64,000 nt of DNA from Escherichia phage phiE142: sequence record NC_055709.1; one strand, written 5' to 3'. The notes beneath the pieces were generated by a model. The model saw only the letters and a program-made list of their open reading frames with translations, ran no database searches and was not told the DNA's origin. Both the position numbers and the translations under genes were made by a program. Positions 1-64,000 of the stretch are shown here, one piece after another (positions within the stretch are counted from its first letter, which is position 1; the number at the start of each line of letters is the position of its first letter).

Positions 1-153
1 GATGTTCATGATATCAGAGAAGATTTGTTGTTCAACATCTTCTTGATTTGCAGTCATTGACCACTCACAGAGGTCTTTATCATAACCTGCTGTAACTGGA
101 GCTGGTGCACATGATACTGCGAGTAAGATTGCTGCCAATGATAACTTTTTCAT
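1..153 (-). CDS. 5' part of a secreted/lipoprotein-like protein (MKKLSLAAILLAVSC...), possibly Spackle-like; continues past window start
   Basis: rc ATG at 151-153 with AAGGAG SD upstream; signal peptide with Cys; open to position 1. Confidence 0.5.
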   Translation of the reverse strand, partial: MKKLSLAAILLAVSCAPAPVTAGYDKDLCEWSMTANQEDVEQQIFSDIMNI

Positions 154-216
154 TTTAACTCCTTAGTTGATTTAATAGGACTACTATACTATAGTCCATC
201 TATAATGTAAATAAGT

Positions 217-465
217 TTATTCTTTTTCGCGAATAATAATTACTTGTTGGGGCTGCTGAGCAGATTTCTTTTCGGCAACGATAGACCAAATTAAAGTTCC
301 AATCCAACCAACCATCGTCCAGTTAAAGAGTAAAGATACAAAGAAGATTGCTGTTGTGCTTTTTGTGCCACGAATAAGTGCGATTACCCAAGGCAACATG
401 TAAATGATGATTGAACCAATACCTGCGATTAAAACTGCTACTGAACTAGCTACGAATAATTCCAT
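217..465 (-). CDS. small inner-membrane protein (2 TM helices), 82 aa
   Basis: track ORF, ATG verified; hydrophobic segments; operon packing. Confidence 0.5.
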   Translation of the reverse strand: MELFVASSVAVLIAGIGSIIIYMLPWVIALIRGTKSTTAIFFVSLLFNWTMVGWIGTLIWSIVAEKKSAQQPQQVIIIREKE

Positions 466-526
466 GTTAATTTCCTCTTGATTTGTTATGTTTATAATAT
501 CTTGTTTTAACTTTGGCGTAAACCAA

Positions 527-895
527 TTAATTAAATTTGTTTAAACGTTCAATACACTGGACATAGTTATTCGCGATTTGTTTCTGGGAAGGCTCTTTAC
601 CAGTTGTTTCAACATAGCGAATGAATGCGATTTCAGTAGCCTGTAAGCAATGTTCTTTAACGCGTTGTTCTTTTGACAATGCTACAGTATCAGAATCACG
701 ATAACGTTGAGCATGGGCATCAGCTTGAATCATTCGATTACCTACAGTAACCGGGTCTTCCACTTCAACTTTAGGTTGGTCATACTGTTTAACATTCGGA
801 TTGTAAATCAATTGGCCAACGTTATTAGGGATAAAGCCATGGGCACCACATCCGGTTAATCCAAATACCATTGCTAAAGCGATTAATTTTTTCAT
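527..895 (-). CDS. lipoprotein (lipobox LTGC), 122 aa
   Basis: MKKLIALAMVFGLTGC signal/lipobox; ATG verified. Confidence 0.55.
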   Translation of the reverse strand: MKKLIALAMVFGLTGCGAHGFIPNNVGQLIYNPNVKQYDQPKVEVEDPVTVGNRMIQADAHAQRYRDSDTVALSKEQRVKEHCLQATEIAFIRYVETTGKEPSQKQIANNYVQCIERLNKFN

Positions 896-967
896 TTCAA
901 TTTCCTCTGTAGTTGATAGAAAGATAGTAACACAGTATGTAGTGCTTGTAAACAGCTATTTTTAAAA

Positions 968-1156
968 TTATCGAAAATCAGCTTCAAAAACTTTCTCGTC
1001 ATTAACAAATGCTTTAACTAATGCTTTGTTCACTTCAGCAAGTTGTACCGTAACCCACTCGATTTCTTCACGGTCACCTGATAACATGATATCTTTAGTG
1101 AACATCTCACCGCTTTTAAACCAACCGATAAAAGTAACTTTAGTTAATTTGCTCAT
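968..1156 (-). CDS. hypothetical protein, 62 aa
   Basis: track ORF, ATG verified, 4-nt overlap with upstream gene. Confidence 0.4.
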   Translation of the reverse strand: MSKLTKVTFIGWFKSGEMFTKDIMLSGDREEIEWVTVQLAEVNKALVKAFVNDEKVFEADFR

Positions 1157-1470
1157 ATTTCCTCACAGAACGCCCATTCAGCATGATAAACTGTAGCACC
1201 TTTAGTATTATTCATTTGAACTACGTCTACCGGAGAAATTACTCGATAGAGACGTGGTTCACCTCCATAAGAGCGTGCTGCTCGTCCTGCATAAATCTTT
1301 GCTAAACCGATATCTTCAGTAAAGAATACACGATTCAAGTTTTTCTTACGTCCGGTTTCAGACAGAACTCCTGTTTCTTCAGGAGGACAAAGCATGTTTT
1401 CGATGTTAGCTGAACTACTTGAACCGTGATAAAAAATCTTAAATTCTGCTTTACAATCGATGGTTTTCAT
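1153..1470 (-). CDS. hypothetical protein, 105 aa, with Y-H-G-S motif (possible minimal ADP-ribosyltransferase-like fold)
   Basis: ATG verified; PeSL promoter directly upstream; FYHGSSS motif by eye only. Confidence 0.45.
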   Translation of the reverse strand: MKTIDCKAEFKIFYHGSSSSANIENMLCPPEETGVLSETGRKKNLNRVFFTEDIGLAKIYAGRAARSYGGEPRLYRVISPVDVVQMNNTKGATVYHAEWAFCEEI

Positions 1471-1474
1471 TTTG

Positions 1475-1525
1475 TTCTCCAGTAGTTGATAGGTCTATAA
1501 TAACACAACTACTGGAGAAGTAAAC
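1475..1525 (-). promoter_or_regulatory. early promoter stem-loop cassette (PeSL-like): GTTTAC -35, extended -10 in loop of perfect 14-bp inverted repeat
   Basis: TTCTCCAGTAGTTG / CAACTACTGGAGAA arms flank the -10; 3' arm carries SD of downstream gene. Confidence 0.6.
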
Positions 1526-1900
1526 TTAAAAACGTAATTTAGATATATCTGCGTTGATTTCGTTTTGGTTTGCGTCGTATGCAATTAAACGAACCGCTTT
1601 AGATGGGTCATTCAATGCATAGAAATGATGGAACATTGCTCGAACGATATCACCATTTACGAGTTCTACCTGGATAGGAGAACCTTTTTCGAGTTGGAAA
1701 TGTTCATAAGCTTTAATGGTTCGCAGATAATCAAGTTTTTGATTTCCGGCTCCAACGATTTGTACGATACGTTTGCCCATGTTTTCCATACGAGATACAA
1801 TAGTTTTAGGAGCAAGAATAACGTAGGTTGCCAGCGGAGAAACTACTTCAACAGTTGTGTTTTCGGTGATTGCAGTAAAAATTGCTTGAGACATATTCAT
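1526..1900 (-). CDS. hypothetical protein, 124 aa
   Basis: ATG verified with AAGAGGA SD; early promoter upstream. Confidence 0.5.
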   Translation of the reverse strand: MNMSQAIFTAITENTTVEVVSPLATYVILAPKTIVSRMENMGKRIVQIVGAGNQKLDYLRTIKAYEHFQLEKGSPIQVELVNGDIVRAMFHHFYALNDPSKAVRLIAYDANQNEINADISKLRF

Positions 1901-1924
1901 AATGTTTTCCTCTTGGTTGGTGTA

Positions 1925-1959
1925 AGTACATCATATCATGACTAGAGGAAGATGTAAAC
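1925..1959 (-). promoter_or_regulatory. early promoter (GTTTAC -35, 17-nt spacer, ATATGAT -10)
   Basis: upstream of 1526-1900. Confidence 0.4.
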
Positions 1960-1966
1960 CCCGAAA

Positions 1967-1990
1967 GGAGACCGAAGTCTCCTTTTTATT
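1967..1990. terminator. GGAGAC-CGAA-GTCTCC hairpin with T-run, immediately after gene 41
   Basis: 6-bp GC stem with tetraloop; T-run is on plus strand so orientation ambiguous. Confidence 0.45.
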
Positions 1991-3431
1991 AAAATTTTAA
2001 CTCATTGGCTAAGCTATCTAGGTCAGCACGTGTTGCTTTGGCTTTACCTACGCGTTCCGTACGATTCACCTCTGCCTGACGCATCTGAGCACCTGCGTTT
2101 TCATTTACCGTGTTAGGTGTGTTCATGCCTTCTTGCTCAATCTCAACCCATTTCTGATTGCCTTTACGTACACCCATCAGGAATTTATTCCACTTATTCT
2201 TATCACCATATCGTGATTTGATTTGTTTGATAAGTTGTTGTTCAGCTTGTGCAAGTTCTTCGGTTTCAATTACAGCCAACATGAAATCTGCCGTTGCTGG
2301 TAAACCTGCTGATTCTGCAATATCGCTCATGTTCATGTCTGAAGCATCCCATGCTGCACGTCCTACTTGAGCTGCAGTCCATAGAACTGTTTCAGATTCT
2401 ACTGCTAATGCACGAAGTTCTTCTGCGATAGCTTTAACTAATGTGTAACTATTTTCAGTGTAAACTCTGATACGACAAGACCCACAAATACCTAAGTAAT
2501 CGACTATGATTACAGACGGCACAAAGTTCTTCTTGAGTTTCAATTCATTAAGCAATGCACGGAATGTATTAGCATTAGCTCCACCAGTAGGATACTGTTT
2601 GACTACTAAACGTCCTAATGTTGATTTTGAACGCCATTTTTCCATCTTGGCTTTATATTCAGCATAAGATACGTTACCATCATCGATATCATCGAGTGAT
2701 ACGTCAAGCATGTTTGCATCTATACGCTTAGCACAAACTTCTTCAGCCATTTCCATGGAAATATAAAGAACATTATGTCCTGTTTGAAGATAATCTGCAG
2801 CAAGTGAACAAAGGCCTAAAGATTTACCAACGTTAACACCGGCCATTAAAACGTTCAGTGTACCTGTTTCAGCACCACCTTTGGTGATTTTATTCAGAAT
2901 GTTTAATTTGAACGGGACCTTACGTGCTTTATTTAGATAAGAAAGCCAGCGTGCTTCATAGTCTTCCATCCAGTCATGACCAACATAACTATCAAACGAA
3001 ATTGAAAGTGCTTGACGCATAATATCAGGAATAGCTCCTACGTCAGGCATTTTCTTGTTACGTTGTTCTGGAGGTAGTTCGGCATTAGTCTGAATCTCAA
3101 TGATTTTGGACGTGGCATTATACATCGCTTTTTGCTGGACATATTTCTCAGTTTCTTTAACCAACCATTCGTGGTCTTCAGGAGTATCAGCCAATTTTTC
3201 AATTAGGTCTGAAGTTCCTTTATACTCTACTTCGGTTAAAGAACTGTTATCTAAAGCCACCTTTAATGCATTAATGGATGGCATTGCGTTATATTCGTTA
3301 ACGTGGTTCTTTATAATTTTAAAGACATTTTTTGCCGGTCCACGCTCAAAATACTCAGAATCCATATAAGGCCAGACCTTAGAAAAATAAGCCTGGTCAT
3401 ATACGAGATGAGACAAAATAATTTCTACCAC
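1989..3431 (-). CDS. 41: gp41 replicative DNA helicase (DnaB family)
   Basis: N-terminus MVEIILSH as in T4 gp41; Walker A GVNVGKS; GTG start codon. Confidence 0.95.
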   Translation of the reverse strand: MVEIILSHLVYDQAYFSKVWPYMDSEYFERGPAKNVFKIIKNHVNEYNAMPSINALKVALDNSSLTEVEYKGTSDLIEKLADTPEDHEWLVKETEKYVQQKAMYNATSKIIEIQTNAELPPEQRNKKMPDVGAIPDIMRQALSISFDSYVGHDWMEDYEARWLSYLNKARKVPFKLNILNKITKGGAETGTLNVLMAGVNVGKSLGLCSLAADYLQTGHNVLYISMEMAEEVCAKRIDANMLDVSLDDIDDGNVSYAEYKAKMEKWRSKSTLGRLVVKQYPTGGANANTFRALLNELKLKKNFVPSVIIVDYLGICGSCRIRVYTENSYTLVKAIAEELRALAVESETVLWTAAQVGRAAWDASDMNMSDIAESAGLPATADFMLAVIETEELAQAEQQLIKQIKSRYGDKNKWNKFLMGVRKGNQKWVEIEQEGMNTPNTVNENAGAQMRQAEVNRTERVGKAKATRADLDSLANELKF

Positions 3432-3440
3432 GATAACTCC

Positions 3441-3782
3441 TTAAAAGAATTTAAATTTTTTCTTGGTTCGTTCATTAAAAGCTTGTTGTACCTGCATTGT
3501 AACACATTTTTCAACATGTGGTGCAAGTTCTGCTTTTCTGTCCTGGTCAAGAACTGCAAAGTCCATTACGATTTTACCATCAACCCAGTCTAGTTTTGTA
3601 ATATAGACTATATGATGAGAACCGTCTTCAAGTGTAATCAGAATCTCTTGAATGACATTTTCCATTGCTGAACGGATAATTTTAAGAGATTCATTAAACA
3701 CTCGTTCTTTGCGAATGTCTTCCCCTTCCGAAGAAGGGGATTCATCAACGATTTCTAGATTTAAATCATCGAGATTATTCAT
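3441..3782 (-). CDS. 40: gp40 head vertex assembly chaperone
   Basis: position between uvsX and 41; track start is TTG, trimmed to ATG at 3782 just after uvsX stop. Confidence 0.7.
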   Translation of the reverse strand: MNNLDDLNLEIVDESPSSEGEDIRKERVFNESLKIIRSAMENVIQEILITLEDGSHHIVYITKLDWVDGKIVMDFAVLDQDRKAELAPHVEKCVTMQVQQAFNERTKKKFKFF

Positions 3783-4947
3783 CGAAATCTTCCATTTCGT
3801 CAAGGTCGTTTTCTATATCTGCTGCAGATGGAGCATCAGAAGTTTTAACCGGAACTTTAGTTGTTGCTTTGCAATTAATAAGGTCATTAACAGCGTCATC
3901 AACTTCTTTAATAGAAGAGATAGCACCTAGTTTATATTTAGTTTCAATTGCGTCACGAAAAGGTTTGTGTTTAAACAACGGACCCCAGAATTCTACACAA
4001 TCAGTAGCTTTAGCACGCCACGATTTCTCTTCACGAATCATTTCACCTGTTTCTTCGTCAAGGAATTCACGAGCATACCAACCAGCTTTAGGCTTAACAA
4101 CAAATCCAATTTCAGTTGCCATTTCTAACAAGCCACTGAATGGATCAATACCACCATCAAAATTAACTGTGATTGGGAAAGTAGATTTCTCTTTAACTGT
4201 ACGAGATTTTTCTGCTTTCAACGTGAAGTCATAACCGGTCAATTCTGTACCTTCTTTAACCTGACGTTTAGAGATAAAGAATACAGTGTTAGCAGAGTAA
4301 AGAATACCTGTACCACCACCCATAATCTCTTTAGGATATAGTCCGCCGATTTCCATTGCTGTATGGTTGATTGCAACACATGGAATATCTTTAATAGTCA
4401 GATACGGGGTCACAATACGGAAAAGAGATTTAAGTGCCTTAGCACGAGACATATCACCTACGACTTTCTCGTTCAACGCATCTTCGGTTTCTTTCTTAGA
4501 TGCAGTATTACCGATTGAATCGATAAAGATAATAACTTTATCACCGCGTTCAATTGCATCAAGCTGATTAGTCATATCAACTTTAAGTTGTTCGACAGAT
4601 TGAATCGGAGTATGAACTACACGGTCTAAATCAACACCCATTGAACGAAAATAAGATTCTGAAGCACCAAATTCTGAGTCATAGAACAAACAGATTGCAT
4701 CTTTATATTTCTTCATATAAGCTGCAACCATAGTTAGTCCAAACAATGTTTTAAAATGTTTAGAAGGTGCAGCAAAAATAGTCAAGCCTGATTGCAATCC
4801 TGCATTCAGAGCACCACCTAGTGCAATATTCAACATCGGAATACGAGTAGGGACTTCATCACGATTATTAAACAGCTTAGACTTAGTCAAGTCTGCAGTC
4901 ATTTTAGAAGTAGAAGCTTTAATCAGACGAGATTTTAAATCAGACAT
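3775..4947 (-). CDS. uvsX: UvsX RecA-like recombinase
   Basis: 390 aa RecA-fold sequence, T4 UvsX-like N-terminus; ATG verified. Confidence 0.95.
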   Translation of the reverse strand: MSDLKSRLIKASTSKMTADLTKSKLFNNRDEVPTRIPMLNIALGGALNAGLQSGLTIFAAPSKHFKTLFGLTMVAAYMKKYKDAICLFYDSEFGASESYFRSMGVDLDRVVHTPIQSVEQLKVDMTNQLDAIERGDKVIIFIDSIGNTASKKETEDALNEKVVGDMSRAKALKSLFRIVTPYLTIKDIPCVAINHTAMEIGGLYPKEIMGGGTGILYSANTVFFISKRQVKEGTELTGYDFTLKAEKSRTVKEKSTFPITVNFDGGIDPFSGLLEMATEIGFVVKPKAGWYAREFLDEETGEMIREEKSWRAKATDCVEFWGPLFKHKPFRDAIETKYKLGAISSIKEVDDAVNDLINCKATTKVPVKTSDAPSAADIENDLDEMEDFDE

Positions 4948-5046
4948 TGTATTTTTCCATAGGCATCATTATATTTTACTCATGTTTAAAAGATAAGATG
5001 ATTATATACTAATGATTATACAGCATTTAAAACTTTAAACAGGCTC

Positions 5047-5595
5047 TTAACGAGCCCATTTGATGATTTCTGTAATCAAATCATTACGTTCGCTTGCATT
5101 AAATCCTATAACTTTGTTAGCACCATCATGATTAAGTAATTGATACGTTTGGATTTTGTTATGAATTGCAAACTCTTCAAAATGTGAAATGACTGTATTA
5201 AAACCGAATGAAGACAAAGTAATAAGGTCGTCTTCAAAACTTTCAGTCATTTCGTTACGTGTTAAAATAATTGTGAACACGTCATGGTTTTGGCAAAGAC
5301 GAACATAATCCTGCTCATAAACATCAAGAACCGAGTCAGCATCTTGTCGAATACGTCCATAAACCCAGTTACTAATATATCCACGGTCTAACAGATAAAT
5401 CTTAGTAGGGTCTAAATAATTCAACATCGTTTCGAAACAGCCAACTTCATTTCGAGACTTAACATCGAAACGTCCATCAACTGTTCGTTTAGGGAAATCA
5501 ATCTTTACATATCTTTCACTAATTTCCATTATGTCATTAATGAAAGTTGTTTTACCAGCATTATCCGGGCCATCTACTAAAATAATTTTAGCCAT
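5047..5595 (-). CDS. P-loop nucleotide kinase-like protein (thymidylate-kinase-like)
   Basis: Walker A GPDNAGKTT and DRGY motif; sits in the T4 beta-gt slot. Confidence 0.55.
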   Translation of the reverse strand: MAKIILVDGPDNAGKTTFINDIMEISERYVKIDFPKRTVDGRFDVKSRNEVGCFETMLNYLDPTKIYLLDRGYISNWVYGRIRQDADSVLDVYEQDYVRLCQNHDVFTIILTRNEMTESFEDDLITLSSFGFNTVISHFEEFAIHNKIQTYQLLNHDGANKVIGFNASERNDLITEIIKWAR

Positions 5596-5596
5596 T

Positions 5597-6496
5597 TTAT
5601 TCCTCGATTACGACATCTTCGTATTTAGGTATATTATACGGCGAAGAAATTAAAGCATTAAAGTAGATGAACTCACCAAGACCTGGATGGAATACTTCTT
5701 CAGGATTTTCGAAATATTGAATCTTCGGACGTCCTTTAAGAATTTGGTAGTACTCAGTTTTAGTTGGTTTAAAAATTCTAATCAGCGCTTCTTCAGGATA
5801 CTTATTTCTGTCGAAGCTATTATTTGGATCGGTTATATAAAGCGGTTGACCTAATTGAATTGCACATTCAACCACTTGTTCAAAATGATAACACGGATCA
5901 CTAATTCGAAATGGATGAAAAATACCATCTACATGAATAGGAGCCAAATCACCTACAAGACGCTGCATGATGGAAGGACGTATAACTTTCTGCGTTACGA
6001 TAATCTTATTATCATCTGCGCCAGCGTTAACCAGCACTTCCTTTTGACGTTTATTCAACACAGTTGTTTGGATTGAACGATTAACCGACAACATGTCGGT
6101 TTTTAAGAATTCGTCAATATAAAAACGTGGTTTATTAGGGTCTGCAGTGATATTGAAATTGAATTCTACATCAAAAGCGCCGTCATATCCAGTGATATCT
6201 GTGATTAGAAAATCACAATCATAATAAGCAATTAATGAATCAACCACAAATTCATTTTCAGACCAGAAATATTTACGGGTGTTATACGCGTTATCTTTAT
6301 ACCATAATGGAACAAACTTAAATTCTGGAAAAAGACGTTCGCATTCTTTAATATCAGATGCATTACGTGGATATGTAATCACATCACCCGGATTAGCACG
6401 GTGCAAATGAAGTTGGAAGTTGCCATCCTTAAGGATAGCATACTGTCCAGTTTCATAAGACCGCATACTCAAGATAGGTACGCGGAAAATAGCCAT
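5597..6496 (-). CDS. hypothetical 299-aa protein, candidate glycosyl/arabinosyl-transferase
   Basis: occupies beta-gt position between uvsX and 42; acidic D-x-D-like motifs; function inferred from context. Confidence 0.45.
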   Translation of the reverse strand: MAIFRVPILSMRSYETGQYAILKDGNFQLHLHRANPGDVITYPRNASDIKECERLFPEFKFVPLWYKDNAYNTRKYFWSENEFVVDSLIAYYDCDFLITDITGYDGAFDVEFNFNITADPNKPRFYIDEFLKTDMLSVNRSIQTTVLNKRQKEVLVNAGADDNKIIVTQKVIRPSIMQRLVGDLAPIHVDGIFHPFRISDPCYHFEQVVECAIQLGQPLYITDPNNSFDRNKYPEEALIRIFKPTKTEYYQILKGRPKIQYFENPEEVFHPGLGEFIYFNALISSPYNIPKYEDVVIEE

Positions 6497-7212
6497 TAGT
6501 CAAGGAATCCTTTAACATAATCAAAATCACGTTCAAACACATGGGCACTTACCATGGTATGAGTATAATCACCAACTTCTACACCGCATTCGTTAGCGAT
6601 ATAATGAAGTAATTTTCCTTGGAGATAAAAATCCAACTGCATAACAACAGCACAGTTCTGAGAACGCATATGACAGTGGGTATAAAGCTTACCATCACGA
6701 ATATAATAAGTCACTGAGTCAGTACATGGATATTCAAGCGTTTCATCCGAATCAAGCAAAGCCTGATCAGAACTTTCTAGAATTTGGAACACAACTCTTC
6801 GAGAGTTAGGCTTCTCTTTAAGTTCTTTTAGAAGAGCTGGTAATTGGGCCGCAATGCGAGGACCATAGAAAGTGTTGAAGTTCGCCGGCAAAACATCTGA
6901 TTTTGGTTTAGAAATAAATTTAGCGACATTAGGATATGCCTTAAACGCTTCTTCTGCGTTGGTACCACCAGAAATCATAAACTTCCAGAAGTCTTCGGCA
7001 TATTCATAAGAGATGCGGTTAATACGTGGGTCGGTCATTTTGAATGATGATGGAGTGTCAACAACTACTGTCATAGACCCAATTTCATTACAACGTCCAA
7101 TACGAGAATCAGTTACGAATTCCGGGTTTTCTAAAATTTCACGATTGACTGCTTTAAATGCGGTTTGAAAATCTGCGGCTTTGATATATTTCATTGTGTT
7201 ATGTTTTCCCAT
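6496..7212 (-). CDS. 42: gp42 dCMP hydroxymethylase (thymidylate synthase family)
   Basis: C-terminal region PCTDSVTYYIRDG...HMRSQNCAVV resembles T4 gp42 active-site region. Confidence 0.85.
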   Translation of the reverse strand: MGKHNTMKYIKAADFQTAFKAVNREILENPEFVTDSRIGRCNEIGSMTVVVDTPSSFKMTDPRINRISYEYAEDFWKFMISGGTNAEEAFKAYPNVAKFISKPKSDVLPANFNTFYGPRIAAQLPALLKELKEKPNSRRVVFQILESSDQALLDSDETLEYPCTDSVTYYIRDGKLYTHCHMRSQNCAVVMQLDFYLQGKLLHYIANECGVEVGDYTHTMVSAHVFERDFDYVKGFLD

Positions 7213-7254
7213 GTTTACCTCAATACAATTTATTATATACTCAATTCGTAAAGC

Positions 7255-7494
7255 TTATTTGAATTTCTTGACAATGTTGATATAACGTAAAGCTTCAGCA
7301 TCGATACTTCCAAGAACACTATGAAGAAATGCATCAGCGTAGTATTCCAATTGAACAGGTTCTTTAATCACTTTAGCCGCTTTAGTTTCAAAAAGGCCCA
7401 TCAGGGCCTTTTTAAGAATTTGTTCATTAGTGTTCAGTTTCATAGTCAAAATCTCTTCATTAAGTTGGTGGTTAAAAGTTTTTCTAGAAATCAT
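7255..7494 (-). CDS. hypothetical protein, 79 aa
   Basis: track ORF, ATG verified. Confidence 0.4.
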   Translation of the reverse strand: MISRKTFNHQLNEEILTMKLNTNEQILKKALMGLFETKAAKVIKEPVQLEYYADAFLHSVLGSIDAEALRYINIVKKFK

Positions 7495-8651
7495 TCCGGG
7501 TATCTCAAAGCGTCATCAGAGTTAGTTATATCAATAATAGATATAGAGTTTTCTGCTAACCCGTTTTTAGATAATTGACGTTTATAATATCTTTCACAAT
7601 ATGTACACGTCGTCCCGCAGATTTCATTAGCACAATCGAAATCTGGATGTCTGAACCACCTTTTTTCTAAAAAGCCATCTAACAAAGAGGTTTCAATATT
7701 TACTGTATGTGAAAACTCAGTCTCATTTTCAAGAGTGAAAATAGTCTCTAAAGGCTTCCACAGTTCTAACAAATTACCTTCAAACTTTTCAGAAGCGTAT
7801 GCTTCAAGAACTTTCAAAATGTAGTCTGTGCTACCTGTACGTCCTGAAACTTTGAATTGAGTGATACCAATATCATTATAAAGTTTCAAATCTTGAGGAC
7901 GAACAAAACGAGTTCTCAACCAGTTAAATGGGTCTGTATCACGAGCTTTAATACAGTGCTGCATAGGATATCCGTTTAAGGATTTAGCATCATCAGCGGT
8001 AACATCAGTACTATGGAAAATATAGCAAGAGTCACGATAGCTACAATGTGTTGTATACCCTTTACCAGCATTAGAACAGAACTCATTTACAAGAACTTCA
8101 AATATTATATTGTTCTTATTGCAAAACTCTGCTGCACGCTTCAGGAAAGAAACTGAACGGTTCTTATGAATTCCACAGCAGACCTTTTTGATATTATACT
8201 GGTCATGCAAGTATTTGATTTGAGTTACAGCATCGACATGTAGAATTGTTGAAACTTCAATCTCAATGTCTTTATTGACTTCACGAACAATTTCCATAAC
8301 AACAGGGTTAGCGATAGTAATACGCCATACGCCTATTGACCAAAGATACTGAACATAATCCTGAATAGCTTTCTTCTTCCACTCAACTAGTTCTCTTTTT
8401 GAACCAGGATTTATCGTGTTGAGTGTATAGTTAAAGCAAATACCTAATTCGTTACAACGTTTAACGTAATCTTCTAACATCTTTTTGTCAACGTCAGGAA
8501 GCCTAAAATCAGGTCTGGCTGCTACAAAAGCCATTTCTCTTGTAGAGCCATATACTTCGTTTATCAAGCTATTAGGATAAGTTTTATTGAGCTCTACGAT
8601 TTTATCGAGAAGAGCTAAATCAAAATTCGTTCCGATTTTAAAAGTATTCAT
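7491..8651 (-). CDS. Cys-rich 386-aa protein of unknown function (possibly TIM-barrel/peptidase-U32-like); candidate modification enzyme or transferase
   Basis: track start is GTG, trimmed to ATG at 8651; Cys clusters; no confident family assignment. Confidence 0.5.
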   Translation of the reverse strand: MNTFKIGTNFDLALLDKIVELNKTYPNSLINEVYGSTREMAFVAARPDFRLPDVDKKMLEDYVKRCNELGICFNYTLNTINPGSKRELVEWKKKAIQDYVQYLWSIGVWRITIANPVVMEIVREVNKDIEIEVSTILHVDAVTQIKYLHDQYNIKKVCCGIHKNRSVSFLKRAAEFCNKNNIIFEVLVNEFCSNAGKGYTTHCSYRDSCYIFHSTDVTADDAKSLNGYPMQHCIKARDTDPFNWLRTRFVRPQDLKLYNDIGITQFKVSGRTGSTDYILKVLEAYASEKFEGNLLELWKPLETIFTLENETEFSHTVNIETSLLDGFLEKRWFRHPDFDCANEICGTTCTYCERYYKRQLSKNGLAENSISIIDITNSDDALRYPE

Positions 8652-8708
8652 TTTTTTGCATCTCACGTTAATTGATGCGATGGTTTTTTGCAGGTCTTAC
8701 TTAAATTA

Positions 8709-9110
8709 TTATAGATTCGGTTTATATGATTTAAATGTTTCGAATTCGCCTTTATTCATAAGAGCTTTGAATTCGTCAGGACGCATAGCTTTGTCGTCGA
8801 TAATCCAATCATATACTGGTTTATGTGTTAGCAAATTATGGTACTTCAAGCCAATGTTTGCCAAGTTCTGAATCAGACTTGGGAGAATGTCAATTGCTAT
8901 ACGACCAGGACCTACTGACTTCATACCGCGAGCAGTGTAAAGCGTTATGGTATGCCCTGCATCATACAGGGCATTAATGGCAGTCACCATTTCGACGTCC
9001 GGTTTGAAGTTCACGTAATCACGATTGTTATTCCACTCTGTTATACAATCATCGACGTCAAAACAAAGATTAAGCATGTTTTCTACACGGTGCATTAGAT
9101 TCGTTCCCAT
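8709..9110 (-). CDS. small HAD-like phosphatase
   Basis: motifs FDVDD, ITLYTARG, KP, IIDDK consistent with HAD motifs I-IV. Confidence 0.55.
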   Translation of the reverse strand: MGTNLMHRVENMLNLCFDVDDCITEWNNNRDYVNFKPDVEMVTAINALYDAGHTITLYTARGMKSVGPGRIAIDILPSLIQNLANIGLKYHNLLTHKPVYDWIIDDKAMRPDEFKALMNKGEFETFKSYKPNL

Positions 9111-10780
9111 TGATGAGTGATATCGCCACCGATTGGACGATAGGAAACACCAGTTTCTTTATCAGTTAGTACCCATTTACCAGGATTTTTTGTAATCAGA
9201 GTAGCCGTTACAGGTTCTGCTACGTCATAACTAATAGAGCCATCTTGAAGTACACGGCCCATGTTACGTAATTGCTTAGTCAGAAGTTCCATACCTTTAT
9301 AATATGCGGCCACCGCTTTAAGTGGATTATTCTTGAAATAACCACCTAATGCAATCCAGATAATTGCCACTGCCAAATGATGATACTCGTTAAACGAACT
9401 CATCTTTCCATATTTGTAAACTAATGGATTGATGTTAATAGTCACATTACAAGTTGTTTCATCAATAGTAAACTGGCCCCAGGTCGGATTAGCGTTGAAT
9501 TCATCATAACCTGAAACAGCATAAAGCACTTTAGCTTCATCATACAATTTTGGCCCGTAAATCTTGGTTTCGCCAAAATATCCACGAGGGTCGATAAACT
9601 TGACTTCGCCGTTATCAGTAATCATAGTATTACTGAAGTTCGGGTCACCGTGAATAACAGAGTACTGTCCCTGAGAACGGTTATGATAACGAATAAGATG
9701 TTCTAAAGCTTGTTTCAACATTGGCTTCAGACGTCCAATCTTAGTGTAGTTCACGTGTGTGATTTTACCAAATGAATCAATCAATGGCTGAATGCTTTCA
9801 CAACGATCAATAACTTTCGTATAGAACTCTTTAGTGAAATCACGACGAACAGTTTCAGGACTTACAAAATAAGTGTCTGTGCTGAATTTCAGTGCATCTA
9901 AAATTGCATCAACAATTTGTGGACGAGCAAGACTTGATTTGGATTTAATATATTCAAATGCCGGCTTACCTTTAATACGTTCCATTTCAAAATTATTTTC
10001 ATTTACCGAAACTAACTGAGGAACCGAATCTGATTTCACTTTCAAATACCATGAAATCTCATCTTTTTGAAGAGCTCGACCTTGTTCGGTTAACGCGAAT
10101 TTAGTTACAGTTTCTTCGCCAATTTCAACTGCATTAAAACTACGATTAAGTTCACGAACTTCATGAGCTTTTTCAAGTTTAGGCATATCACCTAAATCAA
10201 TTAGATTCATAAGCTCTGATTTATTGAATGCGCTGCTGTAAAGGAATTCTACGAAATCACGTCCTTTGCAGTATTCATGAATTTCCTCATCAGTAGAACC
10301 CATATAGAATTCCCAGTCTTTGAACTGATAAATTCCTACAACATTACCGCCTGTTGCACCTACATTAGTGATATTTTCACCGTCGAAATTATATCGACAT
10401 TCGTCACCCTTAACATAGATTGCGTTAACATTCCAAGACCATGAACCAAAATCAGGAATAATATCGCACCAGTTAACAACTACGTTATGCCTGTCTAAAT
10501 CTTTGTGTAATTTAGCAAGAGCATAAGCAGAACCATACGCTTCATCAACTGTACGAATAGTCACATTGAACCCTTCTTGCTCACAATAAGCTCGAACGGT
10601 TTCAGCAAATTTTGAATGAACTACTACAATAATTTCATCTGCGCCAAGGTCAGAATAAATTGTATACAAATTGCTCAGAATAGTGTCTTGTTTATAGTTA
10701 ACAAGCACCTTAGGAATATGATGCGTTATTGGATACAAACGAGTTGCCAGTCCAGCACCAAGAATAACAGCTTTTTTCAT
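9095..10780 (-). CDS. bifunctional sugar-1-phosphate nucleotidyltransferase (N-terminal) / APH-type anomeric sugar kinase (C-terminal)
   Basis: N-terminus ILGAGLATRL (G-x-G-T-R-L NTP-transferase motif); C-terminus HGDPNFSN...IDPRGYFGE kinase loops. Confidence 0.7.
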   Translation of the reverse strand: MKKAVILGAGLATRLYPITHHIPKVLVNYKQDTILSNLYTIYSDLGADEIIVVVHSKFAETVRAYCEQEGFNVTIRTVDEAYGSAYALAKLHKDLDRHNVVVNWCDIIPDFGSWSWNVNAIYVKGDECRYNFDGENITNVGATGGNVVGIYQFKDWEFYMGSTDEEIHEYCKGRDFVEFLYSSAFNKSELMNLIDLGDMPKLEKAHEVRELNRSFNAVEIGEETVTKFALTEQGRALQKDEISWYLKVKSDSVPQLVSVNENNFEMERIKGKPAFEYIKSKSSLARPQIVDAILDALKFSTDTYFVSPETVRRDFTKEFYTKVIDRCESIQPLIDSFGKITHVNYTKIGRLKPMLKQALEHLIRYHNRSQGQYSVIHGDPNFSNTMITDNGEVKFIDPRGYFGETKIYGPKLYDEAKVLYAVSGYDEFNANPTWGQFTIDETTCNVTININPLVYKYGKMSSFNEYHHLAVAIIWIALGGYFKNNPLKAVAAYYKGMELLTKQLRNMGRVLQDGSISYDVAEPVTATLITKNPGKWVLTDKETGVSYRPIGGDITHQWERI

Positions 10781-10821
10781 GTTGTGGTCCTCATTGGTAA
10801 GTAGGAGTATTGTACACTATT

Positions 10822-10965
10822 CTAGTTAAAGCATTCATACTTTGCTTGTAGTCCAATCATAATCCATCCAATTACAAGTGTTGGAATCATTACCGGAGCC
10901 GTTAAGCTCCAGTAGATAGTCATGACAAGCATCAATAGTAAAAGTCCTATTGTTATTGCTTTCAT
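10822..10965 (-). CDS. small hydrophobic membrane peptide, 47 aa, translationally coupled (ATGA overlap) to upstream SIS gene
   Basis: manual translation MKAITIGLLLLMLVM...; below track threshold. Confidence 0.35.
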   Translation of the reverse strand: MKAITIGLLLLMLVMTIYWSLTAPVMIPTLVIGWIMIGLQAKYECFN

Positions 10966-11597
10966 TGTTCGCCTCGTAACATGGCACCTAGTGCACCGCC
11001 TGGATGGAACTTAAGGAAATCATTAGAGGTAAATCCACGTTCAGACGAAAGGTTGATAGCAAACGTATCGATAAGCGCTAACAACAATGTAGTGGACATT
11101 GTCGGAGCTAAAGAGTTCTCGTCAACTTCTACCGCGATACCAGTACAGAACGTATAATCAAAAAGAGCTTCGTATTCTTGTGGAATGTCAGGGTTACAAT
11201 GTAACAGAATCTGTTTAACCTGAGGACGAATCATACGAAGATGTTTAGCAACACCTATCATTTCTTCAGTCTTACCAGAACGACTAATATGAATCAACAC
11301 ATCATTAGGCGCAATGAATCCTGCATCACCGTGAGAATAATGCCCAGTGTTCAAGTACATACTCGGGATACCGAGTGAAGCAAATGTCTCAGAAGCTTTA
11401 GTTGCGATATTAGCGTTCTTACCAACACCTGTAATAATTACACGACTTTCATAATTACTCAGTCCTGGGCGTCGAAGAGTTTCTAGAATAGCATTATAAC
11501 GAGCAGGGTTTTGACTAATTACTTTGGCCATAGCGGCCAAAGAAGAAGCTTGTTTTATGATTGCGTCAATAGCGATAGTAATAGGAGTAGTTTTCAT
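10962..11597 (-). CDS. SIS-domain sugar-phosphate isomerase, KdsD/arabinose-5-phosphate isomerase-like
   Basis: ITGVGKNANIATKASETFASLGIP...SHGDAG closely resembles the KdsD SIS core. Confidence 0.75.
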   Translation of the reverse strand: MKTTPITIAIDAIIKQASSLAAMAKVISQNPARYNAILETLRRPGLSNYESRVIITGVGKNANIATKASETFASLGIPSMYLNTGHYSHGDAGFIAPNDVLIHISRSGKTEEMIGVAKHLRMIRPQVKQILLHCNPDIPQEYEALFDYTFCTGIAVEVDENSLAPTMSTTLLLALIDTFAINLSSERGFTSNDFLKFHPGGALGAMLRGEQ

Positions 11598-11637
11598 ATT
11601 TCTCTCATTTAATTAGTTTACCGTCCATGGCATTATA

Positions 11638-14349
11638 TCAAAAATCGAACATATCGAATAGAGATGCTTTCTTCTCGTAATCGAGTTTCGCTGCTGATGT
11701 GAATCCTTCAAGTGGTTTAATAAATGTCTTCTCAAGGAGAACAGTGTAGTCCATCCAATGAAGTACGTCGTCTTTAATTAAATCTGTGATTTCAGTACCA
11801 GAAGGCCATGCGATACATTTATCACCGAATGGGTTTCCTTCACGTAAAGGCAGAACATATACTTTTTCACCTTCTACAACTTGTGGAGCATCAATATTAC
11901 CTTTGATAGCCCGGTTATACGTCAGAATTCCACGAATATGGAACGGACATTTGGGACCAGGGAATCCACCTACATCATATTTAGCAATGTTATTCGCAGA
12001 AGATACCGACGCGATGCTAATATAATTCAATTGACGGAATTCTTTTTCAAACTCTTTAAAATATTCTTGTAATGATTCTTCACCTTCTTGAAGCATACGA
12101 CGAATACATTCTTTAAGAGCTTTCTGTACCGCTTTAGGAGTTGAAGATTTCTGTGTTTCGAGACCCATGATTTTGAGTTTAGGCTCAGCGTAACGAGTAC
12201 CTTCCATATCCCACACGTTTAATGCATAACGTTTCTTACCAGTCCAGAATCCGCCAATACCTTTAGAACCAAGCGGAGGACCAGCGATAGCTTCTCGGTC
12301 CATGAACATTAAGTGTTGTTTATTGTTCATGTATTCACACATTTCACGGAAACCTTTATCAATAGCTGGTTCCATACGTTCACGTGCGAACTTATCTAAG
12401 AAGTCTACCCAATGGTTGGTATCACGGAATTTAGATTCACCAACCTTATCGATAATTTTATCAGCAGATACGTAAATAGAGTCTGTATCACCATAAAGAA
12501 CGAAAGCTTCACCTTCTGTACCACAAACTTCATTCAGATATTCATTAACTTTACGTTCAATCCACTGTAAAGCCATTTGCCCGAATGTTGTGATTGCAGT
12601 AGCATTACGCAAATCGTAATAACGGAACCATACGTTACCAAGTGCACCATAAAGCGAGTTGATAAGCAATTTACGGTTAATTTGTGCAGTCATACCTGCA
12701 ACTTCAGTACGTTGAGCTCTAAACAACATTTCATTAAGAGATTTAGCAGACAACTTTTTAATCTTTTCTTTAATCTCATCGCTGAAGTCGAAACGATAAT
12801 CAACATCTAATGGTTCGTCAACAGAAAGATTAGGATTATGCAATGCCTCTTTAATTATTTCACCATTACGTTGAGCTGCAAGCATGTAACCTTTATGTTC
12901 TTTACGCTGATTAAAGACCTTAGTGATTTCAGTTGGAACTACACCGTCACGGTCTTTATAATACATCATGCCGTTAGGAGAGCAACTGTACACATCTGAA
13001 GGACGTTCAGCGATTGCGTTAATATAATCATGCAGTGGAGCTACTTTAAACGTTCCTGCTATTGTTTCCGGGCTAATATTCACTTGGCGAATAATACTTG
13101 GATACAGAGACGTAAGGTCGAAACTCATTACATATTTGTATCGATTTGGAATAGGTTCCTTAACAAAAGCGCCAGGATAAGGTTGAACCGGGTGAGAACG
13201 ACCTTGTGGAATCACCTTGTTTTGTTCTTTAAGGCTATTAAAAATAATAGCATCCCAAGTTTTAATTGGACTGAACACAGATTGAATCTGAATTTTAGCA
13301 TAATAACCCATGTCCAAGCTCAAGTTGATGAACTGACGCTTAGAATCAATTTGCAATACACGATACACGTCGATAATGTTATAAGAAATATATCGTTGGT
13401 GATTGCTTTCACGAAGCTTAGAAATAGGGCCGTCATATTTCAGTTTACCAATGTTCAATTCAAATTCTGAAATGTAATCCAGAGAATACGACGGTTGATT
13501 GGTAAAAGAGAATTTTTTGTAAAGGTCAATGTAATCAAGAACAGAGATACCGAACAATGTAATGATTTCACGAGAACCATACATGTTTTCGATAACTTTA
13601 ACACGAGTTTTACGATGTGGTGATAAACGTTTCGCAGTAGATTCGCCAAAAATATTCTTGATTCGGTTATACACATATGGAATATCAAATGACTCAACGT
13701 TCCATCCAGTCAAAATGACAGGAGTTTTCTGTTGCCAGAAGTTGAGATATTCCATCAACAATTCTTTTTCGTTATCGAACGGCATATAAATGATTTTATC
13801 GATAATTTCGGACGGAACTTCATCACCACCTTGTTCTTGAAGCTTAGCAGCGATTTCAATAGACCATTCTTCCACATTACCATATGGAGAATTCAATAGA
13901 TCAAATACGTAGAACCTGTCGTCAATTGAGTCATAATGGGTGATAGCATCAATCGGATGTTTTGCTTGTGACGGCTCAGGGAATCCATCCGGAGATGTTA
14001 CTTCGATGTCGAAGTTAGCCACACGAATTTTTGTATGGTCGTATTTGATTTCATAGTTATAAGTGTCAGACAAATACGCCAATTTGAAATCGTCCATGCC
14101 AAGTGCTTCAAGACCGATATCTTCCATGCGTTTAATCCATTGAGACGCATCACGCATATTAGCGAACAACTTACGAGTACACGGCTTACCGTAGATATCG
14201 AAATATTTCGTAGCCTGACTTTCTGGACAATGAGCAAACAGTGATGGTTTATATTCTACTTCACGAGTACGTTCACGGCCATTAGAATCGATGTAACGTT
14301 CAAAAATTGAATCACCAATCTGTTCAACCGTTAAGTAAAATTCTTTCAT
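11638..14349 (-). CDS. 43: gp43 DNA polymerase (family B), RB69-type
   Basis: 903 aa; N-terminus MKEFYLTVEQIGDSIFERYIDSNGRERTREVEY matches recalled RB69 gp43; exonuclease and polymerase motifs. Confidence 0.97.
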   Translation of the reverse strand: MKEFYLTVEQIGDSIFERYIDSNGRERTREVEYKPSLFAHCPESQATKYFDIYGKPCTRKLFANMRDASQWIKRMEDIGLEALGMDDFKLAYLSDTYNYEIKYDHTKIRVANFDIEVTSPDGFPEPSQAKHPIDAITHYDSIDDRFYVFDLLNSPYGNVEEWSIEIAAKLQEQGGDEVPSEIIDKIIYMPFDNEKELLMEYLNFWQQKTPVILTGWNVESFDIPYVYNRIKNIFGESTAKRLSPHRKTRVKVIENMYGSREIITLFGISVLDYIDLYKKFSFTNQPSYSLDYISEFELNIGKLKYDGPISKLRESNHQRYISYNIIDVYRVLQIDSKRQFINLSLDMGYYAKIQIQSVFSPIKTWDAIIFNSLKEQNKVIPQGRSHPVQPYPGAFVKEPIPNRYKYVMSFDLTSLYPSIIRQVNISPETIAGTFKVAPLHDYINAIAERPSDVYSCSPNGMMYYKDRDGVVPTEITKVFNQRKEHKGYMLAAQRNGEIIKEALHNPNLSVDEPLDVDYRFDFSDEIKEKIKKLSAKSLNEMLFRAQRTEVAGMTAQINRKLLINSLYGALGNVWFRYYDLRNATAITTFGQMALQWIERKVNEYLNEVCGTEGEAFVLYGDTDSIYVSADKIIDKVGESKFRDTNHWVDFLDKFARERMEPAIDKGFREMCEYMNNKQHLMFMDREAIAGPPLGSKGIGGFWTGKKRYALNVWDMEGTRYAEPKLKIMGLETQKSSTPKAVQKALKECIRRMLQEGEESLQEYFKEFEKEFRQLNYISIASVSSANNIAKYDVGGFPGPKCPFHIRGILTYNRAIKGNIDAPQVVEGEKVYVLPLREGNPFGDKCIAWPSGTEITDLIKDDVLHWMDYTVLLEKTFIKPLEGFTSAAKLDYEKKASLFDMFDF

Positions 14350-14407
14350 TTAATTTCCTTTAGACGAGTTATTGTCTTTTGTTTGTTGATGAACTTATTA
14401 TACTCCA

Positions 14408-14427
14408 AATGGGACCGAAGTCCCATT
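14408..14427 (-). promoter_or_regulatory. 8-bp stem hairpin (AATGGGAC-CGAA-GTCCCATT) between regA and gene 43, followed by TATAAT; terminator/RNA-stability or operator element
   Basis: perfect palindrome 58 nt upstream of gene 43 start. Confidence 0.45.
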
Positions 14428-14430
14428 GCT

Positions 14431-14799
14431 TTAATTACCAATTGTATATTTTGCTTTCAAAGTCCAGTCATCTTTCTGTTTAAAAGAGATAACTCGGAAG
14501 TTATTAGTCAGGCTAAATAGATCTTCACGAGCAGAGTCTTCAATAACAATCAATCCCCAGTCTTCAAGCAACTGAGCAATCGAATCGCGTCGTTGATAGT
14601 CTTCACCATCAATATCAACCTGACGTCCGTCCATACGCAACATTTCTTTAAAGTGGACGATGTAATATTTACCTTGCTTTTGGAGGATATGACAGGACTG
14701 ATAAAGAACTTTATCTTTGTTATTAGCGATGCCCATACGGGTCAAAGTCTCTTTGACTTTCAGAAAATCTTCAGGGTTCTTCAATTTAATTTCAATCAT
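14431..14799 (-). CDS. regA: RegA translational repressor
   Basis: MIEIKLKNPEDFLKVKETLTRMGIANNKDKVLYQSCHILQK as in T4 RegA; start trimmed to M4. Confidence 0.9.
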   Translation of the reverse strand: MIEIKLKNPEDFLKVKETLTRMGIANNKDKVLYQSCHILQKQGKYYIVHFKEMLRMDGRQVDIDGEDYQRRDSIAQLLEDWGLIVIEDSAREDLFSLTNNFRVISFKQKDDWTLKAKYTIGN

Positions 14800-14801
14800 T
14801 T

Positions 14802-15365
14802 TTACCATTCCAATGCTAATTTTTTAAATTGTTTTTGTTCTTTTACGTTTTTAGTAACTTCTTTGAGAAATTCATCAGTGACCATGGCCTTCAGTTCTTT
14901 AAGGACTATTGGCAACTTGTTATTTTTTTCAAGGAGCCGCTTATACTCGGTAGCATCATTCATGTTGATTGTGTAATGTTTCATCAACAGTTTGATAACT
15001 AGTAACTCTGAAGTGTCTTCGACTAGTTTAGCCCATTTAGAGAATCGACGACCACGTGGAATTGCCGCCATCATATAGTTGAAGTGCGCTTCATCACTTA
15101 ATTCAGAACCGACCAAGTTCATCATGTAAACGGCTGGCATACATTCTGGAAACTGGGATAATGAGTTCTCAACCATAAATTTTGAGTAGTCTACCTGAGC
15201 AATTGACATAGATTTCTTTTCATTAATAGCATTAATGATTTTAAAGAATTCGTTCTCAGGTTTTTCTTTAAACATATCAGCACATTTTTGAATCGCATCA
15301 GCGTCATTAGACTTCCATGCAATTTGGTGCTCGTTAAGCTGGACGTCATCATCGAATAAGTTCAT
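14802..15365 (-). CDS. 62: gp62 clamp-loader small subunit
   Basis: 187 aa, position between regA and 44. Confidence 0.85.
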
Positions 15366-15366
15366 A

Positions 15367-16329
15367 TTATTTCCAAGTCAGTTCGCAGGTCAGTTGAAGA
15401 AGCATATACATAACATGTAATTCAATATTACTTGCTAGTCCATGAAACTTATTATTTTCGCCTGCAATTTCGTAAAGCGAAATAATACTTTTACCAGGTG
15501 CAACTTGGTCATAACATTCTGAAACTAATTTATCGATGAACCACGAATAATCTGCAGCATATTTTGGAGCTAATGCACGAAGCTGTTTGATATCTTTGTT
15601 CTTCATTGCTTCGATAACATCAGAGACTGTGCCACGGTCATTAATTACGATAGACAGAATACCTGCATCAAGAACACCTTTAGACGAGTACTGGTCTAAT
15701 TGACCAATTGTACGACGAAAGTCTGGGAAGTTCTTTTTAACCAGAGCTGCAACAACTTTCATATCAGCGATTTCGATATTTTCGTTCTTACAGATTTCAA
15801 CCATACGATGAATCATTTTCTTCATCATCGAGATTTTATCTTCTTCAGTCGGACGACCGAATTCGATAACTCGACAACGACTACGTAATGGTTCAATAAT
15901 TCCATCAATATTGTTAGCAGTGATAATAATAGAGCAGTTACTAGAGAATTCTTCCATAAACGTACGAAGGTGACGTTGTGATTCGGCGAGGCCACTACGG
16001 TCAAATTCATCAATAACAATAACTTTAGGCTTGCCTTCCATTGAGACTGAACGAGCGAATGCAGTTAACGGACCACGCACAAAATCAATCTTACAATCAG
16101 AACCGTTGACGAACATCATTTCGGCATTGATATCATTACATAATGCTTTTGCTACGGTTGTTTTACCGGTACCAGGAGATGGAGAGTGTAAAATAATATG
16201 AGGAAGTTTTCCTTTAGATACTAAAGACTTGAATGTTTCATGGTCATACGCAGGCAGAATACATTCGTCAATGGAAGAAGGACGATATTTCTGTTCTAGA
16301 ATGTGTTCTTTGGAATTGATAGTAATCAT
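15367..16329 (-). CDS. 44: gp44 clamp-loader ATPase (AAA+)
   Basis: Walker [15 protein letters not shown] Walker B; 320 aa. Confidence 0.9.
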
Positions 16330-16355
16330 GTAATTTTCCTCATTATCATTAAACT

Positions 16356-16371
16356 GGAGGATTTCTCCTCC
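16356..16371 (-). promoter_or_regulatory. intercistronic hairpin GGAGGA-TTTC-TCCTCC between genes 45 and 44
   Basis: stem formed by SD-like sequence and its complement. Confidence 0.35.
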
Positions 16372-16404
16372 ATAATCGTATCACATTAAACGTAAATCTT
16401 TGAC

Positions 16405-17091
16405 TTAGAAGTCGTGAGTAGAATCGGCTTCCATTGCAATAACATAACTTACTTGAGAGCTTTCAAACTTAGCTGCAACTTTATCACCAGCTCCCCACAA
16501 CATTACTTTATAGTTACCTGGCTGGATTTTCATATTAGCCATATTGATTACGAAGTTAAAGTTGTTAGAACCATCATAATCGGTAAGAGTCAAAGAATAC
16601 TTAGGACGAGTTAGACCGGAATCTTCAACTTTATTATAGCCATTGATAACAATTTTACCATCTTTATTTGTAATAGCAATTGTATCAATCTGGAGACCAC
16701 GTGAAACTCGAAGCAATTGTTGAAGGTCTTCAGCTTTAATTTCAGTAATCACAGAAGCCACTGGGAATTGAATTGGCTTATTAGGAAAAACAATGGTGCT
16801 CTTGTCGGCAGCAGGCCAATAAACTGTGGAACGTGTATCTGCAATTTTAATATTGCCATCAGTGTGCATTGAAATTTCAGCATCATCAGACACTAGACTC
16901 AAAATGCTTAAGAAGCTATTCAAATCATAAAGTGCTACGTCAAAATCAATTTCATCAGAGATATTTGCTTCCGCATAAGTGGTGCCATTAACTGCACGAG
17001 TCATAATAAATTTACCTTGACTCAGCAGAATGCCTGAGTTAATAGAGGCAAAGTTTTTCAGAATAGCGATAGTATCTTTAGACAGTTTCAT
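16405..17091 (-). CDS. 45: gp45 sliding clamp
   Basis: MKLSKDTIAILKNFASINSGI as in T4 gp45; track TTG extension trimmed to ATG. Confidence 0.9.
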   Translation of the reverse strand: MKLSKDTIAILKNFASINSGILLSQGKFIMTRAVNGTTYAEANISDEIDFDVALYDLNSFLSILSLVSDDAEISMHTDGNIKIADTRSTVYWPAADKSTIVFPNKPIQFPVASVITEIKAEDLQQLLRVSRGLQIDTIAITNKDGKIVINGYNKVEDSGLTRPKYSLTLTDYDGSNNFNFVINMANMKIQPGNYKVMLWGAGDKVAAKFESSQVSYVIAMEADSTHDF

Positions 17092-17133
17092 TTTATTTCC
17101 TTTCAAGACAATTCAAAGTTTATAACAAATTTA

Positions 17134-17550
17134 TTATGCAGCAACCATCTGCTTTTTAATAGCTTCAGGCAGTGATTCAATATATTCTGGAATTTTAGAA
17201 GCAACAATTTCGCCGGCTGCAATTAGCTGTTCGTCGGCATCAACACAGTAGAAATCTTCCAGACGCTCAGAACCATCTTTATCAAGAACGATTTTTCCAC
17301 CAGCTTCAATAGAATCTTTATAGTGCTTACGCATCAGATGAATCCACATATCAGATACATCGTTATCAATAAAACCATAAATCATAAAACGAGTTTCTTG
17401 TGGCAAAGATTGAAGCTTTTTAGCACTTGCGTCATCACAATGCAGGACCCATGCTTTACGAACACGATTATGGTTATGCGGGTTAGCGTCAGTACGGATA
17501 GAAGTAACTTTCAGATCAGCAGCAGTAAAACCTTTAGCAGTGGTAAACAT
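17134..17550 (-). CDS. rpbA: RpbA RNA polymerase-binding protein
   Basis: position after gene 45; 138 aa. Confidence 0.65.
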   Translation of the reverse strand: MFTTAKGFTAADLKVTSIRTDANPHNHNRVRKAWVLHCDDASAKKLQSLPQETRFMIYGFIDNDVSDMWIHLMRKHYKDSIEAGGKIVLDKDGSERLEDFYCVDADEQLIAAGEIVASKIPEYIESLPEAIKKQMVAA

Positions 17551-17562
17551 ATTATTTCTCTC

Positions 17563-17763
17563 TTATTCGTAGAAGTCGGTAACTGTCCATGCGGAATTGC
17601 GATTAGACATTATTTTATTATACTCATCTTTAAAAGCAGATTTGAGCATTTGTTCAGTAACAATATGTTCTTCACCTGAAAACGTATTGGTCAAAACATA
17701 TTTTTTAATTTCAGGGACAACGAGAAGATGTTGTCCGGTTGAATACTCCATGTTGTTCTCCAT
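17563..17763 (-). CDS. hypothetical protein (45.2-like position)
   Basis: track ORF, ATG verified. Confidence 0.4.
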   Translation of the reverse strand: MENNMEYSTGQHLLVVPEIKKYVLTNTFSGEEHIVTEQMLKSAFKDEYNKIMSNRNSAWTVTDFYE

Positions 17764-17805
17764 TTAATTTGATGTGGTCATTATAACCACATCATGTTAA
17801 AGCGT

Positions 17806-19494
17806 TTATGAAACAGTCATCACAGTAAATCGTCCAACTTTGCTCATTTGAAGATGTTGTCCATAACGTTGAGGGTCATGGTCTCGATGAGAGATAATGA
17901 ACACATTAGTATTTTGTAAACTTCCAAGAATGGTATCTATAGCCTTAACAGCTTCAGAATCAACTGCCCCATCAAAAACCTCATCAAGAATCAACGTGTT
18001 GATTTTAACACCAGAAACTTTTTCAGCAATATCTCGCCATGTAAACAACAATGCGATATCGATACGTGCCTTTTCACCTTGACTAAATGAAGCATAACTA
18101 AAATCTTCACGGCCACGTGATTTTATAGATTCATTGAATTCTTCGTCAATAGAAAACACGTAATCAGCTTCCATGATTTTAAGATAATGGTTAATCTGCT
18201 TGTTGAACAGAGGCACATATTTTTTAATGATAGCACCTTTAATACCAGAATCTTTTAACATATCTGTGATAATACCACGATGGTATTTTTCAAGAACAAT
18301 ATCCGATTTTGTTTTAATGATTTTATCAAGTTCTTTTTGAAGCAAAGCTATCTCATCGGCATGGTCGATAAATTCTGCTGAGGCTTGCTCTATTGCAGCT
18401 TTAACTTTCTTAGCTTTATCAATAGTGGCAATCATTGCTTGTTTCTTGGTACGAATATCAGATGCAAGGTCCTGTTTAGTCTTAACATTAGCTCTATATT
18501 CGTCCACTAGGACACTCAGATTATCTCTGTGGCAGGTAAGTTGCTCGAATGAGTGATTACATTCATGAAGCTTATCGGTAATCTTAGAGACAATAGGATC
18601 ACCCTGGTGCAACTGTGATGCGCAAGTAGGACATGTACCGCCATCATGATACATCTTAATAACTTTGTTGTATGAGTCAATTTTAGATTTAATCAAGAAT
18701 GCTTCTTGTCCTATCTTGTTGAATGCCTCAGTAGGGTCTTCATCAAGAACGATATTAAGTAGTCGCTCATTAGCTTCTTCGATCTCTGCTTTTAATGAAC
18801 GAGCTTCTTTGGCTAGGTCGTCATACATATTCTGTAGACGCGCTACATTATCACCAGATAATTTCTTTTGACGTTCGATATTCTCGTTATAAATCTTAAT
18901 TTGTTGGATAATACCATCTTTCTTGGCATCGAGAACTTGTCCCTGGGAATTAAGTTCTCGAACTTGAGACTTATTGATTTTATCCATTTCAGCGAGTGTG
19001 CCGACTTCTAAAAGGTCTTCGACAAGTTTTCTACGAGCAGGGGTGCTAAGAGCCATGAAAGGGGTATACCCTGCCGTCCCAAGCACAACGATCTGTTTAA
19101 AAGACGCGTATGACATTCCGATGCTACGTTCAAATTCTTCTTGGAAGTCACGACTGCTGGCAGATTCATCAAGACGAACACCGTCAACGGAGATTTCGAA
19201 AATATTGGGCTTTTGGCCACGTTTAATGAAGTATTTTTTATCATCGAATTCCATCCAAAGCTCAACTAAGAGCTCTTTCTTGTTCGTGCTATTAATGATT
19301 TGTCCTTTCTTAACATCACGAAATGGTTTACCGAAAAGTCCGAAAGTAATGGCTTCTAACATCGTAGATTTACCACCGCCATTTTTACCGGTGATTAATG
19401 TCTTTTGGACTTTATCTAATTGGATATCAATAGGATTCCCACCTACCGACATGATGTTTTGATAACGAACACGATTTAATTTAAATGATTTCAT
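17806..19494 (-). CDS. 46: gp46 recombination nuclease subunit (Rad50/SbcC-like ATPase)
   Basis: Walker A GKNGGGKST, coiled-coil middle, C-terminal signature/D-loop; 562 aa. Confidence 0.9.
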   Translation of the reverse strand: MKSFKLNRVRYQNIMSVGGNPIDIQLDKVQKTLITGKNGGGKSTMLEAITFGLFGKPFRDVKKGQIINSTNKKELLVELWMEFDDKKYFIKRGQKPNIFEISVDGVRLDESASSRDFQEEFERSIGMSYASFKQIVVLGTAGYTPFMALSTPARRKLVEDLLEVGTLAEMDKINKSQVRELNSQGQVLDAKKDGIIQQIKIYNENIERQKKLSGDNVARLQNMYDDLAKEARSLKAEIEEANERLLNIVLDEDPTEAFNKIGQEAFLIKSKIDSYNKVIKMYHDGGTCPTCASQLHQGDPIVSKITDKLHECNHSFEQLTCHRDNLSVLVDEYRANVKTKQDLASDIRTKKQAMIATIDKAKKVKAAIEQASAEFIDHADEIALLQKELDKIIKTKSDIVLEKYHRGIITDMLKDSGIKGAIIKKYVPLFNKQINHYLKIMEADYVFSIDEEFNESIKSRGREDFSYASFSQGEKARIDIALLFTWRDIAEKVSGVKINTLILDEVFDGAVDSEAVKAIDTILGSLQNTNVFIISHRDHDPQRYGQHLQMSKVGRFTVMTVS

Positions 19495-19730
19495 ATGTAT
19501 TCTCTTCGAATGAAGTCCTCTACATATTTTAACATGTCATCTCTATCAGCAAAATATTCATCTAGTTCTGCATACATAACAACACCTGGTGCGTACTCGC
19601 AGGTAACATACATTGTTCCAAAGAAACGAGGAGTTGATTCCTCGTAATTCTCAGTCCATTCAACGATGCCAATATAACCGTCACCAATACTAAATTCATG
19701 ACGATGGATTTCATAATCAGTCTTCGTCAT
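19491..19730 (-). CDS. hypothetical protein (46.1 position)
   Basis: track start TTG; trimmed to ATG with GAGGA SD. Confidence 0.4.
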   Translation of the reverse strand: MTKTDYEIHRHEFSIGDGYIGIVEWTENYEESTPRFFGTMYVTCEYAPGVVMYAELDEYFADRDDMLKYVEDFIRREYI

Positions 19731-19974
19731 TATACGCATCCTCAATACACGCTTCAGCCATTTTAAGAATAGAGCCAGGAGTATCGTTGTCCATTACATT
19801 AAAGCTAAATTCAATAGCCCAGTCGGTGCAGACATGAACTGCTTTAACTTCATTGCCTTCAACGCGTAATGGCTCAATCCAATACTTGATAGTGTTCTCG
19901 AATCCATCATCATCTTTAACGTCTATTTCAACTTCAAGCCCGAGCCCAGCATTGTTAAATTCATCTAAAGTCAT
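19717..19974 (-). CDS. hypothetical acidic protein (46.2 position)
   Basis: track ORF, ATG verified. Confidence 0.4.
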   Translation of the reverse strand: MTLDEFNNAGLGLEVEIDVKDDDGFENTIKYWIEPLRVEGNEVKAVHVCTDWAIEFSFNVMDNDTPGSILKMAEACIEDAYNDED

Positions 19975-20990
19975 TGTGTTGCCTCAATATAAAGTTCGTT
20001 GGAATATTTGACCAGCGCTTCTCTGTCTTCGTCTGAGATATCTGGAATCGCGTCAATATATTCTTTAATGATATCTTGAAGTGATTTAATCTCGATTTCC
20101 TGGTCGTCATCAGATTCAACACTGTTATCAACTTTAGAAACCATACGAAGAGAGTGAACTACTTTTTCAAGTTCAGATTCAAACTTAGTCAACTCTGAAT
20201 CAATTTCTGATACTATAACACGTAAGGCTAGATTAGTATAATCAGAATAATTGATTTTGCCTTTAAACGGATAAGTGATTCGTCGATGCCATGTTGTTTC
20301 ATTAGGAATAAATTCCATACGTTCAACGTCAGTGTCAAATACCCAGAATCCGCGAGGATCATTCTCATCACCTGCAGTAAGGGTCCATGGTGTCCCAATA
20401 TATTTGACGTTAGCAGCTTCAGAGATTGTGTGGAAGTGGCCGGACCAGACTTGTTTATAGGTCTTTAAGAAATCAGGTTCAAGCCCATGAGACTTCATTC
20501 CTTTATAGAAATAGAAGCCGTTCAGTTCCCAGTGTCCAACACAATACGCAGCAGAAGAAGTCTTGATGTGCTCTAAGATTTCACCTGTATTTTCTTCACA
20601 CATCCATGGAACGATATCAATCAGACATCCGTCAAAATCTACAGTAGTTGGATGTTCATAAATAGTAAAGTTTTCAAATTGAGTTAACAATTCAGAAACA
20701 GTGTTAGGTGTTATTGTATTCTTAAACGCCATGTCATGGTTTCCTATCGTGACATGAACGTGAATGCCTGCTTTAGAAATCATATCAACGATTTCACGAT
20801 TGAATTCCATTGTACGATGTGTTATTGCTTTACGGACGTCAAACCAATCACCGTACTGAATCCAAGTTTTAATCCCGTGTTTCTTAGAGTATTCAATTGC
20901 TTGTCGAATACCATCACGTTGAATATCTTGAACCCACGGGTCGTCTTGTTTGACTCCGATATGGAAGTCGCCTAAGTGCAAAATTTTCAT
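19971..20990 (-). CDS. 47: gp47 recombination nuclease subunit (Mre11/SbcD-like phosphoesterase)
   Basis: MKILHLGDFHIG metallophosphatase motif; 339 aa. Confidence 0.9.
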   Translation of the reverse strand: MKILHLGDFHIGVKQDDPWVQDIQRDGIRQAIEYSKKHGIKTWIQYGDWFDVRKAITHRTMEFNREIVDMISKAGIHVHVTIGNHDMAFKNTITPNTVSELLTQFENFTIYEHPTTVDFDGCLIDIVPWMCEENTGEILEHIKTSSAAYCVGHWELNGFYFYKGMKSHGLEPDFLKTYKQVWSGHFHTISEAANVKYIGTPWTLTAGDENDPRGFWVFDTDVERMEFIPNETTWHRRITYPFKGKINYSDYTNLALRVIVSEIDSELTKFESELEKVVHSLRMVSKVDNSVESDDDQEIEIKSLQDIIKEYIDAIPDISDEDREALVKYSNELYIEATQ

Positions 20991-21036
20991 ATTATTTCCT
21001 CATTAGTTAATTCATTCTATCATCCGTTTATAAAGC

Positions 21037-21060
21037 AAAAAAGGAACTCCGAAGAGTTCC
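21037..21060 (-). terminator. rho-independent terminator (GGAACTC-CGAA-GAGTTCC + U-run on minus strand)
   Basis: hairpin followed by six T on transcribed strand; upstream of gene 47 promoter region. Confidence 0.6.
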
Positions 21061-21272
21061 TATCCACATAGTACACCATACAGAGGCTCATTTGAACTTT
21101 TAAATCGAATGGGCTTGTACGTAATAGTTCCTTCGGCTTTAGCTTTATCATAAGACTCTTTAAAACGTCTCATTCTTTCTGCTTTGCCTTTACGGATTTT
21201 ATCGAAATTTTCAGAAGTCGGGATGTTCGTCATGCATAAGCACCTCTCAGAAAATGTCTAAATCAATTTCTC

Positions 21273-21479
21273 TCATCGTTTCCACCATTTCTTAACTTGA
21301 AATGAATCGACCCACACGAGTTGTTTTGGGTCTGCCTTTACAATAGGCGGACAAATTTCTGTAATAGAACCATCATGATATTCCTTTTCAGAAATTTTAA
21401 CACAAAGAGGACCTCCCAATTTAATGGTGAACCCCGCGTTCAGCTTCAGACGTTTAAACTTTGTTTGAACTAGCGCCAT
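21273..21479 (-). CDS. hypothetical protein
   Basis: track ORF, trimmed from TTG to ATG. Confidence 0.3.
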   Translation of the reverse strand: MALVQTKFKRLKLNAGFTIKLGGPLCVKISEKEYHDGSITEICPPIVKADPKQLVWVDSFQVKKWWKR

Positions 21480-21777
21480 TAATAATGTCCTCAATAGCCT
21501 GACGAGTAGTAACCCATTGGATTTTAATTAACTTGTCATTATATGGTTGTCGTAGAATATCCCGAGATTTCTTAATAGCATATTCGTAAGCTTCGAAGTT
21601 GTTTTGAATTGCTGCTTCTTGAGCATGAGCATAAAGACGGTTTAGTTCAAAACGATTCTTTTTAAGAATCTTTTCGGATTTTTTACGTGCTTCAGCTTCA
21701 TTTTTCTTTTGGATTTCTTGTAGCATTTTAGCTACTGCATCTTCTGCTTCTTTATTTTCAATAATCTCAGTATTCAT
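21454..21777 (-). CDS. hypothetical charged coiled-coil protein, 107 aa
   Basis: track ORF, ATG verified. Confidence 0.4.
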   Translation of the reverse strand: MNTEIIENKEAEDAVAKMLQEIQKKNEAEARKKSEKILKKNRFELNRLYAHAQEAAIQNNFEAYEYAIKKSRDILRQPYNDKLIKIQWVTTRQAIEDIINGASSNKV

Positions 21778-21778
21778 A

Positions 21779-21994
21779 TTATCTCATTAAATTAAAATAA
21801 AAACGTCCATCCTCTTCAATACAGAACTCATACTCAACTGGAGTCCCATTTATCGAAAATGACACGTCATGTGGGTTCAAAGGGTCGATGTCAAAATTAA
21901 TTTTAAATTCACGACCCAACAGTTTTACCAAATAAGGGATTGCTTCGTCAAAAGGTTCTTCTAAGTAGTTAGAGATGTCAATTGTCATCCTCAT
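21779..21994 (-). CDS. hypothetical protein
   Basis: track ORF trimmed to internal ATG; overlaps 3' end of gene 55. Confidence 0.3.
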
Positions 21995-22535
21995 ATAAAA
22001 AATCCAAACTAGGCGAATCGCTAACAACTTCCTTCTTTTCAGCCCCAGGAGCTTTATAAGCGGATTCTTCATAATGCGTCATTTTATCGTAGATGTCTTG
22101 AATAAACGTTTCATCTACCAACGCTACCATATCATCGTCATGACTGTCGTAGACATTATGAACGAAGTAACTATATTTCTTTGCAACTTCCTTACGCTCT
22201 TTTTTGATACGTTGGACAAAAGCATTAAAACAAGCTCGAGTTATGTATGCATGTGGGTTATTGTACTTAGTTTCGTCGAAATTATGAAGTCCCTTAATAG
22301 AGGCTTCAATCCCATCTGCAATCATCTCCTGCTTCCAAGACTGGGTATATCCTGAAAAGTTGAAACGTTTGGACAGGCCTTCGGCGATAAGCATAATTGC
22401 TAAACCGATGGTATCATTCTGACGAATAATTTTGTTTGGGTCTTTATTATTTAAGAGCTCCTTTTTCCACTCGATTATAGCGGCGAGAAGCTCTTTATTA
22501 TTCACATAGTTATTTTTAGGTTTTTGTTCAGTCAT
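21978..22535 (-). CDS. 55: gp55 late-transcription sigma factor
   Basis: [20 protein letters not shown]...[34 protein letters not shown] as in T4 gp55; TTG extension trimmed to ATG, giving 185 aa. Confidence 0.9.
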
Positions 22536-22557
22536 AAGTACCTCTTGGCTCAATTCA

Positions 22558-22590
22558 TAGGTCTATTATATCATAATATTTAGAGACCTA
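22558..22590 (-). promoter_or_regulatory. promoter for gene 55 (TATAAT -10 inside TAGGTCT/AGACCTA inverted repeat)
   Basis: -10 hexamer about 30 nt upstream of ATG. Confidence 0.4.
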
Positions 22591-22690
22591 TTTTAAAGCA
22601 CGAGATACTATCAAAGATACGTAACTTTCATAAAGTTGACGACTTAAAATTAACCAAACTTTTCTTCGGTTATAGCAATTCGAGATAGTT

Positions 22691-22918
22691 TCATTCTAAT
22701 TCCTTTGCTGCAAATAAGGCAGCATCCAATGAATCAAATTGATCGACGAAATCAATATTCAACGCATCGTCAACCGTAGCATATAACCACCATTGTTTGA
22801 ATTCGTATTCTAGAATAAATCCAGGACCTTCAATCTGAGGAAGACCTAGACTATTTGTACCAACTTCGTAACCAGCTAGACGCAGGTCATTAATCAAAGT
22901 TTCTGTTAATACGCTCAT
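22691..22918 (-). CDS. hypothetical protein, 75 aa
   Basis: track ORF, ATG verified. Confidence 0.4.
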   Translation of the reverse strand: MSVLTETLINDLRLAGYEVGTNSLGLPQIEGPGFILEYEFKQWWLYATVDDALNIDFVDQFDSLDAALFAAKELE

Positions 22919-23247
22919 TTTGCCGCCTTAACAATTTTCAGGTCAACGAATTTTTTCTTACGTTGATTTTTCATACGACGGATAGTCTTTTCAGAGATTT
23001 CATGTTTCTGATAAGCTTTAGATTCAACACCAAATGCAGCAACGTCAAATTCAGAAAGAATATATTGTACTAGAATTTCACGAATAGAATTACGTCCAAT
23101 TTTCTGGTCGTGTTTTTGCATGATTTCATAAAGACGGAATTCCCACGCATCAAGAACTTGAGGAGTAACAATATTGCCAGATTCCAGAAGAGCAACAACT
23201 TTATCGAAAGCGAAAGAATTAACTACGTTTTTGATTTTAGTAGACAT
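22915..23247 (-). CDS. hypothetical protein
   Basis: trimmed to ATG with GAGGA SD. Confidence 0.4.
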   Translation of the reverse strand: MSTKIKNVVNSFAFDKVVALLESGNIVTPQVLDAWEFRLYEIMQKHDQKIGRNSIREILVQYILSEFDVAAFGVESKAYQKHEISEKTIRRMKNQRKKKFVDLKIVKAAK

Positions 23248-23266
23248 ATTATTTTCCTCGGTTATT

Positions 23267-23554
23267 TTAATATCCAACGAGAGAATTATACTCATCTCTC
23301 AAGAGTTTGTATACTATTTTTTTAAGCATGAAAAGTAAGTAATTTGTATCACGTGGAGTAATATCAACACCCATATCAAAGATGCCTTTATGGATTGGGT
23401 ATTTGTTTTCGGTTGTATCGAAGCTGAAACTATTTCCATCACATCTAACAGTAATAGCATCTGTTAAAATGTCATACTCAATCCTAACAATTGAATCCCC
23501 AATTTTAACGTCGAGGTGTTTTTTGAATTTGATAAAATCTAATTCTTGGGCCAT
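23267..23554 (-). CDS. hypothetical protein, 95 aa
   Basis: track ORF, ATG verified. Confidence 0.4.
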   Translation of the reverse strand: MAQELDFIKFKKHLDVKIGDSIVRIEYDILTDAITVRCDGNSFSFDTTENKYPIHKGIFDMGVDITPRDTNYLLFMLKKIVYKLLRDEYNSLVGY

Positions 23555-23617
23555 GATATTTTCCTCATTTTAAGACGATAGGAAGTCATGTTATTATCTT
23601 CCTATCGTTGTACATTA

Positions 23618-23818
23618 TTAACCGAACTTTTTAGCGCCTTTCCAGCCTTCGTACATAACTGCGCAAGTCAATAGCACAGCATGTTGACATTCTTTGTATT
23701 TGTAAATCCAGAACCAGCGTAAAAAGTCTTCATCCTCAACGCCGTTGAGTTTCATGTTGGCAAAGAATTCGGCACGTTCTTCACGAAGTTGCCATGACAC
23801 AATATTTTCAGGATTCAT
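23618..23818 (-). CDS. hypothetical protein
   Basis: track GTG start trimmed to ATG. Confidence 0.35.
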   Translation of the reverse strand: MNPENIVSWQLREERAEFFANMKLNGVEDEDFLRWFWIYKYKECQHAVLLTCAVMYEGWKGAKKFG

Positions 23819-23956
23819 TTTGTGTTCCACGCCCCGTTTTCATCGATGAACTTAATCCAGTCATTTACAGGCCATTTAGTTGTATCACCCTTTGGATTAA
23901 CATTTAAAGTATATAATCCCTGCTTAAAAAGCATTCGTTTGATATTCATAATTTCC

Positions 23957-24250
23957 TCAACTGTAACGGTAACATTCGTTAGCTTTACGTTTGGCTTCAG
24001 TATGAGAAGTATTATAATCATACTCTTCTTTACTGTAAACATCTTTTTTCAACTTACGAACTTCTTTGCGGAGTTGTCGATTCATTTCATTCTTGACTTC
24101 AGAATCAACGCCTTTCATACGTTTCCATTTATCTGAGCGGAAGATGTTTTCAACCATGTCTTTGTGGCTAACACCGTCAGGAGCTTTACGTTTACCAAAA
24201 TAGTCGTAATCACGAACTTTCAAATCTTTACGACGATACGTTTTACCCAT
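23957..24250 (-). CDS. hypothetical basic protein
   Basis: trimmed to ATG at 24250. Confidence 0.35.
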   Translation of the reverse strand: MGKTYRRKDLKVRDYDYFGKRKAPDGVSHKDMVENIFRSDKWKRMKGVDSEVKNEMNRQLRKEVRKLKKDVYSKEEYDYNTSHTEAKRKANECYRYS

Positions 24251-24257
24251 AAGTACC

Positions 24258-24506
24258 TCAGAGGTTGATTGATACAATGCGTTTGATAAAATTCACTTCA
24301 CTTACTGAAAGGTCTTTAAGACCGATTGATTCTAAACGCTGAGTAAGCGTCAACATCGGGATATAATCCCAATGAGTTTTATTTGCTTGATAAGTACGAA
24401 CGCCATTAGCAATTTCAACATGCAAATCGGAAATGGTAACGAATACCAGACGCTCGTCATTAACTTTAAGGGTTAGAACAACTTTCTTTGAATCTAAACT
24501 AATCAT
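24258..24506 (-). CDS. hypothetical protein, 82 aa
   Basis: track ORF, ATG verified. Confidence 0.35.
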   Translation of the reverse strand: MISLDSKKVVLTLKVNDERLVFVTISDLHVEIANGVRTYQANKTHWDYIPMLTLTQRLESIGLKDLSVSEVNFIKRIVSINL

Positions 24507-24724
24507 GTCTTAATTTCCTTCGCAATTGAACAGAAGATACCACGGTCACAAAGCATTTCACCAATTTCTGGATATTTGATTGAACGGTACCAAACATCCA
24601 GGCTTGAAACTTTGGTTATCTGTACTGCATTACCGTTGACCGAATAGTACTGGTCAACCTTAATTTCTTTATCTTCAATTGTCATTTTATTTTCCTCTAT
24701 AGTAGATGGTGTTAATCTTAACAT
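24503..24724 (-). CDS. hypothetical protein, 73 aa
   Basis: track ORF, ATG verified. Confidence 0.35.
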   Translation of the reverse strand: MLRLTPSTIEENKMTIEDKEIKVDQYYSVNGNAVQITKVSSLDVWYRSIKYPEIGEMLCDRGIFCSIAKEIKT

Positions 24725-24820
24725 ATCTATCGAGGATGTAAACTGTTTTATGAAAATATTTTTTGATTTGAGAGGGGCACAAGGAGATAGTGAAGTGAAG
24801 ATTCCAATGGATTATATTAG

Positions 24821-24854
24821 AAATGAGATAAAGAAGACCAGGCGGCACCTGGTC
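24821..24854 (-). terminator. rho-independent terminator (GACCAGG-CGGCA-CCTGGTC + U-rich tail)
   Basis: 7-bp GC-rich stem overlapping stop of nrdH-like gene. Confidence 0.55.
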
Positions 24855-25176
24855 AATCTTCTATGATATCAGAGTCATATCCTAATGAAATCAAGGACTT
24901 TTTAAACTCTGCAATATTCTTTTGTTTCTTATCATTTAAAAATATGACAGGATAACGAATATTAAGTGAAGTGAATCCTGCACGTTTAGCAAGAGATACG
25001 ATTAAAGGACGGTCATATTCAATCTTACCATTATTAGTGAGGACTTTATAAAATGTATAAGGAGCATTGAGCTCCTTTAAAAGTTTTGTAACAGTATAAC
25101 ATCCTGGACAACGTCCAACTTCTTCAGGGATGCCGTAGATTTCAATCTTATTCTTTAAGTTCGAGTTTTGTTCCAC
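24853..25176 (-). CDS. NrdH-like glutaredoxin (CPGC active site)
   Basis: IEIYGIPEEVGRCPGCY motif; proposed GTG start at 25176 with AAGGA SD; long track N-extension judged spurious. Confidence 0.5.
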   Translation of the reverse strand: MEQNSNLKNKIEIYGIPEEVGRCPGCYTVTKLLKELNAPYTFYKVLTNNGKIEYDRPLIVSLAKRAGFTSLNIRYPVIFLNDKKQKNIAEFKKSLISLGYDSDIIED

Positions 25177-25459
25177 GAGAAATAATTCCTTGGTAAGCCC
25201 AATAAGGAGGATTAACAGAATCCTCACCAGAGTTTTCTTCAGGAAAATAAACCTGGATAACGAAGCCGGATTCATCAAAGGTAAAATAAACCGTAGGCAG
25301 TTCACCTAACAAATCGGCACGAGCGTTGATTTCTTCGAGGTCTTGTTCACGTCCAGCCCAGAAGCTTGGGTTCAGACTACATTCATAGAAATAATAGTCA
25401 TTACCGAACATATCAAAACCATTCCAACTCTCTACCACATACCGCTCAAAACTAATCAT
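25148..25459 (-). CDS. hypothetical protein, 103 aa
   Basis: track ORF, ATG verified. Confidence 0.4.
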   Translation of the reverse strand: MISFERYVVESWNGFDMFGNDYYFYECSLNPSFWAGREQDLEEINARADLLGELPTVYFTFDESGFVIQVYFPEENSGEDSVNPPYWAYQGIISRGTKLELKE

Positions 25460-25461
25460 AA

Positions 25462-25677
25462 TTAAGCCTTTTTATCAAGAACAGAATTCAGTTTATTAGT
25501 AATTTTGTCCAAACGTTCATTGAATTCGCTGGAGGATAAACCCTTTTCTGGAGAAATTAAACTAATCACGAAAAATACACCAGTAAAAGGAATAAGAAAA
25601 ATAGCTCCAACTGCCATAAACAAAAAGAACGTTACAGTTGTAAGAAAATCAGCTAAACCTTTACGAAATTTGTACAT
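25462..25677 (-). CDS. small membrane protein, 71 aa
   Basis: hydrophobic core; ATG verified. Confidence 0.4.
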   Translation of the reverse strand: MYKFRKGLADFLTTVTFFLFMAVGAIFLIPFTGVFFVISLISPEKGLSSSEFNERLDKITNKLNSVLDKKA

Positions 25678-25787
25678 ATTTACCCTTAATTAACTAAGCA
25701 TTGATAATCATTAAACTATATTGCGAATAAAATTCTGGACCAAAACGAAAAATCATATCATTTATAGTATCCATAATGTAATTCAAT

Positions 25788-26258
25788 TTAATCATGTTTC
25801 CACACCCCATCGGTATTTGACCAAAGACGCTGATTATCTGATCCTCGCCACAGTTTTTTGGTCGGAAGATTTTTCTCATACTTCCCATCAATAATAACAT
25901 CAACATATTTAAGCATTTCTAGTTGTTTAATATCTTCAAACTTATATCCTGTCCACAACCAAATGCTTTTATTAGGATAAAGATTTTTTACTGTTTGAGC
26001 AATGCGATGAATAACATCTCGGTTATCAGGATAGAGAGGGTCTCCTCCGGTTATAGTTAATCCTTCTATATAATCATTATTCAAACATTCAATCAATTGT
26101 TCTAGTGTTTCACCAGTGAATGGAATACCATTTCTAGCATTCCATGTTGATTTATTATAACACCCTTCGCATTTATGCAAACAACCTGTAACGAAAAGAA
26201 CGACCCTGCATCCAGGGCCATTCACAAAATCGCAAGGATAAAATCTATCATAATTCAT
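25788..26258 (-). CDS. nrdG: NrdG anaerobic ribonucleotide reductase activase (radical SAM)
   Basis: Cys cluster CLHKCEGC; 156 aa; adjacent to nrdD. Confidence 0.9.
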   Translation of the reverse strand: MNYDRFYPCDFVNGPGCRVVLFVTGCLHKCEGCYNKSTWNARNGIPFTGETLEQLIECLNNDYIEGLTITGGDPLYPDNRDVIHRIAQTVKNLYPNKSIWLWTGYKFEDIKQLEMLKYVDVIIDGKYEKNLPTKKLWRGSDNQRLWSNTDGVWKHD

Positions 26259-28072
26259 TGGTGTTTAACCCTATGCATGATTTCTTTATTTTTACCGAGA
26301 TTAAATCCGCGTTCGTTCGGATTTCCCAAATAACCGCATGTTCTTCTTATGGTGTTCATCTTTTTAGGATCAGTTTCTCCACAAACTGAACAAACAAATC
26401 CGTTTTCAGTAGGAGTCATTTCATGAGTACTTCCGCATGTAAAACATTTATCCACTGGCATATTAACACCAAAATAATCTAAATGTTGTGCAGCATAATC
26501 CCAGACGGCCTCAAGTCCTTTTAAGTTATTTTTCATATCAGGAAGTTCAACATAAGAAATGTGACCACCTGTCGCAATGAAATGATATGGCGCTTCACGA
26601 GAAATCTTTTCAAACGGAGTAATATTTTCTTCTACTGAAACGTGGAAACTATTAGTGTACCAGCCTTTATCGGTAACATCTTTTACGCTTCCATATTTTT
26701 CTGTATCAAGTTTACAGAAGCGATAACACAAGTTTTCAGCAGGAGTAGAATACAAGCTAAAAGCAAATCCAGTTCTTTCAGTCCACTGTTTAAGATGAGC
26801 ATTCATTTTAGTTAAAATTTCTTGCCCAATATCACGACCGACAAGAATATTCAATTCATGAATACCAATATATCCTAAAGACACTGAACTTCTACCGTTT
26901 TTAAATAACTCAATTATGTCGTCATCAGGTTTAAGACGAACACCGAATGCACCTTCTTGGTAAAGAATAGGAGCAACAGTCGCTTTAACTCCTTTTAAGG
27001 AACTAATTCTACACATCAAAGCTTCAAAACATAAATCCATTCGTTCATTGAATAATTCAACAAATTTCTGTTCGTTAAATTGCGTTCCAATATAAGAATC
27101 TAATGCGATACGAGGAAGATTCAGTGTTACAACACCGAGATTATTACGTCCATCAAGAATTTCATTACCAGTCGAATCTTTCCATACGCTCAAGAAACTA
27201 CGACAGCCCATTGGAGAAACAGGAATAGATGAGCCAGTGATAGCTTTATTATTCTTAACAGAAATAATGTCAGGATACATTCTTTTGCTTGCACACTCTA
27301 GAGCGAGTTGCTTAATATCATAGTTCGGATCGTCTTTATAAAGATTAACACCCTCTTCGACAAACATAACAAGTTTAGGGAAAATAGGAGTTATTCCATC
27401 ACGACCAAGTCCTTTAATCCGATTTTTCAGAATTGCTTTCTGAATCATTCGTTCAGTCCAATCAGTTCCAGTACCAAATGTAATTGTTACAAAAGGCGTT
27501 TGTCCGTTTGAACTAAAGAGAGTATTTACTTCATATTCATAAGCTTGAAATGCGTCATATACATCTTTTTCTGTTTTAGATTGAGCATAATTCAGAATGT
27601 CTGGTATTTGCCATTTTTCTGCATCTTCAACATGTTTAGCGTATGTACGTTTAACATAAGGAGAAAGAACTTTATCGACATTCGCAAATGTAGTTCCGCC
27701 GTACTGATGTGAAGCAACTTGTGCAGTAATTTGTGCCATAATTGCAGTAGCAACACCAATCGATTTAGGCGTTTCAATTTGAGCATTGCCTAATTTAAAT
27801 CCGTTCTCAAGCATCCCCTTTAAATCGACTAAACAGCAATTGGTAAACGGAAGAGCAGGAGAATAATCAATATCATGCATGTGAATGATTCCGCTTTCAT
27901 GCGCATGCATAATAAAAGACGGGACCATATTTTTAGCAATGTGCTTAGACACAATACCAGCCATAAGGTCCCGTTGAGTTGGAAAAACACGAGAATCTTT
28001 ATTAGCATTCTCGTTCAAAAGATCTTTATTAGTTTTATAAATTAATCCTTCAATTTCTTTTTCAATTTTCAT
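26255..28072 (-). CDS. nrdD: NrdD anaerobic (class III) ribonucleotide reductase, uninterrupted
   Basis: 605 aa; C-terminal glycyl-radical motif RTCGY and Zn-ribbon Cys. Confidence 0.95.
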   Translation of the reverse strand: MKIEKEIEGLIYKTNKDLLNENANKDSRVFPTQRDLMAGIVSKHIAKNMVPSFIMHAHESGIIHMHDIDYSPALPFTNCCLVDLKGMLENGFKLGNAQIETPKSIGVATAIMAQITAQVASHQYGGTTFANVDKVLSPYVKRTYAKHVEDAEKWQIPDILNYAQSKTEKDVYDAFQAYEYEVNTLFSSNGQTPFVTITFGTGTDWTERMIQKAILKNRIKGLGRDGITPIFPKLVMFVEEGVNLYKDDPNYDIKQLALECASKRMYPDIISVKNNKAITGSSIPVSPMGCRSFLSVWKDSTGNEILDGRNNLGVVTLNLPRIALDSYIGTQFNEQKFVELFNERMDLCFEALMCRISSLKGVKATVAPILYQEGAFGVRLKPDDDIIELFKNGRSSVSLGYIGIHELNILVGRDIGQEILTKMNAHLKQWTERTGFAFSLYSTPAENLCYRFCKLDTEKYGSVKDVTDKGWYTNSFHVSVEENITPFEKISREAPYHFIATGGHISYVELPDMKNNLKGLEAVWDYAAQHLDYFGVNMPVDKCFTCGSTHEMTPTENGFVCSVCGETDPKKMNTIRRTCGYLGNPNERGFNLGKNKEIMHRVKHQ

Positions 28073-28542
28073 TTTAAACTCTTTCTAAGCTGCTTTTTGA
28101 ATGAAGCTATTAATTGTGTTTTAGTATCAGATTCATTATATTCAAATCCTCTTTGAAGCATCTCGGTCATCATTTCCTCTTTACCTAGTCTTGAGAACTC
28201 TTTAGTTTTGTCTGGAACAAAATTAGGATGGATATTATTATCAGAATAATCTTGTTTCAAATAAGCAAGAAGAGCTTCAAGCCATTCGAGGTAATCAACG
28301 TTTTGACCTTTAAGACCAGAACGGTTGAACTTATGCTTCATTTGACCTTCTGCTGCGTTGCACAGATTACAGAGTAATCCACGAACCTTACCAGCTTTTG
28401 GCCCGTTTAACTCGTGGTCGTGGTCAAGATGGTTACCTTGAACATCAGGGTCTAATTCACGGTGGCAAATAGGACACTTACCGTTCTGTGCATCATAAAA
28501 TTTTTGTTTTTCTTCTTTATATTTTGCGCCTGATAATAACAT
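28069..28542 (-). CDS. 49: gp49 endonuclease VII (Holliday junction resolvase)
   Basis: 157 aa near-identical in pattern to T4 EndoVII (MLL.GAKYKEEKQKFYDAQNGKC...HLDHDHELNGPKAGKVRGLLCNLCN). Confidence 0.95.
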   Translation of the reverse strand: MLLSGAKYKEEKQKFYDAQNGKCPICHRELDPDVQGNHLDHDHELNGPKAGKVRGLLCNLCNAAEGQMKHKFNRSGLKGQNVDYLEWLEALLAYLKQDYSDNNIHPNFVPDKTKEFSRLGKEEMMTEMLQRGFEYNESDTKTQLIASFKKQLRKSLK

Positions 28543-28571
28543 GATAAACCCTTACCTTAAATAGATAAGGG

Positions 28572-28579
28572 TATTTATA
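28572..28579 (-). promoter_or_regulatory. T4-type late promoter TATAAATA upstream of gene 49
   Basis: exact TATAAATA on minus strand about 30 nt before ATG. Confidence 0.5.
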
Positions 28580-28880
28580 ATTTAGTAAACGTTATAAAAG
28601 TTACGATGAGAACGTTTAGCTTTGCGAAGCTGACGTTTAGTAGGACGAACTGTAAATGGTTGTCCAGAGAAAAAATTCGGATCGGTTTTAATAAGCAAAT
28701 ACCAATCACGCTTGCCATTTTTTAATAAACGGTACAATAATTTAACTTGCATAATAATCTCTTCCCATTTCCATATCAATTAATTCATTTATTGAAGGTT
28801 CATCATAACATGGTTCTTCGTCGTTGTAAACCGTTTCGACGTCTGGCTCGACAGTCTCCCATCGAGCAGAATACCACGGT

Positions 28881-29237
28881 TTAACCCCGGAGTTTATTGA
28901 GCTCTTCATAATCAATCCAGGATTCTAGCCCTGACGGCAGGTCACATTCAATGTTCCACAGAAGCTCTTCAATGGCTTGCAGGCGATTATATTCTTCAAC
29001 GGTAATGGTAACCATTGGTGCAACCGGTTCTGCCTTTTTAACCATCATGTCATTCATCAGGACATACAAGTCATCACGAACAACAGTATCATTCCATCCC
29101 CATGATTTGGCTTCATACGCTAATGATGAAGGGAGCACATTTAAAACTTCAATAATAGATGGAGATTCAGGACCAAGCTCTGATACACAAACTTCGTATG
29201 CATCTTGGAAATCTTTAAGATTTAATGAATATGTCAT
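28881..29237 (-). CDS. hypothetical protein, 118 aa
   Basis: track ORF, ATG verified. Confidence 0.4.
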   Translation of the reverse strand: MTYSLNLKDFQDAYEVCVSELGPESPSIIEVLNVLPSSLAYEAKSWGWNDTVVRDDLYVLMNDMMVKKAEPVAPMVTITVEEYNRLQAIEELLWNIECDLPSGLESWIDYEELNKLRG

Positions 29238-29255
29238 TTAAAATATTCTCGCAGT

Positions 29256-29552
29256 TTATTGTTCTACCCAGGCATAGGAAACTTCGAAATCAGGACCACC
29301 GTATTCCCAGTGATATTCACCAACAGGAATCCAGTCACCGTGCTCGTTTTCTTCATAGTCCTCAGCCTCAAGGCCAACGAATCGCCATTGGACACCGATG
29401 ATTCGATTACCCATCATTACTCTAAATTCACCCCATGGATTATCGATAGCATATTGGATATCGTTCTTAGCACGAGAACACATTTCTTGATATAACAAAG
29501 CTTCTAATTTACCCTGGTCATAAGAGCCCGGGAAAGTTAAATCAATACTCAT
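29256..29552 (-). CDS. hypothetical protein, 98 aa
   Basis: track ORF, ATG verified. Confidence 0.4.
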   Translation of the reverse strand: MSIDLTFPGSYDQGKLEALLYQEMCSRAKNDIQYAIDNPWGEFRVMMGNRIIGVQWRFVGLEAEDYEENEHGDWIPVGEYHWEYGGPDFEVSYAWVEQ

Positions 29553-29812
29553 TTAAAATATTCTCGCAGTTGGTCAAATCCACCAATATGACTTCCATCA
29601 GGAGCAAATATCTGTGGCATAGTCAATCCGACTTGTGATTCACGTCCAAGCTTAACCAGAAGCTCAGCAATTTTCTCATCATCGAACACACCTTTTTCTG
29701 GCATAACATTAATGAATTCGAATGGTTGTTTTTTAACAGTCAGCAATCGTTTCGCATTATCACAATAAATGCATTTATGAATAGTAGAGTCATACCCGTA
29801 CACTTTAAACAT
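29549..29812 (-). CDS. nrdC: NrdC thioredoxin/glutaredoxin
   Basis: MFKVYGYDSTIHKCIYCDNAKRLL as in T4 NrdC; start trimmed to M6. Confidence 0.85.
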   Translation of the reverse strand: MFKVYGYDSTIHKCIYCDNAKRLLTVKKQPFEFINVMPEKGVFDDEKIAELLVKLGRESQVGLTMPQIFAPDGSHIGGFDQLREYFK

Positions 29813-30218
29813 TATTTTTCCTTTCATCGATTAAATATGCAATGCCAAATACAATACATGTAATAAAACCTGTGATACAGATAGAAACCAACAACACTGT
29901 ACCAAAGAACCAAATCAAGTTATCTTTAGTAGTTTGTTTGATATCCATCTCACGAATTTCTATAGCTATCGTATCACCTTTATTCAGAAGCGTATAAAAC
30001 GACGGTGATACACGCCTGTCAAAAACTCGTCCTTGCTCATCTTTATAGACTGCAATAAATTCTAATTTAGAATATTTTCCTGTAGATTGGCCTGAGATTA
30101 ATTCCACTACCTCCACAGGAATTACTTTAGTTTCCATGTAAGTATTCTGGCTGTTCCAAATGAATGGAATAATAGCAAAAACTAAAGCTGCGATAAAACA
30201 ACGAAGGCTATATCTCAT
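29805..30218 (-). CDS. membrane protein, 137 aa
   Basis: N- and C-terminal TM helices; ATG verified. Confidence 0.45.
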   Translation of the reverse strand: MRYSLRCFIAALVFAIIPFIWNSQNTYMETKVIPVEVVELISGQSTGKYSKLEFIAVYKDEQGRVFDRRVSPSFYTLLNKGDTIAIEIREMDIKQTTKDNLIWFFGTVLLVSICITGFITCIVFGIAYLIDERKNNV

Positions 30219-30523
30219 TATAATGTTCTCTCAAATTTGTGGAAGCATTTACGGCATTTCAATTTCAAGTTATCAGTGGTCCAGTTAACCAGTTGGACTT
30301 GGATAGTTCCACATTCCGGACATGGATGTTTTGCTGCCGATTTGGCAGCATTTTCACGTCGTTCAACCATTTTCATGATTTCGTTCCATGCCGGAGGAAC
30401 GAACTCTTCTTCATCGTGGATATTATCTCGCTGAACAAATTCAATCTTTGAACTATCATCAATAAACTTAACCAAGCTGTTATTAGTGCTCATATCAATA
30501 TCCTCTAAAAGACGTAGGTTCAT
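30218..30523 (-). CDS. zinc-ribbon protein, 101 aa
   Basis: CPEC...CRKC pairs; ATG verified. Confidence 0.45.
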   Translation of the reverse strand: MNLRLLEDIDMSTNNSLVKFIDDSSKIEFVQRDNIHDEEEFVPPAWNEIMKMVERRENAAKSAAKHPCPECGTIQVQLVNWTTDNLKLKCRKCFHKFERTL

Positions 30524-31473
30524 TATAACACCTCAATGGCATTTCGTAAACCATCCGCTTTCGCATTCAGAGCTTTTAACGATTTAGTTTGTTCTGCAAT
30601 CTGGGCTTCGACTTCTTTCAGACGAGATTTGAGATATTCGCGTTCTTCTCTTAAGTTATCAACTTTTTCTGCTTTAGGTTCTTTAATAGGCTTAGGCTTA
30701 TACTCGTTAGGGTTCTTCAACTTAATTTGAATGCGAGAACTGTATAACATTGAACCATTATCTTCGGTTTCATCATACATTTCTACCACGTCCATGATTC
30801 TTAACATCATGCGAAGTTTATAAGACAGCGAACGAATGGTTTTGTTGCGCTTATTAATTTCTTCGGCTTTCATAGTACCGAGATTACGTGAGTAATAATA
30901 AGGAACCTGGATATCAATTGATAACGACGCGGTGCCATTACCGGTTGGTTTGAATACTGCAGTAACCCAATCTTTAACATGAACTTTATTTGTACGATCA
31001 TCACCGCCTGTGAATAATTTACGTGAATGTTTAAAAAGCATATTCACTTGGTTATTGAATTCACAAGCAAATTTATCAGCAAATTTAGTTTCAGGAATGG
31101 TAGATAACCAATCAGCCAAATGAGTCTTTTTAACATCATTAACAATAGTGAATTCAACCAAATCTGTTTTAGATGTCACAGATTTAATAAAGCTCGGTTT
31201 CATAAAGTTTTTAATGTTATCGCGAGCTACAGTAGAAGATAATAAACGAGAACGTTTAAACCATTGAAGCAGCGTCCCTAATGAATGAGAATACGCATTT
31301 TGAGTATCTTTACAGATATGATTTTCTTGGCCTGTGTATGTACCAAAATCGCGAAGAATACCACTTACTACATCTCGGTGTGGAACATCAAATCCTAGTG
31401 CGCCAACAGCGCGCTGGGCGTGAACGTTAGCGATAAGTCCTGCAAAGTAATCAATGTAATGTGAACGTGTCAT
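30523..31473 (-). CDS. hypothetical 316-aa protein with C-terminal coiled coil
   Basis: ATG verified; own PeSL promoter. Confidence 0.5.
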   Translation of the reverse strand: MTRSHYIDYFAGLIANVHAQRAVGALGFDVPHRDVVSGILRDFGTYTGQENHICKDTQNAYSHSLGTLLQWFKRSRLLSSTVARDNIKNFMKPSFIKSVTSKTDLVEFTIVNDVKKTHLADWLSTIPETKFADKFACEFNNQVNMLFKHSRKLFTGGDDRTNKVHVKDWVTAVFKPTGNGTASLSIDIQVPYYYSRNLGTMKAEEINKRNKTIRSLSYKLRMMLRIMDVVEMYDETEDNGSMLYSSRIQIKLKNPNEYKPKPIKEPKAEKVDNLREEREYLKSRLKEVEAQIAEQTKSLKALNAKADGLRNAIEVL

Positions 31474-31501
31474 AATATTTTCCTCTCGTTAAGATAGATT
31501 C

Positions 31502-31531
31502 ATTATACTCCAACCATCCTTGGTTGTAAAC
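31502..31531 (-). promoter_or_regulatory. PeSL cassette: GTTTAC, stem-loop CAACCA-TCCT-TGGTTG, TATAAT
   Basis: 27-bp core identical to copy at 32522. Confidence 0.6.
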
Positions 31532-31535
31532 TATT

Positions 31536-32495
31536 TTATGATTTTAATGCATTCATTGCGTTAAAAAGTTTAGAATACTGCAACTGGAGATTCGTTACAA
31601 CACTTTGAGCATCACGAAGCTTAGCTTGTGCTTTGTCAAGTTCAACAGACAGTTGGTCTACAGTAGCCTTGATTTGATTGTAATGGTAATCTTCGGCCGG
31701 AATAAGGTCATTAGAAACATTTAGTTTTACTGCAGACAGTTTGCACACATTTGGCAAACCTTTAAACATTGATTTACCCGAAGTAGAATAAGCACTTAGG
31801 ACTTCGGCCTGTTCAATTGGGGTCCCAGTAAGCGATGCTTCAAACAATGCATTTTCTTTTTTAAGATTTTGATAGTATTCAGAGTCTTTGTGCCACCATG
31901 GCGCAGGAACCTTTTTACCAATAGATACACGAGCCTGGATAGCGATATGGCCCTTATTCTTGATAGGGTCGATAATATTAAGCTCACGAGAATAAATTGC
32001 TTTAATCTGGTGAATATTATCACCTAACACTTCCAACGCTTGGTGGAATACACGAGCAACGTTATCATTCTTAGGTTTATACGTAAGAGTGAACTCGTTC
32101 TCACTGATAACCATGATTTCTAACTTATCATAAGTATATTTCAAATGTTTCATGTTAATTGCTTGAGGACGAATACGAGAAGCAATGGCCATCAGATTGT
32201 TAAGGTTATTCCGGAACTGCTTAGCGAAATATTGTCCTTCACCGCCAATACAAAAATTACGAAGTTTCTGTTTGGCTAATAAACGGCTGAACTCGCCATT
32301 TTTAATGAACTCTTTAACTGGTGTGTTAGTAACGCATTCAAATTGAGTAAACTTACGAGAAGTAATCCCATAATATGAACAGACTTCCTCAATCTCTTCA
32401 GGAGTCTTTACAGGCATACGGATAGGATTAGGTCCTGGAGTATATGCGTTCGAGGTAAATTCTTTGATAAGTTCTTTACGTGTAATAAAAGCCAT
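31536..32495 (-). CDS. hypothetical 319-aa protein with C-terminal coiled coil
   Basis: ATG verified; own PeSL promoter. Confidence 0.5.
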   Translation of the reverse strand: MAFITRKELIKEFTSNAYTPGPNPIRMPVKTPEEIEEVCSYYGITSRKFTQFECVTNTPVKEFIKNGEFSRLLAKQKLRNFCIGGEGQYFAKQFRNNLNNLMAIASRIRPQAINMKHLKYTYDKLEIMVISENEFTLTYKPKNDNVARVFHQALEVLGDNIHQIKAIYSRELNIIDPIKNKGHIAIQARVSIGKKVPAPWWHKDSEYYQNLKKENALFEASLTGTPIEQAEVLSAYSTSGKSMFKGLPNVCKLSAVKLNVSNDLIPAEDYHYNQIKATVDQLSVELDKAQAKLRDAQSVVTNLQLQYSKLFNAMNALKS

Positions 32496-32521
32496 TTTAT
32501 ATTCCTCATGTTGAAAAATTT

Positions 32522-32551
32522 ATTATACTCCAACCATCCTTGGTTGTACAT
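32522..32551 (-). promoter_or_regulatory. PeSL cassette, near-identical copy of 31502-31531
   Basis: ATTATACTCCAACCATCCTTGGTTGTA repeated. Confidence 0.55.
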
Positions 32552-33546
32552 CATTCCTTAAGAAGTTTTACTACTTGAATAAGATTAGCTCGTTCTGTTT
32601 TATTTTTACCATTTAAGCCTGCTAATCGTGAGATTTCATCGTCAGTCTGTTGAATAGTTACATTAAGTTCGTTAATCAAAGCTTCAAAGTATTTGATTTG
32701 CTCAGCATGTTTTGATTCAAATTTCTGAACAGGAATAACGTCTTGGTTCAGTTCATCAATAAGGTCTTTAAGAGCATCTTCTTGGTTGATATCATATTCA
32801 ACTTCTTTTATTTCTTCAACGAGCTCGTCTTTATATCTAACGTCTTTTAGTCCTGGTGCTGGTCCTGAAATCTCTTCTTTAAGAGTACAAACATATCCAA
32901 TACGGTATCCAGTTCCGTCTCGCTTGATATCAACTTCGTCGATAAATCCACAATGTTTAAGCCCGGAGCCGATTATGTCAAAATATCCTTGACGTCGTCC
33001 TTCAAACGTTACACGAACTACTAAGACAGTTTTACCTGCAACCTTTTGAAGCTCACATTTATAAAAGTCAGTTGAACCTGAATAACGTGGATGAGTTTTA
33101 AAGTTCATCTGACGATCTAGGCCCATTTGTAAGCGTGCTGTTACGGCCATAAAACGTGTTTGGTTCTCGTTAAGATGAGCAACAATCCATTTCAAAGGCA
33201 TTTTACACTGTTCACGGCCGAACAAATCAGTACGTCCTAGATTACGCAGGATGTTGTTAGAGTTAATCATCGACAGAACGTTAAGTTTATTCAGCGCGCT
33301 GAAGATTCCATCAGCCATTGATTTTCCATAACCTTTACACGCTTTAATAAGTGCTCGCGGCAGATTAGTATAGATTTCAGACGGCATATGAAAATCAAAT
33401 TTACTAGTCAGTAATTGATGAACTTGGATAGCAATTTGTTCATAATTAAGTGCCCTGCGATCATTATGGTCTTTAAACCATACTTTAATCTGTGAAGCAC
33501 ATAAACCGTTAATTTCATGTTTTACCGCATCAGATGTAATGCTCAT
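32551..33546 (-). CDS. hypothetical 331-aa protein with C-terminal coiled coil
   Basis: ATG verified. Confidence 0.5.
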   Translation of the reverse strand: MSITSDAVKHEINGLCASQIKVWFKDHNDRRALNYEQIAIQVHQLLTSKFDFHMPSEIYTNLPRALIKACKGYGKSMADGIFSALNKLNVLSMINSNNILRNLGRTDLFGREQCKMPLKWIVAHLNENQTRFMAVTARLQMGLDRQMNFKTHPRYSGSTDFYKCELQKVAGKTVLVVRVTFEGRRQGYFDIIGSGLKHCGFIDEVDIKRDGTGYRIGYVCTLKEEISGPAPGLKDVRYKDELVEEIKEVEYDINQEDALKDLIDELNQDVIPVQKFESKHAEQIKYFEALINELNVTIQQTDDEISRLAGLNGKNKTERANLIQVVKLLKE

Positions 33547-33608
33547 AACTATTTCCTCAGATTGAATTGGAACTCAAAACCATTATAACCCGTCCTTGGG
33601 TAAAGCGT

Positions 33609-34136
33609 TTATGCGTGAACCGTCTTTAAACGTTCTTCAAATTTCCGAAGAGTACTAATACGTTCTGCTTTCTGTTTTGTATAGTTTGCAATACGTTCTG
33701 AAGTGAGAGCGTATCGTTCGTTTACTGATTCTTTCATGAAGTCAGGGATTTCACGAGAAGCTTTAATTTCATCAAACTTATCGAGTACTGCCTGGTCTTC
33801 AGCAATTAAATTTTCGTACATCTCGATATCTTTCTTGATGAAGTCGATATCTTCCTGGGTTACTTTGGATAAACGAGATGCTTTATCCTTTTTGTACTGT
33901 TCGTTAGTTTCACGAGACCAGAATAATGTACGTTTTTTGTTAGTGTTTTTATAGACTTCCACAATTCCAACTGAATCGATGATAACAATCCAATTCCAGC
34001 GAGATTTGAAAATCTGACCTCCGTCCACGGTAATCTCGTTACCATAAGCAACGTCATTAAAGAACTTGCTTTGTGCTTCAGATTTAAATTTACCGTCGTT
34101 ATAATTTACCAGGTTGAAAATATCTTTAGCGTTCAT
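33609..34136 (-). CDS. hypothetical protein, 175 aa
   Basis: ATG verified; PeSL upstream. Confidence 0.45.
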   Translation of the reverse strand: MNAKDIFNLVNYNDGKFKSEAQSKFFNDVAYGNEITVDGGQIFKSRWNWIVIIDSVGIVEVYKNTNKKRTLFWSRETNEQYKKDKASRLSKVTQEDIDFIKKDIEMYENLIAEDQAVLDKFDEIKASREIPDFMKESVNERYALTSERIANYTKQKAERISTLRKFEERLKTVHA

Positions 34137-34149
34137 GTTTTACCTCCAG

Positions 34150-34192
34150 TAGTTGATAGGTCTATAATAACATAACCATAGACCTTGTAAAC
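34150..34192 (-). promoter_or_regulatory. PeSL cassette (GTTTAC, AGGTCTAT/ATAGACCT inverted repeat around TATTAT -10)
   Basis: upstream of 33609-34136. Confidence 0.55.
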
Positions 34193-34194
34193 AA

Positions 34195-34470
34195 CTAAAA
34201 GAAACTTTTTTCGGTATTTTTTCCACTGAACCAAACAGACTTCGGGATTTTTTGTAATTTTTCAGATTTAAGTTTCTCTTCCTGTTCTTTCTTATATACA
34301 CTCTTGTCGTACTGGAGCATCTCTATGGCATTCTTTTGCAAACGATCTAAGGTAATTAAGGCTTTAGTTTTTCCTTTCAAGGAAGAGTCCTGGCGAACCT
34401 CCTCGCTATATTGTTCTGTTGCACTAATCATACGATGGGCATATAATTCACGACTGGCTTGGATATTCAT
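34195..34470 (-). CDS. hypothetical protein, 91 aa
   Basis: track ORF, ATG verified. Confidence 0.35.
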   Translation of the reverse strand: MNIQASRELYAHRMISATEQYSEEVRQDSSLKGKTKALITLDRLQKNAIEMLQYDKSVYKKEQEEKLKSEKLQKIPKSVWFSGKNTEKSFF

Positions 34471-34477
34471 AATTTCC

Positions 34478-35458
34478 TCATTTCAGTAAAGTAACTTCCG
34501 AGATTTCCTCCCAACCATCTTTATCGGTTGAAATAAAATCTGCTACATAAAGAGCCGTACGTAATGATACATTGCGAAGACGAGATACGTTAGCCTTCAT
34601 CCAGGACAATGCTTTGTACGTTTCAGCATCAGTCAAGCCACGTTTCTGCATCATGTCAGTAGATAATATTACATCTTCAACTCGAACCATAATCTCTTCA
34701 TTAGAGTGTACTCCAAGGTCGAGATACACTGAACGAGATACTAAAGCTTGAAGGTGCGGAGCAAGTTTCGAACCGCGTTCTAACTCTTTATCAATATCAA
34801 CGTTTGTAATGAAAACGATAGTACCTTCAAACTCAAATTCTTTATCAATACCCTTATCATCAAGATAAGATGACGCAGTGCTCCAGCAAACTTTGCGTTT
34901 ATCGCCAGTATCTAATGCGGCTTTAAGAAGGTTCAAGATGTCCATATCCGAGAATACGTCAACGTCGTCGATTAAGAGAACGCTGTCTGCATCACGGTTG
35001 AGCCAAAGTTGTTCGTAAAGGCCAATACCTGAGATTTTACCATTAATGCTTTTGTATTTGATGAAACCATTATCATTAGCATTATTAAGCGCTTTATCCA
35101 GAGAATACGTCTTACCAATACCTGCTGCACCTGAAATAATGAGTGAACGAATTTTGCCATCGATAATGCCATTCGTCATCATGTTCATTACTTTAAAGCG
35201 TTTGTTGATACGAGTTTTCATATCTTCCGCGTTTTCAACAACTGCAACTGGTGATGTCTCAACTCCTTCCATTACGATGTCTGATTTGAAGACCCATACT
35301 CCACGTTCAGAACCATCAATCATAACGAAAATTTTACCGTCACCTAAGTGGGAACATTCAGGATTAAGCTTTGCCGGGAACCATGTCTTTGTGGCAACAT
35401 AAGAACCAGAGATTTCGTTATTACGATAGATACCTTTTTTGATTTGAACGTTGAACAT
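34478..35458 (-). CDS. AAA+ ATPase
   Basis: Walker A GAAGIGKTY, Walker B LLIDDVD; TTG extension trimmed to ATG with GGAGA SD. Confidence 0.65.
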   Translation of the reverse strand: MFNVQIKKGIYRNNEISGSYVATKTWFPAKLNPECSHLGDGKIFVMIDGSERGVWVFKSDIVMEGVETSPVAVVENAEDMKTRINKRFKVMNMMTNGIIDGKIRSLIISGAAGIGKTYSLDKALNNANDNGFIKYKSINGKISGIGLYEQLWLNRDADSVLLIDDVDVFSDMDILNLLKAALDTGDKRKVCWSTASSYLDDKGIDKEFEFEGTIVFITNVDIDKELERGSKLAPHLQALVSRSVYLDLGVHSNEEIMVRVEDVILSTDMMQKRGLTDAETYKALSWMKANVSRLRNVSLRTALYVADFISTDKDGWEEISEVTLLK

Positions 35459-35489
35459 TTTATTCTCCAAATTTACTCATTTCGTTTCG

Positions 35490-35526
35490 ATAGGTCTATA
35501 ATAACATGTTTAAAGCAAAAGTAAAC
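35490..35526 (-). promoter_or_regulatory. early promoter (GTTTAC, 17-nt spacer, TATTAT)
   Basis: upstream of AAA+ ATPase gene. Confidence 0.5.
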
Positions 35527-35528
35527 AA

Positions 35529-35747
35529 TTATTTGCGATGAGATTTTTTGGTAAGAGGTTGAAAGAACACTGCTTTACCAGCAGGAGTCAAAGTGACTCG
35601 TAATGCATTACCGATTCCCAAGGATGCTTTAACCAGACCTTTAGATTTCAGTTCACCGAATGCTTGTCGTTGGTCTGCATCACGAGTGTTAACCATAAGT
35701 CCTTTATCACCAGCTTCACGAATCATTTCTAACATTTTGGTTTTCAT
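35529..35747 (-). CDS. hypothetical small basic protein, 72 aa
   Basis: track ORF, ATG verified. Confidence 0.35.
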   Translation of the reverse strand: MKTKMLEMIREAGDKGLMVNTRDADQRQAFGELKSKGLVKASLGIGNALRVTLTPAGKAVFFQPLTKKSHRK

Positions 35748-35769
35748 TTTGTTTTCTCCTCTTGTTTTG

Positions 35770-35806
35770 ATAGGTCTATAATAACATATCCTAAAAGCAT
35801 GTACAC
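35770..35806 (-). promoter_or_regulatory. early promoter variant (GTGTAC -35, TATTAT -10)
   Basis: same GATAGGTCTATAATAACAT core as other cassettes. Confidence 0.4.
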
Positions 35807-35853
35807 TACTTTTTAAAAATATTTTGACCCCCTAAAGGGCCCGAAGGCCCTTA

Positions 35854-36840
35854 TCATTTATAGTATGAATTGTGATTTTCTAAGTAGACTTGCTCAAGGA
35901 AGTCATCCCAGAAACTCATATCTACTTTTTGCTGCATACCGTTCTTAGCAGCTTGTTCTGCCGCATGTTCAACTTGGTCAACGATATCTTCTAAGAATTC
36001 TTGTACGGTTTTAAACGTATGTTTACCAAGCTTAACATCGAGAATAAATGGAGCATCCTGAAGCGGGTAAACCAGGTCGCCGGTTTTGTAAATTTCTAAG
36101 AGCTGAAGTCCACCACGGCACGCGTGACTCAATGCTTTCCAATCAATACCTTCATTGGCTTCTGCCTTACGAGCACGTTCACCGTAGTTCTCTTCAAGTT
36201 TAACCAGGATGGCATTGAACTCTTTGTTAGTTAACGTATCTTGGAATTTACGGTCTAACAGACTATAGAATGTTTGCTTACCTGTTTTCTCGTTTTCAGT
36301 TTCAACCCATGAAGCAAATTCACTTACAGGCAGAACATTCTTCATATGTGATAAACGAATTACTGCACCATTATCAAAGTATTGTCCCCATTCATTAGAA
36401 CGTTTAAGGGCTTGACGAAGAACAGCCAGTCGAGAACCCTTGACGCCATATTTAGAAGCTTGCTTACGGACATACCCTAAATAAGATTTCATGTTAGTGG
36501 TATAGAAACGAGACCTGTTGTCTTGAATATACTTCCATACATCAGGCAAATCAGATTTAACTACTAGACTTTGTGGAGTGTGAAGCATATCTAATGCGAC
36601 GGTTTCACCGTCTGCAGCTAGTTTAAAGAAATATTTGAGACTATACAACTCATGATCCACGTCGTCTTTTGTGTTCTTAGAAGCAGTGTTATTCGTGTTC
36701 TTGCTCATGTGTTCTTTAACGTTACCGGTCAAGATATCACGAGCATGAGGGACATAAATTTCTTTAAAATCGACGTCAGATTCAGGAGTAGACGTTCCAT
36801 AAAGGTGGCTACCAAAGTAAGCCTTAACAATCGTTTTCAT
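35854..36840 (-). CDS. Pol-beta superfamily nucleotidyltransferase
   Basis: N-terminal YFGSHLYGTSTPESDVDF (G-S...D-x-D) motif; 328 aa. Confidence 0.6.
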   Translation of the reverse strand: MKTIVKAYFGSHLYGTSTPESDVDFKEIYVPHARDILTGNVKEHMSKNTNNTASKNTKDDVDHELYSLKYFFKLAADGETVALDMLHTPQSLVVKSDLPDVWKYIQDNRSRFYTTNMKSYLGYVRKQASKYGVKGSRLAVLRQALKRSNEWGQYFDNGAVIRLSHMKNVLPVSEFASWVETENEKTGKQTFYSLLDRKFQDTLTNKEFNAILVKLEENYGERARKAEANEGIDWKALSHACRGGLQLLEIYKTGDLVYPLQDAPFILDVKLGKHTFKTVQEFLEDIVDQVEHAAEQAAKNGMQQKVDMSFWDDFLEQVYLENHNSYYK

Positions 36841-37313
36841 TATTTAGCCTTATATTCAAGAGTAGGACAGACTTTTTCTTTACGAGCTTTAAGGTATTCA
36901 CCTATTAATGATTTCTTACGTTCAATAGGCTCAAGTCCATTTTTAATTCGTTCTTGGTTTTGTGCAATGAGCTCAACTTCTTTATAATACTTCCGCTCTC
37001 TGTATAAGTCGATTAGCCACGGTATGCCTAATACTAAAACTATAGAAATACCAACACATAATGCAATGAATAAAACACCTACACCAATTGAGGCCGGAAC
37101 CAATGTCCATAAACTACTAAAGACAAAGAATTTAGTTAAAATTTCCTGGCCAATGATTGTGACTGCTGCTAAAATCGCAAATCCAATAATTGAAGCAGCC
37201 AATACCGGGATTAACGTTTTCCAAAAATAAGCACACAACGTTTTCGGACGATTCCATGTACTATTGAACGCGGCATAAATTTTAAAGTGCCAAGAGTTTT
37301 CATTGATAATCAT
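36840..37313 (-). CDS. membrane protein, 157 aa
   Basis: multiple TM helices. Confidence 0.45.
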   Translation of the reverse strand: MIINENSWHFKIYAAFNSTWNRPKTLCAYFWKTLIPVLAASIIGFAILAAVTIIGQEILTKFFVFSSLWTLVPASIGVGVLFIALCVGISIVLVLGIPWLIDLYRERKYYKEVELIAQNQERIKNGLEPIERKKSLIGEYLKARKEKVCPTLEYKAK

Positions 37314-37322
37314 AATAATTCC

Positions 37323-37853
37323 TTATTTCAAAGTTGGGATAATGGAATCGAGATAAGCTTTAAGAGCTACAGCTTCGTCTTTGGTAAATGTAGTAACATG
37401 TGAACGTAAATCATCATTTTGGCGAATAGTTACTACATCACCATCTTCATAAGAATTCATGACAGCCAAAGTCGTGGTATAGTTTGGAGCTATTGGATTA
37501 ATAATGTAAGCACCACGACTGATACCCCATTTAAGTTTAGCCTTTTCAGGTGGTTCGGATTCCAAGAATTCTTTCACCTTAGCAACGAATGTTTTCCAGT
37601 TATCGATAGAAAGGCATTTGTCTTCAGTTTCGATATTAGCACCGTTATAAAGCCCATGATAAAAACGAGCCTGAAGGTCTCCACCAATATTAATTGCCGA
37701 TGCATGACCAGGCGGATTGAGTTTCAAAATCTCGTCTAGTTCCATAGGACAAATAGTAATACCATCATCTTCCTGAGTCAGAACGTATACATTACCACGT
37801 TTTTCGATAGTCAAATCACCGAACAGTTCGGTTGTTTCAATTACAGTTTTCAT
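37323..37853 (-). CDS. hypothetical protein
   Basis: TTG extension trimmed to ATG. Confidence 0.45.
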   Translation of the reverse strand: MKTVIETTELFGDLTIEKRGNVYVLTQEDDGITICPMELDEILKLNPPGHASAINIGGDLQARFYHGLYNGANIETEDKCLSIDNWKTFVAKVKEFLESEPPEKAKLKWGISRGAYIINPIAPNYTTTLAVMNSYEDGDVVTIRQNDDLRSHVTTFTKDEAVALKAYLDSIIPTLK

Positions 37854-38161
37854 ATTATTCACCAATTAAAGTTTCAACAAAATTCACCAAATCATTCTGA
37901 CGAGCATCAACTTGTTTTTCATAAAAGTCTCCATAGTCATTTACTGCATGATAAGCTACATCATTTAAATCTGAATCAGCTTCACGTAAGTCATGGATAA
38001 GGTCCATCAATTTATTAGCTTGTTCGCGTGTCATTTTACCATACTCGCTTCAATAAGATTCACTATGCCGTTTACCATGTTATAAGTAAACATCGGATAA
38101 TTGTATTGTACTACAACATAAGCGATAAGCAAAAGTTTCATTTTGTTCTCCGTTCGTTTTG

Positions 38162-38199
38162 GTAGGACTACTATAACATAATCCTACCAAGATGTAAAC
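38162..38199 (-). promoter_or_regulatory. PeSL cassette (GTTTAC; TAGGACTA/TAGGATTA imperfect inverted repeat around -10)
   Basis: member of AGGACTACTATAACATAGTCCT family. Confidence 0.5.
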
Positions 38200-38432
38200 T
38201 ACCGATTGTGTTTTAAATGTTGATAAAGTTCTTCAACTTGTTTAGGGTCCAAAACAATTAGGTCATTTTCTTGACGAAGATAAATCCATCCCTTATCCCC
38301 AGGTCCATTTTTACAAAACATCACCACCGTATCATCATCTTCAGCGCTTTCAGGTAAAAGTTCAAGTACACCGTCTTCAGATTTTCCAGTATAATCGTAA
38401 AGCATAATATCCTCACATAATCTCGTTAACAT
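38199..38432 (-). CDS. hypothetical protein, 77 aa
   Basis: track ORF, ATG verified. Confidence 0.35.
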   Translation of the reverse strand: MLTRLCEDIMLYDYTGKSEDGVLELLPESAEDDDTVVMFCKNGPGDKGWIYLRQENDLIVLDPKQVEELYQHLKHNR

Positions 38433-38592
38433 ACATTTGCAATTCGGTGTGGGCTTCGGCCATCTTTTTCATAGCTCTGTTAATGTCGATGTCTCCATCT
38501 TCGCAACCATGAGCATTTTCCCAATCAGATACCGCATTAGCGTACTCTTCAATCAAAAACATCAACTTAGAAATCTTTTCTTTACGTGTCAT
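38413..38592 (-). CDS. hypothetical protein, 59 aa
   Basis: internal ATG with AGAGGAGA SD; track N-extension overlaps promoter cassette. Confidence 0.3.
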   Translation of the reverse strand: MTRKEKISKLMFLIEEYANAVSDWENAHGCEDGDIDINRAMKKMAEAHTELQMYVNEIM

Positions 38593-38599
38593 AGCGTTC

Positions 38600-38648
38600 T
38601 CCTCTAGTAAGTAAGGTTTACTATAACACAACCTGAGGAGAAGTAAAC
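38600..38648 (-). promoter_or_regulatory. PeSL cassette (GTTTAC, CTCCTC/GAGGAG arms)
   Basis: upstream of 38413-38592. Confidence 0.45.
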
Positions 38649-38658
38649 TGATAGATGC

Positions 38659-38687
38659 CAAAAAGCCCCAACCATAAGGAAGGGGCT
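38659..38687 (-). terminator. rho-independent terminator after rI (AGCCCC...GGGGCT hairpin + U-run)
   Basis: GC stem followed by TTTTT on minus strand. Confidence 0.55.
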
Positions 38688-38693
38688 AGTAAA

Positions 38694-38996
38694 TTAGATA
38701 GATGTAGGCTCTAATTTTATTTTCATGAACTCGGCAAATTGTCTGGCAGTTTTTATGCCTTGTTCATGACATTCAAATGCATCATCACAGAGGCTATTTT
38801 TGTAATGCTTTGCCATATACTTATAGAATTTTTCAGAATTCTCAACATTTTGAATTTCGAACAAAGTATATACGTTTTTAATCCCTGATTCCATAAAGTT
38901 ATCAAAGTATGGGTCAACATATGCAGTACCAACGATAGGAGTTGTTGCTGCAAAAAACCCTAGCATCGCCATGACAGCTATCGCTCTTAAGGCCAT
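38694..38996 (-). CDS. rI: rI lysis-inhibition regulator (periplasmic)
   Basis: MALRAIAVMAMLGFF...VDPYFDNFMESGIKNVYTLFE resembles T4 rI; signal peptide. Confidence 0.8.
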   Translation of the reverse strand: MALRAIAVMAMLGFFAATTPIVGTAYVDPYFDNFMESGIKNVYTLFEIQNVENSEKFYKYMAKHYKNSLCDDAFECHEQGIKTARQFAEFMKIKLEPTSI

Positions 38997-39008
38997 ATAG
39001 GCCTCCTG

Positions 39009-39221
39009 TTAATTTTGGCCAGTATTTATTTTTCGCCTTTGGACGGCCTTAACATCTGTGAGGTATTTTTCCAGCTTGCGCTTGCGTGTATAATCAGCTT
39101 TAGAACCAGTTTGACGGATATCCTCGTTTAAATGAGAAATAGAATGTCCTAATTCTCTTCGGATTTCATCCAATTGGGTTACAGTAAGATTACGAAGTTG
39201 TCTTTCGTTTAATTGCTGCAT
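39009..39221 (-). CDS. hypothetical protein, 70 aa
   Basis: track ORF, ATG verified. Confidence 0.4.
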
Positions 39222-39248
39222 ATATACCTCTTGGTTAGATATTAGTAT

Positions 39249-39830
39249 TTATAACAACCCTGTCAAATCATTCCAATGCTTCCGGCATAATGACACGTAT
39301 CTATCGGTATCACCAATTTCAATTTGACTGCCATCTGTAATTGGAAGTCCGTCTTCCGTGACTCTAGCTACCATTGTGGCCTTTTTACCACAATGACAGA
39401 CACCTTTAAGTTCAACAAGCTTATCGGCAATAGCCATTAATGCTTGAGAACCTTCAAATAGATTACCTTTAAAATCTGTTCGTAGTCCGTATGCCATTAC
39501 CGGCACATTGTATACGTCAACAATACGACTAAGTTGATACACCTTTTCAGTAGTTAAGAACTGAGCTTCGTCAACAAATACACAGTGAATATCCTTTTGT
39601 GCTGCAGCCCATTTATAAAATTCAAAGATATCCATGTCTTTTGTAATTATATTGGCATCCTGACGAATACCAATACGAGAGACTATTTCACCTTTTGAAT
39701 CGCGAGTATCAATAGCCGGTTTAAGAACTAATACACCCATGCCACGTTCTTTATAGTTATGTGCGGCAGTAAGTAATGAAGCAGACTTACCAGCGTTCAT
39801 AGCGGCATAGGTAAAAATTAAACTAGCCAT
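39249..39830 (-). CDS. tk: thymidine kinase
   Basis: P-loop MNAGKSASL, C-terminal Zn-binding Cys pairs; 193 aa. Confidence 0.9.
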   Translation of the reverse strand: MASLIFTYAAMNAGKSASLLTAAHNYKERGMGVLVLKPAIDTRDSKGEIVSRIGIRQDANIITKDMDIFEFYKWAAAQKDIHCVFVDEAQFLTTEKVYQLSRIVDVYNVPVMAYGLRTDFKGNLFEGSQALMAIADKLVELKGVCHCGKKATMVARVTEDGLPITDGSQIEIGDTDRYVSLCRKHWNDLTGLL

Positions 39831-39839
39831 AAGAGTCCC

Positions 39840-40022
39840 TTATAGTGAATTCACGTAGTCAATGAGTTCTTGTTCTTTCCTGTCAAATGATTCCATCAAT
39901 GCTTGATATTCTTCGTCTGTTAAAGGAGCATATTCATCGTACGCATTGGTGGCTGCTTGCTCATCCAATAGGTCATGGATAAGTTCGAACAGTTTAGTTT
40001 TCTCTTCTTTAGTCAATTTCAT
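39840..40022 (-). CDS. hypothetical acidic protein, 60 aa
   Basis: track ORF, ATG verified. Confidence 0.35.
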   Translation of the reverse strand: MKLTKEEKTKLFELIHDLLDEQAATNAYDEYAPLTDEEYQALMESFDRKEQELIDYVNSL

Positions 40023-40225
40023 TTAGGTTCACCTTCTTTAACGAAATCTGGGTAAGGGTAAAATCCTGAGTAAAACCCTTCACCTTTATGATTGCTACAA
40101 CCTTTGTTCGAACAGTAACACCAATAATCAAAATCACAAGCCATTTCGTCATTGCATAAAGCAAAAACTACAGGCCATTCGCATTTTTCGCATTTAGCAC
40201 CTGTAAGAATTTTTGTTTGGCTCAT
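40019..40225 (-). CDS. hypothetical Cys-rich small protein
   Basis: trimmed to ATG at 40225. Confidence 0.35.
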   Translation of the reverse strand: MSQTKILTGAKCEKCEWPVVFALCNDEMACDFDYWCYCSNKGCSNHKGEGFYSGFYPYPDFVKEGEPK

Positions 40226-40434
40226 AACCATTTGACCTGCATGCAATATTCTTCGACATGCTTTTTACGACCTTTCTTATCAATAAAGGTATATTCCATA
40301 AAGCGTCCATGATAACGACGTTCAACATCGTGAGGGGTGTTAATAGGACACTTAGTCTGACGAATTTCTTCCCATTCACGAATAATAACTGCTTTATTCT
40401 TTGGGTCATACGGGTGAGGATAATGCACATTCAT
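40222..40434 (-). CDS. hypothetical protein
   Basis: trimmed to ATG at 40434; competing overlapping frame 40194-40430 rejected. Confidence 0.35.
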   Translation of the reverse strand: MNVHYPHPYDPKNKAVIIREWEEIRQTKCPINTPHDVERRYHGRFMEYTFIDKKGRKKHVEEYCMQVKWL

Positions 40435-40898
40435 AACAATGGTTCCCAATCAACAATCACAATTTCTAGTTTAGTGGAATATGTATCAAGAATTTCTTCA
40501 ATGATATCCCAGTTTCCACCACCTATACCTGCTCCAATTCTTGGCATGTAAATCACAGGCTTTGTTATCTTATTTTTTCCGAATTCATTTAATTCTATTA
40601 TACAATTCATTAAAGCAGAGTACTCAAAATTAGGTCCCGGCTCAAACTGAGTATAAAGATTAAAGCAATAAGCTTTATGAGTCTTAAAATATTTTTCATA
40701 AACCGAATAAGTCCCAAGTTTAGACTCGTCTCCGAATTCAGTTTGAAGTTTATCGGCTTCCAGAATTTTTGGATAAGCCTTTGCCAATTGACCTGCTACA
40801 CCGGCGCCCATTGTATGAAAACAATTGCACCCATGAGCAATATTATTACCTTTAGAAAACAGGGCGACAATATCGCCCTTGATATAGTTTTTAATCAC
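40431..40898 (-). CDS. macrodomain protein (ADP-ribose binding/hydrolase fold)
   Basis: HGCNCFHTMGAGVAGQ and PRIGAGIGGGNW motifs; GTG start. Confidence 0.65.
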   Translation of the reverse strand: MIKNYIKGDIVALFSKGNNIAHGCNCFHTMGAGVAGQLAKAYPKILEADKLQTEFGDESKLGTYSVYEKYFKTHKAYCFNLYTQFEPGPNFEYSALMNCIIELNEFGKNKITKPVIYMPRIGAGIGGGNWDIIEEILDTYSTKLEIVIVDWEPLL

Positions 40899-41238
40899 TT
40901 GCTACAAGTCCTCTAGTATAAGAGTCAACTAGACGGTCCACCATAGAATTGCATGCTGCCTTATCTTTAGGTTCCGCCACCGAGCATTCTAATATTTGCC
41001 ATTTTTTATGATATCGTTTAATTAAGGTAGACGCCTTGAACCTACTAGACGCCCCATCTTTTTCTCCGTCTTTATACGCATATAACAATTTTTGTGAAAA
41101 ATCTACTTTACACTCTTGACTTTTACCACAGTAATCAGACGCCGTTCTGTTTGTATACTCCGTTACATCAGTATATGTAGTATTAGCAAGAGCGTTAAAT
41201 GAAACCAAGCTAACTATTAAAGCCAACATTTTGGTCAT
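40891..41238 (-). CDS. secreted Cys-containing protein, 115 aa
   Basis: N-terminal signal peptide; ATG verified. Confidence 0.45.
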   Translation of the reverse strand: MTKMLALIVSLVSFNALANTTYTDVTEYTNRTASDYCGKSQECKVDFSQKLLYAYKDGEKDGASSRFKASTLIKRYHKKWQILECSVAEPKDKAACNSMVDRLVDSYTRGLVASD

Positions 41239-41777
41239 TCTTTTATTTCCAGTAGTTTATTTGATTTAAGGTAATTAGCCTTTTCTAGGACTTCAGAAGC
41301 ATATTTACTTCCAGCACTTGTCTTCCATCCCGCATTATATGAGGATATAGCTTTTCTTATATCCCCGTTATGTATATTTAACCAATAAGAAAATTCGATA
41401 TAAGCCCATCTGGCTGAATTAGACCGCTTAGATAGCATTTTCTTAATTTGGGCATCAGTCATATTATAACCAAGCTGGTTAATTCTTGCCCTCATTGTTG
41501 GTAGATAGTTTTGGAACATTCCATACGCATGGTGACCTTTCTTATCTTTAAGATTAATACCGGCAGATGATTCTTGCCATAGTATTGCGGCCATTATGTA
41601 TCCAAGTCCTTTCTTATGCATATTTTCATGCGTTTTAAATTTTCCGTCCTTAGAAAACTGTTCCCCAAACTGATAAGCATAATTTAAGTTATCGAGTTGG
41701 ACATTACTAAAAGTATGCTCGGAGCTATGTGCTGATAATGAAAGAGCAAATAGACCAGCGAGTAGTGCTTTTCTCAT
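41235..41777 (-). CDS. periplasmic lytic-transglycosylase-like protein
   Basis: signal peptide; LWQESSAG catalytic-Glu-like motif. Confidence 0.5.
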   Translation of the reverse strand: MRKALLAGLFALSLSAHSSEHTFSNVQLDNLNYAYQFGEQFSKDGKFKTHENMHKKGLGYIMAAILWQESSAGINLKDKKGHHAYGMFQNYLPTMRARINQLGYNMTDAQIKKMLSKRSNSARWAYIEFSYWLNIHNGDIRKAISSYNAGWKTSAGSKYASEVLEKANYLKSNKLLEIKE

Positions 41778-41785
41778 GTTTACCT

Positions 41786-42244
41786 CTAGATTTTAATCAC
41801 TGCTTTAGAAGCTTTTCCTGGTAGTCGTTTACTGTTAATAATAGCCATTCTACATTGAAGAGTCTTCATTTTGAATGCCGGATTTTCACGACAAACTGTA
41901 AGGCCTAACCAAAGATTTCCATCAGTTATTTCTAAACGGCCTGGGCGGTATTCGACACCTTCGACAAAATCTTCGTCAACATCTGGACGTGCAGGCATTG
42001 ATAAAAATTCTGCAACTTCTTTAACGTGATTTTTTACTTTACGAAATAATTCAAAAACGTAATTCTCATCTATTTCTCTCTGGATGGCACGATCTAAGAG
42101 ATGTTGAGAATACTTGATATGAAAGCCTGGTAGTCCAAGAGACTCTGCAGCATCTTTTATACCGGCATTGATTTGACGAAACTCCGTTTCAAAGATTCGA
42201 CGGAGTTTATTGCGACGGATAAAAACTTCCGAATTGATAGTCAT
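41786..42244 (-). CDS. regB: RegB endoribonuclease
   Basis: MTINSEVFIRRNKLRR...HLLDRAIQREIDE...RLEITDGNLWLG as in T4 RegB. Confidence 0.9.
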   Translation of the reverse strand: MTINSEVFIRRNKLRRIFETEFRQINAGIKDAAESLGLPGFHIKYSQHLLDRAIQREIDENYVFELFRKVKNHVKEVAEFLSMPARPDVDEDFVEGVEYRPGRLEITDGNLWLGLTVCRENPAFKMKTLQCRMAIINSKRLPGKASKAVIKI

Positions 42245-42251
42245 TTTTATT

Positions 42252-42301
42252 TCTCCTCTAGTTGACAGGTCTATAGTAACACAACTAGAGGAGAAGTAAA
42301 C
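42252..42301 (-). promoter_or_regulatory. PeSL cassette upstream of regB (13-bp perfect inverted repeat CTCCTCTAGTTG/CAACTAGAGGAG)
   Basis: GTTTAC -35 plus TGTTACTAT -10 in loop. Confidence 0.6.
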
Positions 42302-42305
42302 TACT

Positions 42306-42521
42306 TTATTGATAAAATGGAGTTAAAGCCCAAGATTCTTTAGATACTATATTAGCGAAATGCCTCATCTCTTCGATTTGGCGACGACGCTGGTCAGCAT
42401 AATCTTCTTCGCCTTCTTCCTTACAATCTTCAAGGTCTTCTTCAAGATACTTTAAGTATTCACTACAAATTTTGTTAACCTTTTCTTGGAAGTCCAACAA
42501 CCCAGTAATAGTAGAAGCCAT
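42306..42521 (-). CDS. hypothetical acidic protein, 71 aa
   Basis: track ORF, ATG verified. Confidence 0.35.
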   Translation of the reverse strand: MASTITGLLDFQEKVNKICSEYLKYLEEDLEDCKEEGEEDYADQRRRQIEEMRHFANIVSKESWALTPFYQ

Positions 42522-42787
42522 TAGTATTTTTCCTCAGGACGAAATACTGCACGACAGGCCCACATGCTGGCTTCTTTTAGATGTTGCTTAGCGTACTTAA
42601 GAGCCTGCACTGCATCCATATCTTCTTTGGTTTGATGCTCTGTTTCATTTTCTTTCAAGATATAGGCTTCTTCAATCAGAGCATCAAACATCAATCCAAG
42701 ACGGACTTCTGCATCTTTAATAGCGTTCACTTTACCTATTTTATCGTCGGTATGTGGCTTGTAGCCTTTAATATCTTCAATCGACAT
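42521..42787 (-). CDS. hypothetical protein
   Basis: internal ATG with GAGGA SD; longer track ORF overlaps neighbour. Confidence 0.3.
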   Translation of the reverse strand: MSIEDIKGYKPHTDDKIGKVNAIKDAEVRLGLMFDALIEEAYILKENETEHQTKEDMDAVQALKYAKQHLKEASMWACRAVFRPEEKY

Positions 42788-43001
42788 AAGGAATTTCCTC
42801 ATCGGTGGCAAGGTCATATTCGACCAATTGGATAGGCTCATTAATACCATATCCACGTACAATGATATCAGTTGTCGGATAGTTTCCAGTAATATCACCC
42901 ATTCTAAATGCTTCAGTGAATGATTGCTCGCCTGAGCAACTAAACCAGGCGGCAAAACATTTTAAAACATCTTCAGACCCTTCTATAATCAATTTAGCCA
43001 T
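42777..43001 (-). CDS. hypothetical protein, 74 aa
   Basis: track ORF, ATG verified. Confidence 0.35.
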   Translation of the reverse strand: MAKLIIEGSEDVLKCFAAWFSCSGEQSFTEAFRMGDITGNYPTTDIIVRGYGINEPIQLVEYDLATDEEIPYVD

Positions 43002-43363
43002 TATAGACTCTCAGTAAAGGTACGAGCGATAACGTCGCGCTGCTGTTCCGGAGTCAGAGAGTTAAAGCGAACTGCATAACCGGATACACGGATGGTCAGC
43101 TGCGGATATTTTTCCGGATGCTTAACTGCATCTTCCAGAGTTTCACGACGCAGAACGTTAACGTTCAGGTGTTGACCACCTTCAATTTTAACTTTAGGTT
43201 GATGTTCAATTTCAATTTCACGGGCATTCAAACCGTAGAAAATTTCCGGGTCTACAATAGCGTCTTCTTTAAAAGTCTTAGAGACAATAATCCGGGCTTG
43301 AGTACCGTCTTCAAAATAAATAGTGCCTTTGTGTGTGCCTTCAAGAATTTGATATGCTTTCAT
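43001..43363 (-). CDS. GrcA/YfiD-like autonomous glycyl radical cofactor
   Basis: C-terminal [11 protein letters not shown]...[11 protein letters not shown] glycyl-radical motif; 120 aa. Confidence 0.75.
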
Positions 43364-43369
43364 ATAACC

Positions 43370-43678
43370 TCAATTAGAAAATAAATTTATCCAAGTTTTT
43401 TCTTTAATCAAAAATGGGACGGAATTAAACGCCATTAAACTTTGAGTGATTAATCCCTTAAATGGCCCATCAATAAATTCCATTTTGAAATGTGGAATAC
43501 TAGTCATCAACCGTGCATTAGGAGCAGTACAAAGAACCTGCTGCCCTGCGAACGGACCTTTAGTCAAACGATATCGTTTAGGTTTAAAATGGTAAATCTC
43601 GTAATTTTCTACAAGAGCCCTTTTATTGCATACTGGGCTGTTATAACAATACTCAAAAACTTCAATAGTGGTCATCAT
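43370..43678 (-). CDS. hypothetical Cys-rich protein
   Basis: trimmed to ATG at 43678 (ATGA overlap with upstream gene). Confidence 0.35.
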   Translation of the reverse strand: MMTTIEVFEYCYNSPVCNKRALVENYEIYHFKPKRYRLTKGPFAGQQVLCTAPNARLMTSIPHFKMEFIDGPFKGLITQSLMAFNSVPFLIKEKTWINLFSN

Positions 43679-44214
43679 TGCATTCCAATCACAAAAAATT
43701 GAGGACGAGCAATACCACCGATGCAATATTTGCTTTTGCAACAGTGTTGGACTGTTTTAATATGTATGTCGTAAATCTTATCCATATCAGGAGCTTTAAT
43801 AGGCTCGTCAATTATATACAGAATACGAGAAAGCGTTAATCCACGGAATTTAGAACCTTCATTGCCAATAAAACTACGAACAGAATCAGTAAATAAACGG
43901 AATCGAATATCATCGCTAGAATAACGAGAAAATTCTTTTTTAATGTTGCCAACAGAAATTTTAGCATAAGCTGAAGTATTAGAAAGAACAATAACTGTTC
44001 CACCATCATACAGCCAATTAACAGCAAAATTAGTTACTGCGGTCGATTTACCTGATTGTCTGCCGCCGTCTAAACGAAGTGTACAGTACTGCTTGAGTAC
44101 GTCTTCAAATAGTGGGGCATAACCGTTCTTACAAATTTCTTCTACTCTAGCATCAGAATGGTGTGTAAAAGCATTCATCAGGGATAGATAAGGTCCAGTT
44201 AAAAACGTTCTCAT
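43675..44214 (-). CDS. P-loop NTPase-like protein, 179 aa
   Basis: GGRQSGKST Walker A-like motif. Confidence 0.45.
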   Translation of the reverse strand: MRTFLTGPYLSLMNAFTHHSDARVEEICKNGYAPLFEDVLKQYCTLRLDGGRQSGKSTAVTNFAVNWLYDGGTVIVLSNTSAYAKISVGNIKKEFSRYSSDDIRFRLFTDSVRSFIGNEGSKFRGLTLSRILYIIDEPIKAPDMDKIYDIHIKTVQHCCKSKYCIGGIARPQFFVIGMQ

Positions 44215-44372
44215 ATTATTTCTCTTAAGGTTTGGGCCGTTCCGTGGCGCATGAATTGTCCATTTCTGTATTTACCCATTACCGCACTTGGGCTCGACCT
44301 TATTACAGGTTGGCGGGAATCCCTCATAGAATCATGAGGTCCAGGTTGTTCTTATTTTATTTGAATGTAAAT

Positions 44373-44390
44373 AGGCCTAAGTATAGGCCT
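44373..44390 (-). promoter_or_regulatory. AGGCCT-AAGTAT-AGGCCT hairpin just downstream of IPIII-like gene
   Basis: palindromic 6-bp stem adjacent to stop codon. Confidence 0.35.
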
Positions 44391-44392
44391 TA

Positions 44393-44971
44393 TTAATTAC
44401 CACGGGCTGCATTAGCAACGGCGTAAGCATACTGAATATTAGCGTCTTTAAACGTACCTTTAGAGGTATCTATTTCCGCCTTAAAGCCGCCTTTAGCCAT
44501 AACATCGGCAAATTCTTTACGGAAAGCCATTGCATCAAGACCTTTCCATGATGATTTATGCTTGGCAAATTCAAGACCAGCGTAGTTGACAGCTTTAGCC
44601 AATTTATTATCAATGACCCATTTACCTGCTTTAGGCACAAACTTCGGGCCTTTTTGTTTAGAGAACAGTTTTAAATTCCAGCGACGAAGGTCACTGTCGG
44701 CTTTAACAAAAGCTGCGTCTAAGTTACTAGCAACGACATCTTCAATATGAGCAAATTTAAGTCCGTCAACTTCAATATTTAGATCGTTACGCCAGCGTAG
44801 TCCTTCCCAAGCGAAGGCTTTAAAATCAGAAGCTTTTGTGGCTAGATATCGTTCAAGTGGAGCAGTTTTAGGGTCAAAACCATTTCCGCCACGATAATTC
44901 CACTCGTCCTTATTAATGCCTTGGACTTTTCCTGCAAAGGCCTCGGCGATAAATTCTTTATATGTTTTCAT
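44393..44971 (-). CDS. internal (injected) head protein, IPIII-like, with capsid-targeting sequence
   Basis: N-terminus MKTYKEFIAEA; Lys/Ala-rich; early promoter upstream. Confidence 0.7.
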   Translation of the reverse strand: MKTYKEFIAEAFAGKVQGINKDEWNYRGGNGFDPKTAPLERYLATKASDFKAFAWEGLRWRNDLNIEVDGLKFAHIEDVVASNLDAAFVKADSDLRRWNLKLFSKQKGPKFVPKAGKWVIDNKLAKAVNYAGLEFAKHKSSWKGLDAMAFRKEFADVMAKGGFKAEIDTSKGTFKDANIQYAYAVANAARGN

Positions 44972-44999
44972 TTTTGTTTCCTTGTTTGTTTTGATAGAG

Positions 45000-45031
45000 T
45001 AATTATACCATATTAATACTTAAGCGTAAAC
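45000..45031 (-). promoter_or_regulatory. early promoter for IPIII-like gene (GTTTAC, 18-nt spacer, TATAAT)
   Basis: consensus hexamers with correct spacing. Confidence 0.55.
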
Positions 45032-45034
45032 AAT

Positions 45035-45295
45035 TTAAGCTTTACCGCCAGAAATAATTCCGAAGTTGTTAAAATCGTATCCAATATCGTCAGCATCTAC
45101 TTTAGGACTTGCTACAACATAAGCAATTTCACGACGTTTTGCATAGGTGTTTATTTCTTTACCGTTGCCACCTAAGAAAGAATACCCATTACGTTTTAAT
45201 GAGCCAAAGTCTTCGGCATCACCAACGAAAGCTTTAACTTTAAATTTGGGGTCTTTGGCATCCGCTTCAGTGATAAATTCTTGATACATTTTCAT
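45035..45295 (-). CDS. internal head protein, IPII-like, with capsid-targeting sequence
   Basis: N-terminus MKMYQEFITEA. Confidence 0.65.
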   Translation of the reverse strand: MKMYQEFITEADAKDPKFKVKAFVGDAEDFGSLKRNGYSFLGGNGKEINTYAKRREIAYVVASPKVDADDIGYDFNNFGIISGGKA

Positions 45296-45301
45296 TTTTC
45301 C

Positions 45302-45715
45302 TTAGTAAATTGATTTACCATAGTATTTGTACCAAGTGGGACGTTGAGCAATTTTTTCATCTAAGCGTGCTTGACTTATCGCAATGGACGCTTCGGACGG
45401 GACATAATTATTACGAAATTCTACAGGAATGTCGGAAATATCCTGGACTGTCGTGTCCTTGATTTTGAAACCACGTTTCAAACATTCAGCTATTAGCTCG
45501 ATTTGACGTAAACGTAAAAATTCGAGTTTGTCGTAAAAGAATGTTACGTGGCCCGTGCCTAAAATAAATGTTGGAGAGATTTTAAAATCTTTTACACGTT
45601 TACCATTTTGAACATGTTTACGGACTGCACCGAATACACGAGGTAATTCACGATACTCAGCCATAAGATGTTGGTCGGTCAGTTCAGAAACAAGTGTTAA
45701 ATTGATACGAGTCAT
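45302..45715 (-). CDS. denV: DenV endonuclease V (pyrimidine-dimer DNA glycosylase)
   Basis: [35 protein letters not shown] as in T4 DenV; start trimmed to M5. Confidence 0.9.
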
Positions 45716-45720
45716 AATTT

Positions 45721-45772
45721 CCTCCAAGTAGTTGATAGATGTATAGTATCAAAACCCTTGGAGGAAGTAAAC
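45721..45772 (-). promoter_or_regulatory. PeSL cassette upstream of denV (CCTCCAAG/CTTGGAGG arms)
   Basis: GTTTAC + TATACAT-type -10 in loop. Confidence 0.55.
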
Positions 45773-45773
45773 A

Positions 45774-46055
45774 CTATTTTTCTGAAGCGCCTGAAATATA
45801 TTTTTCAAGACGTTGTTTCATTAACGAGCCGTTCTTAGCGATTTCTTCCGGTTTATCGCACATACGCAGCAGTGCTTCAAGCTTAACGATATCACTGGTG
45901 CGCTCAAATTTGCGAGTATCTATCTTACTGGCAAGTTCAGAAATACGTGCTAATAGACTTTCAGCTTCAACTAAAGCTGCACCTAGCTTAGTTGCAAATG
46001 TGTCAGTAGCTTCATTAAGAATAGATTCTGATAAAAATTCATTATATGTTTTCAT
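45774..46055 (-). CDS. internal-protein-like small protein with capsid-targeting sequence
   Basis: N-terminus [11 protein letters not shown] after trimming to ATG at 46055. Confidence 0.5.
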
Positions 46056-46540
46056 ATATACGCTTTCCAAGTTCCTGTTTTAAATGTTGAGATTACGCGT
46101 TTCGCGCGATTAGGCGTCTGACGATACCATTTAGATTGGGCTAGATTTACTGCCGCTTCATCCCAACGTTTCTGTTGAAGCATACGAAGAGAATTAGTAA
46201 AACCGGCGACGCCTGATACGCCCATTTGGAAGACCATATTGACCAATGCACATCGACGAACCGCATCTAAAGAATCATATACCGGTTTAAGTTTAGCATT
46301 ACCCAAGATTCCGCGAATGGCTTTATCGACGTCTTCATTAAATAACTTTTCAGCCTCATCAAGGGTAATTGTACCGTTGCATTTACGACCGATCATCCTG
46401 TCAAGTTCAGCTTTAGCTACGGCTAAAGACGGGTTCTTTGTTACTAAATGGCCTATGCCAATCGTCCAAAAGCCTTCGGTGTCTTTGTATAAAGTCAGTC
46501 TAAGACCTTCGTCATTACGAAGCATTTCAAATATATTCAT
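46052..46540 (-). CDS. e: e lysozyme (endolysin, T4L family)
   Basis: [23 protein letters not shown]...catalytic E11/D20/T26 context; 162 aa. Confidence 0.95.
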
Positions 46541-46574
46541 AATACCTCCTACGTTTATAGGAGGTATTTATTAC

Positions 46575-47033
46575 TTATAGGATGGTAGTGAGCACCTTAT
46601 ATAATGATTTGCCCATTACATATTCCCATTGAGAAGGTTTAATTAAAGCGAATGCATCAAATTCAGGAATCTGTCGTCCGTCTGGGAATGTATGATAGGA
46701 ATTACAAACACTGTTTCTGAATTGCTCGTGCTCTACAGGGATGGTATATTGGAATAGATGAATATTCTTATTGTCTGAGTAATGATGTTCGCCTAGGTCT
46801 TTCAGGAAGGCAGGGTCATATTGTGTAAACCCAGTTTCTTCTTCGCATTCACGAATAGCGGCTTCAATAGGAGATTCACCTGGCTCGACACGGCCTTTAG
46901 GAATATCCCACCGATGAGCTAATGCACCTTTAGGACGAGAACCAGTTACACGGCCCATGAATAACTCTTTATCTTTTGTCATGAAGATAATACCGGCTGA
47001 TAGTTCTTTCACTTTATTTTTCTTACTCATCAT
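46575..47033 (-). CDS. nudE: NudE Nudix hydrolase
   Basis: Nudix box GRVEPGESPIEAAIRECEEETG. Confidence 0.8.
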   Translation of the reverse strand: MMSKKNKVKELSAGIIFMTKDKELFMGRVTGSRPKGALAHRWDIPKGRVEPGESPIEAAIRECEEETGFTQYDPAFLKDLGEHHYSDNKNIHLFQYTIPVEHEQFRNSVCNSYHTFPDGRQIPEFDAFALIKPSQWEYVMGKSLYKVLTTIL

Positions 47034-47274
47034 CTCGGTCCCATGATTTGGCCATTAATTCGGACATAAATTCTTCAATGCGCGTTTCTTTAGATGGACT
47101 TTCACTATTAGAAACCGCAAGTTTGTAATCTGCAATAGGACAGAACATATCAAGGTCCATATTAAGATCGTCTTTGATTTTTTCTTCTGACACATCTTTA
47201 TCATATGTGTACAGATAACTATCACATGATTCTGATTTAATGTAAATTGCTATACTCATCTCAAATTCCTGCAT
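47023..47274 (-). CDS. hypothetical acidic protein, 83 aa
   Basis: track ORF, ATG verified. Confidence 0.35.
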   Translation of the reverse strand: MQEFEMSIAIYIKSESCDSYLYTYDKDVSEEKIKDDLNMDLDMFCPIADYKLAVSNSESPSKETRIEEFMSELMAKSWDRDDE

Positions 47275-47747
47275 TCGGTAATAAAACGTTCAACTTCATT
47301 ATTCTTGGCCTTTATCTTGTCTTTACGTTCCTGTAAACTACTTTTAACAAGATTAATAATGATGCCTATAGTACCTCCACCAATAATACCACCAATAATA
47401 CTTACGATAGTAGATGCTAATAATATAGCGATAATATCTGGTATGGCAAAGGCACTTACTTTAGTACTAAAAAACCATACCGACGGTACAAATATAATCC
47501 ATCCTGTTATCCATTGGCACTTATTGAAAAACTTTTCAAGCTCAGCTTGAGTTGTTCTTATTACTTCATCGATAGGTTGATATCCATTAATGTATCTGTT
47601 CACGATAATACCTGCTGGCTGGTCGATTTTAAATTCTTGGCAAATACGTTTCACTAAGTAGGATGGACATCCTGTCCAATCTACTGAGTAGTACGAAATA
47701 CCTTCATTACCGTCGTCTATATTAGACCAATATGTTTTGTTAATCAT
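47256..47747 (-). CDS. membrane protein, 163 aa
   Basis: TM helices with Gly-rich segment. Confidence 0.4.
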   Translation of the reverse strand: MINKTYWSNIDDGNEGISYYSVDWTGCPSYLVKRICQEFKIDQPAGIIVNRYINGYQPIDEVIRTTQAELEKFFNKCQWITGWIIFVPSVWFFSTKVSAFAIPDIIAILLASTIVSIIGGIIGGGTIGIIINLVKSSLQERKDKIKAKNNEVERFITECRNLR

Positions 47748-48433
47748 TACCAGCCTTCCATAGGGAATTCCAGATAAACTTGAGCATTGACACGAATTTC
47801 ATTGGTAATCTTTTTAACTCGGTCTGTATTACGAGATACACGTCCGAACCAACGCCATCCATTACTAATTGCACGAGATCCAGTGTGCCATGTTTGCCAA
47901 TCAAACTGAAGAAGAGTACGGTCTGGAGCTTCCCATTTCTCTAGTTCACCTTTTTCAATTTTTTCGAGGACTTCTTTGTGCCACTGGCGATAGATAAGTT
48001 CGCCATCAGGAATCTGACTGAACTCTGCAGTTCCTGTTGCAAAATGAGTAGGACACACGTCAGCGTTAACAAGGCCAAGAATATGTTCAGACAAATAGCG
48101 AGGATTGTCATAGTCAGGTTGTCCTGCAGTAATAAAATGTTGACCAACTGGAATATCCGGGCGTGGTACATCGTCATGGTGATAACCTGGGATAGCAGGG
48201 TACCAACCAGGCATCAGCATGTGGACTCGTGAATCAAATACTACATCCGAGCCTTTCCAATCGTCAGGGAGATTTTGGATAAAGCTACGAGTAATTGGAC
48301 CGCCATTATTAAAAGCAAAATTCAAATCGCAGTTAAAGAACATAGGCTCGTTTTTAATCTGGTCATTTTTAATCTCATGAGCAAAACCACCTACTGCACG
48401 AGCTTGACTATTAAACACTTTAGAACTATTCAT
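47747..48433 (-). CDS. 2OG-Fe(II) oxygenase-like protein
   Basis: candidate H-x-D (GYHHDD) ... H ... R-x-S arrangement; by-eye only. Confidence 0.4.
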   Translation of the reverse strand: MNSSKVFNSQARAVGGFAHEIKNDQIKNEPMFFNCDLNFAFNNGGPITRSFIQNLPDDWKGSDVVFDSRVHMLMPGWYPAIPGYHHDDVPRPDIPVGQHFITAGQPDYDNPRYLSEHILGLVNADVCPTHFATGTAEFSQIPDGELIYRQWHKEVLEKIEKGELEKWEAPDRTLLQFDWQTWHTGSRAISNGWRWFGRVSRNTDRVKKITNEIRVNAQVYLEFPMEGW

Positions 48434-48434
48434 A

Positions 48435-48740
48435 TTATTTTCCTCGACATTCTTTAATGAAATTTTCTAGATTGGTAGATTCAATAGCTTTTTTACGAGC
48501 TTCTGCATGTTCTTCTTCAGACAATTTACATTTATAATTAACCCAGACGTTATGGTCAAAACTAGTCGTGGCATATAATAACAAAGCCCCGACGAATAAT
48601 AAAAATGGTGATAAGAATACAAAACCAGGAGCACCATCCATATCGTAAGCCTTTTGTAATACTGCAACAGAAAGAGCTGCGTAAAAAGGTGATGCAAATA
48701 TTGTAAAAAGACCAATTCGGTTGGTTTCGCCTAATTTCAT
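48435..48740 (-). CDS. membrane protein, 101 aa
   Basis: two TM helices; PeSL upstream. Confidence 0.4.
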   Translation of the reverse strand: MKLGETNRIGLFTIFASPFYAALSVAVLQKAYDMDGAPGFVFLSPFLLFVGALLLYATTSFDHNVWVNYKCKLSEEEHAEARKKAIESTNLENFIKECRGK

Positions 48741-48758
48741 AATATTCTCCTCATGTTT

Positions 48759-48796
48759 TAATAGGACTACTATAACATAGTCCTATAATTGTGTAA
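48759..48796 (-). promoter_or_regulatory. PeSL cassette (ATAGGACTA/TAGTCCTAT arms)
   Basis: identical core to 57541 and 57870 copies. Confidence 0.55.
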
Positions 48797-48810
48797 ACAG
48801 TTTTGCGAAA

Positions 48811-49767
48811 TTATTTGAAAGGTTTTACCATATGGAAATTTTGTTTGAAACGTTTGACGTAATCATCATGTCCTAAGCTTTTATACATACTTACTACTTT
48901 GCTGTAGTTTTCCCAGGCGTATTCACGAAACCAACCGGAGGTGATGCTTGTACAGACTTTTTCCAATGCCATCATAAAACTATCACGTGGATGGATTTTA
49001 AAGTCATTAGGAATCTGAGAACGTTCTAATGCTAGTACACATGATTCTTCGTATACACCGGCCAATTTGACCATTTCTGGTAATGATTCGAACTTCTCGC
49101 GTGAGGTCATGACTTCAGAACCATCTTTCATATAAAATGTATACGCTGGACGGTCCGTTAGTGCAATGGCTTCGTGAATAGTATCATGATCGTATGTGTA
49201 GATATCATCTTTAAAGAATGCGCTTTTAGAAGTGTCAAGAACTGGGTGAGCATAGTTCAAGGTTTCTTTCTGGCGTTTCAGCATAATTTCAGTAAGTTCA
49301 TCGTTCAGTTTAACACCTTTACCACGAAGATACTGAATATGGTTCATAGTCTTTAAAAAGAATGGATTATTTTTCTTGAAACGATGAGACATCTTAATTG
49401 CAAGACACATCTCAGGAGTTGCCCAGTAAAACCCGTTCAAACGGTCTTTAGTCAAATTTTTCTTGGCGTATTTTAAAAGGTCATAAGAAGACGTGAAATC
49501 TTCAGGAGTGAGTTCACCGACTAATTCACGGACATTAGTGATTGCCGGAACAATATATGCTTCAAAATGAGTTTCGCGTCCATTATGGAAGCATTTGAAA
49601 ACTTGGACATCAGGGTTATCTTGGTGAACATATACGCCCATCATTTGATTTTTGAATGCATTCCAAGAACCTTGGTCCGCAATAAAGTCCCAATCACTGT
49701 TTTTGATAGCGCTAGAATCAATAAGGCCGTGATAGTGAAGTGCACGAGAACCAATAACTAACATCAT
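48811..49767 (-). CDS. hypothetical 318-aa protein, possible nucleotidyltransferase fold
   Basis: N-terminal LVIGSRALHYHG...DWDFIAD (G-S...D-x-D) pattern; weak. Confidence 0.4.
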   Translation of the reverse strand: MMLVIGSRALHYHGLIDSSAIKNSDWDFIADQGSWNAFKNQMMGVYVHQDNPDVQVFKCFHNGRETHFEAYIVPAITNVRELVGELTPEDFTSSYDLLKYAKKNLTKDRLNGFYWATPEMCLAIKMSHRFKKNNPFFLKTMNHIQYLRGKGVKLNDELTEIMLKRQKETLNYAHPVLDTSKSAFFKDDIYTYDHDTIHEAIALTDRPAYTFYMKDGSEVMTSREKFESLPEMVKLAGVYEESCVLALERSQIPNDFKIHPRDSFMMALEKVCTSITSGWFREYAWENYSKVVSMYKSLGHDDYVKRFKQNFHMVKPFK

Positions 49768-49795
49768 AATATTTTCCTCTGATTAATTCATTAAC

Positions 49796-50047
49796 TTAAA
49801 TTTCACGACATGCGATATTATATTCATCCCAGAGGTCGTCATGTGAAGCCTCTACCAATGGAACGATTGTACCGTTTATGTCTTCATTATAAGGACAAAT
49901 TGTACAGTGCGCATCTTCGAATCGTATGCCTTTGTGTTCAGATTTTTTATAACGCATATCGAATATCTTTGCAAACTTTTCACGAGTAATAGTTTTAGCA
50001 ACTACTTCGGTTCCGATACTTTCGTAATAAATCATTGTAGACTCCAT
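49796..50047 (-). CDS. hypothetical protein, 83 aa
   Basis: track ORF, ATG verified. Confidence 0.35.
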   Translation of the reverse strand: MESTMIYYESIGTEVVAKTITREKFAKIFDMRYKKSEHKGIRFEDAHCTICPYNEDINGTIVPLVEASHDDLWDEYNIACREI

Positions 50048-50054
50048 TTAATTT

Positions 50055-50093
50055 GATAGGACTACTATAACATAGCCCTATCTTGTTGTAAAC
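50055..50093 (-). promoter_or_regulatory. PeSL cassette (imperfect AGGACT/AGGGCT arms)
   Basis: GTTTAC + TGTTATAGT. Confidence 0.5.
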
Positions 50094-50097
50094 TGTT

Positions 50098-50295
50098 TTA
50101 GCAAGAATAACTAGACGATACCCAGCCTTGAACAGTAATACTATTATTTGATAACGAGATTGCGTCCTGGAGATTAAGACCTGCGTTATCTTCAATCCAC
50201 AATGTAACTTCTTCACGCTCTTCGGTTGCAATCTGGAACAGGTTTTCTAGAGCAGCTACTGCGGTACGTACAGCACAATCTAATTCACGAGACAT
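50098..50295 (-). CDS. small protein, paralog family member (C-terminus ...GWVSSSYSC)
   Basis: tandem paralogs share C-terminal W-V-S/A-S-S-x-x-C tail. Confidence 0.45.
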   Translation of the reverse strand: MSRELDCAVRTAVAALENLFQIATEEREEVTLWIEDNAGLNLQDAISLSNNSITVQGWVSSSYSC

Positions 50296-50304
50296 ATGGT
50301 TTCC

Positions 50305-50577
50305 TTAGCAAGTGTGAGAAGATGCAACCCAACCGCCATCTTCAAGGCTCAAGTTGTAGTCGTATTGGTAAACATCGGCCCATTCAGCATAACCGTTTTT
50401 TGTACAACGTTCAAGATCGGCTTTAAGATGTCCGGGTGAATGATAGGTTCCACCCATACCATAAGCTGGATACAAGTCGAATGTTGTGTTTTGTTTATTA
50501 GCAATTTCTTTGGCAGCCTCAATAGCTGCATAGATTTTTGCTACGGCTTCAGCCAGTTCGGTTTGTTCTTTAGACAT
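50305..50577 (-). CDS. small protein, paralog family member (C-terminus ...GWVASSHTC)
   Basis: as above. Confidence 0.45.
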   Translation of the reverse strand: MSKEQTELAEAVAKIYAAIEAAKEIANKQNTTFDLYPAYGMGGTYHSPGHLKADLERCTKNGYAEWADVYQYDYNLSLEDGGWVASSHTC

Positions 50578-50586
50578 AATGATTCC

Positions 50587-50892
50587 TTAGCACAATGCAG
50601 AAGACGAAACCCAAGCACCTTCAGTAATAACATAACCATTACCTTCACGCTTAACATCACCACCATTATTTTCAATTTCATCTTTCATCCACTGGGATAC
50701 AATTTCACCCTTAGGATAATAAGTACGACCGCTACCATAATCACCTACAGAAAACGATACGGCGTATTGGTCTGCGATCTTTGTTGCTTCTTCTTCGATA
50801 CGTTCAGCTTGATTCAGAAGTTTATAAATTGCATCTGAAGCGGATTTGGCATCATTAAACTCTGGTACTTTAATTTCAATAATCTTACTCAT
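50587..50892 (-). CDS. small protein, paralog family member (C-terminus ...AWVSSSALC)
   Basis: as above. Confidence 0.45.
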   Translation of the reverse strand: MSKIIEIKVPEFNDAKSASDAIYKLLNQAERIEEEATKIADQYAVSFSVGDYGSGRTYYPKGEIVSQWMKDEIENNGGDVKREGNGYVITEGAWVSSSALC

Positions 50893-50990
50893 TTTCTACA
50901 TTCCTTAATAAAGTTTTCGATTGTTTCATTTTCACGTCTAGCTAGGAGTTCATTATAACTAATCATTTGAGAAGCGTAAACAGCATAAAT

Positions 50991-51383
50991 TCAGTTCAGG
51001 CTTTTGCATCTTATTTCCTTAACGAATTCCATAGCTTCTTCATATTCATACTTTTTAACAGCTTCATCATACTGAGCTTGGGCTTTTGCGCACTGAACTT
51101 TCCATTCTCTTAATCGGGCTCTGTGATGACGGCCTTGGTGCCAATATCCTACCCAATTAATAGGCATTAATAAAAACGGTACAATAAGTGGTGCGACGAA
51201 CATTAATGAAAACGCTGCATCAGACGATATAACTTTATTGGAATCTAAAATAGCTCCTATAATCATAAAGATTAAAAATGCTAAAGCTAAAATAGGACCA
51301 AATAGTACTTCATTTGGGATTAATTTACGCTTGTATTCATACGCCCAGGGCTTAATTGGCATGTATAGGGTTGGCTTTGACAT
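50991..51383 (-). CDS. membrane protein
   Basis: TM helices; start uncertain (track start is TTG). Confidence 0.35.
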   Translation of the reverse strand: MSKPTLYMPIKPWAYEYKRKLIPNEVLFGPILALAFLIFMIIGAILDSNKVISSDAAFSLMFVAPLIVPFLLMPINWVGYWHQGRHHRARLREWKVQCAKAQAQYDEAVKKYEYEEAMEFVKEIRCKSLN

Positions 51384-51948
51384 ATTCTCTACATTCCATA
51401 ATAAATTGCTCAAGGATTAAATTGTTAGTGAAATTAGGACTAACAACCATAGTTTCATAAAGCGCATCAATAGCACTTAAAGCATCAACTCTTTTAAGCA
51501 AAGGCTTGCCTTCATACATAGTTTCAGAATCGACGATTAACGTAAAGTAATATTTTTTATTATCGACTAGAACTTCTGTATCGATATAAAACATATTAGA
51601 CCTCAGAAGCTTATCTCTAAAACCATAATAATCTTCAGAGCGTTCGCTGATATATTCCAATTCAGTGTTTAAACAACAAACAGACCATGTAGGAGCAACG
51701 AAATCAGTGAATCTAATATCATGATCTGCAACTAGTTTAGCAATAGCTCCGATATCATGAATCATAATACCTGGGGCTAATAAAGATTTTCGGTTATTTG
51801 CATATTCAGTTGTCTCATAAGAAGACGACCAATACCATTTACGTCCAGTTGCAACATATCGTAATGAATCAACTAAAGACGTAGGTGGATTTACCTTATC
51901 TCGGAACTCTTCGAACATTGAGTCAATATCATTATTTTGGTTTCGCAT
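51352..51948 (-). CDS. hypothetical protein
   Basis: trimmed to ATG with AAGGAG SD. Confidence 0.4.
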   Translation of the reverse strand: MRNQNNDIDSMFEEFRDKVNPPTSLVDSLRYVATGRKWYWSSSYETTEYANNRKSLLAPGIMIHDIGAIAKLVADHDIRFTDFVAPTWSVCCLNTELEYISERSEDYYGFRDKLLRSNMFYIDTEVLVDNKKYYFTLIVDSETMYEGKPLLKRVDALSAIDALYETMVVSPNFTNNLILEQFIMECREYVKANPIHAN

Positions 51949-51997
51949 GTTAACTCCTTTATTATCCAAAAGGAGGACCGGAGTCCTCCGTATTATT

Positions 51998-52591
51998 TTA
52001 TTTCAAAGAGTTAATATATTCTTGTACATCAGCAGAAGTGGTTTCAACACCGGCTGGAGTGCCATTGAATGTTTCAACACGAGTCAGAGTGTCTTCGATA
52101 TCAACCTTAGTCAGTGCAGCAATTTCGATTACATCATCAGCCGTAGAGATACCAAGGGCATTGGCTGCTCGAGTTTCGCGGATGTATTCAAGTTTGATTG
52201 CCAGATTCTGACGAGCATCATCAAGTTCAACCACCTTACGAGCAATTTCAATTCGCATGGCGGCATACCCGTCAGCTTTTGTATTAAGTTGTTCGGCGGT
52301 TCGACGATACAGAAGACCAAGCTTAGCATGCATGGTAACATCTTGTCCTTCAGCCAGGAGCTTACGAATTTCACGTTCCTTAGAAGCGGCTTGCTTGTTC
52401 TTTTCATTAACAAGTTCGCGAATACGTTTTTCTTCATTAATAGATTTAATAGAAGCAGTTTTTAGTTCTTTGATTTGGGTAATCAACTTATCTGCAGCTG
52501 CGTTATACTGTTCTTCGACAGTCAGATTTTTAGCCATAGCAGTACCCAGTTTAGTGCGGATGAATTCAACAAGTTTCTTCAGTGTGTTCAT
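51998..52591 (-). CDS. coiled-coil protein (PspA-like architecture, uncertain)
   Basis: long heptad-like helical sequence; trimmed to ATG. Confidence 0.4.
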
Positions 52592-52662
52592 ATTATTACC
52601 TTTCAATTGGTGGTTTTATTATCCAACGAGAGCATTATACTCTGCTCTCAAGAGTTTGTAAA

Positions 52663-52890
52663 TTATTTTTTAATCAAATTGACATAAAACTTGGCGTCTT
52701 CTGGGTGCATGCCTTCGCAGTATTCTTCAACCATGAACTTCTTAACAGCTTCATAAGGACCACTCAGATTAAGCTCAGTTGTCCAGAACTTGGAATCTTG
52801 GACTGAATCGATACGAACTTCAGGGTGACGGTTGCGAATAACTTCTTCGGTGTATTCATAATCAACGACATCAATACTAACTGTAGCCAT
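52663..52890 (-). CDS. hypothetical protein, 75 aa
   Basis: track ORF, ATG verified. Confidence 0.35.
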   Translation of the reverse strand: MATVSIDVVDYEYTEEVIRNRHPEVRIDSVQDSKFWTTELNLSGPYEAVKKFMVEEYCEGMHPEDAKFYVNLIKK

Positions 52891-52910
52891 TTTGTTTCTC
52901 CTCTTGATTT

Positions 52911-52948
52911 GATAGGTCTATAGTAACACCGTCCATGGTGTTTGTACA
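52911..52948 (-). promoter_or_regulatory. promoter-like cassette (TGTACA -35-like, TGTTACTAT -10)
   Basis: GATAGGTCTATAGTAACAC core. Confidence 0.35.
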
Positions 52949-53479
52949 TCATTTATTTTTAATTTTGCAAATTTTTCCAGCTTCGATACATGCAGCATAG
53001 ATGATGCTCTGGGCAATTTTATTGCTAGTAGACCTTGCAATCACACTAAGAACAATTTCTTTTTCTTCACCACCACAACCCCAGGACCTTTGCTCATGAG
53101 TACCTTTAACTACGGCTGAAACTTCAACAGAACGTCCGCCATCAGAAGTTTTAACATCTACAACCCAATCGCCATCTTTCTCTTCAACCTGTGGTTTATC
53201 CCAAGAAATACTAATATATGATTCACTGTCAATAGAAGTCGCCGGGTTTTTCTTTACTGTAAGACCTTCACTTTCCAGCCATTCAATAGTATTTGCGCAT
53301 AAATCAGAAGAACACCTCATCGGAAACTGGCAAGATTTTTCACCTTTAGCTGCAGCGTTATACATCTTTTCTAAAATACGCTTTTGCACGTTTTTAAAAA
53401 TAGTTTCAGCAGATTCTTCAGATTTTTTATTCAGTTCAGTATAAAGACTCATAACATTCTTCTCATTAATAGGGCTCAT
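52949..53479 (-). CDS. hypothetical protein, 176 aa
   Basis: track ORF, ATG verified. Confidence 0.4.
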   Translation of the reverse strand: MSPINEKNVMSLYTELNKKSEESAETIFKNVQKRILEKMYNAAAKGEKSCQFPMRCSSDLCANTIEWLESEGLTVKKNPATSIDSESYISISWDKPQVEEKDGDWVVDVKTSDGGRSVEVSAVVKGTHEQRSWGCGGEEKEIVLSVIARSTSNKIAQSIIYAACIEAGKICKIKNK

Positions 53480-53509
53480 AATATCTCAATCATAAGCCCA
53501 TGTACGCAT

Positions 53510-53773
53510 TTATTTCATATTATCGAAATATTCTTCAGCGATTTCGACATTATCATGGTAAACTTTAGAAGACAGTTTAACATAACCTTCTGCTGCGAAC
53601 ATATTAATCACAACCTTTACAGTATACCATTGTCCGTCTTCATTACCCATTACTGCGTAAGTTTCAAACATCGGATGGTTAGGTCCAATAACTTTAATAT
53701 CATTCACCGTACGTCCGAAATCTTCTGGAACGCATTTCATAAAGAAATTGAACAGTTCACCGTAATTATCCAT
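53510..53773 (-). CDS. hypothetical protein
   Basis: trimmed from TTG to ATG with GGAGA SD. Confidence 0.35.
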   Translation of the reverse strand: MDNYGELFNFFMKCVPEDFGRTVNDIKVIGPNHPMFETYAVMGNEDGQWYTVKVVINMFAAEGYVKLSSKVYHDNVEIAEEYFDNMK

Positions 53774-53804
53774 TTCATTCTCCAAGGTTTTTCTGTATCA
53801 GTGG

Positions 53805-53845
53805 TTGATAGTTGTATAGTACCACGGAAGAACAGGGATGTAAAC
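53805..53845 (-). promoter_or_regulatory. early promoter (GTTTAC, TACTATAC -10)
   Basis: upstream of 53510-53773. Confidence 0.45.
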
Positions 53846-53981
53846 AGTTTTGTGAAAAAAAATTTAAAAAGTTTTTTTGGGGAATTCTAGAGCAGGGAGG
53901 GGAAATCAAAGGATAGAATAATATATTATAAAGGGCAGAAACTAAATGATGCCTAGAGAGGCCTGGAAAGGCCTAGATACC

Positions 53982-54006
53982 AAAAAGCCCTATCTAAATG
54001 ATAGGG
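53982..54006 (-). terminator. rho-independent terminator (CCCTATC-TAAAT-GATAGGG + U-run) after IP-like gene
   Basis: 7-bp stem + CTTTTTG on minus strand. Confidence 0.55.
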
Positions 54007-54014
54007 ATTTAAAA

Positions 54015-54578
54015 TTATTTACCTAGTTTAGTTATTATAGCTTCGGCAGCAGCTTTTAGCTTAGATGCAGTGTTAATACGATTTTTAATTTCAGTATACG
54101 CATCGCCAAGAACATCAAGGCTATCAGAATAAACACTTACACTATTGCGTTCGCTATTTGAAATAGAACCTTTAGTTTTACGATCAAAATCAGTGTACAC
54201 GTCTTGAAGATCACGGGCCGCCTTCTTTGCATCATCCAATGCATCAAGAGCTTTATTCAAAGCATTGACATATTTTTTAGTGTCAAACATATTCTTAGAA
54301 ATTTTAACGGGTGCACGTTCAGGAGTAGCTAAGGCGGATTTAGGAACCTGCGTGCCAGATGCCAGTTTCTTAGAAATTTTGAAAAACGCTTTATTGAAAC
54401 TATTTTCTTGACTCATCGTAAAAGAACTAGTATCGATGTTATACATTTCAATAGCTTTAGCTTTCCACTTAAGAAAATCGCCACGGTCTTTTGGATCCAA
54501 GTTGAAGAATACTTTAGTAAGATCTGCTTCAGATGGTAATTTTGCTGCTTCGGTTAAAAATTCGGCGTAGGTTTTCAT
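54015..54578 (-). CDS. internal-protein-like protein with capsid-targeting sequence, 187 aa
   Basis: N-terminus MKTYAEFLTEA; terminators on both sides. Confidence 0.55.
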   Translation of the reverse strand: MKTYAEFLTEAAKLPSEADLTKVFFNLDPKDRGDFLKWKAKAIEMYNIDTSSFTMSQENSFNKAFFKISKKLASGTQVPKSALATPERAPVKISKNMFDTKKYVNALNKALDALDDAKKAARDLQDVYTDFDRKTKGSISNSERNSVSVYSDSLDVLGDAYTEIKNRINTASKLKAAAEAIITKLGK

Positions 54579-54666
54579 TTAAAATCCTTGAAATAATTTA
54601 TCGGTTGGTTATTAATTATTTATTACTTTGGTATTATCAGTAACAGCATTCTCTGAGAGATTCAAA

Positions 54667-54696
54667 CTAAAAAGCCCCAACCTTTTGGCTAGGGCT
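54667..54696 (-). terminator. rho-independent terminator after IP-like gene
   Basis: AGCCC...GGGCT hairpin + U-run. Confidence 0.5.
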
Positions 54697-54703
54697 AAGA
54701 ATG

Positions 54704-55168
54704 TTATTTGATTTGTTTAGCAGACCAAATGCGGTCTTTAATAAGTTTTTGGATATCTTCAACATACTCAAGGCTATGAGCGTGAGGATTATCTTTGAAG
54801 CTATGTGCTCGTGCCAGTTTCTGGCCTTCAGTTTTGATTACCAAAAGTTCTTTAAGAATTGCTTCATACTTAGAAATAATTCCTTTGGCGATATTTTTTT
54901 CTTGAGCTGCTTTAGGGCCCGCTTTTGGTGCTGGTGCTTTACCTGTAGCTTTCTGGAACAATTCACCTGATGCAGCTAGGCTTTTAAAAACTCGGCTAAC
55001 AGTATTAGCATTAGTAAAACCTTCGGCTTTAAAATCTCTAATAAAACGGAAACGTTCTTCATCAGAGGCGTCTTTGTAAGAATATTTACCTGCTTGAATT
55101 GCTGCAATCGCAGCGGCTTTTACATCTGAACTAGATTGTTCAGTCAAAAATTCTGCATATGATTTCAT
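54704..55168 (-). CDS. internal-protein-like protein with capsid-targeting sequence, 154 aa
   Basis: N-terminus MKSYAEFLTEQ. Confidence 0.55.
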   Translation of the reverse strand: MKSYAEFLTEQSSSDVKAAAIAAIQAGKYSYKDASDEERFRFIRDFKAEGFTNANTVSRVFKSLAASGELFQKATGKAPAPKAGPKAAQEKNIAKGIISKYEAILKELLVIKTEGQKLARAHSFKDNPHAHSLEYVEDIQKLIKDRIWSAKQIK

Positions 55169-55214
55169 GTTACTTTTCCTAAGTTAATTAACTTATCTAT
55201 TTATTATTATTATG

Positions 55215-55244
55215 CAAAAAAGCCCCAACCTTTCGGAAGGGGCT
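55215..55244 (-). terminator. rho-independent terminator closing the tRNA/stable-RNA islet
   Basis: bulged 9-bp GC stem + TTTTTT on minus strand. Confidence 0.55.
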
Positions 55245-55295
55245 AAGCCTTGCGGCAGCCTTGTCGGGGTTCCACCTGCTAAGGCAAGTGTTTGT

Positions 55296-55386
55296 ACGAA
55301 ACGCCGGGATTCGAACCCGGTTATTAAGCAGTTGACGCTACTCAATATTTTTAAAGGCCATATCTCGACCATATCCGAACGTTCCG
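55296..55386 (-). other. tRNA-like fragment: T-arm plus acceptor 3' half without a canonical cloverleaf (possible tRNA remnant or stable-RNA 3' domain)
   Basis: minus-strand CCGGGTTCGAATCCCGG T-arm followed by 7-nt acceptor-like strand; no foldable D/anticodon arms. Confidence 0.3.
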
Positions 55387-55556
55387 TCAAAAACGCTACT
55401 CGGCTTACGGCAAAGATATTTCCTCGAATCGATAATTCTGTGCGCCGTTTCTGCTGTGATGTAAGGGGATATTAACGAATCATAAAGATTTATTAAGACC
55501 AGTCCTTACTCAGGGAACATCAGTCCGACGACTTGCCGGTAGCGACCCGGCTTCTC

Positions 55557-55901
55557 TTATTTTGGCATATCATCAATTTGCTCTCTACGCCGACGCCATA
55601 GATTAATCGCTTCATAGGCACATTCTGCGTTTGGTATATGACGGCAATAATATAATGATTCACGTTTCTGAAACCGATGTTGCAATGGGATTTCGTTTAA
55701 AAGGTCTTTGCGATCAAAGTATTCAAAACTAGTTAACCCGGAACGGTTTTTAATGAACTTCCAATGACCGAATTCATTTTGAACATAGATGTAATCGGCA
55801 TGCTGATAAAGTGAATTAATCAATCGATGAGAAATAACTGTATCATATTCATTAAAATAAAACGTTAAATCATGAACTACTAAGTAAACATTACCTTTCA
55901 T
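55557..55901 (-). CDS. hypothetical protein embedded in the tRNA islet
   Basis: ATG at 55901 with GAGGA SD; track TTG extension would overlap tRNA-Arg. Confidence 0.35.
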   Translation of the reverse strand: MKGNVYLVVHDLTFYFNEYDTVISHRLINSLYQHADYIYVQNEFGHWKFIKNRSGLTSFEYFDRKDLLNEIPLQHRFQKRESLYYCRHIPNAECAYEAINLWRRRREQIDDMPK

Positions 55902-55919
55902 ATTTTCCTCACTTATAAT

Positions 55920-55996
<77 letters not shown>

Positions 55997-56002
55997 AATA
56001 TA

Positions 56003-56076
56003 TGACCCAGACCAGATTCGAACTGGTAACCTTTCCCTTATGAGGGGACTGCTGCTAACCGTTGAGCTACAGGGCC
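56003..56076 (-). tRNA. probable tRNA with CAU anticodon (Met or Ile2-type)
   Basis: T-arm ACCAG-TTCGAAT-CTGGT, anticodon loop CTCATAA; acceptor has one mismatch and D-arm is atypical. Confidence 0.5.
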
Positions 56077-56155
56077 TAAATAACTTTCTATTATGAAAGG
56101 CACTTTAGAGCACCTTTGGTAATAGAGGGTATGAATTAATAATAACACATAATTC

Positions 56156-56671
56156 TTAAAGCAAATCAATCATTTTAACAGTCGGCAAAATGATTTCTTC
56201 TTCAATATAAGCAAATTCAACACATTCAACTACACGCAAGAAATCATAATCATAATATTCAGAAGCATGGCCAAGAATATCAATGAGACCTTCTGATACT
56301 AAATATCCATTCTCACGGAACAGGTCAAATACACGTGATTCGTCTTCTTCAGATTTATTACCAAGGTCGACTTCAATATCAAAGACCTTTTTAATGAATT
56401 CTGGATAAAGCTGGTCTGAGAACAGTCCTTCAACCAGATATTCGTAGATAATAAGCGAGCAATCACTGAATGGTGTATTACCGCAATAACGTTCGGCTTT
56501 GGTGCTAGAATGACGACTCTTAAATTTCTTCAAAAGATATTTAAACTGTTGGAGCTCATGCTCTTCCACTTCAAACAATGTTTTGGTTTTATAGTTGTCA
56601 CCATCGTTTTCATAGGTAGTGACATCAATTACGTAACCTTTAGGTATTGTACTGCCTAAACAAATATTCAT
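56156..56671 (-). CDS. hypothetical acidic protein, 171 aa
   Basis: track ORF, ATG verified. Confidence 0.4.
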   Translation of the reverse strand: MNICLGSTIPKGYVIDVTTYENDGDNYKTKTLFEVEEHELQQFKYLLKKFKSRHSSTKAERYCGNTPFSDCSLIIYEYLVEGLFSDQLYPEFIKKVFDIEVDLGNKSEEDESRVFDLFRENGYLVSEGLIDILGHASEYYDYDFLRVVECVEFAYIEEEIILPTVKMIDLL

Positions 56672-56675
56672 TTAC

Positions 56676-56966
56676 TCACCGTACCATATTAATGTAATTA
56701 TATTCAATGCAACGTAATTTCAAAGGATTCTTGAAAATATCATATTCAAGAGGGCCTTTTTCTGTTTCAATAAAGAAATCAAAGTTAACTGTGTTAAATT
56801 TATAATCTTCACAGAGTAATTTAACTTGCGAAGACGAACGGTCGATATAAACCTTTTCAACCTCAAAGTTAGTCAGAATACCGTAGTCATCAACTAGTGC
56901 TTTAGCTGCACGTTGATCGCTTTCGTATCCGTTCTCAATAGATGACACTTTAGCATAAAGAATCAT
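56676..56966 (-). CDS. hypothetical protein, 96 aa
   Basis: track ORF, ATG verified. Confidence 0.35.
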   Translation of the reverse strand: MILYAKVSSIENGYESDQRAAKALVDDYGILTNFEVEKVYIDRSSSQVKLLCEDYKFNTVNFDFFIETEKGPLEYDIFKNPLKLRCIEYNYINMVR

Positions 56967-57325
56967 GAATGTTCCACCACTTCAAAGCTATGGGCATCAA
57001 CAATATGATACCAGTCAAAATTTTCTTCTGCGTTTTTATAAATTTCGCGAAGAGCCTCAACGGTTTTTCCTGTAGCAACAAGGTCGTCAATACCACCAAG
57101 AGGATAACAGTCGTAACCAGCAAACAGAAGGAAATTAATAGTTTCTGTAGGTTCTGGATGCAGAACACCGTTATCATCTACCACTTCAAAGAAAGTGTAA
57201 GAAGGAGTACAAGTTTTAATCCAAGCCCATGCTTGAGCTGCCGAATCAAATGGTCTACGTATCAAACGACAATCAGGGTCTTTAGAAGGATTTGCTTCAA
57301 AATCTGCATATACATGATATTTCAT
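56963..57325 (-). CDS. hypothetical protein, 120 aa
   Basis: track ORF, ATG verified. Confidence 0.4.
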   Translation of the reverse strand: MKYHVYADFEANPSKDPDCRLIRRPFDSAAQAWAWIKTCTPSYTFFEVVDDNGVLHPEPTETINFLLFAGYDCYPLGGIDDLVATGKTVEALREIYKNAEENFDWYHIVDAHSFEVVEHS

Positions 57326-57532
57326 TTACTCACCTTTTGCAATTTTATCCATAACAATAGCGATTAAACCGATTAGAAATGCTACTACCAATGAGATAGA
57401 ATTTTCGGTTGTTGTCAGTAGTCCGCAAATGAATCCTACAAACATCGAAAAACTAAAAGCCATTGAAGCAATTACTACAGCAACATTACGAATCAGTTCA
57501 GCGCGTTTCATTTTATTTCTCCATTTACTCAT
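57326..57532 (-). CDS. small membrane protein, 68 aa
   Basis: TM helices; PeSL upstream. Confidence 0.35.
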   Translation of the reverse strand: MSKWRNKMKRAELIRNVAVVIASMAFSFSMFVGFICGLLTTTENSISLVVAFLIGLIAIVMDKIAKGE

Positions 57533-57540
57533 TTTGTTTT

Positions 57541-57579
57541 GATAGGACTACTATAACATAGTCCTATAGGCTTGTATAC
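57541..57579 (-). promoter_or_regulatory. PeSL cassette (ATAGGACTA/TAGTCCTAT arms, GTATAC -35-like)
   Basis: family member. Confidence 0.5.
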
Positions 57580-57581
57580 CT

Positions 57582-57845
57582 TTATTTCAAATATATTGCG
57601 TATTTTTTATAGCCACCAGGCTCATGTCGAAGACCTTTATCATTCGCAAAACGTTGAATGTTATTGAACTGATTTTCGTCAAGTTCGGATGTGTTAAATA
57701 TGAAAAAGTTTCGTTTGTTACCAAGCGTGATATGCGGAGTTAAGTCAATGTTATACAAATTAAGAATATCAGCAATAACCTGATTGACCGCTTTGTTAAT
57801 TTTCACACCAGACGATTCTGAGATGAATTCGTTGAAAGTTTTCAT
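57582..57845 (-). CDS. internal-protein-like small protein with capsid-targeting sequence
   Basis: N-terminus MKTFNEFISES after trimming to ATG. Confidence 0.5.
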   Translation of the reverse strand: MKTFNEFISESSGVKINKAVNQVIADILNLYNIDLTPHITLGNKRNFFIFNTSELDENQFNNIQRFANDKGLRHEPGGYKKYAIYLK

Positions 57846-57869
57846 TTTAGGTTCCATTTTGTTGTTTTG

Positions 57870-57907
57870 TTAGGACTACTATAACATAGTCCTACCAAGA
57901 TGTAAAC
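57870..57907 (-). promoter_or_regulatory. PeSL cassette (TAGGACTAC/TAGTCCTA arms, GTTTAC)
   Basis: family member upstream of IP-like gene. Confidence 0.55.
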
Positions 57908-58218
57908 TATTTTATGCCTTTAGATGAAATAGTGTTCTGGCGTTTAACCCCAGTTTGTGAAAAATCATGGTTATCAATTTGGTCAACTCGCATAACACCA
58001 AACGCAGATTTAATTTTGGCCTTTGAACCTTTTTTGATACTAATTACCATATAAGTGTCATTTTTCTTATATTCGTAATTTGATACTTCAACGCCTTGAT
58101 TAGAAATTGACTTAATAATAGCATTAGCGTATTCATCATCTAATGGGCCGTTAGTGTTAATAACAAAATTTTTATCCGCTTTAGTAGCTTCAGCGATGAA
58201 TTCTTTATAGGTTTTCAT
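57907..58218 (-). CDS. internal-protein-like protein with capsid-targeting sequence (IPI-like position)
   Basis: N-terminus MKTYKEFIAEA; adjacent to acb1/57A as ipI is in T4. Confidence 0.55.
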   Translation of the reverse strand: MKTYKEFIAEATKADKNFVINTNGPLDDEYANAIIKSISNQGVEVSNYEYKKNDTYMVISIKKGSKAKIKSAFGVMRVDQIDNHDFSQTGVKRQNTISSKGIK

Positions 58219-58243
58219 TTTATTTCCTTGAGGCTGTTTATTT

Positions 58244-58282
58244 GATAGGATGATAGTAACACACCATCATCTTTATGTAAAC
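58244..58282 (-). promoter_or_regulatory. PeSL cassette (GATGAT/ATCATC arms, GTTTAC)
   Basis: upstream of IPI-like gene. Confidence 0.5.
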
Positions 58283-58295
58283 TGTTTTGTGAAAA

Positions 58296-58981
<686 letters not shown>

Positions 58982-58985
58982 TTTA

Positions 58986-59720
58986 TTACCTTAAGATTTT
59001 TTCAATTTTAGAATAAAGCTCTTCTAACGAGCCGTCGTTTGTAATAACTAAGTCGCCTTCTTCAATAGGCAACCCAGCTTCTGTAATATGTTTATCAGTG
59101 GATTCCGTACCAGAGCGAACCACATGAATAACTGTAGCACCCATCGCTCTAGCGGTTTCCATTTCATGGACTTGGCGTGTATCGGTCACAACGTAGTAAT
59201 CGAAATCACTTCCAATATAATCCATATAATTTAATGCAAAAAGCTTAACCCAATACATACGGTCAAATAAATTAACGACAACATCCGTACCGAGGGCTTG
59301 CATAAGACGGCGGATCGACCATGTGTCGTTGATATTATTTATAGCTTCACGCAAGGCTTCGTACGGTTTAATATCTAGATATGAATATCCACCTTCTAAC
59401 GATGATAATACTTTAACATTATTAATTGGTAAATATTGACTTTGCAAATAAATTAGCGCTTCTTCCAATAATTCAATAACATCCAACTTATTGAGATTTA
59501 ATGGTGTTTCACGGTCGTATCCAATGCCTTCAAAGTATTCATATTTCAACTCGGTGAATACATCAGGGTTTTCGACATGTTTACGCTCCCAAGCTATTGC
59601 TAGAGCGTCTTTAATTGGATATGCTAATTGATATTTTATGGATTTAAAGTTTGAATTGATGTAATCAGCAGTAGTGTCTTTACCACTACGTTTGATGCCG
59701 CTTAAAAAGATTAGCTCCAT
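58986..59720 (-). CDS. 1: gp1 deoxynucleoside monophosphate kinase
   Basis: MELIFLSGIKRSGKDTTADYI P-loop; 244 aa. Confidence 0.9.
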   Translation of the reverse strand: MELIFLSGIKRSGKDTTADYINSNFKSIKYQLAYPIKDALAIAWERKHVENPDVFTELKYEYFEGIGYDRETPLNLNKLDVIELLEEALIYLQSQYLPINNVKVLSSLEGGYSYLDIKPYEALREAINNINDTWSIRRLMQALGTDVVVNLFDRMYWVKLFALNYMDYIGSDFDYYVVTDTRQVHEMETARAMGATVIHVVRSGTESTDKHITEAGLPIEEGDLVITNDGSLEELYSKIEKILR

Positions 59721-59773
59721 AGGTTTTCCTCATATAATTTATGAACGATTATAACATATGGAGCTAGAAGCGA

Positions 59774-60358
59774 TTAGCGCAAGGAAGGGTGTCTAGAAAT
59801 GGATTTAGATTCGGCAGCCTGACGTGGTTGTTGAGATACAATGACTTCACCGTCTTTTTCTATCGTCATATACGCGTAATGAATAGTTGCTACGCAAGTA
59901 ACGGCAGGGTCAGAGTCTTCAGTGTAACTAAATTCAATTTCGCTCAAATCAGAAATCCATGGTTTATAGAAATTTGCCGTCAAAACCACTTCAGTCTTAT
60001 TGTTGTTTAAAATGTGTAAAGTAACAAACTCAGGACCATCGGCATGGGCTGTATTATGACCGGTTATATAGTTATTAGTGCTGAGCATCCATTTATACAT
60101 GTTCATCCAGGACGTCATGTCTTCATCAACTATAAATCGTACAATAAAAGGGTCATATTCAAATGTTGTGCCTGCACGCATTGCACGCCCTAGCCCCATT
60201 GTGCCAGTCACAGTTTCAACAACAGGAATTCTCACACCAGGTAATGGAGCTGTTTGAGCATTAAGCACAAAACCTGAAGTTCGTGTACTATCCGGGATAT
60301 CCACAACAAAGTTTGTTATATTTGTTTGGTTAAAAATCTGTCTCGCTGGACGAGTCAT
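59774..60358 (-). CDS. 3: gp3 tail completion / sheath stabiliser
   Basis: position between 1 and 2; GTG extension trimmed to ATG. Confidence 0.7.
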   Translation of the reverse strand: MTRPARQIFNQTNITNFVVDIPDSTRTSGFVLNAQTAPLPGVRIPVVETVTGTMGLGRAMRAGTTFEYDPFIVRFIVDEDMTSWMNMYKWMLSTNNYITGHNTAHADGPEFVTLHILNNNKTEVVLTANFYKPWISDLSEIEFSYTEDSDPAVTCVATIHYAYMTIEKDGEVIVSQQPRQAAESKSISRHPSLR

Positions 60359-60460
60359 AAGCACCTCAAAAACGCTTTAATAAAAATGCAGTATAATGGT
60401 TTTAGGTCTCTTCCATTAATCCGGTTTAGCAGAATATCAGAAGAACGGAAGAGAATAGAA

Positions 60461-61282
60461 TTAAGATTTCCAAACAGTATTCGCAGAGAAACGTTTTCCT
60501 TTTGACATAAACTGCTGAGTAGGTAACATGATTATGTTAGCCCAGTCTTTAGGAGCTATTTCTGTTATTGTTCCTCTAATGTGGCCTGGCAGGTATGCTT
60601 TAATCATTTTGTCAGCACCTTGAAATCCTTTCACCTTGCTCCAGTCTATCTTCAACTTTGTGTTATTAGTAATAGTAGTTGTGCTAGCATATTGCTTCAG
60701 CAATTCTTCAAGAAACTGTTGACGTGCTTTAGGCGGGATATAGTGCAAGTTTAGCCCATACATCAAATTATGTTTACCTAATCCTAAATAAATAATCAAA
60801 GGATATCTGTCCCAATACGGCAGAGTATCTTTATGTTTAGCATCATACACGTAAGTATAAATTTTGCCTGGCGTAGGCTTGACTACTTTATGACCTTTTA
60901 CACTTTTCTTAATTGTTTCAACAAACCATTTAGATGATTTGTTGTTTACTGCTGCGCCTTCATTTCTAATCTTTTCTCGTATTGAACTGCGAAACGAGTT
61001 TATCATCAGAAGTTGACGTTCTTGCTTATTGAGTTTATTTTTAGGTTTAGATTCAAGCGTTTCAATTTTCTGTGCAGTCTTAATAGATGATGCATATCTA
61101 GACATTGCAGATGTAAACGACGAGTATTTTATTCCTTTTGATTCTGCAAATGCTTTTGCGGTGATTCCTTTCTCTTTAGCTTTCTTGTATTCTAATCCTA
61201 TCTCAATCCATTTTCTTTCATTCATAGACTGAGCAATCTTAGGGGCTTGTACGCCTTCAGATATAATTTGGAATATGCTCAT
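60461..61282 (-). CDS. 2: gp2 DNA end-protector protein
   Basis: 273 aa, position and composition as T4 gp2. Confidence 0.85.
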
Positions 61283-61284
61283 AA

Positions 61285-61734
61285 TTACCCCTTGTATCCG
61301 AGTTTCCTAAGTCCGTCTTCGGTTAGAACTCGAAATTTTATATTTCTCTTTTCTGCGACAGCAGAAGCAGCTTTCCATTTGTCACAATTCACAGACCAGG
61401 TGTATATTTCATTCATATAACGTTTCTTTGCTGCGGTCGTAAGATTTGCAGGCTTAATAGGTGGCTGAGTTTCTTTCTTTGGTTTTATTTCTACAAAGAA
61501 CTCTTGACCTGATGCATCTTTCATCCATATATCCATAAAGTATCGACGTTTTTTACCTTCTGCGTTACAGAAATATGGAATTACTGCCGTTTCGCTGCCC
61601 CATGCAATAATTTCTGGATTTTTATCTAACCATTCGAAAAAGAATTTTTCCCAGTTTGAACGATACGTTATTTTGGTATGGTCTCCACGGTATTTTTTTA
61701 AATTTTTTGGGACCCATTTACCAGAGTAGGCCAT
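61285..61734 (-). CDS. 4: gp4 head completion protein
   Basis: [19 protein letters not shown]...; internal ATG with AGGAGG SD; track N-extension crosses the divergent promoter region. Confidence 0.85.
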
Positions 61735-61745
61735 GTTGTCCTCCT

Positions 61746-61753
61746 TATAAATA
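61746..61753 (+). promoter_or_regulatory. T4-type late promoter TATAAATA for gene 53
   Basis: exact consensus upstream of SD/start of gene 53. Confidence 0.6.
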
Positions 61754-61760
61754 GTATTAT

Positions 61761-61768
61761 TATTTATA
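61761..61768 (-). promoter_or_regulatory. T4-type late promoter TATAAATA for gene 4 (divergent from the gene 53 promoter)
   Basis: exact consensus on minus strand about 25 nt upstream of gene 4 ATG. Confidence 0.55.
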
Positions 61769-61795
61769 CCAATTTCATATTGGAAGGAGACTATC

Positions 61796-62371
61796 TTGTT
61801 ATTTACATTCTTCGACCCAATAGGATATAGTGCTAAAACCATTAATAAGAATGCACCTACTATTCCTATGACAGACATATTTCGTAATTATAAAGAGTAC
61901 TTTAAACGTGTTGCGACCAACTATAGATTACAAACTTATTATATTAAAGGTTCTCCACGCCCAGAAGAACTAGCAAATATCATTTATGGTAATCCACAAT
62001 TATACTGGGTCCTTTTGATGTGTAATGACAATTACGACCCGTATTATGGTTGGATTACATCTCAGGAAGCAGCGTATCAAGCGTCTATTCAGAAATATGC
62101 AAATGCTGGCGGAGACCAAATTCTTTATCATATTAACGAAAAACGCGAGAAATTTTATAACTTAGTTTCATATCCAGATGAGCCATTAGTATGGTATGAT
62201 AAAGGCGATAAAGCTCGTAAGTATCCACAATATAAAGGACCTTTAGCTGCAGTAGATACTTATGAAGCTGCTGTACTAGATAATGAAAAACTTCGTAAAA
62301 TAAAAATTGTTGCAAAAGAAGATATAAACTCGTTTATTACTGATTTGATTCGTGAGATGGAGATTGCATAA
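61796..62371 (+). CDS. 53: gp53 baseplate wedge protein
   Basis: (M)LFTFFDPIGYSAKTINKNAPTIPMTDIF as in T4 gp53; apparent TTG start with GGAGA SD. Confidence 0.85.
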   Translation: MLFTFFDPIGYSAKTINKNAPTIPMTDIFRNYKEYFKRVATNYRLQTYYIKGSPRPEELANIIYGNPQLYWVLLMCNDNYDPYYGWITSQEAAYQASIQKYANAGGDQILYHINEKREKFYNLVSYPDEPLVWYDKGDKARKYPQYKGPLAAVDTYEAAVLDNEKLRKIKIVAKEDINSFITDLIREMEIA

Positions 62372-64000
62372 TGGAAATGATTAGTAGTAGCCTTAATTGG
62401 TTCGTGGGTGTTGTCGAGGACAGAATGGACCCATTGAAACAAGGGCGTGTTCGAGTACGAGTCGTAGGACTTCATCCAGCGCAGAGAGCACAAGGTGACG
62501 TACAAGGTATTCCTACCGAAAAACTTCCATGGATGACTGTTATTCAACCTATTACATCGGCATCAATGTCGGGTATTGGTGGTTCTGTTACAGGCCCTGT
62601 CGAAGGAACTCGAGTATATGGTCATTTCTTAGACAAATGGAAAACAAACGGTATTGTACTCGGTACATATGGTGGAATTGTACGCGAAAAGCCTAATAGA
62701 CTCGAAGGTTTTTCCGACCCTACAGGTCAATATCCACGACGTTTAGGTAATGATACGAACGTATTAAACCAAGGTGGTGAAGCTGGTTATTATTCGAATT
62801 CTAACGTAATTCAAGACAACAACTTGGATTATGGTATAAACCCAGATGATACAGATTTAGCAAATATTCCAGAAGATGATGACCCTAATTTTACAATAAC
62901 AGAAATGTTACGTCGTGATGAAGGTCTTCGTGATAAAGTGTATTGGGACCATCTAGGGTATCCTACAGTAGGTATTGGACACCTTATCGTAATGGAAAAG
63001 ACCCGAGACATGACTCGAATTAATAAATTGTTATCCGATCAAGTAGGGCGTGAAGTAACAGGAAATCCAGGAACTATTACATTAGAAGAAGCAACAGCTC
63101 TATTTGAGAAGGACCTTGCTAAGATGCAGAAAGACATTCGTTCTAATTCTAAAGTAGGTCCTGTTTATGCTAAAATGAACAGGTCTCGTCAAATGGCATT
63201 AGAAAACATGTGCTTCCAAATGGGCGTTGGCGGTGTAGCAAAATTCAATACTATGCTTAAAGCAATGGCCACAGGTGATTGGAAAACTGCATACAAATCT
63301 GGGCGTGATTCATTATGGTTCCAACAGACTAAAGGGCGTGCTTCACGTGTAACAACAATTATTTTAACTGGTAATATGGAATCATATGGCGTTCCTGTTA
63401 AAACACCACCTTCACCAGGAGTCGGTGCCGATTTAGTTACTAGAAATACCGATCCAGAAGACCCGGCTGGTCCTCCTGTTCCATTAGATTCACGCATCCT
63501 TTTTAAAGAACCGGAATCAAGTTATCGTGGTGAGTATCCATACGTTCATGCTATGGAAACAGAAAGTGGTCATATCCAAGAATTTGACGATACTCCAGGT
63601 AATGAACGTTATCGCTTAGTTCATCCAACAGGGTCATATGAGGAAGTTTCTCCATCCGGGCGTCGTACTCGTAAAACTGTAGAAGACCTTTTTGACATCA
63701 CTAATGGTGATGGGAACTTTTTGATTTCTGGCGATAAGCTTGTTAACGTTGGTGCTAATGAAATATATTATAACATGGCAGACCGCCTCCATCAAATAGA
63801 TGGCAATGACACAATCTTTATTCGTGGCAACCAAGTTAAAACTGTTGAAGGCGATGGAACTCTTTACGTTAAGGGCAATATCAAAATAGTCGTTGACGGG
63901 AATGCAGATATTCTTGTTAAAGGCGATGCTAAAACTCAAGTTGAAGGGAATCATGACTATACTGTCAATGGTAATGTTAAATGGACTGTTAATGGTAATG
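62371..64000 (+). CDS. 5: gp5 baseplate hub + tail lysozyme, 3' truncated by window end
   Basis: not in ORF track (no stop); MEMISSSLNWFVGVVEDRMDP OB-fold N-terminus, T4L-like lysozyme domain, beta-helix VxGxxxxxV repeats; TAATG overlap with gene 53. Confidence 0.9.
   Translation, partial: MEMISSSLNWFVGVVEDRMDPLKQGRVRVRVVGLHPAQRAQGDVQGIPTEKLPWMTVIQPITSASMSGIGGSVTGPVEGTRVYGHFLDKWKTNGIVLGTYGGIVREKPNRLEGFSDPTGQYPRRLGNDTNVLNQGGEAGYYSNSNVIQDNNLDYGINPDDTDLANIPEDDDPNFTITEMLRRDEGLRDKVYWDHLGYPTVGIGHLIVMEKTRDMTRINKLLSDQVGREVTGNPGTITLEEATALFEKDLAKMQKDIRSNSKVGPVYAKMNRSRQMALENMCFQMGVGGVAKFNTMLKAMATGDWKTAYKSGRDSLWFQQTKGRASRVTTIILTGNMESYGVPVKTPPSPGVGADLVTRNTDPEDPAGPPVPLDSRILFKEPESSYRGEYPYVHAMETESGHIQEFDDTPGNERYRLVHPTGSYEEVSPSGRRTRKTVEDLFDITNGDGNFLISGDKLVNVGANEIYYNMADRLHQIDGNDTIFIRGNQVKTVEGDGTLYVKGNIKIVVDGNADILVKGDAKTQVEGNHDYTVNGNVKWTVNGN

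Follow-up and report, generated by a model that had tools for sequence, protein, structure and literature searches.

A strictly C-terminal cysteine tail on small acidic phage proteins is genetically linked to a predicted nucleotidyltransferase gene

The described systems closest to the locus analysed here are operons in which a nucleotidyltransferase (NTase) gene accompanies a gene for a small partner protein. Toxin genes of the MenT and AbiEii types are preceded by genes for short, unrelated antitoxins, such as the 68 amino acid MenA1 (PMC7450476, PMC11375011); MenT1 and MenT3 act on tRNA 3' ends (PMC10435456, PMC7450476), and MenT toxins are controlled at a G[ST] residue (PMC7450476, PMC10435456, PMC11375011). 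The RlaP proteins (PF10127) are RNA-ligase-associated phage NTases (PMC7824862, PMC12776372). The phage module described below resembles NTase-plus-small-partner operons (MenAT/AbiE and HEPN-MNT) but by sequence falls outside the families by which they are recognized. The NTases of HEPN-MNT (type VII) and GlnD/GlnE covalently nucleotidylylate a partner on a hydroxyl side chain; here too a pol-beta-fold NTase adjoins a protein partner, but their acceptor Tyr lies within a folded toxin or regulator, whereas the candidate acceptor in the phage proteins is a C-terminal Ser or Cys, and the partners are not homologous.

MenAT and AbiE are found on bacterial chromosomes, and the phage module in lytic phages. 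By sequence the phage enzyme lies outside DUF1814/AbiEii, it carries an extra ~170 amino acid DUF7275 region, and it has up to five upstream partners with a terminal-Cys tail, whereas no MenA or AbiEi antitoxin is known with such a tail. Like RlaP it is a phage pol-beta NTase sometimes encoded near RNA ligase or Pnk genes, but it belongs to other Pfam families (DUF7277/DUF7275), and tail-bearing partners have not been described for RlaP. The nucleotidyltransferases ANT(2''), LnuA, and LinB differ in having small-molecule substrates, no partner proteins, and no DUF7275 region. The phage-only distribution, the large extra enzyme domain, and the family of strictly C-terminal Cys tags are features not described for operons of this kind.

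The window analysed is a 64,000-nucleotide stretch from Escherichia phage phiE142 (NC_055709.1). It is 97-99% identical to Mosigvirus genomes (phiC120, p000v, and RB69 relatives) and by this similarity is a Mosigvirus (RB69/phiC120-like) of the T4 type. The genes of interest sit in an accessory region between the tRNA cluster and nudE (Nudix) that corresponds to T4 e.2-e.8. The features discussed are as follows.

50952-50980, minus strand: sigma-70/early-type promoter-like site (TTTACG-17-TATAAT) upstream of the array, from a consensus scan only
50587-50892, minus strand: paralogue A, a 101 amino acid ORF with tail AWVSSSALC; phrog_899 (E 1.3e-22), family HMM (E 5e-22)
50590-50613, minus strand: codons specifying the A tail (W V S S S A L C), followed by a TAA stop (50587-50589) that overlaps AAGGA, the Shine-Dalgarno (SD) motif for B
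50305-50577, minus strand: paralogue B, a 90 amino acid ORF with tail GWVASSHTC; phrog_899 (E 2.2e-18), family HMM (E 6e-22)
50308-50331, minus strand: codons specifying the B tail (W V A S S H T C), followed by a TAA stop (50305-50307) that overlaps AAGGA, the Shine-Dalgarno motif for C
50098-50295, minus strand: paralogue C, a 65 amino acid ORF with tail GWVSSSYSC; phrog_4882 (E 1.1e-36), family HMM (E 1.4e-4)
50101-50124, minus strand: codons specifying the C tail (W V S S S Y S C); GTA and AGT here are synonymous with the codons used in A and B
50064-50092, minus strand: second promoter-like site (TTTACA-17-TATAGT, including TG), located after the array and before the next gene, from a consensus scan only
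49796-50047, minus strand: 83 amino acid gene (ORF; phrog_3723) between the array and the NTase gene
48811-49767, minus strand: 318 amino acid predicted nucleotidyltransferase, equivalent of RB69ORF134c; Pfam DUF7277 and DUF7275, phrog_2141

The three adjacent minus-strand genes and their tails (in longer context ...EGAWVSSSALC, ...DGGWVASSHTC, and ...VQGWVSSSYSC) had been picked out in an earlier sequence-only reading of this DNA, which took them for a tandemly triplicated family. The ORFs and tails are indeed present, no other tail of this type occurs among the 740 stop-to-stop ORFs of at least 35 amino acids in the window, and the proposed paralogy is borne out: pairwise BLASTP gives E values of 7e-6 (A/B), 3e-4 (A/C), and 7e-4 (B/C), so the three proteins are homologous beyond the tail. 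The AlphaFold2 model of A (pLDDT 89) has a long N-terminal helix, a beta-hairpin motif (sFsvgDYGSGRTYYP), and a C-terminal sheet, followed by the tail; B has a corresponding hairpin motif (tFdlypAYGMGGTYH), and C is a minimal form without the YGxGxTYY hairpin. The genes are adjacent paralogues as that reading held, but they are only ~30% identical and each type has orthologues across several T4-like genera, and "tandemly triplicated" is a misleading label for them. The DNA repeat that it reported around each stop/SD junction is real but weak, with three 30-nucleotide copies at 67-70% identity and one 51-nucleotide pair at 73%, and the string it quoted, TCCTTAGCA...GAAGA.G.AACCCAA, is common only to the two internal junctions; in the C tail Val and Ser are encoded differently (GTA, AGT), and no Shine-Dalgarno sequence follows its stop codon. 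We attribute the similarity of the junctions to the conserved peptide together with the TAA-GGA stop/SD overlap and not to recent duplication, and the synonymous codon differences between the tails show selection at the level of the peptide. A recent tandem duplication or a DNA-level element is ruled out by the 67-73% identity of the repeats, the divergence of the proteins, the synonymous tail codons, and the orthologues of each paralogue in other genera. By these comparisons A, B, and C are ancient paralogues. Four orthologous paralogue types are kept in other T4-like genera, of which Mosigvirus has three; all homologues of A, B, and C are annotated "hypothetical."

There is some variation at this locus among close relatives. 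In RB69 the copy of A (RB69ORF139c) is truncated to 71 amino acids and ends ...VSQWYEK, so that the tail is lost, and in vB_Eco_mar005P1 the B copy is shortened to 75 amino acids, again with loss of the tail; the RB69 NTase gene (RB69ORF134c) is intact. Because of these truncations beside an intact RB69 NTase, single paralogue copies look dispensable. Many Mosigviruses have an extra ~360 bp gene ("putative transmembrane protein") directly upstream of A (for example at 4186-4545 of locus L001); it is absent from window positions 50893-50990 and from phiC120, which matches a two-piece alignment with ~240 extra bases. The 83 amino acid gene between the array and the NTase gene encodes no tail and is conserved in close T4-like relatives only. 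In T4 itself, the 50-100 kb interval that was covered (the syntenic e.2-e.8/tRNA region and its flanks) contains neither an NTase homologue nor a tail protein, and this absence from the T4 50-kb region may explain why the module has received little study. The T4 Tk.1 protein (62 amino acids; L036 10346-10534) resembles the hairpin motif weakly (LSFEISSEYGDAETYY; in a small search, HMM E ~1e-3) and has no Cys tail.

The extent of the family became visible through an exhaustive search in which an 11-sequence profile was compared with 1.84 billion cluster representatives (50% identity clusters); it matched 571 clusters at E ≤1e-3 and 60 at ≤1e-10, where word-indexed protein searches had found only 7 and 15 matches. 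Nearly all of the profile matches extend to the last residue of the protein, and 136 of the 146 best new representatives end in Cys. In those 136 the Trp at -7, the Ser at -4, and the terminal Cys are invariant, Ser is found at -3 in 133, position -5 is Ser, Ala, or Pro, and the Trp is mostly preceded by Gly. The motif W-x-[SAP]-S-S-x-x-C was found in 144 of the 146 representatives, and A, B, and C all carry it. The strictly terminal Cys after a Ser-rich stretch, which the sequence-only reading had singled out as unusual, is therefore the defining feature of the family, and instead of being confined to the three window proteins it is kept in hundreds of distant relatives. The representatives have a median length of 86 amino acids. 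Proteins of the family are strongly acidic (median pI 4.4, net charge ~-8), and most family members have a second motif, sF-x-f-(x)3-YGMGGTYY(P), the one that is deleted in C. The family was said not to be a recognizable one, and this also stands: A and B belong to phrog_899 and C to phrog_4882, both function-unassigned; Pfam, NCBIfam, and PADLOC contain no model for it; and it has no relative among solved structures. Nor does it show the beta-grasp fold ending in Gly-Gly by which ubiquitin-like and sulfur-carrier proteins are recognized. A literature search returned no papers for RB69ORF139c, for DUF7275/DUF7277/PF23940/PF23942, or for terminal cysteine combined with NTase and phage. The products of A, B, and C are predicted to be small, acidic, early-expressed phage proteins.

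The NTase gene begins at 49767, two genes beyond C (array end 50098) on the same minus strand, and it recurs beside the family elsewhere. A back-translated YGMGGTYY motif located 24 loci in IMG/VR (T4-like phages, 360-390-kb jumbo phages, and contigs of 26-95 kb), most of them with two or three tandem family members. A homologue of the 48811-49767 product, 38-74% identical, is encoded in 16 of the 24, most of the others ending before the gene would be reached, and it is the one other gene common to these loci. The reverse test gave the same answer. When 80 IMG/VR loci were retrieved with the 318 amino acid protein alone and the ends of their ORFs were scored for W.[SAPGTN]S[SGTN].{2,3}C, 72 had same-strand tail ORFs no more than 3 kb upstream, one to five copies each, in agreement with the earlier suggestion that copy number varies between phages. 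This upstream same-strand zone contained 160 of the 167 tail ORFs, the other seven coming from 11,740 ORFs outside it (Fisher's test, odds ratio 216, P 2e-148; the loci include close relatives, so these counts are not independent events, and the lineages are diverse), and two of the loci scored as negative have W+5 tail variants directly upstream.

The pairing is found in Stephanstirmvirinae phage phi1_175008 (five tail ORFs), Otagovirus psageK4 (five or six), Lazarusvirus KARL-1, the jumbo phage fENko-Kae01, and Menderavirus Ps15, in which the tail ORFs lie downstream of the NTase gene. The other local genes in these phage groups, the 360-kb jumbo phages, and the MAG contigs are unrelated, and tRNA and RNA-repair genes lie near the module in several of the phages. 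A survey of 185,579 species genomes, bacterial and archaeal, turned up the enzyme in only five MAG contigs, and all four of these that include upstream sequence carry tail ORFs; a bacterial origin is ruled out by these figures, and on this survey the tail-NTase module is phage-restricted. There are two exceptions to the pairing: the DSS3_VP1 enzyme (KVCT...GWFR motif) has no tail ORF within 4 kb, and no NTase is seen in the 13 kb of locus L020, which encodes two tail proteins. On the whole, the linkage of these genes across lineages suggests a previously undescribed tag-and-enzyme pair.

Within the NTase-linked set the tail is the part that stays constant. The terminal residue is Cys in 156 of 157 unique proteins, and the Trp-to-Cys spacing is W+7 in 142, W+8 in seven, and W+5 in six; by these counts the terminal position of the Cys matters more than its exact distance from the Trp. 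Some tail-bearing bodies are unconnected to the main family by the family HMM or BLAST, which indicates that the tail behaves as a portable module, and from the sequences compared it is the only element common to all members. Such unconnected ORFs, some of ~150 amino acids, are found at L005 9138-9287, L010 197-637, L026 3817-4272, and L020 360-677, with ends such as ...AVDWDSSSMYC, ...HWEPSSVNC, and ...WDSSWDDSSC.

Relatives of the 318 amino acid protein make up over 2,200 clusters and occur in 732 phage records, nearly always labelled hypothetical. Its N-terminal DUF7277 region is a pol-beta-type NTase core (G6 S7 ... D25 x D27), and its C-terminal DUF7275 region is helical, ~170 amino acids long, and contains invariant His, Asp, Glu, and Cys residues, with extremely conserved helical segments at GVYEESCVLALERSQIP and ALEKVCTSITSGWFREYAWEN. 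The closest structures to its AlphaFold2 model (pLDDT 90.5) are ANT(2'') (8.5), MenT3/TglT (8.5), MenT4 (7.8), TM1012 (7.6), and LnuA (7.0), and Foldseek agrees. It has the motifs I and II (hG[GS]...DxD) and the Lys-containing motif III helix of the MenT-like fold, and on this model it is a predicted pol-beta-superfamily NTase of the MenT/AbiEii/ANT structural class with an extra helical region. A Pfam search at E values up to 10 returned only DUF7275 and DUF7277 and no match to DUF1814/AbiEii or PF10127 (RlaP), PADLOC gave no match for the module, and by sequence the protein is not a member of the HD-domain group. Residues G6, S7, D25, D27, K125, H128, K139, H194, D195, H198, E240, E241, E248, and R249 are invariant even in remote homologues. 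Those remote homologues that are encoded by Streptomyces, Gordonia, and KVP40 phages have no tail partners nearby; they are flanked instead by a different, Tyr/Asp/Gly-rich protein of ~97-99 amino acids (L033 4594-4893, L034 4600-4893, L035 3360-3656), perhaps a partner family of another kind. All ten enzymes compared retain the catalytic core; R129, H174, P175, and Y190 are retained in the six with tail partners and differ in the four others. C272, S277, and R281 are likewise kept in six of six with tail partners and replaced in the remote homologues, DSS3_VP1 keeping all three. These residues mark a candidate docking surface, in a comparison of six sequences with four that is confounded by phylogeny.

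How might the tail and the enzyme be related? The sequence-only reading had offered modification, metal binding, and processing as possible meanings of the terminal Cys, and of its suggestions a recognition or modification signal is the best-supported candidate, given the tight genetic link to the NTase. We tentatively favor, at somewhat less than an even chance, a reading in which the small acidic proteins are acceptor substrates of the NTase and the tail is its tag. The paralogue bodies would be folded, each with its own role or target, and the tail, W-x-(S/A/P)-S-S-x-x-Cys-COOH, would be read by the NTase encoded downstream (48811-49767). It would dock in the enzyme, anchored by the free carboxylate and thiol of its final residue, and the hydroxyl of an invariant Ser (or the Cys thiol) would accept an NMP from an NTP, in chemistry like that of related folds, which carry out aminoglycoside O-nucleotidylylation and RNA 3'-OH extension; a single operon would in this way yield one enzyme and one to five tagged protein substrates. 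We infer here three things, physical contact, the tail as its contact element, and covalent nucleotidylylation. The linkage found in both search directions and across lineages and the enzyme residues that track tail partners count in favor of a tail-NTase partnership, and the tail as the sole common element of differing bodies counts in favor of its being a tag that the NTase reads. The invariance of the Ser and Cys residues, with almost no Thr or Ser substitutes, would fit chemistry better than mere binding. NTases that nucleotidylylate an adjacently encoded protein do exist, among them the MNT enzymes that AMPylate HEPN toxins, and GlnD and GlnE. Against substrates of this kind count the activity of MenT1 and MenT3, the closest structural relatives, on tRNA and not on proteins, and also the two exceptions, DSS3_VP1 without a tail ORF and L020 without an NTase.

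The same enzyme could instead be the one that is regulated. The small acidic proteins would then be antitoxin-like, restraining, timing, or redirecting an RNA (tRNA 3'-end) NTase of the MenT/AbiEii type that the phage uses on host or phage RNA, and the tail would be an unmodified pseudo-substrate plug or a docking peptide. The MenT1, MenT3, and MenT4 toxins are the best fold matches, the gene order in the window and in 72 of the 80 loci is that of MenT/AbiEii operons, the acidity of the proteins (median pI 4.4) is what would be expected of proteins that occupy an RNA groove as mimics of nucleic acid, S7, which is invariant, falls where the G[ST] motif of MenT has its phospho-acceptor (PMC11375011), and tRNA and RNA-repair genes lie nearby in several phages. 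One inhibitor should be enough, however, and the phages retain as many as five diverged paralogues, whose orthologues are conserved; the truncated copies in RB69 (RB69ORF139c) and mar005P1 beside an intact NTase would be unexpected if each copy neutralized a toxin; sequence searches match neither DUF1814/AbiEii nor any PADLOC model; and the invariance of Ser, Ser, and Cys exceeds what a docking peptide usually needs. We regard this explanation as the main alternative, somewhat less likely than the substrate reading.

Quite improbable, in our view, is a tail whose function is independent of the NTase, as an intermolecular metal site, a redox thiol, a means of oligomerization by disulfide, or an element inserted into a host enzyme. 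In the last case the terminal thiol and carboxylate would enter, for example, an enzyme that handles compounds with a C-terminal cysteine, and the proteins would be host-takeover or anti-defense inhibitors. They are small, acidic, early, paralogue-rich accessory products encoded in the hypervariable stretch that separates the tRNA cluster from nudE, a typical profile for such inhibitors; an invariant thiol at the chain end would suit metal ligation or attack on an electrophile; and L020 has its two tail proteins with no visible NTase. This explanation leaves unaccounted for the 160 of 167 tail ORFs that lie upstream of one enzyme gene in unrelated lineages and the enzyme residues that track tail partners. 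The tail Cys is moreover the only Cys in 90 of the 146 representatives, so that most members could hardly form a metal or disulfide site within one chain.

Very much less probable still is a signal for host machinery, that is, a C-terminal degron, a processing site, or a lipidation signal. The strictly C-terminal position might recall sorting and degradation signals; on the other hand, the hosts span many proteobacterial genera and the constant neighbor is the phage enzyme. To our knowledge the tail fits no known bacterial C-terminal signal, such as the ssrA-like LAA or the non-polar ends recognized by Tsp/Prc, and CaaX and CXC prenylation are eukaryotic and follow a different pattern.

A bolder form of the proposal, which we consider doubtful, would be that protein tagging is the purpose of a dedicated system found in many lineages of lytic phages, in which the NTase covalently modifies the tails of up to five small acidic effectors. 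The modification would be an O- or S-nucleotidylylation by a MenT-fold NTase with a His/Asp/Glu/Cys-rich domain. In its most extreme version the nucleotidylylated Ser would be eliminated and a thioether ring formed to the terminal Cys, giving a lanthionine-like cross-link on folded proteins. C-terminal S-x-x-C motifs occur in the AviCys lanthipeptides (epidermin type), and pearlin pathways use scaffold peptides with a C-terminal Cys. The phage proteins share with these a free C-terminal Cys, a Ser three residues before it (S(-3) in 133 of 136 and C(0) in 136 of 136, in keeping with the Ser/Thr of lanthipeptides), and several precursor genes beside one enzyme gene, but the carriers here are folded proteins of 50-150 amino acids, and the phages that encode them are lytic and infect Gram-negative bacteria. 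A fixed ring is hard to square with the W+8 and W+5 spacing variants, and the eight window ORFs spanning 48811-52606 have no Pfam or PHROG match to LanB/C/M/KC/L, LanD (HFCD), or MNIO.

If the link between tail and enzyme is functional, this would be a widespread undescribed module in T4-like, phi92-like, Otago-like, and jumbo phages, and it would provide the first functional context for DUF7275, DUF7277, phrog_899, and phrog_4882. It offers a testable case either of protein nucleotidylylation on a C-terminal tag or of multi-partner viral control of a MenT-type enzyme, and both readings bear on how phages manipulate translation or host defenses. A tagging system, if real, would be a new post-translational modification pathway together with a new class of phage effector, and a short tag read by one enzyme could become a biochemical tool.

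Several other features of the surrounding region may be mentioned. ARAGORN reports a tRNA gene of unusual length (94 nucleotides) on the minus strand at 55294-55387 with anticodon UUA ("tRNA-Stop," ochre-suppressor-like); it adjoins genes for tRNA-Arg(tct) and tRNA-Met(cat), and its equivalent in phage 55 is annotated as tRNA-Lys. Between the genes for proteins of 205 and 202 amino acids lies a perfect 7 bp GC-rich hairpin (GGAGGAC-CGGA-GTCCTCC, 51972-51989) that scores as a terminator on both strands. Finally, the TTG-start ORFs at 50991-51413 and 51352-51969 (minus strand) overlap by 62 nucleotides; their annotated homologues begin later (for example, 198 versus 205 amino acids), and the true starts are probably internal ATG codons.
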